Below are positions 1-64,000 of a stretch of 64,000 nt of DNA, piece by piece (positions within the stretch are counted from its first letter, which is position 1; every line of letters begins with the position of its first letter). The notes below the pieces were generated by a model. That model ran no database searches. It saw only the letters and a program-made list of their open reading frames with translations, and was not told the origin of the DNA. The DNA comes from Promethearchaeota archaeon (lineage in GTDB: Archaea > Asgardarchaeota > Lokiarchaeia > Sigyniarchaeales > SOKP01). The translations under genes were made by a program, and so were the position numbers. Where the stretch lies: NCBI GenBank assembly GCA_048939995.1, contig JBHLOY010000010.1, positions 1 to 64,000 on the forward strand, read 5' to 3'.

Positions 1-1
1 A

Positions 2-325
2 ATATTAAATGATTATATTTGGCATCCTGTTCAAGAAACATTTGAAAGAGTTAAAGATCCTGAGAATGATTATATAATCATGGAGAAAATCATAGAAAAA
101 TTAGAGAAGATCACAAGCAATATCATAAGTATTAATGCTTTAGAGTTAGCAAATCAAGCCGGAAATCCTCTAACTTCTAATGTAGTTCTGTTAGGTGTTT
201 TAGCAAAAGAAGATAGTTTTCCTTTAAAAATTGATGATATAAGAAAAATTATACCATTGATTGTTCCAGAAAAAGCTATTGATGCTAATTTGAGGGCTCT
301 AGAATTAGGATTTAATTTTGTTTAA
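2..325 (+). CDS. iorB: 2-oxoacid:ferredoxin oxidoreductase gamma / indolepyruvate oxidoreductase beta subunit, C-terminal part (5' truncated by window)
   Basis: Frame open from base 2; motif INALELANQAGNPLTSNVVLLG...IDANLRALELG typical of IorB/PorG C-terminus. Confidence 0.8.
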   Translation: MLNDYIWHPVQETFERVKDPENDYIIMEKIIEKLEKITSNIISINALELANQAGNPLTSNVVLLGVLAKEDSFPLKIDDIRKIIPLIVPEKAIDANLRALELGFNFV

Positions 326-334
326 TTATAAAAG

Positions 335-823
335 TTATGTTCCTATAATCATACTTTCAGGAATTTTTATAGCCACTACTTCTCCACGAGCACAAATTTC
401 CCCTTTTGCTAGTACTTTAACGCTTACAATAACCTTTTTCCCTTCTATTTTTTTTACTTCTCCTTTTAATACCAATTCTGTATTTATCGGAGTAGGTTTA
501 ATGTAATCAACATGTACTGATGCTGTAACATAGCGTAATTCTGGTTTAGTACCCATGTCTCGTTCTTCAAACGAATAAGCAGCAGCAGCAGCAGTTCCTG
601 TCCCATGACAATCAATCAATGAGGCTATTAATCCTCCATATACAAATCCTGGGAAGGCAATATGATATGATTTGGGGGTAAATTTTGTGATACTCTCACT
701 ACCATCCCAATAGGTTTTAATTTTCATACCATTTTCATTCAGTCTTCCACATCCATAACAATGGCTCATTTGATCAGAATAATAATCTTGAATTGCTTTA
801 TTTCCTGTCATTTTTTTTCTCAT
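335..823 (-). CDS. PaaI-family hot-dog thioesterase
   Basis: CYGCG...N..G motif, GFVYGGLIASLIDCHG, VTASVHVDYIKPTP. Confidence 0.88.
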   Translation of the reverse strand: MRKKMTGNKAIQDYYSDQMSHCYGCGRLNENGMKIKTYWDGSESITKFTPKSYHIAFPGFVYGGLIASLIDCHGTGTAAAAAYSFEERDMGTKPELRYVTASVHVDYIKPTPINTELVLKGEVKKIEGKKVIVSVKVLAKGEICARGEVVAIKIPESMIIGT

Positions 824-1031
824 TTAATAAAATTTACTCTGCTTTATCAATTTTCTCGATGAAAGGATTTATAATTAAGTATATTTATACTTTCTGAAAT
901 AGAAATAAAGTTTAAACCACAGTTTTATTACAAATTTATTATAAAATTCAGTTTTCCTTACCACTAGTTTTGTGTAGGTAAAACGAAGATAATATTGTGC
1001 AAGTTTAAAGACTAGTGTATAAACCGCTAAT

Positions 1032-1268
1032 TTATAACCCCGCATCTTTGCGAGCTTTATCTGCTTCTCCTCGACCAATATGACCTTTTTCGCCATTTTG
1101 TAGCAAAATTTTTAGGCCCTCCAAATATTTTATCCCGCATTCTTGATGCCAATAATAATTATAACCTTTTTGTGGAGCAAATCTAAGCCGAAGTGTGCTT
1201 TTTTTAATAAGTTCTCCACACCAATCACATTTGGTCTTGCCCGTGGGTGCTTCTTCTATTTGAAACAT
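1032..1268 (-). CDS. Stand-alone PARP-type zinc finger protein
   Basis: IEEAPTGKTKCDWCGELIKKSTLRL...YWHQEC matches zf-PARP pattern (E.A.sgR..CxxC...I.K..LR....WyHxxC). Confidence 0.75.
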   Translation of the reverse strand: MFQIEEAPTGKTKCDWCGELIKKSTLRLRFAPQKGYNYYWHQECGIKYLEGLKILLQNGEKGHIGRGEADKARKDAGL

Positions 1269-1548
1269 CGCATAAAATTCCTCATTCTATCAAATAATAT
1301 TTTACATTTAAATCTCATTGAATTAAAAGCTTTCTGAAAAAAATACTCAATAAGAATTGATATCTTGGAAGCCGGGATCTCTATTTCTATTATTTTTCTG
1401 TGAAAATTAGATGGAAAAGTAAATTTAGCGTCTGATTTCAATGAAATTTCCTTTGAAAAATTAAAAATATTGGAGAACCCATTTAAGATAAGAAATGATT
1501 TAATTGATGAAAAATTTAAATTATATGTCAAAAAAAGAGGGAAACATA

Positions 1549-1821
1549 ATGTATGAAATTTCTTTAGAGATTGTAAAGATCCTCGAAAAGGGAGAATGCC
1601 CTCGAGGGCATAAAGTCGGTGAAAAATTTAGATATCCCGATGATGTCGGTAAAATTTGCCAAGCTGCGTATAATTCGATTTTTCCGTATATAACCGCATT
1701 AAGATTTGATGGTTCTTTTCCTTGGTCCCAAGACAAGGATACAACAATGCTTTGTTGTCCAGATCCGGATAATCCTGTAGTTTTTAAAATTACTCGCACT
1801 AAAAGTGATTCAGAAGAATAA
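1549..1821 (+). CDS. TIGR04076-family small Cys protein
   Basis: GECPRGHKVGEKF, ICQAAYNSIFPY, CCPDPDNPVVFKI; AGAGG ahead of ATG 1549. Confidence 0.8.
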   Translation: MYEISLEIVKILEKGECPRGHKVGEKFRYPDDVGKICQAAYNSIFPYITALRFDGSFPWSQDKDTTMLCCPDPDNPVVFKITRTKSDSEE

Positions 1822-1954
1822 CTCAAATATATTATTAAATGGATTCTCAAGCGGAATGTGATCTAGAATCAAGCCTAGAAAGTGAGACTTATTTTTGTGA
1901 TGCTTAAAACTTTAATATAGGGAATTATTTCAATTTTTGAAGGTTTTGTAAAAT

Positions 1955-2962
1955 ATGAAAATTTTAGATGATGAAAAATTTATCAGAAATGTGGAAAACT
2001 TAATTGATCCAAAGGAAGTTAGCCATTTGTATTTCTTCCAAACATTCAAACGGTTATTACCTCGCTCCCTTTTTAAAAAGCTATTAAAGAAGACTTCAAA
2101 AAAGACTCCCTACATGGGTTTTGTAATTGAACCTTATTGTCTGTTTTTATTCTTTAAGCTTAAAAATATCGAAAAAGCAAAATCATTATTGCCGGAACGC
2201 TATGAGTTGAAAAAGACCAAAATTTTTGCTGATGAAGAACCAGAACACTATTTGGGAATGGGGGTTTTCAATACCCGAGCAAGTACTTTTTGGGGTTCTA
2301 GGTTAGAGTCATATCTCGTTGCGGAAGATAAAAAAACCGGTCTTATATCCTGGATTTTTATCGATATTCTGAGCAATACAATAATTGCTGTCCCTTCAGT
2401 AGGAGTTGCAGATAGAAACAGTAAAAATGCTATATATACGACTAGCTCAAAGGGAGATATACTACTGGATTTTAAAGAAGACACAACTGACCGACACATT
2501 ATCTTAACGGGTAATATTACCAATGGAAAAATGCGCAGTCTTGATCAACCCCTTTGGGTAATAGGAAATACATCAATCGGTCACAGTAAAAAATTTTCAG
2601 ATAATAAAGATGATGATACACTTGCCGTAATATTTGATCCTGCTGAAGTTGAAAAAGCTTTAGAAATTCCTACTGAGGATATTCACTTAAAGTTTAATAA
2701 TCTTTTTCCAGATTTAGCAGAGCCGGAACTATGCAAAGCGTTATGTTTCCCCTTCGCTCAGCATTATATTGCCGACAGTCCAGGTTGTCGCACCTATATC
2801 AAAAATATCGATGACATGATAGAGAATTATAACAAAATTGCAGATATGAAAGAAATGAAAACCTTTTCAACAAGAAGTATAAAGATAATGCTATTAATGG
2901 GAATCTCTTTTTTTATGGTAATCTTTATTTCCCTAATTATTTTATTGATTATTAATCTATGA
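1955..2962 (+). CDS. Hypothetical protein, acetoacetate-decarboxylase-like fold, C-terminal membrane anchor (paralog 1)
   Basis: KAKSLLPERYEL, GSRLESYLVA, hydrophobic C-terminal helix; aligns with next ORF. Confidence 0.55.
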   Translation: MKILDDEKFIRNVENLIDPKEVSHLYFFQTFKRLLPRSLFKKLLKKTSKKTPYMGFVIEPYCLFLFFKLKNIEKAKSLLPERYELKKTKIFADEEPEHYLGMGVFNTRASTFWGSRLESYLVAEDKKTGLISWIFIDILSNTIIAVPSVGVADRNSKNAIYTTSSKGDILLDFKEDTTDRHIILTGNITNGKMRSLDQPLWVIGNTSIGHSKKFSDNKDDDTLAVIFDPAEVEKALEIPTEDIHLKFNNLFPDLAEPELCKALCFPFAQHYIADSPGCRTYIKNIDDMIENYNKIADMKEMKTFSTRSIKIMLLMGISFFMVIFISLIILLIINL

Positions 2963-2996
2963 TTTGAAAAAAAAAACACACACAAGGTTTAGTTAA

Positions 2997-4010
2997 ATGG
3001 ACCAAGAAGAAAAAAGCAATTTTATAAAAAAGACAGAATCTCTTGTAAAACCTCAAGATGTAACTGCTATTAGTTTTTTGAGCAGTTTCAGTAAATCACT
3101 TCCCAAAAAAACACAACATAAATTTACACAGAGCGGCAAGAAAAAAGTTCCTTATATGGGATTTATAATAGATCCCTATAGTTTATTTCTATCTTTTAAG
3201 ATAACAAATACTTCAGCAGCACAAGAGATGCTCCCCGATGGATATGAACTAGCAGAAGCCTCATTCTTTAAGAATGATGCAAAGTTTCCCATTGCAATTG
3301 CAAGCGTATTTACCGCTCGGACATCAGGATTTATAGGCATGCGAGTCGAGTTTTATATTATTGCTCGTAACAAGGAAACGGGGTTGTTATCTTGGATCAT
3401 TTGTGATTATGAAACAAATACTAACAGTTATGACCCAAAGAATGGATTTTGTGGATATACTTGTGATCCAGCCGTGTATACAACTACATACTTTGGGAAA
3501 TTACTGGTTGATATTAAGAATCGCACTAACAATAAAGAATTCATTGTATCGGTTGACTTAGAAAAAGGTGATGCAAGGGAATTGGACGAATCTCTCTGGA
3601 TTGAAGGAAATCTTGTTGTCGATTATGGCGGTGAGATAAAAAGTGATTTTTCAGAGCCTTTCAGCCTGATTTTTGACACAGAAATGGTGAAAGAGGCTGT
3701 AAACATACCTTTAGAACATGTTTCAATAAAGGCAAACTCCTATCTGGGTAATATTATTGATCCTGTTAACCCAGTAAACGCTCTTATCTTTCCTTATAGT
3801 CAGCACTTCATTATTAAGCAGGACCTGCAAAAGTTTGAGATTAAAAATCAAAAGGACTTAGATTTTCAAATAAAGTCTTTCCTTAGCAGAACTGGATTTA
3901 AAGCTATGTCAGGTGCTGATATAAAAAAACCCATTTATGGAATGATCTTAATTTCTTACATAGGACTTATCAGTACAATTGTATTTTTATTAATACTACT
4001 CTTTCTATAA
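2997..4010 (+). CDS. Hypothetical protein, acetoacetate-decarboxylase-like fold, C-terminal membrane anchor (paralog 2)
   Basis: Shares KKxPYMGFxIxPYxLFLxFK, TGLxSW and FPxxQH with upstream ORF. Confidence 0.55.
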   Translation: MDQEEKSNFIKKTESLVKPQDVTAISFLSSFSKSLPKKTQHKFTQSGKKKVPYMGFIIDPYSLFLSFKITNTSAAQEMLPDGYELAEASFFKNDAKFPIAIASVFTARTSGFIGMRVEFYIIARNKETGLLSWIICDYETNTNSYDPKNGFCGYTCDPAVYTTTYFGKLLVDIKNRTNNKEFIVSVDLEKGDARELDESLWIEGNLVVDYGGEIKSDFSEPFSLIFDTEMVKEAVNIPLEHVSIKANSYLGNIIDPVNPVNALIFPYSQHFIIKQDLQKFEIKNQKDLDFQIKSFLSRTGFKAMSGADIKKPIYGMILISYIGLISTIVFLLILLFL

Positions 4011-4025
4011 GTTTGGGTAAAAACC

Positions 4026-5627
4026 TCATTTTTTATTTTTCATTAATTTCTTGGCAGCTGCCAATCCTGTAAGGATCGCAATGGGTATTCCAGAAGGGCT
4101 ATATACCCATTGGCCAGCTTGGAGTATATTTGGAATAGGGGTTTTCACAGATTTAGTCATTTTAAGAATATCTTGAACCACAGGGATTGGATTTTCAAAC
4201 GTCCAACCCGTTATTGCTCCTTCAGAGCTTCCTACTCTGTTTGAAATGCTGACTGGTGTTAAAGAGAAACGAAAGAGAATCTTATCCTTGATTTTCGGGT
4301 ACACAGATTCTGATAAAACCTCTACCATGCGATTCTCGATTTCTATTTTGAATTCTTCATACCATCCTCCCTCTTGGACCTTTTTCGTGAGATCATATTC
4401 AAAGAGAATGCTGACTATTAATCCAGTCTTTCCTTTTGGAGCTAAGGTGGGATCTCTAAGCCCTGGAATGGAAATCTCATATGTATTGAGTTGGCAATAC
4501 TCGTCTAACCAATGCATAATGGATTCTTTGGGAGTTGTTTCGAAATTCTTAATAATTTTTCCTAATGTAGTCCACGTTGATTCTCCTAAACCTTTTTTTG
4601 ATGGAGTATAAAAAAAATGACCGTTTGAAATCGATTGAAATTTGTCGAGAGGTTCGTCTATCCCTAAGAATAAAGAAAAGACTGAATCTCCACCTCGAGT
4701 TGATAGCAATTTATCTTTTTGAATTGATATCTTGCGAGAAATTTTTACTTCTAAATCACTGAATTTAAGATATCGATAAAAAGATTTCAAATCCGCGCAC
4801 CAAATAAGGTTTTCATAGGAAAACGTGTTTCCATCGATATCAGTTAACTTTTTTTCAGAAGGAATGATCTCGTGTATTTCTGTATCATATAATATTGATC
4901 CTCCCCAGTCAATGATTTTTTGCATGACACATTCTGGAATTTTACCTGTACCTCCCTTTGGATAGAAATAATCAAGGTAAGTGTAAAAATATCCTAGGGC
5001 AAAAAAAGTAGGCGTGCTCTTGAAGAAATGTTGTGTCATAATATTGATAAGTGATTGGTTTGAAGTCATTTTTTTTAGAGTATCTTCAACCGGGTCCTTT
5101 CTTCGATTTATCCGGCGAATAGCAAGAAGGAATTTGCCAAAATACGGAAGAAGCTCCTTAACAAGATAACCTATATCGTGTTTCATGTCTCTGAAAATCG
5201 GATTATCAATCTCGTTTAGAATGGCCATGTCTTTCAAGATTTTTTCGATTAACAAGAAAATTGCGACAATCTCCTCTTTGTTATCAGGATACAGCTTTTC
5301 TAATAAGGACTGATATTCATATATACTTTCGTTTGACGTGAAGTGTAAAATTTCATTCTCAATACCAATCGAAACCGGACTTTTAAGCAGTTCAAGTGAA
5401 ATTCCAAGGTCATTTAACAAGGGTCGCACGGCTCCTGAATTCTCAATGGACCTGGGACCAGTGTCAAAAACAAAACCTTCTTTTTGGATTGAACTTAGCA
5501 GGCCACCACAAGTTTCGTTCTTTTCAATTAAAAGAACATCATGTCCCGCCCTTGATAGATAAGCTGCAGCGGTTAACCCGGCCATCCCTGCTCCTACAAT
5601 GATAACCTCATGGCTTATAGGCGTCAT
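4026..5627 (-). CDS. Phytoene desaturase / CrtI-like FAD-dependent oxidoreductase
   Basis: IVGAGMAGLTAA, EKN...GG, GFVFDTGP, YPKGG, DPTLAPKGK, GAITGW; ATG 5627 overlaps SDR stop. Confidence 0.85.
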   Translation of the reverse strand: MTPISHEVIIVGAGMAGLTAAAYLSRAGHDVLLIEKNETCGGLLSSIQKEGFVFDTGPRSIENSGAVRPLLNDLGISLELLKSPVSIGIENEILHFTSNESIYEYQSLLEKLYPDNKEEIVAIFLLIEKILKDMAILNEIDNPIFRDMKHDIGYLVKELLPYFGKFLLAIRRINRRKDPVEDTLKKMTSNQSLINIMTQHFFKSTPTFFALGYFYTYLDYFYPKGGTGKIPECVMQKIIDWGGSILYDTEIHEIIPSEKKLTDIDGNTFSYENLIWCADLKSFYRYLKFSDLEVKISRKISIQKDKLLSTRGGDSVFSLFLGIDEPLDKFQSISNGHFFYTPSKKGLGESTWTTLGKIIKNFETTPKESIMHWLDEYCQLNTYEISIPGLRDPTLAPKGKTGLIVSILFEYDLTKKVQEGGWYEEFKIEIENRMVEVLSESVYPKIKDKILFRFSLTPVSISNRVGSSEGAITGWTFENPIPVVQDILKMTKSVKTPIPNILQAGQWVYSPSGIPIAILTGLAAAKKLMKNKK

Positions 5628-6571
5628 GCTAACCTGCCTAATTTTATACTTAAATCCCACAGCTTTTCTGCGACTTCTCGATCCAAGGCAGGAGGTGCGG
5701 GCTTCTCTTTGTAAGTAAGGTTGAAAAACTTACCACTCACGCCCTCAATATCCTTCGAAACTCCAAGATAGTATAAGGATTTAGCGGATATCTCTATCGG
5801 TCTGTAAGAGGGTTCGATGAAAATCCTCTGGAATAATCCAGTACTATCTTCTCCCATGTTGGTTTTTACATTGCCAGGATGCATTGCATTAATCGTCACG
5901 CCACTATTTTGGAAGTAATCATTAAATTTGATCATTGTCAGAAGTTGGGCAGTTTTTGCCGATCCATAGCTTTTGAGTCCCGAATAGCGGCGCTTCTCCC
6001 AGTTGAGATCATCTAATTTCAAACCAAGAATAGCAAAACGGTGGCCCTCAGAATTTACTAATATAATCCTGCATTTTTGCTGGGCTTTAAGTTTATCCTT
6101 TAAAATGTAATTTAAGATAAAGGAACCGAGATGATCCACTTGAAAAACCATCTCAAGACCATCGTCAGAGATCGTTTTCTCGGTTAAATAGACACCTGCG
6201 TTATGAATGAACACATCGATATTCAGATCGGAATTTGCGAGTTCTTCGCCAACTTTCTTCACCTCGGAAATGTGCGCAAAATCCGCAAGCATGAAATCAC
6301 ATTCTACACCAAAATCTCGGTTAATTTCTTCACACAGATTAAGCGTTTTTTCTTCGTTTCGATTAATCACTAGCAGATTAGCTCCGTGTGAAGCATATTC
6401 TCGTGCAGTTACATATCCGATTCCAGATGTGGCGCCAGTTATAGCCACTAAACGCCCATTAAAGTCATCTTGACATTCCAATGGCTCTGCTTTATTGCGA
6501 AGCATTGACTTAAGATTTGCCTTAATATCTGATATTTTGTACTGTTTCAAGAATTTAATCAAGTAATTCAC
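5624..6571 (-). CDS. Short-chain dehydrogenase/reductase (retinol dehydrogenase-like)
   Basis: ITGATSGIG, HNAG, YGSAK, HPGNVKT. Confidence 0.92.
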   Translation of the reverse strand: MNYLIKFLKQYKISDIKANLKSMLRNKAEPLECQDDFNGRLVAITGATSGIGYVTAREYASHGANLLVINRNEEKTLNLCEEINRDFGVECDFMLADFAHISEVKKVGEELANSDLNIDVFIHNAGVYLTEKTISDDGLEMVFQVDHLGSFILNYILKDKLKAQQKCRIILVNSEGHRFAILGLKLDDLNWEKRRYSGLKSYGSAKTAQLLTMIKFNDYFQNSGVTINAMHPGNVKTNMGEDSTGLFQRIFIEPSYRPIEISAKSLYYLGVSKDIEGVSGKFFNLTYKEKPAPPALDREVAEKLWDLSIKLGRLA

Positions 6572-7008
6572 CCGAACATTTTCCTCATGAACTTACGATA
6601 CCCTTTAGTTAAAAATGGAATGTTATCGAAGATATCACCCCAGAGATCGTAGTAATCCCTTTGTTCTATGATTTTTCCATTATCATTCAATGTCAGACGA
6701 CTTGCCCCGAATAACTTCGAATTAGGAAATTTCTTAAAACTTAAACCCATCTCCCATTCAAAAAAAATTATCTTCCCTTCAAAAATAATATTGATTATTT
6801 TCATTCTTAAATCTTTAGATCGCTCAACTAATCGTTCAGTCATAGCTTTAAATTCTTTCATACCTCGAATTTCTTGAATAGTATCGCGAAAATATATTTT
6901 ATCGTCATAATATGGGAGGATATGCGACCAATCAGGTTTATCTTCGGTGTTGTAAATTTTAGTCCATAATTCCACAAATTGTTCTTTACTTTCAATTCTA
7001 AAGCTCAT
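6568..7008 (-). CDS. SnoaL/NTF2-like protein
   Basis: YDDKIYFRDT...GKIIEQRDYYD; 4-bp overlap with SDR. Confidence 0.85.
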   Translation of the reverse strand: MSFRIESKEQFVELWTKIYNTEDKPDWSHILPYYDDKIYFRDTIQEIRGMKEFKAMTERLVERSKDLRMKIINIIFEGKIIFFEWEMGLSFKKFPNSKLFGASRLTLNDNGKIIEQRDYYDLWGDIFDNIPFLTKGYRKFMRKMFG

Positions 7009-7475
7009 GAATATTTTCCCAAGTTTAATTTTTTACATTAGTCTCTAATATAAGATAAAAATTTGCAATATAAATAAAATTCAGTAATAATTTTTAAATC
7101 ATAGATTTTACTAAAGTTAGATATTATTTTATTTTCCAGTCTTTCTAAAATTTTCGATTTTATGTCAAAGGTGGTAATTTCAACCAATGGATTCTCGAAA
7201 AGCGATGGAAGTGTAAGGCTTCAGAGCCCAAAAACACCAGTAAATAAAGTATTCTCTTAAAGCAGCACTTGTAACATAGAATCCACAGATAAATGGAAAA
7301 TCACTTAATCTAGAATGATTTCCTTCCATTTTAGATACAATTAATAAATCTTGGACATTTTTATTTAAATCTTCAAATCCCATTACGCTGGTGGGTCTCA
7401 TTTTTCTACATCAGATGATTCATTTCTTCATAATCATTTATCACTTATAATTTTTTAAATGATAAAAAGGAAGTT

Positions 7476-8267
7476 CTAAACCCTATTTATATCAAGCAAA
7501 TAATCTATTAACCGTATTATCAAATCGGGGTCTTCATGATGTATGTAATGTCCCACATCAGCTTTAAGAATATTTGTAGCTCTAGATACTCGAGAAAGCC
7601 ATTTTGAAGATATTTCGAATTTTAATTTACGTATTTCAGGGTTGAATCCTTCCTCGTTTGGTACTTCATCTGCTTTTGTACATGTAATTAAAACAGTTGG
7701 TACATCAGGCAAGGGGGGAGGAGGATTATAGGGTGCTTCTATTCTATCTTTTACTATTTTCCATTCCATTTTTTCGCCTTGAGGTGAATTTGCGAAGTAT
7801 TCAAGCCATGTTTGATATTCATATTCATAATGTTTTGGATATAACCGCTTCCATTCTTTATAGTAAATTATCTCTTGTGGATCAATTAGAAGTAATCCAC
7901 ATACTTCATCGGGATATAATCCTGCAAAAATGCGGATATGCCACCCCCCAAGAGAATGTCCTACTAAAACATAAGGAGGAGCGATTTTTAAATTGCCTAA
8001 AAGAGTATGTAACTCTTTGGCTACTTGTCTAGCATTACGAGAAGATGGACTAACTTCTGATTTACCATTCCCTGCTCTGTCGTAGACTAATGCTGAAGTT
8101 CTTGAGGTGACAATAGGAAAGATGTGCTTCCAAGAAGACATATCATCTCCAAGCCCAGAATCAAATATAACTGAAGGACGTCCTTGGCCTGATTTCTTAT
8201 AATATAATTTAAATCCTCCAATATCTTGATATCCATCTATTACTTGAGAATTTGTCAAAAATACCAC
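7476..8267 (-). CDS. Alpha/beta hydrolase
   Basis: YDRAGNGKS, GHSLGG nucleophile elbow, GHYIHHEDP. Confidence 0.92.
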   Translation of the reverse strand: MVFLTNSQVIDGYQDIGGFKLYYKKSGQGRPSVIFDSGLGDDMSSWKHIFPIVTSRTSALVYDRAGNGKSEVSPSSRNARQVAKELHTLLGNLKIAPPYVLVGHSLGGWHIRIFAGLYPDEVCGLLLIDPQEIIYYKEWKRLYPKHYEYEYQTWLEYFANSPQGEKMEWKIVKDRIEAPYNPPPPLPDVPTVLITCTKADEVPNEEGFNPEIRKLKFEISSKWLSRVSRATNILKADVGHYIHHEDPDLIIRLIDYLLDINRV

Positions 8268-8435
8268 TTAGTTTTTTCTTTGTGCTTATTTTATTTCTAG
8301 ATAAGATCCAACTTATTTATAGTTTTGAACATTGGAGTTCAATAGAATTATCTATAAAAAATGAATTTAAGTTAATTATAAATTTTTTTAAATAATAATC
8401 ACAAAAATGTAAACTGTAAAATTTAAGATAGGTCG

Positions 8436-8843
8436 GTGTTTATGGAAAGAAAAATAAAATATAATCAAGTGAAATTAGAACCTATGATTTATGTTTCAGA
8501 TATTAAATCTTCTATAAAATTCTATACTGAATTATTGAATTTTAAAGTTGAAGAGTATTATCCAGACGATAGAAACCCAAGGTGGGTTGCTATTCAAATT
8601 GGAAATCAACGTTTTGCAATGGGTAATACATTTAAGAATATTAATCATAAATATCACCCAGATGGGATAAATGGTTCTGGAGTACATTTCTATATTATTG
8701 TAGATAATATAGATGAAGTTTATCAAAAATTAAAATCAAGAGTGTCTATTTTAGACAAATTAGAAAAAAAGCCTTGGGGTAACACAGAATTTGCTATAAA
8801 AGATCCAGATGGATATTTGATTTCATTCTCTGATTTTAATTAA
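8436..8843 (+). CDS. VOC / glyoxalase family protein
   Basis: SIKFYTELLNF, KPWGNTEFAIKDPDGYLISF. Confidence 0.9.
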   Translation: MFMERKIKYNQVKLEPMIYVSDIKSSIKFYTELLNFKVEEYYPDDRNPRWVAIQIGNQRFAMGNTFKNINHKYHPDGINGSGVHFYIIVDNIDEVYQKLKSRVSILDKLEKKPWGNTEFAIKDPDGYLISFSDFN

Positions 8844-9019
8844 TCTATACTGAAATGATGAGAGAAAGTAAGTGAATTTTACTTCACTTAGTGGAATTCA
8901 AAACACTTATGTCTTTAAATACTTTGTATGGTTATTGTAAATTAAGTTTAAAAATAAAACCTAATATAATTAATACATCTGGTGGAAAAAATAAATTAAA
9001 TTGAAGGTGAAAATTAAAA

Positions 9020-9934
9020 ATGGTAAGTATATTTGCGAATATGATAATGAAGAAGATGGAAGTCCAAAAGGATTTTGTCTTCGATATGAAGAATGTAAAG
9101 GAATTTAGAGTAGAATTTGAAAAAATGTTTTTAAAGATGAAGCCTGCCAAAGGTCTTACTCTTGAAGAAATTCAAATAGGAAATATTCCCGCAGAAAAAT
9201 ACTCGTTAAATTCAGATGACTTAAAACCAAGAGTCATGCTATATTTGCATGGGGGAGGATATTTTAGTGGATCCTATTTGTCTCACAGAAGGTTCGTATC
9301 GATTTTGTGTAAAAAATTACATCTTCATGCATACATCATAAATTACCGGCTTGCTCCAGAAAATCCATATCCAGCTGGATTAGATGACGCTTTTTATGCA
9401 TATAAATGGTTATTAGAAGAGAAATCCATTTCGGCAGAAAGAATAATTATAATGGGTGATTCTGCTGGAGGGGGATTGACTCTGGCCTTACTTCATCGAA
9501 TTGGAACACAAAATTTACCTCAACCAAAAGCTGCTATATGTTTATCGCCCTGGACTGACCTAACCTTAACGAGTGAAACTTTGAAGACAAAAGTTGAGCA
9601 AGATGTTTTTTTCAATATGAAAAATTTGGAAACTAGTGCTAAAGCTTATCTACAAGCGAAGTCTCCAGAAAATCCGGAAATCTCACCTATTTTTGCTGAT
9701 TTCAAGGGATTTCCTCCGATATTTCTACAAGTGGGGTCAAGAGAAATGTTACTAAATGATTCTTTAATTATTGCAGAAAAAATGAAAAAACATGGAGTTT
9801 CCGTAACTGTTGATATGTGGGAAGGAATGTTTCATGCGTTTCTTATTTTTAGCGCGATACCAATCATTGGAAAACTGACGCCTGAATTCAGACGAGCGTT
9901 GAAAAATGTGAAGAAATTTCTAGATGGCCTATGA
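9020..9934 (+). CDS. HSL-family esterase/lipase
   Basis: HGGG oxyanion motif, YRLAPENPYPA, GDSAGG, GMFH. Confidence 0.93.
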   Translation: MVSIFANMIMKKMEVQKDFVFDMKNVKEFRVEFEKMFLKMKPAKGLTLEEIQIGNIPAEKYSLNSDDLKPRVMLYLHGGGYFSGSYLSHRRFVSILCKKLHLHAYIINYRLAPENPYPAGLDDAFYAYKWLLEEKSISAERIIIMGDSAGGGLTLALLHRIGTQNLPQPKAAICLSPWTDLTLTSETLKTKVEQDVFFNMKNLETSAKAYLQAKSPENPEISPIFADFKGFPPIFLQVGSREMLLNDSLIIAEKMKKHGVSVTVDMWEGMFHAFLIFSAIPIIGKLTPEFRRALKNVKKFLDGL

Positions 9935-9968
9935 AAAGATTAATATGATTGAATGGAGTTGAGATATT

Positions 9969-10448
9969 ATGAAGATTGATGATTTGATAAAAGAACTTCA
10001 CATTATATGGAAAGATATGGATGAACAAATACCTCTAATGCGTGAAGCGGTGATGAAGGGACTTAAAAAAGATTTCGAAACTTTTGTGCATGATGATGCT
10101 CATATACAAAAAGAGTTACTTTTTCTCAATGATGCACTAAATTTTCTGCAAAAAAAATGGACTATGGATCTGATATATATCATTAGAATTAAAGAAAAAC
10201 CATTTTTTAACGATATTCGTCGAGCTTTACCAAATATAAATTCACGCACGCTTACAACACGCTTAAAAGAGTTTGAAAAAAATTATATTGTAACTCGAAC
10301 AGTGAGTAATACACAACCCATTCGAGTCAGTTATGAATTAACAGATTTAGGAAAAGGTGTGTATGAATTATTAATTCCATTACTAATTTTTTTTTCTCGT
10401 GAAAAATATAAAATAGATCAGAAAGAGAATCTGATTAAATCTGAATAA
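9969..10448 (+). CDS. HxlR-family winged-helix transcriptional regulator
   Basis: KKW..., INSRTLTTRLKE, PIRVSYELTDLG. Confidence 0.88.
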   Translation: MKIDDLIKELHIIWKDMDEQIPLMREAVMKGLKKDFETFVHDDAHIQKELLFLNDALNFLQKKWTMDLIYIIRIKEKPFFNDIRRALPNINSRTLTTRLKEFEKNYIVTRTVSNTQPIRVSYELTDLGKGVYELLIPLLIFFSREKYKIDQKENLIKSE

Positions 10449-10534
10449 ACCACATAAAATTGGAATCTAATCAAGTTTTTGTGATATTACCTTTTATTAA
10501 TATGGATTTATCCTTATAGGAAGAAAAGAAATTT

Positions 10535-11005
10535 TTAAGTCTTGTATTTTTCTACAGCCTTTGAATAAGCTGTGTCTTTGCTATAATCGAAAGAAGTAAT
10601 ATCTGTTGGAGTGATTATTAGCCTAACCCATTCAGTCAATTCCGATAATCCTTTCCAATAAGCTTCAGCTTCTTCATCTGACATGTATCTTTTGAAAATC
10701 GAGTGAGCTGTGTGATCCATATCCTTATCATCTATTTTAGCTTCACCATATATAATAACTGCTTTTGTTGATGAACTAAATTCATCAATTAATATAGTAA
10801 CTTTATTATTTCGTCTTATATTTTTAATTCGACGGCTATTTTTTGGAGATCCGATAAAAAATTTTCCCTTATCATAATAAAACCATACAGGAACAGCATG
10901 AATAGTCTCATCTTTATTAATACTGCAGATTCTTGCGATTTTAGCATTTAATATGAATTCTTCAATTTCTTCCTTAGTTAAAGCTGGTGGTTGAGTATAT
11001 GACAT
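10535..11005 (-). CDS. Pyridoxamine 5'-phosphate oxidase-like (FMN/F420 split-barrel) protein
   Basis: HAVPVWF, SRRIKNIRRNNKVTILID, VIIYGEA. Confidence 0.85.
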   Translation of the reverse strand: MSYTQPPALTKEEIEEFILNAKIARICSINKDETIHAVPVWFYYDKGKFFIGSPKNSRRIKNIRRNNKVTILIDEFSSSTKAVIIYGEAKIDDKDMDHTAHSIFKRYMSDEEAEAYWKGLSELTEWVRLIITPTDITSFDYSKDTAYSKAVEKYKT

Positions 11006-11277
11006 TTAAATCGCCTAAGTTTATATTACTTTTTTAAAATATAAAATTATTCATTCAGATTAGAATTAAATAATAATCATAATGACGCATTTAGCTTTAG
11101 TTCAATCAGAATATTTGGTCAAAGAGAATAATCTGAAAATTTTACATTAGAGGGTACTTTTAGGGATGGAAAGGTATTGATTTAATAGGTAAATATTAAG
11201 AATGTTTTATATGTGCACCAAAATCTTTATAATGCTATGTATAATTGAATTAAACAATTATAGATATTTGATTAATA

Positions 11278-12369
11278 ATGAATTCAATAAAATCTTTTTC
11301 AATAAAATTTCAATTTATTATTATAATATTTTTTATGGTTTTATCAAGCACTAATAAAGTCTATGCTGAATTAAATGTTTATCCCAGAAAGATCGGGCAA
11401 TTCGATACTCAATTTGCCTGGGATGTTGTAGTAATTGATGATATAGCTTACATTGGGGGAAATGAAGAAGGATTACAAATTATTAATGTTACTGATCCTT
11501 ACAATCCAATCGAGTTAGGACACCTTGATCTTGGAGTCACTCACAATGTCGAAGTTTTTAATGGAATCGCCTATTTAGCCAACTATTTTAGTGGTTTACA
11601 AATAGTTAATGTATCAAATCCATTAAATCCTACTAAGATAAGTGATTTCTATAATGGAGGACATGTTTCTGATGTTTTTACTATTGGAAATCTTGTTTAT
11701 TTAGTGAGTGTAGAAAATGGATTGGAAATTATTAATTGTAGCGATATTAAACATCCCGTTAAAATTGGAGAATATAACGATGGAGGATCTCCAAACGGGG
11801 TTTTTATTAAGGAAGATCTAGCATATGTTGCAGAATATCATGCAGGTCTAGAAATAGTTAACATTTCAGATCCATTTAATCCTTCCGAGATTGGTGGATG
11901 TTTTAATGGAGAAGGAGCTTATAGTGTTAAGGTTATAGAAAATATTGCTTACCTGTGTTATAGTTCAAACGGTTTAGAAATCTTGAATGTGAGTGATCCT
12001 TTCCATCCAATTACTTTGGGATCTTTTAATAATGGAGGTCTAGTGTACTTTGCTTTCATTCTAGATGATCTTGCTTTTCTTTCAGATGATTATGATGGGC
12101 TTGAAATCGTTAATATTAGTGATCCCACTAATCCTTGGAAGATAAGTGGATTTAATGATGGAGGACACACGAGAAATCTGTTTGTTGATAATAATCAAGT
12201 GTTTTTAACTGATTTAGATACAGGTTTGGAAATTCTTGAACTCACAGATAACCCACCAACTCAAAATAATTATATGGTTATAATATTCGTGTTAACTATT
12301 AGTATATTAGGTTTAATGTCAGTTTTTATTGTTATTTACAGGGTTATACATAAAAAAATTTTAAAATAA
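11278..12369 (+). CDS. Membrane-anchored LVIVD-repeat beta-propeller protein
   Basis: About seven AY...GLEIVNISDPxNP repeats, signal peptide, C-terminal TM with basic tail. Confidence 0.88.
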   Translation: MNSIKSFSIKFQFIIIIFFMVLSSTNKVYAELNVYPRKIGQFDTQFAWDVVVIDDIAYIGGNEEGLQIINVTDPYNPIELGHLDLGVTHNVEVFNGIAYLANYFSGLQIVNVSNPLNPTKISDFYNGGHVSDVFTIGNLVYLVSVENGLEIINCSDIKHPVKIGEYNDGGSPNGVFIKEDLAYVAEYHAGLEIVNISDPFNPSEIGGCFNGEGAYSVKVIENIAYLCYSSNGLEILNVSDPFHPITLGSFNNGGLVYFAFILDDLAFLSDDYDGLEIVNISDPTNPWKISGFNDGGHTRNLFVDNNQVFLTDLDTGLEILELTDNPPTQNNYMVIIFVLTISILGLMSVFIVIYRVIHKKILK

Positions 12370-12893
12370 AGTTAAATTCAAAGTCTGCTTTCATTTTAAA
12401 GATGAACCTCTGATTATCATTAGCATTTATGCAAGTGTGAATTATTATAATGAAAATCTAAGAGATGTTTTATACTCTCTTGAATTTAATTAAAAATTTT
12501 TATATATATTTGATAAGGTTTTTATCTAGTTTATTTTTCTCTCAAACACTCTTCAGATTTTTATTTGCAATTGGAATGGAAAGGTAGATGCAGCGCCAGA
12601 TTTCCATGAAAATTTAATGAAAATGAATATATTTATAATTTTTTCCTTCTGTTGTCAAGAAATCTTAAGATAGGTTTGTTTGATACATGGACGAAGTGGT
12701 AAGGAGAAAAGAATATTTAGTCATAAATGTTAAATATTATGTTATCTCATTTGTCCTTTGATCATTTTAGATCGATGGTTTCCGGTGGGCTTAATCCTAA
12801 TTAAAAGGGCTTATCTCACAAAAGGTCATCTCTTGAATGATCCTTTTTGAACATAGAAAAATTGAATTCAAAAAAAATAAAGGTATGAAAAAA

Positions 12894-13514
12894 ATGAAAA
12901 AGAGAACAAAACTAATTCTAATAGCGGCTTTGGGGATTTACTTTATTAGCTTTATGCCAGCTGTTCTAGGAAAAGCAAATTCTAGACCAATTGAGGACTT
13001 TACTGCCACTAACGATTATGTAGCAGCATGGCTGGATCCTGAAACCAATCTAATCATTTTTCCTCATGGATTTTTTATAACTCCTCCAGACACAGAAGTC
13101 ATTGCGGATTGCGAACATCATGGCTCTGTACTCGAGAGAGACTTGAAAGATGGACGAATATTGTATAGGATTAATTTGCATGTAAAAGGTGCCTGGATAT
13201 TGGTAGGTGATTATGGTGTTAATCCAATGATCTTTGAAGGAGAAATGGATTACTCCCTCACAGCAGTCGTAATTGTTGAGGGAGTGTTAGGTGGACCTGT
13301 TCCAAGTCTTTTTGATGTATGGTTTTTGGGTGCTGGCGAAGCTCCTTATTCGCATATAACAGGGAGTGGTACAGGAACATTTTTAGTTGACGCAATGGGT
13401 TTCAGTGCTGGGGAAACTGCGAATGTAAAAGTGAATCAAGTTGGTCTTACTAAACCAGAGGGGCATCCATTTTATCCTGGCATGTGGCCTGTAGAATTAG
13501 TGTTTTTCCATTAA
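12894..13514 (+). CDS. Secreted hypothetical protein
   Basis: MKKRTK plus hydrophobic signal peptide; start could also be 12885. Confidence 0.7.
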   Translation: MKKRTKLILIAALGIYFISFMPAVLGKANSRPIEDFTATNDYVAAWLDPETNLIIFPHGFFITPPDTEVIADCEHHGSVLERDLKDGRILYRINLHVKGAWILVGDYGVNPMIFEGEMDYSLTAVVIVEGVLGGPVPSLFDVWFLGAGEAPYSHITGSGTGTFLVDAMGFSAGETANVKVNQVGLTKPEGHPFYPGMWPVELVFFH

Positions 13515-13534
13515 AAAGGTGTAAAACCTTTTTT
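13513..13534 (+). terminator. Hairpin plus T-tract after secreted protein gene
   Basis: AAAAAGGT-gtaaa-ACCTTTTTT overlapping the stop codon. Confidence 0.55.
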
Positions 13535-13830
13535 GGAGTCCTATAACATATAAAAGGAAAAAAATTCTTAATTAAAATTATAGAAATGTAGAGGAACTAG
13601 CTTAGATATATTGCTTTTCGAATGACCACACCTAAATTCCTCCGTTCTATATTTCTTTTTTTTATTTATACAATTTATGCGGAAATATCCAAAACTATTA
13701 TGCAATTTTTATCGTATTGGAATTAACATAACTTGGTCAAAATCAATAAAAGAATCACCTAAGTGAAAAATAAAAAAAATTGATTGACCTTTAGGAAAGA
13801 TTAATTCCCTGTAATGGTCTATTTTAGTTA

Positions 13831-14310
13831 TTAAGAAGATTTCAGAGTTATTTGTTCTTCACAGAAACCAGCGTCTGAAAATTTAAATGTCAACAACTCA
13901 TACTGAAATTCTGGATTAAGATGTTGTACTATCGTGTCCATAAAAACAATCGCACTGTCAATATAGAATTGTTCTGGATTTATACCCGCTACTTTGCAAG
14001 CATCATAAAAAGGACTTCTATTTACCTTAATAATGATTCTATCTGGACTATCTTCAAGTATTTCCCACGCAATTCCGATATTTTCGGGTATTATTTTTAT
14101 TAAAGAATACGCTTCTTCAGCATCGATATAACTCGCTTCTGATTGACTTTTTAATTTCAATCCTTGATACTTCCCAGAAGCTTCGAAAGTTTCTCTTAAT
14201 AGTTTACTAGCTTCATTCGTTCCAATTTTTTGAGATGTTTTAGCAACAAATTCAGCAAAGGCAATCAAATTTGCTCTTGAGGATTTATATAACTTATCTA
14301 AAATTTCCAT
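13831..14310 (-). CDS. V4R / ATC-hydrolase-like ligand-binding domain protein
   Basis: G...G...K helix, IIIKVNRSPFYDAC, LNPEFQY, FCEEQI. Confidence 0.5.
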   Translation of the reverse strand: MEILDKLYKSSRANLIAFAEFVAKTSQKIGTNEASKLLRETFEASGKYQGLKLKSQSEASYIDAEEAYSLIKIIPENIGIAWEILEDSPDRIIIKVNRSPFYDACKVAGINPEQFYIDSAIVFMDTIVQHLNPEFQYELLTFKFSDAGFCEEQITLKSS

Positions 14311-14544
14311 TTATAAAAACCAACTACAATTTTGTATCGAAATTCTTAAACTTCTAAAAATTCTTATTTTTATATAAGTGAATTTTAGCATTAAAGAGTT
14401 TCGAAATTGACATAAAAGCAAATATTATCCTATCGAATTTTTTATCTTGTTATATGAAAAACGTATCATTTATATAATCATTAAATAATAAATTTTGAGA
14501 AATCATTGTTAACTCAAATTTTAGAATTATATTAACTAAAACAA

Positions 14545-15249
14545 TTAGAATAGGCTTTTATAATCTTTCCATTTAGATGTTAGATTTGCCTGAATAGCAT
14601 TATATAATGTATTCTCAATTTCTGTCAAGTTGTTTTTTTCTAATATTAATTTTGCTTTCTTAAAATACTTTTTTGCCTTGTTAAAAGATGAAGTCCCTCG
14701 AATATCAACCGTCGTGTACTTATCAATCCCATAACCTTCTGGTTCGGGTATTTTATTAATATACATTAAACCAATTTGATTATAGATTCGTGCTTGTTCA
14801 GCATATAATCCCGCTTCTTCACAAATTTTTTCAGCCTTTTTAAAATGCTTAATAGCTTTTTTTAGATCATCCTGAAGATAATTTATCCTCCCCATTTTAA
14901 AATTCATTTCAGATAATATCTTAAACGATGTTTTCTTCGGTGTTTTTCCGATCGATATAGTATAAGCATCTAAGGCCTGATCGAGATACCCAAGTTCAAA
15001 ATTGAAATCTCCTAAAAATTTATAAAATTCATGAATATTCTTATAAACAGGATCTTTTTTATCAAGCTCTATCGCTTCTTGACTATACTTTAAACCTAAC
15101 TCATTTGCTTTGATTTCATAACATAACTCAGCCAAATTTAGTAATGTGTTAAATACGCCCGAAATATCATCCGAATTTTTAACTACTTTTAGAGTTTCTT
15201 CTAACTTTTTTAACTTCTCATGAGGTTTTAATTCAATTGAATTGTTCAT
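14545..15249 (-). CDS. Tetratricopeptide repeat protein
   Basis: Repeated LG......G..A...Y/F..A helical pattern. Confidence 0.8.
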   Translation of the reverse strand: MNNSIELKPHEKLKKLEETLKVVKNSDDISGVFNTLLNLAELCYEIKANELGLKYSQEAIELDKKDPVYKNIHEFYKFLGDFNFELGYLDQALDAYTISIGKTPKKTSFKILSEMNFKMGRINYLQDDLKKAIKHFKKAEKICEEAGLYAEQARIYNQIGLMYINKIPEPEGYGIDKYTTVDIRGTSSFNKAKKYFKKAKLILEKNNLTEIENTLYNAIQANLTSKWKDYKSLF

Positions 15250-15355
15250 TTAAAGCACTATTTGTAATTTATATACAAGATAATTCAAAGATCTATAAAT
15301 AAATTTTCTAATGTATTAAACCAAAAAAAAAAGGAAAAAGAATTATTATTAATTT

Positions 15356-15733
15356 TTATACCAGCCCTACTTTACCCGCATATTTCACTATTAGAAATAT
15401 AATTATAGCAACAATTATGAAGTTGATAAGGGCTGCTATGAAATTTCCAATGGTAAATGGACCCAATTGAAAATCTTTCAATTGCGTAAAACCAGGTACA
15501 AATAAACCAATAATGGGGGTTATTATATCATTAGCGAGCGATAGAATCAGTGTATTTACTGCAAGACCAATAATGAAAGCAGCTGCGAGTCCTAAAATCT
15601 TATATTGTTTAATAAATTCTAAAAATTCAGCAGCAATATTCTTTGGTTTTGGTTTTGGAGATGGTGGAGGTGCTGGTGTAAGAAGCTCTCGTATTTTCTT
15701 TAATTCCTCTAACATTTTATCTTCTTTTGACAT
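15356..15733 (-). CDS. mscL: Large-conductance mechanosensitive channel (circularly permuted form)
   Basis: EFLEFIKQYKILGLAAAFIIG, SLANDIITPII, GNFIAALINFIIVA. Confidence 0.88.
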   Translation of the reverse strand: MSKEDKMLEELKKIRELLTPAPPPSPKPKPKNIAAEFLEFIKQYKILGLAAAFIIGLAVNTLILSLANDIITPIIGLFVPGFTQLKDFQLGPFTIGNFIAALINFIIVAIIIFLIVKYAGKVGLV

Positions 15734-15896
15734 GGATTTTCACATTCTTTTTACATTTATAGCTAATATTAGCTTATTTGATTTTTTTTTTCCATTTATT
15801 TAAAGATTTTTTTAATGTTTCATTAATTCGCAAACTCAAAATGAATTGTGTCCAAAAGTCAAAAATTATTTAATTTTAAATTAATTTCATTTAATT

Positions 15897-16751
15897 ATGA
15901 GTAATAAGGGTTTCAATCAGTTTAGAGGAGACGTAAATACTGAAACTGTAAAATATATTGCTGACCCTCAGCTTAGAAATATTGTAAACGTTTCTATTGC
16001 GCTGGGACGACCTCTATTAGTAAAAGGAGAGCCTGGAACAGGTAAGACTTTATTGGCACATGCGATTGCAACAGCCATAGGAAAAAGGTTAATTATTTGG
16101 AATATAAAATCTACAACTGAAGCCATAGATGGATGTTATATGTATGATACAGTTCAAAGATTAAATGATAGTCGTTTTGGTTCTGACGAGAGAAACGTTA
16201 ATAATATTCATGATTACATTATGCTTGGTCCTTTAGGAGAAGCTTTTGAATCTGATGAACAAGTCGTTTTATTAATTGATGAGATAGATAAAGCTGATAT
16301 TGAATTTCCTAATGACCTATTACAAGAATTAGATGTGATGGAATTTTATATTAAAGAGACAAAAGAATTTATTAAAGCTAAACATAGACCAATAGTAATT
16401 ATTACTTCAAATAATGAAAAAGAGCTTCCAGATGCTTTTCTACGCAGGTGTATCTTCCATTGGATTGAATTCCCTTCGAAAGAATTCATGGCTGACATTT
16501 GTCGACTACATTATCCTCATTTAAAAGAAAATCTATTAGAACAATGCCTTAAACAATTTTATGTATTAAGAACCATAACTAAATTAAGAAAGATGCCTTC
16601 AACATCCGAGCTTCTGGACTGGATAGGAGTTTTACTTAAAAGTGGAATCTCAATTGATGAGTTAACGAAAGGAATCCCCTTCTTAGGTGTTCTAATTAAG
16701 AAAGAGAAAGATATGGATTTGGTTTTAGAGAAAATAAAATTCCCAACCTAG
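15897..16751 (+). CDS. MoxR-family AAA+ ATPase (CoxD-like)
   Basis: GEPGTGKT, LLIDEIDKAD, TSNNEKELPDAFLRRC. Confidence 0.93.
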   Translation: MSNKGFNQFRGDVNTETVKYIADPQLRNIVNVSIALGRPLLVKGEPGTGKTLLAHAIATAIGKRLIIWNIKSTTEAIDGCYMYDTVQRLNDSRFGSDERNVNNIHDYIMLGPLGEAFESDEQVVLLIDEIDKADIEFPNDLLQELDVMEFYIKETKEFIKAKHRPIVIITSNNEKELPDAFLRRCIFHWIEFPSKEFMADICRLHYPHLKENLLEQCLKQFYVLRTITKLRKMPSTSELLDWIGVLLKSGISIDELTKGIPFLGVLIKKEKDMDLVLEKIKFPT

Positions 16752-17125
16752 TCTTTTTATATCTTTAACACCCCTTAATTGAAGAGTTCTACCCCTCTAG
16801 AACACTCTTTTTGTAAACATCTACAAATATCTAGAAAAAAGATTTAAATAGCCTCTTTGAATTTATATCAAATTAAGTAAAATAGATGATATTACAAGAG
16901 AATAAAAAGATAAGGAAATCTTTTACAACATGAAACCTTTTGACGTGGATTTAAAGAACTATATCACTGGGATATAAGATTCGATCATCCACTCTTTAAA
17001 TACTCCCTTGTTAATACCAACCTATTTTACTTAACCCTAACAAAAAATTTGGACTCTCTCCTACTAACATCTCGAAGTTAATAATAAGAAAAAAAAAAAA
17101 TTTTGTAAAAGTAATTTTTTCTATC

Positions 17126-17425
17126 TTAACCTAGGCCAACCATCCCTAGGGCGTCCTTGGCTTCTAATACGGGGTATAAATGATATTTATATCCCACTAC
17201 ATCCATATATCCAGTATATCTCTTTATGATTGCTTTTAAGCCCTCAAAGTATCTAGTCTCATCTGCAATCTGGTAAATTGAGAAAAATGTTATCTCTCCG
17301 GCTGCAGTGTTAAAAACATGCTCAGTTTTAACAAAATCAGGTAATTTTTCTAAGCTTACGAACAATTTTCCTACATCCTTGCCGACATGCGCGGGGAAGC
17401 TTCCCATGACTACAACATATGCCAT
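17126..17425 (-). CDS. Small hypothetical protein
   Basis: 99-aa ORF preceded by AGGAGGT RBS. Confidence 0.7.
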   Translation of the reverse strand: MAYVVVMGSFPAHVGKDVGKLFVSLEKLPDFVKTEHVFNTAAGEITFFSIYQIADETRYFEGLKAIIKRYTGYMDVVGYKYHLYPVLEAKDALGMVGLG

Positions 17426-17672
17426 AATCTTACCTCCTATTTTTAAATTAAAAATTTAGTTAAGTGATTTATATTATTTTATTAGATTTCGTTAGGAATT
17501 GTGAAAGACACATCTGTATATAATTTTAATTGTTTAAACCAAGTTTTGTATCAAATTACTCTCCCTCTTAAAATTATGATAAACTTCATGAAATACAGAG
17601 GAATAACAGAAAATATTATAAGTTTTCTTAAAAGTTTAAGTGTAATAATTATAATAGGTTATAAAAATAGAT

Positions 17673-18593
17673 TTGTCCAAAAAGTTTGTTTATAAATATA
17701 AAACTGTTTCAGTAGACCATTTAACTGAACTACAAGAAGATATTAATAAACTACGATTTGCTGGAAAACTAAGTATCAATAAAACTTATAGAAGCTATAT
17801 TGATACTAAAAAATTTGAAATTCCTCAAAACTTCCCTTATGCTAAATCAATCATCATACTTGCAATCTATGGCAGATTAGCATTAGTAACTTTTCATGTA
17901 AATGACAATAATTACGATGTAATGATTCCCCCGAATTATTATGACGATGGGATTACTTCCGAAGATTTCGAGAATGTAATTCAAAATGAGATTATAAAAG
18001 AACCAGGATATAAGGTTCAACCAGCAACTAAACTCCATTTAAAACTATTGGCTGTTAGGAGTGGACTTGGAAAGTATGGACGGAATAATATTTGCTATGT
18101 TGACGATTGGGGCAGCATGATATATTTAAATGCCTATTTCACAGATTTCCAATTTAAAGAAGATAATTGGACTGAAATAAATATGATGGAACAATGTGAA
18201 AATTGCTCCATCTGTATTAATAACTGTCCTACAAGCGCTATTCCAGAGCCTAATAATACCAATTTTGTAATTAATGCCAATAAATGCATCCCCGTATATA
18301 ATGAAATTCAAGGTATAATTCCAGATTGGATTCCTTCCGATGCACATAATGCTTTGATTGGATGTATGAAATGCCAAAAACCTTGCCCAGCTAATCATAA
18401 AACAATCAAGATCACGGAAAGACTAGAAGACATCACAGAGGAAGAAACTAAAATGATCCTTGAGGGACGTACTGATGAAAAAATCGTGGATTCCTTATCG
18501 AAAAAGCTTAAAATGTTCCTTCCATCTCATGCAGAAAGAGTTCTACCAGTTATCAAAAGAAATTTAGAACTTCTAATTAAAAATAATCATTAA
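17673..18593 (+). CDS. Epoxyqueuosine reductase / reductive-dehalogenase-like cobalamin and 2x[4Fe-4S] protein
   Basis: AVRSGLGKYGRNN, CENCSICINNCP, GCMKCQKPCP. Confidence 0.8.
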   Translation: MSKKFVYKYKTVSVDHLTELQEDINKLRFAGKLSINKTYRSYIDTKKFEIPQNFPYAKSIIILAIYGRLALVTFHVNDNNYDVMIPPNYYDDGITSEDFENVIQNEIIKEPGYKVQPATKLHLKLLAVRSGLGKYGRNNICYVDDWGSMIYLNAYFTDFQFKEDNWTEINMMEQCENCSICINNCPTSAIPEPNNTNFVINANKCIPVYNEIQGIIPDWIPSDAHNALIGCMKCQKPCPANHKTIKITERLEDITEEETKMILEGRTDEKIVDSLSKKLKMFLPSHAERVLPVIKRNLELLIKNNH

Positions 18594-18603
18594 TTTTTTT
18601 TAA

Positions 18604-18984
18604 TTATAACTTTCCATTTAACTTCATCGTATACCTTCTGAGAAAGCTCATTGCATTATGTGGATCTGCTTGAGGCATAGCATATGATACAAGTAAGCCT
18701 CCTTGAAATGGAACGAGTATTACATGACCTAAGCCATTATCGTTAGTTCCAATAATTCCCTCAGTAGTAACCTCGATAACAGAATATTTTACATCGTTTA
18801 AAATAAATGAAAGCTCTCCTCTCATAACATTTAATATTACGTCAGTTTGATTGATTAAATCCCAATTAGATGTCTGATATACCAATGTTCCATTATTAGA
18901 CATAACCGCAAGTGCCGCAATTTTTATGTTAGCCTCAAAAGCAGCAATCCCCAAATCGTCAATAATGCTTTTTATTTCAACCAT
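18604..18984 (-). CDS. Asgard (Loki-type) profilin
   Basis: IIDDL, G..VYQTSNWD, KYSVIEVTTEGIIGTNDNGLGHVILVP, LVSY..PQADP resemble characterised Loki profilins. Confidence 0.8.
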   Translation of the reverse strand: MVEIKSIIDDLGIAAFEANIKIAALAVMSNNGTLVYQTSNWDLINQTDVILNVMRGELSFILNDVKYSVIEVTTEGIIGTNDNGLGHVILVPFQGGLLVSYAMPQADPHNAMSFLRRYTMKLNGKL

Positions 18985-19141
18985 ATTTGTTCTATTAATT
19001 GATTACATTAATACTTTTACTAATTGAGCTTTATATGATTTTATTTACGATTTACTATAATGTCATCATCTCGAGTCATTTTAAAATTAAGGCGGTTACC
19101 GCAATAATATTTAATGATTAAGAAATTAAAATTCTGAACAT

Positions 19142-19297
19142 TTAAAATGGAAATACAATAATTCCCATCAATATAAGATAAAATATCACTGAAATAACTA
19201 TAAATGCTGCCAACCATGAATGAATCCTATCTAACCGTTTCTTTATCTGCTTTAGTTCATTAACTATAGCATTCTTAGAATCTTGAATCTCATTCAT
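19142..19297 (-). CDS. 51-aa tail-anchored membrane protein (not in ORF track)
   Basis: MNEIQDSKNAIVNELKQIKKRLDRIHSWLAAFIVISVIFYLILMGIIVFPF; GAGGGA RBS upstream. Confidence 0.6.
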   Translation of the reverse strand: MNEIQDSKNAIVNELKQIKKRLDRIHSWLAAFIVISVIFYLILMGIIVFPF

Positions 19298-19439
19298 TTC
19301 ATTCCCTCTGATTAGTATAATTTAATACTATTATAATAACTAAGTAGACACGACTTTAAAAATTTATTTTATACAAAAACTAAAATTACAATATTCATTA
19401 TATTTAATCAGAAAACTAAATGAAGTAGGATTTGGTAAA

Positions 19440-20672
19440 GTGTTTATTGACTTTTTTTATTATTTGAAAGAGCGACTCCCTGTATCAATAACAGAGTATA
19501 TGACCCTTATGGAAGCTTTAGATAGAGGGTTAATCCATAATATGGTCGAATTCTATTATGTATCCCGTTCCATTCTCTGCAAAAGTGAACATCACTTTGA
19601 TATTTATGATATTACTTTTGCTAATTTCTTTAAAAATGCCTTATTAAAGTTTCCTGATGAAATAAAACAACAAATCTGGGATTGGCTGGAAAAAGATTTA
19701 AATCCCCCTGAATTACCAGATGGATTTCAAGAATTTCTAGATCAGCATTTTGATCTTGAAGAATTACAAAAACATTTTGAAGAATTACTCAAAAAACAAG
19801 ATGCTGAGCATAATTTTGGCGACCATTGGATCGGAACTCAAGGTGAATCGCAGTTTGGACATTCGGGACAAAATCCCATGGGTATGAGAGTTGGAGGTGG
19901 CTCTGGCTTAAGAATGGCTGTTCAAATCGCTCAAAAAAGAATCTTCCAAGATTATAGAAAAGATATTGTCCTTGACACCCGTCAAATAAAAGTAGCTCTA
20001 AAGCGATTAAGAAAACTCGAGGAAATTGGAAAACAAGACGAATTAAATATGGACAAAACGATTGATAAAACCTGTCGAAATGGCGGTGATATCGAAATTG
20101 TATTTGATAAGCGAAGAAAAAATGAGGTAAGAATTATCTTACTCATGGATGTTGGAGGTAGCATGACTCCATATGCGCATTTAGTTAATCTTCTCTTTTC
20201 AGCAGCAAATAATATGTCCCACTGGAAGGATTTCAAATATTATTATTTTCATAACTGCATTTACGAGTCACTCTATTTTAATGCTCAACGGAATCCCGAT
20301 GAAGCAATTGAATTCGAAGAATTTTTGAAGAAGTATGATAATAAATACAAAGTAGTTCTTGTAGGTGATGCAGCAATGGCTTCATGGGAATTAACGGAAC
20401 GATATGGTTCGATATATTATTATCACAGAAATGAGCTCCCTGGTATTTATTACATTAAAGAGATTGCGAAACACTTTAAAAATAATGTTGTATGGCTTAA
20501 TCCGGAGCTCATACGCCCCGAATGGGCACCGTGGACTCGAAAAGTAATTTCAAGTATAATCCCAATGTTTAGCCTAACAATCGAGGGCATTGAGGAAGCA
20601 ATGGATTATCTCCGGAAAAGCGGGAAAGATATTTACACCACTGTTCAGATTCTTAAGGGATTTAAGTATTGA
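19440..20672 (+). CDS. VWA-domain CoxE-like protein (MoxR partner)
   Basis: MIDAS LMDVGGSM, YYYFHNCIY, VGDAAM, WLNP. Confidence 0.9.
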   Translation: MFIDFFYYLKERLPVSITEYMTLMEALDRGLIHNMVEFYYVSRSILCKSEHHFDIYDITFANFFKNALLKFPDEIKQQIWDWLEKDLNPPELPDGFQEFLDQHFDLEELQKHFEELLKKQDAEHNFGDHWIGTQGESQFGHSGQNPMGMRVGGGSGLRMAVQIAQKRIFQDYRKDIVLDTRQIKVALKRLRKLEEIGKQDELNMDKTIDKTCRNGGDIEIVFDKRRKNEVRIILLMDVGGSMTPYAHLVNLLFSAANNMSHWKDFKYYYFHNCIYESLYFNAQRNPDEAIEFEEFLKKYDNKYKVVLVGDAAMASWELTERYGSIYYYHRNELPGIYYIKEIAKHFKNNVVWLNPELIRPEWAPWTRKVISSIIPMFSLTIEGIEEAMDYLRKSGKDIYTTVQILKGFKY

Positions 20673-20831
20673 TACTACACATATTTTTTCTGGGAAATAA
20701 ATCTACTGAAAATGAAAAGACTACCGAACACGAACGGCTACGAAACATCGTAAGGATAGAATTAAATATACAGAAAGATAATTGAAAATATGAGCGGAAA
20801 AATCATATGGAAGAAAAAAAGGTGAGAATCA

Positions 20832-21071
20832 GTGACCCATTTCGATTGGCCAATCAGTTTTAAAAAGAAAAAAAAAGAAAATGAAAAGATCACAGAGAAG
20901 AGAGAAGCAAAAAAAAATAGTCTTGGCATAAGTATAAATGAGTTTAAAGAGTTCATTAAAAAATGGAAAGAAGAGAATCTCTTGGAGGAATCGGAAAGTG
21001 AAAGACAACAGAGAAAAGAGAACCGAAGAAAGAGAAGAGACAAAAATAGTCAGGTGAATTCTGGATTATAA
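20832..21071 (+). CDS. Short charged hypothetical protein, possibly a gene remnant
   Basis: K/E/R-rich ORF with no recognisable motif. Confidence 0.25.
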   Translation: MTHFDWPISFKKKKKENEKITEKREAKKNSLGISINEFKEFIKKWKEENLLEESESERQQRKENRRKRRDKNSQVNSGL

Positions 21072-21080
21072 TCTAGCTTC

Positions 21081-22799
21081 CTATTCTTCCTCTCTATCAT
21101 TTTCTATAGAACCTATAGACTTTGCCTCAATTAAGCATTCCCTACATATTGGTTCATCTCCAAATTCTCCAGCTAAATCCTCTATTGGAACTACTTCGTT
21201 GCAAATTCCACAACAGAAGGTGCACTCTTCATAGCACTTTTCGCAGTAACTATTGCAATGAACATCTTGATAAAGTTGGTCAATCAGTCCGTTACATTTG
21301 CAGCATATATAATCCGCTCCATCTTCTACTTTTCTCCTATCTTGAGCTAGGTTGGAAAGTTGTTTTGATGGGTCATACTCTTGAAGATCAGTAGATTTAT
21401 TTCTGACTAAATCAATTCTTTTAATCAAATCAAGTAAGATTGATAATGTCTCTTGTTTCTCATCACTATCTGGCATGTGTTTCCCCCAAGTTAAAACTTT
21501 CGAAAATGTTTCTTCGATTTGATAATAAAAGTCCTCTAATAACTCATTTTTTTCAATAACAACAAATAAATCAGAAAATGCAACACATTTATCCCAACTA
21601 TCTTTCCAATTCTCAATTATTGACATTAGATCAGTAAAATTTTCTCTTAATTTAGCTTCATTAATCGCGCTGAGCAATATACTAAACATTTCATACTTTT
21701 CCCAACCTTCTTTACAATTCTCAATTACAAACACAAAATCTGTGAAATTATCTTTCATCAAATCAGTTTGTTTAATCATAGCAAGCAATTCAGAAAATAT
21801 CGAAAGCTTCTCCTCTTCATTTGCCCATCTTTTAACCCCATTCAAAAGTTCTGAATATATAGGTTTAATATGAATATAAAATTCGTTTATTAGTTCGGCT
21901 TCTTTAATCGAACCAATTAAGATTCCAAATATATGATACTTCTGCCTGTCATCTGGCCAATTTTTGATTATAGTCAATAGATCAGTAAATTTCACTCTTA
22001 TCAAGTCAGTTTCTTTAATCAATCCAAGCAAATGTAAAAAAACATCACGTTTTCCGTCAAGATCTTTCCAATTCTCAACCATATTCATAAGATCATTAAA
22101 TTTTTCTCTCATTAAGTGGGACTCTTTAATTGAGTCAGCTAGAGCAGAAAACGCAGGAAATAGACCATTATTTGCGACAATATCATTTGATGGCTCTACT
22201 ACCTCAGTTAAAAGTTTTGAGAATACTTTTTTAATTCGATTATAGAATTCTGCAATCAAGAGGGATTTTTTATTTGCAATCAGCAAGTTAGAAAATGCAA
22301 TGTATTTGGAAAAAACATTTGGCATATTCTCCACGATATCTAAAAGATCCGTAAACCTCTCCTTCATCAAACTAGTTCCTTTAATCGCAAAAACCAATTC
22401 GGAAAATGCTACACGTTTTTTCCAATCAAGCTTCCAGTTCTTAATTAGAGTTAAAAGGTCAACAAACTTTTCTTTTATTAAGTTAGTTTCACTAATTGAA
22501 CTAATTAAAGCAGAAAAAGCTTTACGCAATGCATAAGGGGCAACAAGCGAATCTTCATCATCTGGCCAGCTTTCAAAAACAGTTAATAGATCAAAAAATT
22601 TCTCATTTACCAAAGGAGTTCCTTTAATTGCCGTAAGCAAATCAGAAAATAATTTACTCTCCTCCAACCCTTCCTTTAACTCTTTAATTATTGCTATTAA
22701 ATCATTAAATTTCTCTTTTATCAAGTCGGTTCCAGTAGTTGTAGCAAGTAGGTCAGAAAATGCCTTACACTTATCTATATTATTTTGCATGTTATTCAC
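21081..22799 (-). CDS. Alpha-solenoid (HEAT-like) repeat protein with C-terminal double zinc finger
   Basis: About 12 repeats FSxLLxxIKxTxLxxEKFxDLL; four CxxC pairs at C-terminus; AAGGAG RBS. Confidence 0.8.
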   Translation of the reverse strand: MNNMQNNIDKCKAFSDLLATTTGTDLIKEKFNDLIAIIKELKEGLEESKLFSDLLTAIKGTPLVNEKFFDLLTVFESWPDDEDSLVAPYALRKAFSALISSISETNLIKEKFVDLLTLIKNWKLDWKKRVAFSELVFAIKGTSLMKERFTDLLDIVENMPNVFSKYIAFSNLLIANKKSLLIAEFYNRIKKVFSKLLTEVVEPSNDIVANNGLFPAFSALADSIKESHLMREKFNDLMNMVENWKDLDGKRDVFLHLLGLIKETDLIRVKFTDLLTIIKNWPDDRQKYHIFGILIGSIKEAELINEFYIHIKPIYSELLNGVKRWANEEEKLSIFSELLAMIKQTDLMKDNFTDFVFVIENCKEGWEKYEMFSILLSAINEAKLRENFTDLMSIIENWKDSWDKCVAFSDLFVVIEKNELLEDFYYQIEETFSKVLTWGKHMPDSDEKQETLSILLDLIKRIDLVRNKSTDLQEYDPSKQLSNLAQDRRKVEDGADYICCKCNGLIDQLYQDVHCNSYCEKCYEECTFCCGICNEVVPIEDLAGEFGDEPICRECLIEAKSIGSIENDREEE

Positions 22800-23285
22800 G
22801 GCACTCTCCTTATGATTTAGTCTTATTATATATTGAAAGCAAAAAACCTTATAATAATTTATGTCTGATTTTTTAATTCAGTGTAAATTTATATTTACCA
22901 TCAGTTAGACTGACAAAGTTATACAACAAATTATCATGTTGATTGTAGACAATTCTATAATTATAGATTATATATTTATCTATAATTATAGAAATTATGA
23001 TAATATCCATCGAATCGCAAATTTTGTGCGTCTAAGGTTTTTTCTATAGTCCAGAATACAAAATAACCTCTCAGCAATAAATCCCGAAATACATAATATT
23101 TATCTTTACCTGTATTAAAAAATTCTTCGCTATAAGTATTAAGTAATCTTATAAATGGCGTAAGTAGTTGAGCCAATTCCTCATTATTAAGATATTTTAA
23201 ATATCCTGAATGGGAAATTTATAAAAGAATATCTCTAAAAGAATAACTCGCATAACAGCGAAATATTAGAGATTAGAACTTCATT

Positions 23286-23462
23286 ATGTTAACTATAAAT
23301 AAGAACTCATCCTATCTTTATATTCTATTTGGCTCCACTTGGCTTTTCATGGGAATGTCAATAAAACAGCTCGCAGATGAAGTTATGAAATTGCCTTTAA
23401 AGGAAGAAGTAAAAGAAAAATGGCTTTATCATAATGCTACTCAACTTTTTTGTATAAAATAA
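23286..23462 (+). pseudogene. C-terminal remnant of an amidohydrolase-2 family gene
   Basis: ILFGSTW...LPLKEEVKEKWLYHNATQLF is the family C-terminal signature; no N-terminal part. Confidence 0.65.
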
Positions 23463-23485
23463 TCATAATTTTTCAAATTATACTA

Positions 23486-24034
23486 TCATGTTTTCTCTGC
23501 TTTCGTCTTAGCTTCCTCTTTAGTTCTCTCAACTCTCTTCTTAGCTTCCTCAGCCGCCTTCTTAGCTTTCTCAGCCTCCTTCTTAGTTTTCTCTGCTTTC
23601 CCCTTAGCTTTTTCAGCTGCGTTCTCAGCTTTCTTCTCAGCTTTCTTAGCTGCCTTCTCAGCTTTCTCAGCTACTTTCTTAGCTATCTTTTCAGCTTTCT
23701 CAGTTTCCTTCTCAGTATTCTTATCTTTCGTAACTACCTTCTCAGCTACCTTCTCAGCTTTTATCTCAGCTTTCTCAGCAGCCATCCTAGCTTTCTCAGC
23801 TACGTTCTCAGCTCTCTCAATAACCATCCTATTTTCCTCAGCTTTCTCAAATTCTATCTGATATTCTTTTTCGTCCCTTTTTGTTTCCATCTCATATCTC
23901 GTATAATCCTCATTTGTTGCCTTCCTTATAGCCTTTGCCCCGCATTTTTCGCAATATTTCCTTTTTGTATGTGCAAATTCTCCACATTCATTACAGACAA
24001 GTTTAAATGTCTTTTTAAAATCTTTTATGTCCAA
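23486..24034 (-). CDS. Zinc-ribbon plus A/E/K-rich helical protein
   Basis: CNECG...CEKCG followed by many KAE repeats. Confidence 0.75.
   Translation of the reverse strand: MDIKDFKKTFKLVCNECGEFAHTKRKYCEKCGAKAIRKATNEDYTRYEMETKRDEKEYQIEFEKAEENRMVIERAENVAEKARMAAEKAEIKAEKVAEKVVTKDKNTEKETEKAEKIAKKVAEKAEKAAKKAEKKAENAAEKAKGKAEKTKKEAEKAKKAAEEAKKRVERTKEEAKTKAEKT
23505..23850 (-). repeat. Degenerate 9-bp coding repeat (GCTGAGAAA = Ala-Glu-Lys)
   Basis: Numerous tttctcagc / ttcttagc copies on + strand. Confidence 0.7.
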
Positions 24035-24581
24035 AATTCTTCACATCTATAAGAATTATTTTTTTATTAGATGACAGTGACTATTATTTCACATTATTTA
24101 AAAGCTATTAACATTTATATATTTACTCAGTATGGTATAGATACCTGAAAACAAGCCTCAAAGGACGGTGTCTTTTTAGAGCAGACAAATCCTTGCATCT
24201 GCTTTGTTCTCGCATCAGTGACATCATAATTTATTGATCAAAATCTTAAACAAGTAAAAACAAAAAAAAAAAACCTTATTTAACCCAGAAATCTTTTGCT
24301 AATCCCCTTCTAGTTTGCCATAATTCATCCTTTCGATTAAAAACGATAACACCCCCCCCTTGATCAGCATCTTCTATTTTCCAAAATCCACTAACAGCTC
24401 CAGTTAAGCCAGCTGATAGAACTTCAAAGCCTTGCGAAGTATACAAATCGCATTCTACCCCTCGATTAATTATAAATTTTCAATTTTGAAAAAGTAAATA
24501 TATATAATAAAAAAATTAGATTTATTTTTTAAGATAGATATGTGAAAAAACGAATAATTTTCTTTTTAGAATTGAGATTCT

Positions 24582-25505
24582 ATGTCAATTGACCGTGAAA
24601 AAATTGAAATTCTATTGAATGAATACTTGAAGGCAGTTGGGGAAGGTCTTATTGCTGCAGTTATAGTTGATAAAGAAGGTCTTGTATTGGCTTCAGAATC
24701 TAGAGGAATAAATATTAATGAGGAAATTGTAGGGGGCGTGTCATCTTTAATCGAACCTGTATTGAAAAGATTAACAAAAGAGTTTAGTTCATTGGATTTC
24801 GGAACAGGAACCTTTGATACCGAAAAATTTCGATTAATATTTTCTCAAGTTGGGGAAATAGCTATTTTAGTTTCCATATTGGGGCCTCGCATAATGATAG
24901 ATCCTGTTTTACCTTATGCTTATTTAACTTCTGAAAAAATAGCAAGAATATTTGGTGCGCGTGAAGTCAGCCCAGTAATACCAAATCTTTATAAAGAACG
25001 GAGGCCGAAAAGTTTCGAACAAAGTGAAGAAATTTCTATAGAATTACCAGATAAGAATATAAAACTACAAGATAGTTTAGAACAGATGGAGGTGGAAAAA
25101 CTAAATAATATTGAACCCCAAGAAATTAAAAATATATCTACATCATCATCTAAAGTTGAAATGAAAATCAAAGAAGAAAAAGCGTTAATAAAAAGAATAA
25201 ATGACGATTCCTCTATGATTAAATCCAAAACACCACCCATCGAGCCTGTAGAGAAAGGAAAAAAGACTAATGTTTTCTTTATATCTACAATTGGACCTGG
25301 TGAGAAGAAACAAAATTTACTTATTGATAATAATAACATCGTTAGTGACATTAAAGAAACTATTGGAAAATTATTTGGACTAGAACCTGCAAATTTTCAT
25401 TTATCTTCAGGTGGTATTACATTGGATGAAAGCTTCCCCTTAAAGGATTATAATATTAATGATGGAGATGAAATTCTTTTAATCCCCTCAAGCACAGCGG
25501 GCTAA
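24582..25505 (+). CDS. Roadblock/LC7 domain fused to C-terminal ubiquitin-like domain
   Basis: AAVIVDKEGLVLAS roadblock motif; VSDIKETI...GGITLDESFPLKDYNINDGDEILLIPSSTAG beta-grasp. Confidence 0.8.
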   Translation: MSIDREKIEILLNEYLKAVGEGLIAAVIVDKEGLVLASESRGININEEIVGGVSSLIEPVLKRLTKEFSSLDFGTGTFDTEKFRLIFSQVGEIAILVSILGPRIMIDPVLPYAYLTSEKIARIFGAREVSPVIPNLYKERRPKSFEQSEEISIELPDKNIKLQDSLEQMEVEKLNNIEPQEIKNISTSSSKVEMKIKEEKALIKRINDDSSMIKSKTPPIEPVEKGKKTNVFFISTIGPGEKKQNLLIDNNNIVSDIKETIGKLFGLEPANFHLSSGGITLDESFPLKDYNINDGDEILLIPSSTAG

Positions 25506-25771
25506 ATATAATAAGATTAAAATCGAAATATTCTTCATTATAAATTGAAGACGGAAGCCAAATATTTTCGGTTGTAAAGCTACATTCTTTAACTCAAAAA
25601 TAGCATTCTTTAAGTAAAAGTTTTCCAAAAAAGGGATATCCCCCTCAAGATTTATTTGAGAAAAATATTGAAGATTTATAAGGATCAAAGGCTAGAGTTA
25701 AAATTTTATAAGTTTTGACTTTTAATAGAGAAATGTCACCTTAAAAAGTTGAATAATAATGGTATTTAAAA

Positions 25772-26074
25772 TTAAGTGATTTGAGCAGTATTATTTAAAC
25801 GACCTAAATATGTATCATGAAATAATTCATAAAATTTGAAGTAATTAACGACTCTAAAAATTTTTGGTAATTTTGTATTAATCTGTTTTAATACTCCAAT
25901 CTCTTCTAAAGATTGTAAACTTCTCCAATAAAAATTTATTTTAGAATAATTGAATGAATCAATTTTATATAAATCCCTAATCCTTTTAACAGTTATTTCT
26001 GCGTTATAATTAAATCTTGTAAGGGAAGCTATAGCGACTACGGTTTCTTCAAAATATTTTCTATAAAAATTCAT
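25772..26074 (-). CDS. Small winged-helix-like hypothetical protein
   Basis: ITVKRIR...WRSLQSLEEIGVLK...PKIFRV. Confidence 0.55.
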   Translation of the reverse strand: MNFYRKYFEETVVAIASLTRFNYNAEITVKRIRDLYKIDSFNYSKINFYWRSLQSLEEIGVLKQINTKLPKIFRVVNYFKFYELFHDTYLGRLNNTAQIT

Positions 26075-26223
26075 AGGGATATTTAATATTATATGTTTTT
26101 TTTTAAAACTCTTTGTACCAACTCTAAAATTTGATTTTATATTGATTTAAATATAAGTTACACTATTTGACTTATTAGTATATTACCCTAATTATAATTT
26201 TAAGGGTTTATGAGGTATTTAAT

Positions 26224-29200
26224 TTGATTAAAAAAGCAGATAAATTTAGGACAATATTAATTCTTCTTTGTTTTTCCATGCTTATGCTTTTTCCAATGAT
26301 AATTAACAATACTAACTTTAATAAAGTTTATATGGAAGAGGGCAATTCAATAATTCATAAAAGAGAACTAGTTCGTTCTTCAGCAACGACTGTAGACTTT
26401 AAGTATTATAAAACAATTACTATCGATCATAATCAAGTTTCGGGTGGCAGTAATCTAATCAATTTTACACTCTTAATTTCCATAATCGATTCAGATTTGT
26501 ATCTCAATGCTCAACCCGACGGGGATGATATTGCATTTTTTAAGGATTCTATTCAACTAGCCCATGAAATAGAGTTATTTGACCCTAACTATGGTGGTAA
26601 CCAAGCACGTTTAGTTGCCTGGGTACTTCTGCCTTCTTTATCTCCATCTACAGATACCATCATTTATATGTACTATGGGAATCCAACGATGAGTGCACAA
26701 GAGAACCCAACAGCAGTATGGGGATCCAATTATAAAGGAGTATGGCATTTAAATACAACTTTATTAGATTCAACTGCTAATAATAACGATGGAACAAATT
26801 CAGTACCTGGACCTGATGATGTTTCCGCCTTCATTGCTAGGGGTAGAGATTATTTGAATGTAGACCATTCAAATATGGGATCAGGAAGTAGTATTGATAA
26901 TATATTTAACGGGGGAGCCACCATATCTGCTTGGATTTATCCAGAAGGATGGGGTGGAAATGATTATGGTCGAGTCTTAGATAAATCTACTACTACATCA
27001 GGTACAAATGGATGGGTTATATGTCTTGATGGATACGATACAGTATGGTATAATCAATTACTATTTTATCGCGATTTTAGTACCAATAGAGGCCTTTGGA
27101 TGAGTGGGACAAATACAATTACTCTTAATCAATGGAATCATATTGTTATTACCTATGATGATACTTCAGTATCAAACGATCCGAAGTTCTACATTAATGG
27201 ATTGGATGAAAGTGGACAACCAGGTTGGGAGGATGATACTCCCGTGGGTACAGCTACTAATGATGCAGCGCAATCAATCTATATTGGAAATTTTATGGGA
27301 GGAGGACGGGGTTTTAATGGTGTAATTGATGAAGTTCGCGTATTGTCAGGAATAAAATCTTTAGCTTGGGTTCAAACAGAATACAATAATCAATATGATC
27401 CTGACTCATTTTATACTGTAGGGTCCCCTATTGTCATTGATAACACTCCACCTGATATTACGATAATTTCACCCACTAGTAATTCTCTCTATGGTAGTTT
27501 AGCACCAAGTTTTAATGTCGAAATTAATGATAGTAGCAATATAGATACAAGATGGTATCGTTTACTTAATGGAACAGTAACTACTACAAATACTACTTTT
27601 ACGACAAATGGAACTATTAATCAAGCACGATGGGAAGAATTAGGAAATGGAACAGTAACAATTCAATTCTTTGCTAACGATTCTTTAGGAAATATAGGTT
27701 TTTCAGAAATAGTGGTAAGAAAGGATAATCAATCACCAATGATTTTAATTAATTCTCCGAATAGTTTTGATTTATTTGGTACTACTTCTCCCACTTTTAA
27801 TGTGGAAATTTGGGACATTAATATTGTAGATACTATGTGGTATACCCTAAATAACGGTAAGGAAACAATTTTCACTGCAAATGGCACAATATCACCTTCG
27901 ATTTGGAACACTTGTGGAAATGGCACGGTATCAATAAAATTTTATGCAAATGATTCTTTGAGTAATCAGGGTTATTCTGAAGTCATAGTACGAAAAGAAG
28001 TAGAATCTCCGACGATCCAAATTAATTCTCCAAATGCATATGACCTTTTTGGCAATTTAGCTCCCACTTTTAACGTAGAGATTTCGGATGATAACGGTGT
28101 ATCCTTCATGTGGTATACGTTGAATAACGGTATCGAAGAATATTTTACGGTAAATGGTAGTATCTCCCAATCACTTTGGAGTTCCTGCGGAAATGGCACA
28201 GTCTCAATAAAATTTTATGCTAACAATTCCTTAGGAAATGGAGGTTTTTCAGAAGTCATAGTACGGAAAGATATAATAAATCCAATGATAACCATTAATT
28301 CACCAGATCCTAGTGACTTATATGGAAAAGTTGCCCCTTCTTATAATGTTTTCATCAATGATCCTAATGGGATTGAATCTAAATGGTATACTATCAATGG
28401 GGGAATCACTAATACAACGTTTACAGCAAACACTGGAATAATCAGTCAGACGCGATGGGATGAAATGGGTAATGGTACAATCCTAATTCGCTTCTATGCT
28501 AATGATTCTCTAGGGAATATAGGTTTTTCAGGGGTATTAGTTTATAAAGATATCATTGCTCCCACAGTTGTAATTAATACTCCGAATCCTTACGATCTAT
28601 TTGGAGCAATAGCCCCCAATTTTAATATTGATACAATTGATAGCAGTAGCATAAGTCTTCGATGGTATACACTAGATGACGGAATTACAAATATAACTTG
28701 CGGAACAACGGGACAAATTAATCAAGTTTTGTGGAATTTTCAAGGAAATGGTACAGTTTCAATTAAATTTTATGCAACTGATGTCTTGGGTAATGAAGGC
28801 TTCTCAGAAGTAACTGTACGTAAAGATATCGATCCACCTTCAATAATAATTAATAATCCCACATTAAATCAATCTTTCGACACCACTGCCCCAACTTTTA
28901 ATGTAGAAATCTTAGATATTAATGGCATTGATACCATGTGGTATACTCTTGATAACGGAATAACTAATACAACTTTTACTACGAATAGTTCTATTGATCA
29001 AATCCTTTGGGATAGTTTTGGAGATGGTATCATAACTATTAGATTTTGTGCTAACAATAGTATTGGTACAACTGGATTTTCAGAGGTGTCTGTTATGAAA
29101 GATATCGAAGCTCCGTTAATTGTTATCAATGCACCCTATAACAATACTTACTGGAATCATGCCCCGATAATTAACGTATTTGCATCAGATTTTAATTTTG

Positions 29201-30633
29201 ATGAATTGTGGTTATCCATTAATTCTTATGATGTATTCTTGACTAATAATGTCAATTATCAACTCGATGTCTCTATATGGAACAGCTTGCCACAAGGAAC
29301 CTTTCAAATACGTCTTTATGCAAACGATTCGATTGGACATCTTAATGATTCAGTTCTACTTATGTTATATAAAGATACAATCGCTCCTGATCCTCCAATC
29401 TTAAATACTTTTCCTCAGGGTGAAGTCAATATACCCCTAATTTTTGACTGGGAAGATGATTCTGATCCTTCTGGAATTTCTCATTATCGATTGATAATCG
29501 ATACAGAACAAGATCCTTTTACTACACCGGGATTTGCCTTCGAGGTTAATATCACGTATACTGGTATAGATAGTAGTTATTATGAACTAAGTGAGTATTT
29601 GGCTTCTGGTACGTATTACTTTTTCGTATATCAAATCGACGGGGCAGGTAATCAGGGAGATTATGCAAGTGATACTTTTATCATAAAGCAACAAGTTGTA
29701 GCACCACCAGAGTTCCCATGGTGGATTATCCTTCTCTTAATTGTTCCATTTGGGGTTACAATAGCAGTAATTTCAGTAAGAAAGTCAAAAAAGAAGGTCA
29801 AAGTTGTTGTTGTAGATAAACAACTCGAAGCTCTCAGAGAGCAAAAAAGGCAATTGGAATTGACAGCAAAGGCAGCTATGAAATCAAGAAATTATAAGCA
29901 AGCAGCTCAATATTATGAACAATGTAGAGTTATTTCGAACCAATTATTTGAAGAAGGCTATGAAGAAGAAAAAGATAAGTACAGAAGTTATGAAAAGATC
30001 GAAAATCAATTAAAAAAGAAAATCGCAGCGATTCCGCTGGCATACAAATGTATAAATGCCCTATTAACTAGCCATTTCAGAGAGAGAGGAGTGAAATATT
30101 ATTCGGATCCTGATATCTATCCAGAAACCCAAAAGGCTATCAATGGGTTAATATTAAATGATTCCAAATTTTTCCAAGAACGTTTAACAAACGCGGTTAA
30201 TGGTCCTGAATTAATTAATGAACTTAAAATTAATTCTGATATGATAGATTCCATTAATGCTATTCAATTTTTCTTTACTAATGATTTATCTGAAGATGAA
30301 CTTATTAAGGTGTGCAAAGCATTCCAAAATCCTCAAATGTTTCTTCTTATTGTAGGATTTCCATGGCCAATTCTCGAATATGATGAAATAATGTCAATTC
30401 CTATGGATAACAGTATTCAATATAAGGATAATATAAGAATTATTAATATTCACTTGCTTGCTCGACTGATCGGTATGGAAGGTCAAATCAAAGATGCTCT
30501 TATGGAAATTATCGATCTTGATTTCAATTTTGAAGAATTACAGAAGATTAATACAGAAGTTAAAATAGAATTACACAATACTGAGGAATTGAAACAAGAT
30601 CTTAAACAAAAAGAATGGTTTTTCTTAATTTAA
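26224..30633 (+). CDS. Large single-pass surface protein: DUF2341 + LamG + about 8 Ig-like repeats + TM + cytoplasmic domain
   Basis: DGDDIAF...IYMYYGNP (DUF2341); WNHIVITYD...FNGVIDEVR (LamG); repeats KDxxxPxIxINSP...FYANDSLGN; TM WWIILLLIVPFGVTIAVISV. Confidence 0.88.
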   Translation: MIKKADKFRTILILLCFSMLMLFPMIINNTNFNKVYMEEGNSIIHKRELVRSSATTVDFKYYKTITIDHNQVSGGSNLINFTLLISIIDSDLYLNAQPDGDDIAFFKDSIQLAHEIELFDPNYGGNQARLVAWVLLPSLSPSTDTIIYMYYGNPTMSAQENPTAVWGSNYKGVWHLNTTLLDSTANNNDGTNSVPGPDDVSAFIARGRDYLNVDHSNMGSGSSIDNIFNGGATISAWIYPEGWGGNDYGRVLDKSTTTSGTNGWVICLDGYDTVWYNQLLFYRDFSTNRGLWMSGTNTITLNQWNHIVITYDDTSVSNDPKFYINGLDESGQPGWEDDTPVGTATNDAAQSIYIGNFMGGGRGFNGVIDEVRVLSGIKSLAWVQTEYNNQYDPDSFYTVGSPIVIDNTPPDITIISPTSNSLYGSLAPSFNVEINDSSNIDTRWYRLLNGTVTTTNTTFTTNGTINQARWEELGNGTVTIQFFANDSLGNIGFSEIVVRKDNQSPMILINSPNSFDLFGTTSPTFNVEIWDINIVDTMWYTLNNGKETIFTANGTISPSIWNTCGNGTVSIKFYANDSLSNQGYSEVIVRKEVESPTIQINSPNAYDLFGNLAPTFNVEISDDNGVSFMWYTLNNGIEEYFTVNGSISQSLWSSCGNGTVSIKFYANNSLGNGGFSEVIVRKDIINPMITINSPDPSDLYGKVAPSYNVFINDPNGIESKWYTINGGITNTTFTANTGIISQTRWDEMGNGTILIRFYANDSLGNIGFSGVLVYKDIIAPTVVINTPNPYDLFGAIAPNFNIDTIDSSSISLRWYTLDDGITNITCGTTGQINQVLWNFQGNGTVSIKFYATDVLGNEGFSEVTVRKDIDPPSIIINNPTLNQSFDTTAPTFNVEILDINGIDTMWYTLDNGITNTTFTTNSSIDQILWDSFGDGIITIRFCANNSIGTTGFSEVSVMKDIEAPLIVINAPYNNTYWNHAPIINVFASDFNFDELWLSINSYDVFLTNNVNYQLDVSIWNSLPQGTFQIRLYANDSIGHLNDSVLLMLYKDTIAPDPPILNTFPQGEVNIPLIFDWEDDSDPSGISHYRLIIDTEQDPFTTPGFAFEVNITYTGIDSSYYELSEYLASGTYYFFVYQIDGAGNQGDYASDTFIIKQQVVAPPEFPWWIILLLIVPFGVTIAVISVRKSKKKVKVVVVDKQLEALREQKRQLELTAKAAMKSRNYKQAAQYYEQCRVISNQLFEEGYEEEKDKYRSYEKIENQLKKKIAAIPLAYKCINALLTSHFRERGVKYYSDPDIYPETQKAINGLILNDSKFFQERLTNAVNGPELINELKINSDMIDSINAIQFFFTNDLSEDELIKVCKAFQNPQMFLLIVGFPWPILEYDEIMSIPMDNSIQYKDNIRIINIHLLARLIGMEGQIKDALMEIIDLDFNFEELQKINTEVKIELHNTEELKQDLKQKEWFFLI

Positions 30634-30651
30634 ATTATTTTTTTCTCTTTT

Positions 30652-32232
30652 TTATTTTAATTTCAAATCAATAATTTGAACATTATTTCTTATTGAATCC
30701 AACATTACTTCAAGCTGGTTATATATTTCTGAACGATAATCATCTCCAATCCTGAAAAATAGTATAGAACCCATTTTTGTCTGCAAATCCTCACTTATGT
30801 TAAATTGATGTATTAATTTAGACCAATCATAATTTTCAGTGACCAATAATCCAATTACCATAACTTTACCTTTCTCTAATAGTTCAGCTAATTTAATTAT
30901 GATATAGTTCCATTTTGGATCAATAGTATCCCTATTTCTTGCATCGAAAATTAAAAATACTCCATCTGAACCCTGAGCGTCTTTCAAAAAATAAAAACAG
31001 CTCTTTAAAATAAGGCCATTAGAATATTCAAAATACTTTTCATCCCCTTCATCAGAAAATTTTTCGAGTTCTTGATTTTTATTGATCTCCACTAGTAATT
31101 GTAAAGCAGGATTCCATATTGGATTATTTGTAATAAAAGTTAATATTAGTTTTCTATTTAAATTTAAAACAGAGTCAATAATGTTCAAGATTTTATTTCT
31201 TCGATTGATTTCTTCAATTTCTTTGCATTTTACAATATAATTGTATGATATTAAACGAAATGCATCTTCAATATGTTCACCAGTCAAAGCACTCGTCTCG
31301 ATATATGAAATATTGGACATATATACCTCAGATAATGATTTTGATAAACTTAAACCTTCTTGAGCGCTCACAACTCTTTCATTAGACAAATCACTTTTAT
31401 TCCCAAGAATAATAACTGGAAGATCTTTATTTTCAATGAATTCTGTCAGTTCATTAAACCAATTTCTCACATTTTCAAATGACTTATTGGAAGTTAAATC
31501 AAAAACTATAAAAGCTGCTTGAGCTCCGTTGTAATACGTCTTTCTATATCTTCTAAAATATTCTTGCGCACCTATATCCCAGAGAAAGGCACTTACTTCA
31601 TTACCAAAAGCTTGGAATTTGTGGGAAATAATATTTAAACCGATGGTTGTCCGATAATCTGCCAGAAATCTTCCTTCAACAAATCTTCTAACAATTGATG
31701 TTTTTCCAACTTCATGATTACCAATAATAATAAACTTAAATTTATAAATTCCGTCAGAATCAATTTGAAGGCGATATAATTGGTTTTTCATTCTCCTTGC
31801 TTGTTCAGCGTCGTACTCAAAATTTGGGATAGTCAATTGAAGAGTATCACCTTCAATGGCTGCAATAATTTGTGATATCTTTTCGGCCAGAAAATAACTA
31901 TAAGGGGATATTTTTTCAACTGATGCTGTGCTTTCTAAAACTAAGCTTATCATTATATTCTCATCAATTGAAATAAAGATTAAATGATGATTATCAGTTT
32001 CAAATGAACAAGATCCAAATCTCTTAAAGTCAAATTCGAAACGAATTCTGTCAAGGACTGGATTAACAATTGAAGTTAAAACTGATACTATTTCCATATC
32101 AATGTCCTTCCTTTTCTCCCCTGCTATAATCAGTCCATCTTGATCTGATACTATTACGGCTTCCACTTGTTCATTTCTTTCCAAAAAATTATTTAATAGT
32201 TCAGTAAAAAGTGTTTTTTTGTTTATGGACAA
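30652..32232 (-). CDS. Roadblock domain + Rab-like small GTPase + C-terminal degenerate GTPase-like domain
   Basis: AVIVSDQDGLII; GNHEVGKTS, TTIG, WDIGAQ, GNKSD, ETSAL. Confidence 0.9.
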   Translation of the reverse strand: MSINKKTLFTELLNNFLERNEQVEAVIVSDQDGLIIAGEKRKDIDMEIVSVLTSIVNPVLDRIRFEFDFKRFGSCSFETDNHHLIFISIDENIMISLVLESTASVEKISPYSYFLAEKISQIIAAIEGDTLQLTIPNFEYDAEQARRMKNQLYRLQIDSDGIYKFKFIIIGNHEVGKTSIVRRFVEGRFLADYRTTIGLNIISHKFQAFGNEVSAFLWDIGAQEYFRRYRKTYYNGAQAAFIVFDLTSNKSFENVRNWFNELTEFIENKDLPVIILGNKSDLSNERVVSAQEGLSLSKSLSEVYMSNISYIETSALTGEHIEDAFRLISYNYIVKCKEIEEINRRNKILNIIDSVLNLNRKLILTFITNNPIWNPALQLLVEINKNQELEKFSDEGDEKYFEYSNGLILKSCFYFLKDAQGSDGVFLIFDARNRDTIDPKWNYIIIKLAELLEKGKVMVIGLLVTENYDWSKLIHQFNISEDLQTKMGSILFFRIGDDYRSEIYNQLEVMLDSIRNNVQIIDLKLK

Positions 32233-32564
32233 TCAGTTCCCTCAATCCAATTTGATTTTTAATGACTATTAAAGACAATTAAAATTATTTGTTATTATAA
32301 TAAAATAACCTTTATATAAATGTAGTTAAATTATACGTTTAGGCTTTCGAGACCCATAATTTTAATGAGTTATTACTTTAAGTAAAATGCTTAAAAAACT
32401 CTGAATTAGCTATTAATTTTTTAAAGTATACCTTGTTATAGTAAAACTTGGTTAAATCCTCAAATATTTTTGACAAAATTGGAAATATTTAAATCTATTT
32501 TAAAACAATTATACAATACTACAAAAAAAATATATAACATAAGAAATAACAAGAGTGATAATTT

Positions 32565-32861
32565 ATGGGAAAATATTTACTTCTTTGGGAAATTGATGCA
32601 TCTCGACTACCTGTAAGCCGCAAAGAACGAGCTGCAGGGTGGAAAGCATTGTTAAATTTTGTTAAAGAAGATATGAAAGCTGGAAAAACATTAGAATGGG
32701 GCGCATATGTAGGTGAACTCAATGGTTTCAGTATTATTGATGCAGATGACGTCGAAATTAGTATCCTTCTTCAAAGGTATTCTCCTTTTGTACATTTCAA
32801 AGCACGAGCACTGCTTGGAGTAGAAGACGCAGAGAAACTTATTGAAGGAATGCAGGAATAA
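32565..32861 (+). CDS. DUF3303-like small protein
   Basis: KYLLLWE...EWGAYVGELNGFSI...PFVHF. Confidence 0.65.
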   Translation: MGKYLLLWEIDASRLPVSRKERAAGWKALLNFVKEDMKAGKTLEWGAYVGELNGFSIIDADDVEISILLQRYSPFVHFKARALLGVEDAEKLIEGMQE

Positions 32862-32867
32862 GCATTA

Positions 32868-32887
32868 TACCCAAACTAGTTTGGGTA
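32868..32887. terminator. Perfect 20-bp palindrome after stop codon, followed by a T-tract
   Basis: TACCCAAACTAGTTTGGGTA. Confidence 0.55.
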
Positions 32888-32996
32888 CTTTAAAACACTT
32901 TTTTTTTCTTTATAACCTCAAAATGTTTAATAAGAAAACAATCTAAATAGTTGACTATAATTATTTAAAACGAATTGAATTTTATTTTACTCTATA

Positions 32997-33380
32997 GTGA
33001 TTCCACCTTGTAATCACCCTATTAAAATCCAAATCCAAATTGAACAAGCATTTGGAGATCTATTTCCTCATCGAGATATTTTAAAACAAATTGGTTGCGT
33101 GTGAAATTCACAAGAAAAAAGGTGGGAGAAATGTGAACCTTTTACTGAACATCAAATCAAATCATTAACTAATTTAGGATTAATTATCTTCCACATTAAA
33201 CAAATAAAGTCAGTTTCATTAGATATCTCCCCGATTAATTTAATTATTGAGAACGCAAAAGATTCACATGTGGTTTCATACGTAGGTTATGTAAAAGAAT
33301 GTGAAACTTTGCGATCATTTACCAGAGAAGATGGAACAATAATTAATTAGTGTAAAATTGCATCTTTAATCTATTTGCTT
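32997..33380 (+). pseudogene. Interrupted DUF5710-like + RPA-type OB-fold gene
   Basis: FGDLFPHRDILKQIGCV*NSQEKRW and VGYVKECETLRSFTREDGTIIN*CKIASLI; stops at 33102 and 33348. Confidence 0.55.
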
Positions 33381-33548
33381 ACAACTTCTGAAACTTTTTT
33401 CAACTCACCCTTTTCATTCCACTTAGCTATAATTTCCTGGTTCTTGGAGTCAGTAATTTGTTTTCCTAAAAATCTCTCTATTTTTCTCAATTTTCGTTAA
33501 TATTCGCTTGTTTTTTTGCTGCTGCGAAAAATATAACAGTTTATAGAT

Positions 33549-35654
33549 TTAAGCTATTAGTTCTCCAAATTTCTTCGTAATCAAGTCTAGATGGGTAGAT
33601 ACATTGACATGAGTTATTGTAATATTTTCTATAAAGAGCGTATTCCTTACAAAATTATAATCCACATTTAGCTGGGGATTTTGTTCTTTAATTTTCAGTA
33701 ATGCCTCCTTGAGAAAAATATTTAGGTAATCATCAGAAGTTTCTTGGATTTTAAACCTAAGTGGATTTAAAATTTGTATATGAATTGTATCAGTTTTTTG
33801 TATCATGATTGCAAATAATTCATTATTATGAGTATAAAATCTCTTTTTGTAATTCGTATTATTTGAATGTGTTCTATAAGATCTTCTATTATTATGATTA
33901 GGTTGACTTAATATAGACTTTCTGTTAAGTGTAACAGGAAGATCTTTTATTTGTGTTTTACTACTTTTCCAAAATCTTTTTAATTTATTTAAAAGTGGAA
34001 ACGCAATATCATGCCGGAGAAGCCGATTATCAAAATCATGTTCTGCCCATAATTTCAGATTAGCACATAGTTGACGAAATCGCATTTGAGTAGGATACTC
34101 AAAGATTTGAGAATCTTCAAGCTTAATAGGATAGGTATTATTAATATAAATTTTAGGGAGAGAATGTTTTTGAGCAGGCTCAATATAATATTCTACCTCG
34201 CAGAATCCCGGAATAGAATCATTAGTGAAATTTTGGCGCTGATATACGCCATTCTCGCAGACATAGACTCGATCTTGGTGAACACAAATAATAGGTTCTT
34301 GATTAATTTTAATTGAGATAACATCATCATCTAAATTTGCAGATAAGTACTCAGATATTTTGAATTCAATTTGAAATTTCGAGAGTTTCTGTTGGCCAAT
34401 TTTCATAATAAGGTTATTTTCGAGATGGATTGCTTCAGTTGATGGTAAATCTCTACAATCAATTTCTAAAATCTTATTATAGGACAAATTTAATTCCTCT
34501 AAGGATTCTAAATGAGTTAATCCAAAAAGACTAGTAAGATTATTATGGGCTAAATTAAGTTTCTTTAACGATGGAAATCTGTCAAATCCCTTCAGAGTTT
34601 GAATATTCGTATATTGAAGGCTTAATTCTTCAATGTTATGCAATATCTCTAAACCGTTGATGCTAGTTAGAGAGTTATGGTCCAAAATGACTTTAGTGAT
34701 CGTCTTAAAATTCTCTAATCCTTCTAATTTTCTTAAATCTTTAACTTTTTTCCCTGTTAAATCAAGATATTCGTGGTCATTAATGAAAATGATCTCATCT
34801 TCATATCTTAACAAAGAATTTCTAAATATTTGATATTTAAATAAATTATTAAGTTGGCTTGGTTTCAAACATGAGACTATAAAATTTAAACCGAATATAT
34901 TCACAATATCTTCGATATCAATATAAAACTCACCATCATCAAGTTTATCGATTAAATAAGAGATAACTGTTTGTTGTTCTGCCTTTCTCAACCCCTTTAT
35001 TTGATTAAGCAATTGATTTGAGAGATAGTGATATTTTTTGTCTGAAAATGAATAGAGAAACAAGTTTGGCAATAAGTTAGGAGCTCCTTCTATGAAAAAC
35101 TGTAAGGGATATGATCTTTTTTTAAGGTTTGCAAAATTATTCAATAAAGCCGTTATAAATTGCGGATCTTCTGATATAGTTTGAAGCTCATCTTTGGTAA
35201 GATAATCAAAATATCCTTGTTGGAGTAGAAATTCTATAACGGATGGATGACCACTTACAATTCTAAGAGCAATTTGTTCTTTAAACACTTTTCTTGCTTG
35301 AGGATCACCGGCATCTACTAAGCTTTTCAAGAGAGGAAATGCTAAATTTCGATGTAATAAGCGAGTATCATACTCATTTTCTGCCCATGCTTGTAAATTA
35401 GAACAATGACCCCAAAATTCCGTTTCGGGAGTGATGTTTTGCGAATGATGTACATGATTCCCCTCTAAAGATCGATTCAACCGTTCTGCAGCTTCATCAA
35501 TGGATTCAATATCAGAATATTCATGAATTTGGGAAGTAGGAATATTCAATAATAGATACTTGCATTGATTAAACAATCTTCCTTTTACATAGATATTAGT
35601 CCGCGAATATTCTAATTTAAGTGTGATATAATCATTTATTTTGAAATAGAGCAT
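33549..35654 (-). CDS. Leucine-rich repeat protein with Lokiarchaeal N-terminal domain
   Basis: FKINDYITLKLE...EFWGHCSNLQAWAENEYDTRLLHRNLAFPLLK; LxxLxLxxN repeats. Confidence 0.85.
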   Translation of the reverse strand: MLYFKINDYITLKLEYSRTNIYVKGRLFNQCKYLLLNIPTSQIHEYSDIESIDEAAERLNRSLEGNHVHHSQNITPETEFWGHCSNLQAWAENEYDTRLLHRNLAFPLLKSLVDAGDPQARKVFKEQIALRIVSGHPSVIEFLLQQGYFDYLTKDELQTISEDPQFITALLNNFANLKKRSYPLQFFIEGAPNLLPNLFLYSFSDKKYHYLSNQLLNQIKGLRKAEQQTVISYLIDKLDDGEFYIDIEDIVNIFGLNFIVSCLKPSQLNNLFKYQIFRNSLLRYEDEIIFINDHEYLDLTGKKVKDLRKLEGLENFKTITKVILDHNSLTSINGLEILHNIEELSLQYTNIQTLKGFDRFPSLKKLNLAHNNLTSLFGLTHLESLEELNLSYNKILEIDCRDLPSTEAIHLENNLIMKIGQQKLSKFQIEFKISEYLSANLDDDVISIKINQEPIICVHQDRVYVCENGVYQRQNFTNDSIPGFCEVEYYIEPAQKHSLPKIYINNTYPIKLEDSQIFEYPTQMRFRQLCANLKLWAEHDFDNRLLRHDIAFPLLNKLKRFWKSSKTQIKDLPVTLNRKSILSQPNHNNRRSYRTHSNNTNYKKRFYTHNNELFAIMIQKTDTIHIQILNPLRFKIQETSDDYLNIFLKEALLKIKEQNPQLNVDYNFVRNTLFIENITITHVNVSTHLDLITKKFGELIA

Positions 35655-36315
35655 AAAAGGGAACCTTTTATGAGGCGCATTATTCCTAGATTTATGGTAA
35701 CAATAAATTATTAGAAGTGATATAAAAAATACTACACATTACCGATTTTTAATTACTACTGAAAGAATCATTAAAATCCTACTGTTTGGGAAAAAAAATA
35801 AAATGAAAGAAGAAACTGATTCTACCTTTTTGGTGCCTTTTTATTAGGTATTATGGAAGTTTAACTCCCACCACTAGAATAGCTTAATTTATGTTCATAC
35901 TTCTCCAAACTGCTTAGATCATCGGTTGGAAATGTGTATCTATAACAAGGTGCTGAATGATAAATGTAATCCCTTTCAGGATTTCTGCTACTCTCTTCAA
36001 ATAATCCTGTTCTGACCATATTTGCAATTTCTCGTGCAGTAGACTGATAAAAACGAAATAGCATGATTCCTTAAACAATGATTCGATAATTAATAACATA
36101 GATATCCCCGGATACTTGGATTGAATGTTGTTTTGAAACATTCTGTGTTACCATTCCCATAAATTCATGAATCACGTGTATTTGGATTGACCCAAGATGC
36201 TACATTGTTTAAGTTTTCTCTTATTTGTGATCCTTCAATCAATATAATCCTATTATTTCTAAGTTTATTTATAAAAATACGTAGTTAGAGTTTAAATACT
36301 TATCATATCGAATAT

Positions 36316-36864
36316 TCACTTATTTCTTAATAGAAATTCTTCTGAAATTTCTTGCCCTAATCCTGCTTCTTTGAATTTTTTACCATTTTCAGCATATAAC
36401 TTAGCTCCCCAATTAAGATCTTTTGGTTCAATATATTGCTTTTTTTTTTTTGCGGGGACTCCAGTATATAAACAGAGCTCTTTTGTGTCACCTCTTAATA
36501 CTGAACCTGCTCCAAGTACACAACCTCTCGCAAGTCTAGCATCTTGTAAAACTGTAGCATTTATTCCCACCAAACTAGAATCCTCAATAATACAAGGACC
36601 ATGGCACGTACATGAATGGCCTAACCTAACATTACTCCCAATTTGGCAAATTTCTCCAGGAGCAGAATGCACAACGACATTTTCTTGAATACTTGTATTT
36701 TCACCTATAATGATTTTCCCCCAATCTCCTCGAATTTTAGCACCAAACCAAATATTTGTATAGGCCCCAATTTTAACATCTCCAATTATTACAACATCTG
36801 GAGCGATAAACACAGTTGGATGAATTTTAGGGCTAGTTCCATTATAAGGGCTCTTGATTATCAC
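36316..36864 (-). CDS. Gamma carbonic anhydrase-family hexapeptide-repeat protein
   Basis: IIGDVKIG, RGD, SIQENVVVH, GH...HG. Confidence 0.9.
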   Translation of the reverse strand: MIIKSPYNGTSPKIHPTVFIAPDVVIIGDVKIGAYTNIWFGAKIRGDWGKIIIGENTSIQENVVVHSAPGEICQIGSNVRLGHSCTCHGPCIIEDSSLVGINATVLQDARLARGCVLGAGSVLRGDTKELCLYTGVPAKKKKQYIEPKDLNWGAKLYAENGKKFKEAGLGQEISEEFLLRNK

Positions 36865-36970
36865 TATCTTTCACTCTTCATCTCTTCTTTTTCAATTAAA
36901 CTTATCAAGCTAAGATATTATTAGATATGATATAATAATTACAATATCTGTTTAAATAAAAGTGATATTA

Positions 36971-37402
36971 ATGTCTGAAAAAGAGATTAAAAAAGAAATT
37001 GAAGAAATTGTGAATCGAGAGACTAAAGCATGGGATCAACAAGATGTTGACCTATTAATGACTATTTTCCATCCTGATATGGTTTGGCCCTGGCCGAGAA
37101 CACCGCAATCTCACGATCCAATGGACTGGGTTTTAGAATGGGGTCGATATAATTTCAATCGATGGAGAAATGGATGGTTAAAGTTATTCAATACTCATAA
37201 GCTTGAACATAATCATAGAGAAATTAAGAAAATTGAATTATCAAAGGAATTTGATGGTGCATTTGCGGTTGTTGATATTGATACTCTATGGATTAATAAA
37301 ATGGGTAATAAAAGCCACTGGAAGGGACGAGTTTGCAAAATATATTCCAAAGTAAATAATGCATGGAAAATGATAATGCAAACAGGAGTTCTAGAGTATT
37401 AA
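36971..37402 (+). CDS. SnoaL/DUF4440 NTF2-like protein
   Basis: KAWDQQDVDLLMTIFHPD, AFAVVDIDTLW, WKMIMQTG. Confidence 0.8.
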   Translation: MSEKEIKKEIEEIVNRETKAWDQQDVDLLMTIFHPDMVWPWPRTPQSHDPMDWVLEWGRYNFNRWRNGWLKLFNTHKLEHNHREIKKIELSKEFDGAFAVVDIDTLWINKMGNKSHWKGRVCKIYSKVNNAWKMIMQTGVLEY

Positions 37403-37406
37403 AAGA

Positions 37407-38252
37407 TTACTCCATATCTTCTAAAATAGGGGAATCTTCCATAAATTCACAGTTTAGGCCTAACTTCTCAAAATATCGGCATACTGCGATACATGCGAAC
37501 TTTTCGGTTGAATAATGTGTTCCACCTATTAGATTTATTCCATTCTCTTTCTCAAATTCATGAATTTTCGTACTATATTCATTAAGAATAGTAATACCAG
37601 TTATATAGGTATTGATTCCCAAATTGATAATCTCTTGAACAATATCTATTTCATTTCCTCCTCCCGCTATTAATGCAACTCTTTGATCTTTAATTTCATT
37701 TGAGCCATATTTCCATAATTTTGTCTTATGACCTATTTTAACACTTAGTCTCTTTGCTAATTCTTCTGGAGTTTTTGAGTCAATAGTTCCGTAGATTCCA
37801 ACTTTCACCCCAAAATATTCATAAAATTCTCCTTCCGGATTTACACCTATTGATTTCGCTAAATTTGATGTAGTAGAATATTCACCATTTTTATCTAGTG
37901 GAACATGGAGAGTGTATATTGAAATATTCTGCTCCTTTAAAATTGGGAGCAATTTTGGATTAATATCCTCAAAAACTCTTGGTTTTCTTATATCCCACAC
38001 CATTGGATGATGTGTAAATAAAAGGATATTTGGTTGCTCTAATTGAATTATTTGGTTTAAAACATTATCAGAAGGAAAAACTGCGGTATAAACCATATCA
38101 ATTTCATTTGAATTGTCCAATAAAATTCCCATATAACAGCTTTTAAAATTTGGGCTAATAAATTTATTGAAATCCATTCGAGACCAATCATCTCTGCAGA
38201 GTGAGAGTTCGAAATCTCTATCCAATTTTTTATATAATTTTTTAGCCTTCAT
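37407..38252 (-). CDS. Nif3-like dinuclear metal centre protein
   Basis: FTHHP, LHVPLD, VALIAGGG, YITG, GTHYSTE. Confidence 0.9.
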   Translation of the reverse strand: MKAKKLYKKLDRDFELSLCRDDWSRMDFNKFISPNFKSCYMGILLDNSNEIDMVYTAVFPSDNVLNQIIQLEQPNILLFTHHPMVWDIRKPRVFEDINPKLLPILKEQNISIYTLHVPLDKNGEYSTTSNLAKSIGVNPEGEFYEYFGVKVGIYGTIDSKTPEELAKRLSVKIGHKTKLWKYGSNEIKDQRVALIAGGGNEIDIVQEIINLGINTYITGITILNEYSTKIHEFEKENGINLIGGTHYSTEKFACIAVCRYFEKLGLNCEFMEDSPILEDME

Positions 38253-38421
38253 TTATTTATCTAATTAATAGCTCTAATTAATAATTATCCTCAAATTAGC
38301 CATATTAAGTTATTCTTAATCATTATTTTTAATAACTATATGTACTAATATTTTAAATTTTGAGAATCATTACATAATTATAAAAATTAATCCAATTTTA
38401 ATCCATATGAGCTGAAAATAA

Positions 38422-40104
38422 ATGGTCAGAAAAAGAACAATCTTCTCGATTATAATCATAGCCACATCTATTATCGTTCAGTTATTTGGAATCCCATATT
38501 TAGGAGTTAAATTCTCTTCACATGACATAGAATTTGATTACATTTATAATTGGGACCTTAAAGGGACGGGAGGATGGTATGAGGGATATTCAGAAACCTT
38601 TAGATCATCCGGAACCTATACAGTGGATTTTAGTGGAAATGTGGCAAGTGTATCTGGTAGAGTATCATGGAGTTGGTCAGATAATTATGGAGCTTCTGAT
38701 AGTGATAACGAATTGTATCTTTTCACTTATTCTTTAATTAATGGTTCATATTTAGTAGGATCAGATCAAGATTATAATACATCTGGTATGAATGTATGGT
38801 TTCATATTCCAGGTGGTTTTAGTTCTTCTCAATACTCTATTCTTGATACCAATTATTCTTTATGGGCAGACTCAACAGTTTGGGTAGGTCATTTAATGCC
38901 TTTTCTAGGGAAGAGGATACATTCACAAGGAACATATTATAGGAATTCTTCTACTGATGTATATGGGGATTTCACTGTTAATTATATAGTTGATGATTAC
39001 TTTACTTCCGAAGGTTATCTTATAGCTGAGATATATTATGAAGAGGATGAAGGTTATGATGGAGGCACTGGGTATTGGTCTGAATTTACACTAAATTCTA
39101 TTCTGTTTATTACATCCTCTAGCTATATTAGATTTTTCAACATCGGTATGTATCTTTTAGCTTATTGGTTCCCAATATTTTGTATAGTGATAATTTTTTT
39201 TGTTATTTATGAAAAGTTAAGATGGAAACCAGTTATCATACATAAGGAGCCAGAAGAGAGAGATGTTATTGTAGAACGGGGCATCCCTCCTAATGTTAAA
39301 TTTTCTATAGAATCTGCATATTCAGACATAATACCTTCTTATTTAGTTAGAGCAAGATCTCAAGGAAAGGGGATAATTAGTGCTCATAATGCTAGTGAAC
39401 TGTTAGGAATTGGTTTTATAGAGCCAAATGGGAAGATTGGTACTTTTTATGGAAACTATACCATTGAAATGATAAGATATACAAAGGTTAAATACGCATT
39501 TACTGAGAGTCCTAGAATCTTTAAATTCAAAGTAATTGAAATTTATGACATATTTCAGATTAATAACCTTCAAACTCGAGATTTCACATTTGACACTAAT
39601 TATATTAAGCCAACAACTCCACAACACATCCAAGGAATCATGAGAATGGTAGCAAATGAAGATACTGGACGAAAGAATCCAAGATATGCTAAATGGGTCG
39701 AAAATTCGTATGAAGATGATATAAGTGTAGTTGCTACTTCTTCAACTCAAGATACTTGGATAAAACATGTTTTATCTGAATTACGACGTCATAATTACCC
39801 GAAACCTGAATTGATTGTGAATGAAGTAATTATGGGTGTTGGATTTGCTACTCCTGGTCAAATTACTGGCTGGTTATATGGTCTTTATGTACACCCTGCG
39901 TTTAGAAATCGTGGTATCGGAAAAATGTTAGTGTTTTCACGTCTTTCAGCTCTTAAAGAAATGGGTTGTGGGTCAGCAATTACAGAAATAGCAGAATGGA
40001 ATAGTCCTGCTAAAAAAATATATGAGGATATAGATGCTATAAAAATAGGAAAGATTCATCTTTTAGGGAAGAAGATGCCAAAAGTGAAGGTGAGACGATA
40101 CTGA
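38422..40104 (+). CDS. Transmembrane protein with extracellular beta-rich domain and cytoplasmic GNAT acetyltransferase
   Basis: N-terminal TM/signal; second TM YLLAYWFPIFCIVIIFFVIY; GLYVHPAFRNRGIGKML and NSPAKKIYE. Confidence 0.85.
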   Translation: MVRKRTIFSIIIIATSIIVQLFGIPYLGVKFSSHDIEFDYIYNWDLKGTGGWYEGYSETFRSSGTYTVDFSGNVASVSGRVSWSWSDNYGASDSDNELYLFTYSLINGSYLVGSDQDYNTSGMNVWFHIPGGFSSSQYSILDTNYSLWADSTVWVGHLMPFLGKRIHSQGTYYRNSSTDVYGDFTVNYIVDDYFTSEGYLIAEIYYEEDEGYDGGTGYWSEFTLNSILFITSSSYIRFFNIGMYLLAYWFPIFCIVIIFFVIYEKLRWKPVIIHKEPEERDVIVERGIPPNVKFSIESAYSDIIPSYLVRARSQGKGIISAHNASELLGIGFIEPNGKIGTFYGNYTIEMIRYTKVKYAFTESPRIFKFKVIEIYDIFQINNLQTRDFTFDTNYIKPTTPQHIQGIMRMVANEDTGRKNPRYAKWVENSYEDDISVVATSSTQDTWIKHVLSELRRHNYPKPELIVNEVIMGVGFATPGQITGWLYGLYVHPAFRNRGIGKMLVFSRLSALKEMGCGSAITEIAEWNSPAKKIYEDIDAIKIGKIHLLGKKMPKVKVRRY

Positions 40105-49951: not shown

Positions 49952-50311
49952 TTAATGACCTTTACACATTGGTCCTTTTAAAGGATCTAATCTGTTTTGT
50001 AATAAAAATTCAATATTGTCCTTCAATGAACCATTTATACCTTTAAATAAATTTATATTATATTGAATAAACCCCATATAAGGTCTACCACCAATTCCAC
50101 CAACAATCATATCGGTTACATTTTGTCTAACCATATTAATAACCGGTTCCATACATCCAAAATGCCCATTATTTTGGAGTGAAAAAATTTTTCGATAATT
50201 GTTATTTTTATCGACTTCAATACCAATAAAATAATTACAATGGCCAAAGTGCTCCGATATGGGATCTCTTAATTCAGTTCCATCAGAAGGAATTGCAATT
50301 AGTCTTTTCAT
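49952..50311 (-). CDS. NifB/NifX-family protein
   Basis: ISEHFGHC, GC..P, GGIGGRP. Confidence 0.88.
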   Translation of the reverse strand: MKRLIAIPSDGTELRDPISEHFGHCNYFIGIEVDKNNNYRKIFSLQNNGHFGCMEPVINMVRQNVTDMIVGGIGGRPYMGFIQYNINLFKGINGSLKDNIEFLLQNRLDPLKGPMCKGH

Positions 50312-50346
50312 ATCATTTCTATCTAGTTATTTAATTCTGCTAATAA

Positions 50347-50360
50347 TGAATAATTATTCG
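50347..50360. promoter_or_regulatory. TGAAT-N4-ATTC(G) operator-like palindrome upstream of the nifX-like operon
   Basis: TGAATaattATTCG; one mismatch to three other copies. Confidence 0.55.
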
Positions 50361-50516
50361 AAATTACTTTTATGTTATTAAAACCATTATTCCCTTAAAA
50401 ATTTGATGGTAATGATTAAAAGTAGACAGATTTGTTGAAAAAATATTAAGTCAAATTTTAAATACAAAAATTTAAACTATTATGATAGGCTTTAAACGGA
50501 AAAAATCAAACTTTAA

Positions 50517-51059
50517 ATGTCTATTTCAAGAAAAAAAATTTACAAAATTTGCATAGTTGGCGATGGTGGAGTAGGAAAAACTACAATCCTTTACCAATAC
50601 GTAGACGGAAAGTTCATTGAAAATACTCAAATGACAATTGGTATCAACTTTTTTGTAAAAGATATATTTTTAAAAGAATTTAACACTAAAATTATACTTC
50701 AAATATGGGATTTGGGGGGTCAAGAACACTTCAAATCTGTTCGCCCAAGTTTCTACGAGGGTGCAGTAGGCATAATATATACCTATGATTTAACACGAAT
50801 AAATACTTTTACCGATTTAATTGAATGGAAAAAGGAAATTGACAGAGTTCTGAACGGAAAGACTCCAAGTATTTTGATTGGAAACAAATTAGATTTGATT
50901 GATTCTGAGAATCGCAGGATTTTTCCCAAGGATATTCAAAAACTAAGAAAACTTATAGGATTTTCAAATTACTTTGAAACAAGTGCAAAGGAAAATGTCG
51001 GTATAAATAAATTATTTAATAAGATCACAAAAGACATTTATAAGGTTTTAAATAACTAA
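50517..51059 (+). CDS. Rab-like small GTPase
   Basis: GDGGVGKT, TIG, WDLGGQE, GNKLD, ETSAK. Confidence 0.95.
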   Translation: MSISRKKIYKICIVGDGGVGKTTILYQYVDGKFIENTQMTIGINFFVKDIFLKEFNTKIILQIWDLGGQEHFKSVRPSFYEGAVGIIYTYDLTRINTFTDLIEWKKEIDRVLNGKTPSILIGNKLDLIDSENRRIFPKDIQKLRKLIGFSNYFETSAKENVGINKLFNKITKDIYKVLNN

Positions 51060-51236
51060 TATTTAAATTTATCGCGGCTCATATTGCGTTCCACAAGTAT
51101 TTTATGGGCCCTCCTTCTTTAAGTTCTCTCCAAATTTGATTGATAAATATTTGAGCTCTTAGATTTTGGCTATTTTAAAAAAAAGTGTTAAATTTTAAAT
51201 ATGAAAAATAAAACTTATATGCTAGGTTAATACTAA

Positions 51237-51779
51237 ATGTATAATTCAAAACGAAGAATTTATAAGGTTTGTATAGTTGGAGATGCCGCAGTAGGCAAGA
51301 CTACAATTCTTTATCAATATGTAGATGGTAAGTTTGTTGAAAATACTCAGTTAACTATTGGTATAAATTTTTTTACAAAAAATATATATTTAGAAGAACT
51401 TGATGTAAAAACAGTCCTTCAAATATGGGATTTAGGAGGACAGGAACACTTTAATACTGTTCGACCAAATTTTTATCGAGGAGCAACTGGTTTAATTTAT
51501 ACTTATGATTTAACGAGGAAAATCACGCTTAACAATTTAATTAAATGGAAAGAGGAAATTGGAAAAGTTATAGACTTAAAAATTCCAACTATTCTGATTG
51601 GAAATAAATTAGATTTGATTGATCCGGAAAACCAACAGACATTTATAGGCGCTATACAAAATTTAAAGAATGATTTAGGCTTTTCAGATTATTTTGAAAC
51701 TAGTGCAAAAGATAATGTTGGTATTGATGAGGCATTTCATAAAATTACGAAAGATATATATAAATTTCTACTTAAATAA
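51237..51779 (+). CDS. Rab-like small GTPase (tandem paralog)
   Basis: GDAAVGKT, WDLGGQE, GNKLD, ETSAK; same length as neighbour. Confidence 0.95.
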   Translation: MYNSKRRIYKVCIVGDAAVGKTTILYQYVDGKFVENTQLTIGINFFTKNIYLEELDVKTVLQIWDLGGQEHFNTVRPNFYRGATGLIYTYDLTRKITLNNLIKWKEEIGKVIDLKIPTILIGNKLDLIDPENQQTFIGAIQNLKNDLGFSDYFETSAKDNVGIDEAFHKITKDIYKFLLK

Positions 51780-52091
51780 AAGTAAAAAACTTTTTTCTAG
51801 TTATTTCTATTGAAAAGATGTGAATAGCTGTCGTTTTGAGTAAAAATTAAACTTAAACTAGAAGTATTAAAACAAAGGTTAAAATGAAGGCCATGTAAGT
51901 GATTTTATGAGTTCTGGATAATTATTCAAAAAATTTTTATAATATATTTCGTTTAAATCTAATGAAAATATAAATAAAATCTTGTTAGATTTTTCAAATT
52001 ATTAACATTAAATTAAAGATAATTAATGAATCATATTAAATTAGAATTAAAATCAAATTATTTTTAATTAGAAAAATGGTGGTTTAGAATT

Positions 52092-52961
52092 TTGAATGAT
52101 AATGAGATACCTGATATTGATCTGAAAGAAACGATTCAAAACTCTCAACAAGAAATATTAGATGAGCGGATGGAAAATATTCGGAAGAATATGGAAAAAA
52201 TTAAACATAAAATTGTAATTATTTCTGGAAAAGGGGGCGTTGGAAAAACTACTGTAGCAGTTAATCTTGCAATGAGTTTAGCGAGTATAGGATTAAGAGT
52301 TGGATTACTAGATGTGGATATTACAGGACCTAATGTTAACAAAATGCTTGGAATTAAACCAGATGTGAGACCACGAGTAGATCCAGAAGCAAAAAAGTTC
52401 TATCCTGTGAATGGACCCTTAAATATTAAAGTAATGAGTATGGCATTTTTAACACAAGATAACGACACTCCTGTAATTTGGAGGGGTCCAATGAAAATGA
52501 GTGCTGTACGACAATTCCTTGGTGATGCTATTTGGGGAGAACTTGATTACTTAATATGCGATTTACCACCTGGTACAAGTGATGAAACTCTTGATATTTT
52601 ACAGCTTATTCCTGATGAAAATGTAATTATTGTTTCTACTCCTCAAGAGGTTGCTCTTATGGATGCAAGAAAGACCATAGCAATGTCACAAACGATGCAG
52701 AGAAAAGTCTTGGGAATCATTGAAAATATGTCTGGTTTTAAATGTCCTCACTGTAACAACTATATTGATCTTTATCCAGCTGGAGGGGCTGAAAAGGCCT
52801 CAAAGGATTTTGGCATCACACTCTTAGGAAAAATTCCATTTGAAGTGGAAATAGGTCAACAAGGGGATCAAGGTCTTCCATTTATACTAAAGAATCCAGA
52901 TAGCGAAAGTAATAGAGCCTTTAAATCAATAATTAAGAATATTAGGGAAAAGTTGGAATAA
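52092..52961 (+). CDS. mrp: Mrp/NBP35/ApbC Fe-S carrier ATPase
   Basis: SGKGGVGKT, DVDITGPN, WRGP, DLPPGTSD, ENMS..CPHC. Confidence 0.93.
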   Translation: MNDNEIPDIDLKETIQNSQQEILDERMENIRKNMEKIKHKIVIISGKGGVGKTTVAVNLAMSLASIGLRVGLLDVDITGPNVNKMLGIKPDVRPRVDPEAKKFYPVNGPLNIKVMSMAFLTQDNDTPVIWRGPMKMSAVRQFLGDAIWGELDYLICDLPPGTSDETLDILQLIPDENVIIVSTPQEVALMDARKTIAMSQTMQRKVLGIIENMSGFKCPHCNNYIDLYPAGGAEKASKDFGITLLGKIPFEVEIGQQGDQGLPFILKNPDSESNRAFKSIIKNIREKLE

Positions 52962-53212
52962 AATTTCTTATTCTCTTTTATCAATACTTTTTATTTCTCT
53001 CCAAATCCCAATCTTACCTAGAAAGGGTTGGTTTTCTTTTAAAATTTAAAAATATTTAAATCAAAATATTCTCATATTATGAATTTTGATAAATATAAAA
53101 ACAATTTAAAAGGATAAGTGTTACTATGTTATTACATATTTTTAGAAATCATCTAATTACACGTTAAGGGGAATACGTTATTAATTTAGGGCCTGAATTA
53201 GGAATATCAAAA

Positions 53213-53680
53213 TTGCTAAAAGGAATTGTAATTTGTAAAGAAACTGGTGTATATTTGTTAGATTTGATTTTAGATTCAGAAATAAATCCTATCTTGTTAT
53301 CTTCTTTTGTGGGTGCTCTTTCTTTATTTGGGGAGGAGAACATGGGAAAAATTGAGGAGATAACAATTAAAGGGTTGGATATTCAAATGATTATTGTATG
53401 TAAACATAAACTTATATTAATTGCGATAATGGATAAAGACTTTTTGAAACAAGACATCAGAGAAGAGGCTGAAAAAGCTCTTGATATGTTTTATACCCTC
53501 TACAAGAATGAGATTGATGAGTGTGTTGATGTTTTTATATTTGACTCATTCAAGAAAATCTTACTCAAACAAATAGAAGATTTCTTTAATAAGATAACTG
53601 ACAAAGAAAAAGAAGTAAATATTGGAAATTTTGGATTTTTTACAGAGGCTATTGCTAAGATGAGAAATCATCATGATTAG
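53213..53680 (+). CDS. Longin-like domain protein
   Basis: ETGVYL...INPILLSSFVGALSLF...IEEI...F...Y pattern of Asgard longin-like proteins. Confidence 0.6.
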   Translation: MLKGIVICKETGVYLLDLILDSEINPILLSSFVGALSLFGEENMGKIEEITIKGLDIQMIIVCKHKLILIAIMDKDFLKQDIREEAEKALDMFYTLYKNEIDECVDVFIFDSFKKILLKQIEDFFNKITDKEKEVNIGNFGFFTEAIAKMRNHHD

Positions 53681-53736
53681 CGGCTCAACTATAAAACTAT
53701 CCTAAAAAAAATTAGGGAGTTAAGAAAAGGCTTCCT

Positions 53737-54222
53737 CTACTCTTTTTTTGCGAGACTCCCAAAAACTATCAAAGCAGCTCCAATAAATGGACCAATCACA
53801 CCAAAAAAAGGTTTATATCCACCTCCAGTAAAACTCCAGTGATTATATCCATATAGATTATAAAATACTTCCATCATGATAATCCAAGCAAGAGTAGACA
53901 CAATCACCAACCCTGCTAATATAATCAATTTCCATCTGAGTTTCTTTAAATTCAGTGAAACTCTAAGATATGTAGTGGTAAGAATAATTACTATAAGACC
54001 ACTTGAGAATATAATCAGGGCAAGAATCGTAGAAATTGCAACAAGTAATAAATCTGTTCTTAAAAGATATATAGCAAGGGGGTCAATGTCTACACCTATT
54101 TGAGTCATCCAAACATAGTAAAGAGGAGGACCATCATTATAACTAGTTGGAGTTAAAATTGAGATTAATACAATTAAACCTCCAATAATATTAAGAATCC
54201 AAAGATTTTTTCTAATTTTCAT
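53737..54222 (-). CDS. Four-TM hypothetical membrane protein
   Basis: Four hydrophobic segments; FGVIGPFIGA. Confidence 0.7.
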   Translation of the reverse strand: MKIRKNLWILNIIGGLIVLISILTPTSYNDGPPLYYVWMTQIGVDIDPLAIYLLRTDLLLVAISTILALIIFSSGLIVIILTTTYLRVSLNLKKLRWKLIILAGLVIVSTLAWIIMMEVFYNLYGYNHWSFTGGGYKPFFGVIGPFIGAALIVFGSLAKKE

Positions 54223-54315
54223 CAGAAATCTATTTTTTAAATATTTTGTTATTTAATTAGATGTGTAATCTTATATGTTTTTTTTAAACAACAAATAAAA
54301 TAAAAAAATAAAATT

Positions 54316-55686
54316 TTATAATTCTGCAATTGCTTTTTGTCTTGCTAATTTTTCTTCTTCGGTGAGCTCAATTTCCCCTCTTCTAACAAAAAACATTAGA
54401 ATAAATGCAATTATTAGAAATATTGCTCCATCCAGAAGAAGACTTTCCTTTCCGAAAAGATCTCTCAGAATTCCAAGTAGAGCAGGTCCAAATATAGCTG
54501 CCAAGACACTGAAGAAATAATATAATCCTGTATAAGTTCCTATCTTTCTAATACTAGGAGCCAGTTCCCACACGATAACAATAGAATTTATGTTGACGAA
54601 AGCCCATCCAATACCAAAGAACACCAAGATAATAATTGTTAACAGTTGTGTTCGGATTAAGAATCCGATAAGCAATGCTACAATCATAATTATTAATCCA
54701 ACTTTAATACAATTTCTCCTTCCTATCTTATTAGCTAGCAAAGATAAGGGGTAAGCTGCTATTATAAATGGAATCGCCACAAAATTGAATATAAAACTTG
54801 CCATTCCTCCACTAAACCCTAGAACACCATTCGGAAAGAGAATAGGATCATAAGGTCCCGCATAGATTGAAAATAAAGCTTCCATTCCTTGATATCCTAC
54901 AAACCAGAAAAAGATCGCAAGCAAGATCAAGAGTGTACTTTTATCTTTTTCCTTAAATATATCTTTAAAGCTAGCAATAAGAGTTATCTTTTCCTTTTTT
55001 TCTTTAACTCTTCCGCCTTCTTTTGTTTCTACTTCTAGTAGCATCTGATAACTATATGATTTTGTTTCTTTAATTGTGAAAAAGAGTATTATCATTGCTA
55101 CTAACATTATCACTGAAGCAATAATAAAAGGTAAATATGTATTAATATCGATTAACAAACCAAGAGTAAACGCTATAACGGCTCCAATTCCCCCCATTAT
55201 GTTAATAATTGCATTCCCCTTACTTCTGTTTACTGGTTTAACAAAATCTGGCATCAATGCCACAGCTTGTGATCGATAAAATCCCATACTAATACCAAAA
55301 AAAAATATCCAGAGCAATAATATCCATAGCTGACCAAAACCACCTCCACCGGTAAAGGTAGTTGGAAATCCTGTAGGAATCAATATGAAAAATATTACTG
55401 AAAGAATCACTCCTATGACAATATAAGGCATCCTTCTTCCATACCTTGTACGTGTATTGTCTGAAATATTCCCCATTATAGGCTGAATTATGACACCGAT
55501 TATATTATCCACAGCCATTATAATACCAACAGTAAATCCCGCTAATATAAAACCTGCAAAGTAATTATCCAACGCTCGATTGACTTGTGTATTATATAAA
55601 CTCCAGCTAAATGTTGTAAAAAATGCTAATCCAATAAGGAACGTTTGACCTGCTTTAAATTTATCTTCAGACTTTTCTTCCGCCAT
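54316..55686 (-). CDS. MFS transporter (SLC45 / GPH maltose-sucrose type)
   Basis: QPIMGNISDNTRTRYGRRMPY, ALMPD...RSKGN, about 12 TMs. Confidence 0.92.
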   Translation of the reverse strand: MAEEKSEDKFKAGQTFLIGLAFFTTFSWSLYNTQVNRALDNYFAGFILAGFTVGIIMAVDNIIGVIIQPIMGNISDNTRTRYGRRMPYIVIGVILSVIFFILIPTGFPTTFTGGGGFGQLWILLLWIFFFGISMGFYRSQAVALMPDFVKPVNRSKGNAIINIMGGIGAVIAFTLGLLIDINTYLPFIIASVIMLVAMIILFFTIKETKSYSYQMLLEVETKEGGRVKEKKEKITLIASFKDIFKEKDKSTLLILLAIFFWFVGYQGMEALFSIYAGPYDPILFPNGVLGFSGGMASFIFNFVAIPFIIAAYPLSLLANKIGRRNCIKVGLIIMIVALLIGFLIRTQLLTIIILVFFGIGWAFVNINSIVIVWELAPSIRKIGTYTGLYYFFSVLAAIFGPALLGILRDLFGKESLLLDGAIFLIIAFILMFFVRRGEIELTEEEKLARQKAIAEL

Positions 55687-55819
55687 TTTTATCACGGTAA
55701 TAGTTTTTAGTTTAAAGTTATGATTTTAAAAGTAAATTAGTTTTTGTTGTTTATAAATTTATAATTTAAACAAGTTATCAGTTTTGAATAGATTCTAATA
55801 GAAGAAAGTAAAAAAGGAT

Positions 55820-55972
55820 TTATAATTCAATTTCGATTTTAATTTGTTTGATTTCTTCAGGGATTTTTTTAGCGGATTGCAAATACCCTAAAATTATGTT
55901 TACTAACATCTTTTCCATTAGTTCGTTTAATGGGATTTCTTTTTCATTTACTTCTAATTTAACACCTGTCAT
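55820..55972 (-). CDS. 50-aa protein resembling the C-terminal domain of MobB (not in ORF track)
   Basis: MTGVKLEVNEKEIPLNELMEKMLVNIILGYLQSAKKIPEEIKQIKIEIEL. Confidence 0.65.
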   Translation of the reverse strand: MTGVKLEVNEKEIPLNELMEKMLVNIILGYLQSAKKIPEEIKQIKIEIEL

Positions 55973-56044
55973 AATTCTAATTTATTTCACTCTATGTTTT
56001 AAAGTTTAAGTTTATTTTTTAAAAAAAGTCCCTAAATTTAAATC

Positions 56045-56431
56045 TCATTCATGGCTTAAGAACAAATTTTCTAAAGCTCTTATAACTTCAGGAGTAATGT
56101 GGTGTTCGATCTTACAGCATAGCTCTTTAACTATTATTTCATCCTTTACATTTAAGATCTTTTTGAAAAAATCTTTCAGTTTCATATTGTATCTCACAAT
56201 ATCTGTAGCAACTTGTTTGCCGCTAACGGTTAAACGGATTGACTTTCTTGGCTTCCATCTGATATAACCTTCACTTCTTAATCTATAAAGCATATTAGTA
56301 ACTGAAGGAGGCTTTACTTTCAAAAAAACAGCAATCTCTGAATTGCTAACCCACCCACCTTTATTTCTCTTTGAGATAAGATATATGGCTTTCAAATAAT
56401 CTTCATGACTATCTTGATAATCTTTAGACAT
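56045..56431 (-). CDS. DtxR/MntR-family metal-dependent regulator
   Basis: EDYLKAIY, VKPPSVTNML, CKIEHHI. Confidence 0.9.
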   Translation of the reverse strand: MSKDYQDSHEDYLKAIYLISKRNKGGWVSNSEIAVFLKVKPPSVTNMLYRLRSEGYIRWKPRKSIRLTVSGKQVATDIVRYNMKLKDFFKKILNVKDEIIVKELCCKIEHHITPEVIRALENLFLSHE

Positions 56432-56485
56432 AGCTAATAATTAATTTTACTTTTAAAATCTAAAAAAAAGTGCGAATGATGATAA

Positions 56486-56845
56486 TTATTCGCTTGATTC
56501 TAATTCCTCAATTTTTTTTGATATATCCTCTAATGCTCTCTTAATTTCGCCCATTTCAGAGTCCAGATATTCTTTTTCTTGTTTTAACATGGTTAATTGA
56601 TCTTTTGAGTCGTATACTGGTTTATAAATTGGAGGAGGAACAACATAAGGAACATTTGGTGGATAGTACCATCTCCATCCTCTTCCTCGCCCTCTTCCCC
56701 ATCCCATACCGCGTCCCCATCCTCTCCCATAACCCATACCATATCCTTTAACATATCCAGGAGAATTATAACCAGCACAATACCCTAATAATCTCCCAGT
56801 CATTGGACCTTCTCCTCTCGGACCAGTTCTATCTCCACCAGGCAT
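56486..56845 (-). CDS. DUF5320-family protein
   Basis: MPGGDRTGP.GEGPMTGR..GYC, GRG repeats, C-terminal coiled coil. Confidence 0.9.
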   Translation of the reverse strand: MPGGDRTGPRGEGPMTGRLLGYCAGYNSPGYVKGYGMGYGRGWGRGMGWGRGRGRGWRWYYPPNVPYVVPPPIYKPVYDSKDQLTMLKQEKEYLDSEMGEIKRALEDISKKIEELESSE

Positions 56846-56880
56846 TTTTTATATCATCACCATCTTTTTAGTTATTATTT

Positions 56881-56948
56881 TGAATGAATATTCATATCTA
56901 GGTAACTATTAGAAAACAGCTTATTTAAATATTATGAATAAATATTCA
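56881..56948. promoter_or_regulatory. Two TGAAT-N4-ATTCA palindromes in the divergent DUF5320/MBL promoter region
   Basis: 56881-56894 TGAATgaatATTCA; 56935-56948 TGAATaaatATTCA. Confidence 0.65.
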
Positions 56949-56972
56949 TAATAAAGGAGAACCTTTAACAGA

Positions 56973-57641
56973 ATGGAAATTAGAATTCTTTATGATAATA
57001 AGTGTTCTGAATCAGGATTTTTAACTGGTTTTGGATTTTCTGCTTTAATCTATAACTCTCTTACAAGAAACTACTTGCTTTTTGATACAGGAGGTAATGG
57101 TAAGATTCTCCTTCATAATATTAACCAATTCAACATCAAGCTATCTTTAATTAAGAAGGTCATAATATCTCATAATCATCATGATCATGCTGGAGGTTTA
57201 GTGGATATTTACAATTTGAATAAAAATGTTGAAGTATATGTACCTTTTAATGATCAAAAATCTTTTAAGAATGCTTTCCTGGGAATTAATATTCACGGTA
57301 TATTAGAGATGACAGAAATTGAAGATAATATTTTCTCTTCAAGCCAATTTTTAAGAAGCTCAATTTCAGAACAATGTACAATTTTAAGATTAAAAAGTAG
57401 TGAATTAGTTCTATTGGTTGGATGCGCTCATCCAGGATTAGAACAATTCATTTTAAAAGCGCGAGAATTAGGTTCAATAAGAGGAATAATTGGTGGTTTT
57501 CATGGGTTTCGAAACTTGGAATATTTAGAAGGCACCAAATTCATTGGAGCTTGTCATTGTACCCAGCATATAGAATTGATAAAAAGAAGATTTCCTGCCG
57601 CTTTTCATAAAATATGTGTGGGGAACACTTTAACATTTTAG
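56973..57641 (+). CDS. MBL-fold metallo-hydrolase
   Basis: LFDTG, SHNHHDHAGG, GCAHPG, GGFH, CHCT. Confidence 0.9.
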   Translation: MEIRILYDNKCSESGFLTGFGFSALIYNSLTRNYLLFDTGGNGKILLHNINQFNIKLSLIKKVIISHNHHDHAGGLVDIYNLNKNVEVYVPFNDQKSFKNAFLGINIHGILEMTEIEDNIFSSSQFLRSSISEQCTILRLKSSELVLLVGCAHPGLEQFILKARELGSIRGIIGGFHGFRNLEYLEGTKFIGACHCTQHIELIKRRFPAAFHKICVGNTLTF

Positions 57642-57863
57642 ATTTTTTCTCATTTCACCATTAGATAACATGTTATCCGGATTAATTTCTCCACTTTCTT
57701 CCATTTGATATCTTAGACAATCTTTATTTCCAATCAGGTAATATTCTTCAACCCATTTTTTTTCAAGCATCCCCTCATTAATGAAATATTTAATTGGGCA
57801 ACAATTGTACCACTTACATCTTTTTTCAATTTTTAAATTTAGATTTTTGATTGACTTGTACAT
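57630..57863 (-). CDS. Small Cys-rich hypothetical protein (possibly degenerate)
   Basis: CKWYNCCP...WVEEY...CLRYQMEE.G..PDNML. Confidence 0.55.
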   Translation of the reverse strand: MYKSIKNLNLKIEKRCKWYNCCPIKYFINEGMLEKKWVEEYYLIGNKDCLRYQMEESGEINPDNMLSNGEMRKNLKC

Positions 57864-57881
57864 GAATAAAACGTTTGATTA

Positions 57882-57999
57882 TTACATCTTTAATAAGCAT
57901 TACATCTATCTAAATTTTCCTTGACAAATCTCCCTAAAGTCAATAAATCCTTGTATAAGTTTGTCAAATTTAACAGATGGATGAGGTCTATTTATTTTA
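57882..57999 (-). repeat. Degenerate copy of an internal segment of the radical SAM gene (59718-59836)
   Basis: Identical blocks TTACATCTTTAATAAGCATTAC, CCTAAAGTCAATAAATCCTTGTATAAGTT, AGATGGATGAGGTCTATTTATTTTA. Confidence 0.9.
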
Positions 58000-58073
58000 T
58001 GGGCCATCCAACCCATATCGCCTGTACTGGGATTAAATACATTTCAAGATAAAAAAAAAAGAAAAATTTAGAA

Positions 58074-58982
58074 TTAATTACAAGTACCAGGTACAAAGGG
58101 GATTGAAGGTTTATCTATATCGTTATTATCTGGATTAATTCCATCTCCTAATATGTGTGAATGGGACCCATGACGGATCCATATGTGCCCATTTGTCCAA
58201 TAGCTATAAAAATTAAATATCACTCTTATTCTTATCGATAAGATTCTTCTTGTAATAATTGCTGTTCCAGGTTCATAAGTGGTAACTCCAGATCCAAATT
58301 CACTAGCAACATCATTATGCACGTGTAAACGAACACTTGACTTGAATTCCTGTCTCCCATGATCATATATACTATTAAAATACCCCATATACCGATAAAT
58401 ATCATCAGCAATGGGAGGATTAACTTGAGGATAATCATTATGATATGCAGAGGCTGTATAAGAATATCCAAAGGTAAAACTGAACCCTTTAGCTTGCGCT
58501 CCAACTCCAACATTATAGGTCCAAGTCATTGGAGTGGTTGCTGCATAATCCATATCCCCATCCCAAGTTACTAAATTAATGGGAGGTGCATCCCAAAAAT
58601 GACTTATATATACATTTCCCGAGCACATGCTCATCCATTCTTGTTCGTAATACGCAGTTACATACATTTTTACTTCTATTTTAGTAGGGGTGGTATAAGT
58701 ATTTTGCCCATTAATGAATATTGCATATCTTTCATATCCACCAGGTCCAGGAGGATATCCTTCATTATTATATACCATATGTCCTTGAACATCCACAATC
58801 GATAAAAGACGATATTCACCAATTTTCCACCATAAAAAGTAAATTGGAATTCTTTGATCTGTGCTTTCTCGTGCATCTGGTGCAACTTCTGAAGCATAAC
58901 CAGTTACCACTGCTTGGGTTAAAAATATTACAAATAAAATAGCTATTAAATATTTGATTCTTTTTTGATTTTTGGTAGTCAA
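58074..58982 (-). CDS. Secreted beta-rich hypothetical protein with amphipathic beta-hairpin
   Basis: Signal peptide KRIKYLIAILFVIFLTQAVVTGYA; TWTYNVGVGAQAKGFSFTFGYSYT. Confidence 0.7.
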   Translation of the reverse strand: MTTKNQKRIKYLIAILFVIFLTQAVVTGYASEVAPDARESTDQRIPIYFLWWKIGEYRLLSIVDVQGHMVYNNEGYPPGPGGYERYAIFINGQNTYTTPTKIEVKMYVTAYYEQEWMSMCSGNVYISHFWDAPPINLVTWDGDMDYAATTPMTWTYNVGVGAQAKGFSFTFGYSYTASAYHNDYPQVNPPIADDIYRYMGYFNSIYDHGRQEFKSSVRLHVHNDVASEFGSGVTTYEPGTAIITRRILSIRIRVIFNFYSYWTNGHIWIRHGSHSHILGDGINPDNNDIDKPSIPFVPGTCN

Positions 58983-59316
58983 GATTTTTCACTTATTTGT
59001 ATAAATTGGATTTTCCAATTAAATTATAATTCAAGTAGCATATTTAAATATTTCCCATCTTGCTTGGAGAAAGTATCCCATCAATTACAAAGCTTAATTC
59101 AGTTTTAAGAAGAGAAACGAAAAGACATCCCAGATCGAAAGGGAAGAGTCTAAGAAAGAAGCAACTTAGAAAGCAAATTAAATTATTGCTTAAAAACTAA
59201 AAGCGATTAAGAATCATTATAAAGAACAAGTTTTGATATCAGAATGGTTATTAGAAACAGTAGAATAACAAATTCAGGAAATATTCATATCTATCTTCTA
59301 AGTATCTATAGATCAA

Positions 59317-60252
59317 TTACTTAGTTGGACGAGAATAAAAAGTATGATCATTATAGACAGTTTTTCTAATTTTATCTACGGACGCTAGTTTTTCTAACTG
59401 GAATAAGATATTAAGTTTAGTGAATCGTTCATTTGAAAAGGTTTGAAGAATTTGCTCTTGCGTCATTGGATGTCTTTCAATTATAGCTAATAATTCTTTT
59501 TCAAAATTTTTGGAATAAATTCTAAATTTTCCATTTTCAGGATAAAAAACATTATTGTAATCTACAAAAATCTCGTTTAACAAGGAGATAATATTTTCAT
59601 CTGGAATTTTAACCCATTCTTCAACAGGAGGTCTAATAGGAACATTGAAGTCGATACGATCTGGCTTGATCAAATCCATTTTTTCTTTAATTTTAATCAA
59701 TTCTTCTTTGGAATCATTTACATCTTTAATAAGCATTACTTCTATCCAAAACTTTCCTTTATAGATTTTCCTAAAGTCAATAAATCCTTGTATAAGTTCC
59801 TTAAATTTTATAGATGGATGAGGTCTATTTATTTTAATAAAAGACTTTTCATCTCCTGCATCCAAACTTGGCAAAACAACGTCAGCGCAAATCAATATCA
59901 CTTGAATTTTCTCATCATATAGTAAACCTCCATTTGTAATTACACAAATAGGTTTTTCAGCTAATTCTTTAGCCAATAGGATTAATTTTTTTAGATCTTT
60001 ATATAAAGTAGGTTCTCCGCTTCCTACAAAAGTGATATAATCAAAATTACCTTCATTCTTTTTAATAGCCTTTTTTAATTCACCAATTATAGCTTTTACC
60101 GGGAAAAAATTTTTCCTTTCATTAGTGAAATTTGTTGTTTTTCCTAGTTGACAATATATACATTTATAATTACATGTCTTTAAAGGGATTGGATCAATTC
60201 CAAGTGATCTCCCTAATCTTCTACTAGGTACAGGGCCATATACATACTTCAT
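59317..60252 (-). CDS. Radical SAM protein
   Basis: YGPVPSRRLGRSLG, CNYKCIYC, GSGEPTL. Confidence 0.92.
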   Translation of the reverse strand: MKYVYGPVPSRRLGRSLGIDPIPLKTCNYKCIYCQLGKTTNFTNERKNFFPVKAIIGELKKAIKKNEGNFDYITFVGSGEPTLYKDLKKLILLAKELAEKPICVITNGGLLYDEKIQVILICADVVLPSLDAGDEKSFIKINRPHPSIKFKELIQGFIDFRKIYKGKFWIEVMLIKDVNDSKEELIKIKEKMDLIKPDRIDFNVPIRPPVEEWVKIPDENIISLLNEIFVDYNNVFYPENGKFRIYSKNFEKELLAIIERHPMTQEQILQTFSNERFTKLNILFQLEKLASVDKIRKTVYNDHTFYSRPTK

Positions 60253-60265
60253 TAATAAAATCAAG

Positions 60266-60706
60266 CTATAAATTATATGCTTTATATTTGCCTATAGCAC
60301 GTTTTAAGGTCCTTGCAGCTAATTCTGCACAGTGTTTGTGATCCTCTGGTAAACCTTTCAGAGCGTTATCTATATCTTCTGGTTTCAAGTTTTCAGCAAA
60401 TTCTATACTTTTACCTTCGATCAACATCATAGCCTGGCTCCCAGCAGCTACTGAAGCGCCACATCCATCTGTTATAAAATTAGCTTTCTCAATTATATTA
60501 TTATTTATTTTTAAGAAAAAATACATAGTATCCCCACATGGTCCCTCATAAATTTGCGAAACTGTGATTTCTTCATCAGGAGGTTTGCCCCAATTTTTCG
60601 GATTATGAAATAATTCGACAATATATTCATTATAATCCTCTGATTCTTGCTCTATTATCTCTTTCTGGAGACCTTCAACATATTTATCAAAATCGTCTTT
60701 GGCCAT
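60266..60706 (-). CDS. IscU/NifU-type Fe-S scaffold protein
   Basis: NPKNWG, GPCGD, DGCGAS, HKHCA. Confidence 0.9.
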   Translation of the reverse strand: MAKDDFDKYVEGLQKEIIEQESEDYNEYIVELFHNPKNWGKPPDEEITVSQIYEGPCGDTMYFFLKINNNIIEKANFITDGCGASVAAGSQAMMLIEGKSIEFAENLKPEDIDNALKGLPEDHKHCAELAARTLKRAIGKYKAYNL

Positions 60707-60727
60707 ATTTTTTTCTTAATATATATT

Positions 60728-60741
60728 TGAATGATTATTCA
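60728..60741. promoter_or_regulatory. TGAAT-N4-ATTCA palindrome upstream of the IscU-like gene
   Basis: TGAATgattATTCA about 21 bp before the ATG. Confidence 0.65.
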
Positions 60742-60834
60742 TTAAGTGAAAATTAATGTTATAAAATAAATTTTTTTTTTAATGAAAATTATTCTTGAAC
60801 GCTAACAAATGGTTTTTAAAAAGAGGATTAGAGA

Positions 60835-61776
60835 TTATTCTTCATCCTTATAAATGATTAATTCAAGCATATTAATTAACGAATCAAAAGTATCTTCAAA
60901 AAAGTAATATCCTTTTTTAAGTAAAATAAGATACCAAGAAGAAGGAACCTTTTTTAATGAGAATCTCTTGAAGACAAAATAATAATTTGCTCTTTGAACA
61001 ATTATCTGTTCTTTAGGATCCTCTCCTAAATGATCTTTAAATTCGTTATCAAGTATAAAGAAATATGGCAAAACTCTTTCAATAAGCCTTTCAGATTTTT
61101 CATCTTTAAAATAGGAACCAAGAATAATTGAATTTTCGTCCAGGATTACCATACTATTACAATTTATCTTAAGACAAAATTCACTGATTGTTTTTGTAAT
61201 TAATTGAGCTTTTGGATACAAATTTAATAGAATTTCAGATATTGTAAATAATATCGATGGTAAATCATATACTGAGGTTGTATAAAAAGATAATTTATCA
61301 TATTGAATCTCTCTTTTAATTTTCTTTTCTAAATTACTAATCAATTCATCCCAATTTTTTCTAATACCTTCGGAAAGATTAGGATCATATTTATGAAAAA
61401 GAATATTTATAGGAGGGGAAAGTTTCAATTTATAAAATTGAGTGATAACGTCATTTAAATAGCTTATTGCTTCTGGAATTCTTAGCATATTTTGAATATC
61501 TATTACAAAAACGGCAATATCTGTATTATCAAAATACTTATCTGGGTTCTTTAAATAAGAAATTCGGTAAGATTTTTGACCTCCCAAGTCCCATTCACTA
61601 ATTTCAATATTTAGGAAATCAAATATCCTTCTCTGTGCTCCTTTTGTTGGTGAGACTACAGCAATTTTGGAAAATTCTTTCTTCAATGCGAGAATTATTG
61701 ATGTTTTTCCTGCTGTGTCTAATCCGGTAAATAGAATTTTTCTAGCTTGATTAATATCTTCTTTTAAATATTCCAT
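60835..61776 (-). CDS. Rag/Gtr-like (Arf-related) small GTPase with C-terminal roadblock/longin-like domain
   Basis: GLDTAGKTS, PTKG, WDLGGQ, HKYD, TSVYD. Confidence 0.85.
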   Translation of the reverse strand: MEYLKEDINQARKILFTGLDTAGKTSIILALKKEFSKIAVVSPTKGAQRRIFDFLNIEISEWDLGGQKSYRISYLKNPDKYFDNTDIAVFVIDIQNMLRIPEAISYLNDVITQFYKLKLSPPINILFHKYDPNLSEGIRKNWDELISNLEKKIKREIQYDKLSFYTTSVYDLPSILFTISEILLNLYPKAQLITKTISEFCLKINCNSMVILDENSIILGSYFKDEKSERLIERVLPYFFILDNEFKDHLGEDPKEQIIVQRANYYFVFKRFSLKKVPSSWYLILLKKGYYFFEDTFDSLINMLELIIYKDEE

Positions 61777-61897
61777 ATCTCCTCTAAATTAAATATACAA
61801 AAATCCACAAATAAAAATTATTATATTAGAGTGATAATATTGAATTGAAACTAAAAATTTTCAATCATTCTAATTATATTTGGATGAAAATTACTAG

Positions 61898-64000
61898 TTA
61901 AATTTTGACTTCTAAGCGATCTATTATATCATTTTGAATTGGAGCACCTAAATCTATAAAAGTTGCATTATAACCTCCAACTTTCACAATTAAATCGGGA
62001 TATTTCTCAGGATGAGTCTGAGCGTCTTTAAGGGTATCTGTTGATACTACATTTGGCTGAATTTGCATTCCTCCTGAATTGAAATATGTTTTTAGAAGAT
62101 TGTAGAATTTTTCAATGTTTTCCTCATTAGATAAATTCTGTGGATGGATTCTTATATTTACAGCAACTCCATTAGTTGCTTTTTCATAATTTAGCTTAGC
62201 AATTGAGTTTAAAATCGCAGTGATTCCATTTTTTTCTACTCGATTTACAGGAGATAAACTATTTGAAATTGCCTCCATTGCTTTTCTTCCATCTGCAGTT
62301 GGCTGAGTAAACAATCCTTCCATTACATGAATCCCCATAGAATACGCTCCAGCACTATATCTGCCGCCCCTTAAAGGTTTATATTTTGCCACTTCCGAAG
62401 TAAAAAGATTCCATAACTTCAAAGCTAAATCATCAATTTCATCTCTGTCATTTCCCCATTTTTTATACTTGTTGATTAACTTCTGACGTAATTCTTCTTG
62501 TCCATTGAAATTAGAGTTTAAAATTTTTACTAATTCGGGCAGTTGGATTAAATGTTCATCATAAACTACCTTTTTTATATTAAATAAGGAATCAACTAAA
62601 GTAGCGAATCCATAGGCTGTGATTGAAGAAAAATTATATTTTGCCCCTCCACACACATAATCCTTTCCATTTTCTATACATCCCTCTAAAGTAGCTGAAA
62701 TGAATGGATGTTGCATATATTTCATTGCTTCAATATCTCCAACTTCCGCTATCTTTACACAATGTTCAAGGTTATATTGTAACTGTCTGATAAAGGCAGA
62801 ATATAGCTCTTCAAAGCTTGAAAAATGTGATATATCTCCAGTTTGTAGACCTGCGATGGATTTTGACATATGATTATAACCATTGTTTAAAGTCAATTCC
62901 AGCACACCAGGTAAATTTATAAACATACGAGCAGTAGCAGCAAAGCTATTTCCTTGACCCGTTGGTTCTACACACCCTATTAATGCATAATCAGAAGCAT
63001 CTTCTGCAGAATAACTGGCTTTCATCAAGGCAGGGATAATGATTTCATCATTATAGAATGCTATTCCAGAAGTAGAGCTTAACACTCTTAATGCTTCTTT
63101 AAAAAATTCCTTTGGAGTGTTCTTATGGATTCTAATGGATAAATCAGTCGTGAATAACTTTACATTTTTATAAGCTTCAAGAAAAAGATAAGAAATTTCA
63201 TTTGTCATATCATTCCTATCTTTATTCATTCCAGAGATTGTAATCGTCTGAGTATTTTGACCTAGGGCATTAGCCACCATCGTGAAATCAGTTGGTAAGA
63301 GGGTAACGTTCCACGTAAGCTTCAGATTTAATTCTTCTATTAATTCCAATGCAAATTCTCGAGTTATTCTACCTGATTCAATATCTTTTTCATAATAGGG
63401 CCATAGAATCTGGTCCAACCGTCCTAAAGCAAGAACACTTCTTTGATAAATAATGTTTGCAATGTTCTGGGTGAACCAAATAAATTGTACGGCTTCATAG
63501 AAGGATCCTGGAGCTTCAGTACAAAATTTATACATCATACTTCCAATCAAGTTCAGTTCTTCCTTACGAGTGTCATTAATTTCTCTCTTAGCCATGGAAA
63601 AAGCCAAATCTGAGAACCTCTGGCTAAAATTGATAGCTGCATTATAATATATTTTCACAGCTTCATAAAAATCAAACTTCTCTTGAAATTTCTTATTATT
63701 GGTATTTAATTGTTTTTGGTAAGTCTCGGCTTCCTTTATAATCCCTTTATACCCCAATTTTAACAATTTTTCATAACCTGCGCATAAATGGCCTTCTGTA
63801 GCTCCTACTTGTATAGCGATATTAGGAACTAAAGAAGAAACTAGTCCTGTTCCACTTATCAAACCTTCTTCAAGTAATCTTTTACTAATTCTACCATCTA
63901 TTAGATCCTTATCTTTCCAGAAAGGAATTAACTCCAATAAATTATTTATATCATCTTCTTCAATAAAAAATGGTTGAAGCTTTCTTCTTGCTAACTTTTT
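61898..64000 (-). CDS. Glycyl radical enzyme (PFL-like superfamily), 5' truncated by window
   Basis: GRLDQILWPYY, IGCVEP, KWGND, DAQTHPEKYPDLIVKVGGY; frame open to base 64000. Confidence 0.92.
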   Translation of the reverse strand, partial: KKLARRKLQPFFIEEDDINNLLELIPFWKDKDLIDGRISKRLLEEGLISGTGLVSSLVPNIAIQVGATEGHLCAGYEKLLKLGYKGIIKEAETYQKQLNTNNKKFQEKFDFYEAVKIYYNAAINFSQRFSDLAFSMAKREINDTRKEELNLIGSMMYKFCTEAPGSFYEAVQFIWFTQNIANIIYQRSVLALGRLDQILWPYYEKDIESGRITREFALELIEELNLKLTWNVTLLPTDFTMVANALGQNTQTITISGMNKDRNDMTNEISYLFLEAYKNVKLFTTDLSIRIHKNTPKEFFKEALRVLSSTSGIAFYNDEIIIPALMKASYSAEDASDYALIGCVEPTGQGNSFAATARMFINLPGVLELTLNNGYNHMSKSIAGLQTGDISHFSSFEELYSAFIRQLQYNLEHCVKIAEVGDIEAMKYMQHPFISATLEGCIENGKDYVCGGAKYNFSSITAYGFATLVDSLFNIKKVVYDEHLIQLPELVKILNSNFNGQEELRQKLINKYKKWGNDRDEIDDLALKLWNLFTSEVAKYKPLRGGRYSAGAYSMGIHVMEGLFTQPTADGRKAMEAISNSLSPVNRVEKNGITAILNSIAKLNYEKATNGVAVNIRIHPQNLSNEENIEKFYNLLKTYFNSGGMQIQPNVVSTDTLKDAQTHPEKYPDLIVKVGGYNATFIDLGAPIQNDIIDRLEVKI

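Follow-up and report, generated by a model that had tools for sequence, protein, structure and literature searches.

A Roadblock domain fused to an Ala-Gly ubiquitin-like domain in Loki-type archaea, a candidate conjugatable cargo modifier

Ubiquitin-like conjugation and Roadblock/small-GTPase signalling represent two pillars of eukaryotic membrane organisation that are separate in Asgard archaea. We wondered what a single protein that holds a part of each might do. Such a protein is encoded in the window analysed here, by which we mean the whole stretch of 64,000 nucleotides at the start of contig JBHLOY010000010.1 of a Promethearchaeota archaeon. It carries a Roadblock domain at its N-terminus and a ubiquitin-like (Ubl) domain ending in Gly at its C-terminus. 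If the Roadblock domain were ligated to targets, conjugation and GTPase signalling would be in direct physical contact. The following features were delimited:

24466..24581, + strand: A/T-rich region 5' of the fusion that moves with the gene, delimited by DNA similarity to the copies in other genomes
24582..25505, + strand: Roadblock-linker-Ubl gene, one open frame of 307 aa ending in IPSSTAG and the stop
24582..24992, + strand: Roadblock domain (aa 1-127) with an SPVIP tail to aa 137, based on fold match, identity to the parent and retained residues
24993..25253, + strand: charged linker of variable length (aa 138-224), with indels among homologues
25038..25106, + strand: remnant of the coiled-coil end of the zinc-ribbon/coiled-coil-Ubl family (about aa 153-175), based on a profile match
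25221..25235, + strand: KSKTP motif (aa 214-218), common to the standalone modifiers
25254..25502, + strand: ubiquitin-fold domain of the Asgard Ala-Gly family (aa 225-307), based on Pfam ubiquitin, model and fold searches
25485..25505, + strand: PSSTAG tail and stop, with Gly307 in register with ubiquitin Gly76

The architecture is real. A first-pass annotation had read the gene as an N-terminal Roadblock, a charged linker and about 80 aa of beta-grasp ending in STAG-stop, and reading frame, profiles and models all agree with it. Misassembly and contamination were rejected, as two other assemblies carry this gene between the same neighbours and the flanking genes are about 67-78% identical to those of genomes that share the gene itself at 89-93%. 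Full-length homologues comprise 19 sequences in 7 clusters, and the relatives are labelled by source as Promethearchaeota/Lokiarchaeota or Hodarchaeota, which makes the host an Asgard archaeon, most likely of Loki type.

The Pfam profile Robl_LC7 (PF03259) matches residues 22-97 with E 8e-4 and 19.5 bits, below its curated cut-off of 23 bits. Structure modelling was clearer. The model of aa 1-137 (pLDDT 79) aligned over 117 residues with the Asgard Roadblock 9JUE (Z 16.7, rmsd 2.2) and matched MglB with Z 15.9; its secondary structure (H5-19, E, E, H47-68, E, E, E, H110-123) follows the alpha-beta-beta-alpha-beta-beta-beta-alpha order of the Roadblock/LC7 fold. With the N-termini of a single subfamily of 335-aa Roadblock-Rab GTPases the domain shares 65-70% identity, and with that of the Roadblock-GTPase on contig C19 of the same genome 54%; the SPVIP tail is conserved among the Roadblock-Rab GTPases. 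The usual dimer surface of Roadblocks is made up of helix 2 and strand 3. In the fusion these elements retain 18 of 19 residues conserved in the parent, whereas 7 of 14 are gone from helix 1 and strand 4, the loss in strand 4 lying at its end. By these residue counts the dimer surface is conserved and other surfaces are changed.

Asgard Roadblock dimers have been described (PMC10933270). We predicted the complex of the fusion Roadblock with the parental C19 Roadblock, using our own alignments. The pair scored 0.47 while the best control scored 0.00; the mark applied to such predictions is reached by 58/80 solved pairs and 2/110 mismatched pairs, and scores of 0.60 or less comprise just 7 solved pairs plus both mismatches. 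Runs agreed in at least 93% of contacts, with a partner pLDDT of at least 76. The predicted pairing weakly supports a contact between the two Roadblocks, and since Roadblock dimers have already been solved the score may stem from likeness to them. The Roadblock-GTPase closest to the fusion's Roadblock is found in genus g2 (G023-G027; L075, L076), a genus in which the Ala-Gly cluster described below and its E1 are absent (0/5 genomes, two of these 100% complete).

The C-terminal domain is a ubiquitin fold. Pfam ubiquitin matches residues 241-300 with E 4e-7, above the curated cut-off, and the model of aa 225-307 (pLDDT 88.6) is a beta-grasp. The first-pass annotation had suggested a structure search with the last 80 or so residues; in Foldseek the best match was Caldiarchaeum ubiquitin (E 5.6e-8, TM 0.84), and the model also matched many ubiquitin folds at Z 12-14, the UBL domains of Dsk2 and Rad23 among them. 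Without a gap in the alignment, Gly307 falls on the position of ubiquitin Gly76. The protein ends in Ala-Gly in place of Gly-Gly, with one Ser-Gly among the 7 fusions, and it keeps all 26 positions conserved in the family (P0001).

More than 100 standalone relatives of this domain exist. Most of them are 110-140 aa long; their N-terminal arm is acidic, and they contain a KTP motif and end in P-[AS]-S-[TVI]-A-G. The family is present in 194 of 400 Asgard genomes. Conservation of the terminal Gly was the other check that had been proposed at the outset. A word-based search, which leans towards close family members, returned it in 175/175 close members (7/7 Roadblock fusions, 107/107 standalone proteins and 61/61 other fusions). 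About half of these stop at the Gly, and the others bear short unrelated tails of 1-19 aa, one of which, on a Roadblock fusion, resembles the loss of a stop codon. Gly followed by a stop or by a variable tail is the pattern that a processed modifier would leave. An exhaustive profile search also returned precursors in which two or three complete units follow one another head to tail, with Ala-Gly at every junction, as would be expected of a precursor cut by a protease. The poly-Ubl genes P0304, P0305 and P0357 repeat the acidic arm in each unit and have Ala-Gly at the junction, like polyubiquitin precursors.

Gly was lost in a membrane-anchored paralogue, in the zinc-ribbon fusion P0435 and in the Roadblock-zinc-ribbon fusion P0440, controls that amount to about three lineages. 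These relatives keep 14-16 of the 26 conserved positions and also lack the T[IV]GP loop, which is present in all 25 Gly-keeping representatives including equally divergent ones. The membrane-anchored paralogue of this genome (L001:10597-11394, G000 C23) has a basic tail without Gly and is conserved in the cluster elsewhere.

The genome encodes E1, E2, JAMM and RING genes for the Ala-Gly family. It has two standalone Ubl copies, both on contig C23. One of them, a paralogue 61-63% identical to the Ubl of the fusion, lies directly upstream of genes for a ThiF E1, an E2, a JAB (JAMM) protease and a membrane protein whose end is RING-like, in line with the annotators' statement that Asgard archaea encode E1/E2/E3 homologues. 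The 410-aa E1 has ThiF as its sole profile match; its best matches are UBA2/UBA1/UBA3 at 1e-36 to 1e-31 with UBA5 at 2e-15, and the UBA2-type catalytic Cys is aligned. The E2 is closest to Ubc15/Cdc34. Genes of cofactor synthesis flank the cluster. At its own locus the fusion gene is unlinked to any E1 or E2 gene. Related genomes carry a second E1 paralogue of 527-540 aa, and contig C28 of this genome encodes a separate 84-aa Ubl ending in Gly-Gly-Leu (L083:1486-1740, G000).

The ending I-P-x4-G is suggestive of UFM1 and raises the matter of family identity. Among 59 members, Pfam ubiquitin matched 59 and ThiS weakly matched 4, and the Ufm1 (PF03671, E<=0.1), ATG8 and APG12 profiles matched none. 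A PF03671 match was likewise absent from 5 genomes, this one included, and the best 50 fold matches listed were all other ubiquitin folds, with UFM1 not among them. Identity with UFM1 was rejected on this lack of profile support and on an E1 and E2 of UBA2/1/3 and Ubc15/Cdc34 type rather than UBA5/UFC1. Identity with ATG8 or ATG12 was rejected too, as no member matches the profiles and the 410-aa E1 matches ThiF, with no ATG7-type E1. The earlier comparison with UFM1, ATG8 and ATG12 holds for the single terminal Gly, but family, domain and E1/E2 are of ubiquitin/SUMO/NEDD8 type.

How widespread is the fusion, and is it maintained? It occurs in 3/161 species genomes of the class, in two genera, and all three also carry the family's E1. 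The copy in G066 is cut by an assembly gap, and the 517-aa frame there is spurious, caused by an N-gap within the Ubl. A metagenome scan added one further intact copy; in an ESM Atlas feature search no score exceeded 0.81. Both domains are under purifying selection (dN/dS 0.09-0.16 for the Roadblock part, 0.18-0.26 for the Ubl), and the range of 0.09-0.26 holds across the deep split to the divergent copy P0008 (dS about 0.9-1.2). This copy still bears a 7-aa tail. It alone fills the place of the whole enzyme cluster between a nucleotidyltransferase and a GTP cyclohydrolase gene, and this locus without the cluster is the main caveat to conjugation. TFIIB-like, TPR, ParB-like and Cys-repeat genes adjoin the P0008 locus (L003:2555-6760) and by eye suggest an integrated mobile element.

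Copies of the fusion in different genomes are 89-93% identical in DNA with dS 0.15-0.34, whereas dS is 0.8-3.2 for nine other genes compared between these genomes, and identity in the flanks is about 67-78%. Similarity is limited to the gene and about 115 nt upstream, beginning at about 24466 and ending about 8 nt past the stop codon, and the neighbours differ between lineages. The low dS, the confined similarity and the differing neighbours therefore point to recent transfer of a single gene between genera. Around the fusion we found no convincing terminal repeats as ends of a mobile element. The A/T-rich 24466..24581 is probably the gene's own promoter. Just upstream, about 210 bp of the window (24276-24486) share 90-95% identity with unrelated loci in G139, G072 and G083; they hold a short minus-strand frame, maybe shifted at a C8 run, and probably represent a further small gene of recent transfer, or what is left of one.

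Downstream in the window (26224-32232), the gene of a 1469-aa single-pass protein (DUF2341, LamG, repeats) converges on that of a 526-aa Roadblock-Rab GTPase (30652-32232) which has an extra C-terminal domain and is unlinked to the fusion in other lineages. A receptor-GTPase-Ubl module of the membrane protein, this GTPase and the fusion was rejected, as the Roadblock of this GTPase is just 34% identical and distant in the tree and as the neighbours differ in every other lineage.

In all bootstrap trees the seven Roadblocks of the fusions form one group, with mixed support (96/57). The Ubl tree rests on few columns; in it, a 95/99 branch separates all standalone members from all cargo fusions. 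The position of ubiquitin residue 72 is Ser in fused Ubls (65/68) and Ala in standalone ones (97/107). As the fused Ubls form a separate sub-lineage with Ser at this position, E1 recognition may differ. The linker (16 K/R and 19 D/E in 87 aa, 57-100 aa long across homologues, dN/dS 0.29-0.49) contains a remnant that scored 15.9 bits against the zinc-ribbon/coiled-coil family profile built without the Ubl, a score reached by 0 of 1000 shuffles (best 10.5). P0440 combines Roadblock, zinc ribbon and Ubl in a single chain. Judged from these alignments and trees, the simplest history would be that the Roadblock of a Roadblock-Rab GTPase joined a zinc-ribbon/coiled-coil-Ubl gene whose zinc ribbon was then lost. 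In narrow Asgard lineages, shuffling of eukaryote-like domains is known in general (bioRxiv 10.1101/2020.10.19.343400). The P0440 gene (L088:8001-9074), alike in two assemblies, ends in PAQI-stop without Gly, and shows that a Roadblock-zinc-ribbon-Ubl protein can persist without it.

Ahead of the Ubl, K[TSI]P occurs within 35 aa in 7/7 Roadblock fusions and 97/99 standalone members, and the lysine of KSKTP is a candidate acceptor site. KSKTP as a genome-wide substrate consensus was not upheld, as its enrichment of about twofold over shuffles comes in part from the Ubls themselves and serves as a lead only. A coiled-coil gene beside the second Ubl copy, Ubl-B (L001:11994-13076, G000 C23), ends in the KSKTP motif like the Ubl arms; its product is possibly a substrate or shares the modification site.

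Taken together, we think that the fusion is probably a cargo-Ubl open to conjugation, through which a dimerising Roadblock would be tethered to targets. The ligation to targets put forward in the first-pass annotation gained a conserved Gly, the Gly76 register and cognate E1, E2, JAMM and RING genes in the genome; conjugation itself we infer. The gene would have been born from the Roadblock half of a Roadblock-GTPase gene and the 3' part of a zinc-ribbon/coiled-coil-Ubl gene. Afterwards it would have spread among Loki-type genera as a lone gene, upstream region included. The family E1 would activate Gly307, and the E2, alone or together with the membrane RING protein, would ligate the whole 307-aa protein to lysines of targets. 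The JAMM protease would reverse the ligation and trim the read-through tails seen in relatives. What the tethered Roadblock might do is more tentative still. It could dimerise with itself, two tags per dimer acting as a cross-linker, or pair with the Roadblock of a related Roadblock-Rab GTPase and recruit this GTPase to modified proteins, or displace the GTPase's normal partner by such pairing.

The Ubl might also work without any covalent bond. As an adaptor or decoy it would dock on E1, E2, JAMM or a Ubl reader, its tail being retained for this binding, and either bridge Roadblock-GTPases to the machinery or inhibit the machinery. A distinct fused sub-lineage with its own surface residues would fit such a role, as would the Gly-less Roadblock-containing relative and the location of P0008 where the enzyme cluster is missing. 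We nevertheless consider it rather unlikely, because Ala-Gly is retained over many cargos and under read-through tails while the non-conjugatable membrane paralogue lost its Gly, and because the E1 would be expected to activate an exposed Gly of suitable length that enters its site. Recruitment of the proteasome or Cdc48 by the Ubl, the other role considered in the first-pass annotation, found little support. Here the Ubl would be a built-in degradation or unfolding tag for the Roadblock's partners, like an integral UBL domain, and both the fold matches to Dsk2 and Rad23 and a Cdc48-N-like domain in one family fusion speak for it. Yet the equivalents of Ile44, Lys48 and Lys63 are Ser275, Ile279 and Asp294, Ser275 being almost invariant across the family. 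Shuttle UBLs lie at the N-terminus and do without a terminal Gly, yet here this Gly is conserved. With Ser275 for Ile44 and its conserved Gly the domain stands apart from those of Rad23 and Dsk2, and we regard a degradation tag as improbable.

It is more doubtful again that gene shuffling left a nearly neutral chimera with each half just tolerated. Rarity (3/161 species genomes), neighbours that are not conserved and assembly from two older genes would all be expected of such a chimera, but dN/dS is low in both domains, the P0008 split included, and the gene spread between genera with its upstream region intact. Least credible, and very improbable in our view, is a sulfur-carrier domain of MoaD/ThiS/SAMP type that is activated as a thiocarboxylate. 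The terminal Gly, the weak ThiS matches and the cofactor-synthesis genes around the C23 cluster might hint at one, but in sequence and fold the domain is closest to ubiquitin, and the family's E1 gene is followed by those of an E2, a JAB protease and a RING-like protein, which sets it apart from the ThiS type.

Roadblock is one of several cargos on the same tag. The commonest cargo family is a zinc-ribbon/coiled-coil protein. Ala-Gly is also kept on Cdc48N-VWA, on a HerA-type ATPase known from one sequence and on a proline-rich helical protein whose gene neighbours actin. Cargo fusions other than the Roadblock one are located beside or near the enzyme cluster; P0309, P0325 and P0427, apparent chimeric gene calls, were left out of the cargo list. 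The proline-rich protein (P0302, L082:8001-9434, ENA ERZ23499107) is 477 aa long. It contains a polyproline segment, a coiled coil and an amphipathic helix that on inspection by eye resembles WH2, and it ends in an Ala-Gly Ubl. Its gene is oriented divergently from an actin gene, and its Ubl is sister to that of six Roadblock fusions (90/86). P0289 (L069:8001-9698), P0288 and P0336 join a Cdc48-N-like domain, VWA and the Ala-Gly Ubl, adjoining the Ubl-E1-E2-JAMM cluster. P0317 and P0324 are single-sequence Ala-Gly cargos, a HerA/DUF87 ATPase and a 140-aa domain with a faint Folliculin match (E 0.097).

Beyond tethering by a single protein, we tentatively raise the possibility of a Loki-type modular Ala-Gly branch for 'domain ligation', in which one Ubl sub-lineage bears interchangeable cargos, of which the Roadblock version would covalently install a docking platform for small GTPases. 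Its cargo set could then comprise, equally tentatively, Roadblock, the zinc-ribbon/coiled coil, Cdc48N-VWA, the HerA ATPase and the proline-rich actin-adjacent protein. If true, this would be a direct link between ubiquitin-like conjugation and signalling by Rab-like GTPases. The fusion is confined to few genomes of a narrow lineage and therefore represents Asgard tinkering rather than an ancestral eukaryotic feature. We found no description of a Roadblock-Ubl fusion in the open-access literature; the Roadblock cargo and the modular cargo-Ubl sub-lineage are new here.

Several known systems offer points of comparison. Asgard Ufm1 homologues have been reported (PMC12962969). The fusion shares with UFM1, ATG8 and ATG12 a single terminal Gly instead of di-Gly, and differs from them in the 59 members without a family profile match and in an E1 far closer to UBA2/1/3 than to UBA5. 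Its Roadblock has the same fold as the Asgard Roadblock-Rab GTPases and Roadblock dimers (PMC10933270; PDB 9JUE, 7F8M, 7YH1), MglB and LAMTOR2/3, and shares 54-70% identity with the N-terminal domains of one conserved family of Roadblock-GTPases. Unlike in those GTPases, a Ubl takes the place of the GTPase domain, and helix 1 and the end of strand 4 are without parent-conserved residues. The ubiquitin system of Caldiarchaeum subterraneum consists of CsUb, E1, E2, RING and CsRpn11 (PMC6043591). Common to both are the ubiquitin fold, a precursor tail after the reactive Gly and an E1-E2-JAMM-RING gene set. In contrast to Caldiarchaeum, the fusion has Ala-Gly for Gly-Gly, a 137-aa Roadblock ahead of the Ubl and a gene away from the enzyme cluster. 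In bacteria, Type II BilA Ubls have extra N-terminal domains and a short tail that is removed by a JAB protease, and CBASS Cap2 conjugates cGAS as a whole protein with E1/E2 activity (bioRxiv 10.1101/2023.09.26.559546). The proposed working of the fusion, a Ubl carrying N-terminal domains, would resemble both by analogy. Unlike BilA and Cap2, it was seen in no defence context, its cargo is a GTPase-associated signalling domain, and the archaeal E1 and E2 are nearest to eukaryotic UBA2/UBA1/UBA3 and Cdc34-type enzymes. If our reading is true, a ubiquitin-type tag would deliver folded effector domains in these archaea, as Cap2 does for cGAS in bacteria.
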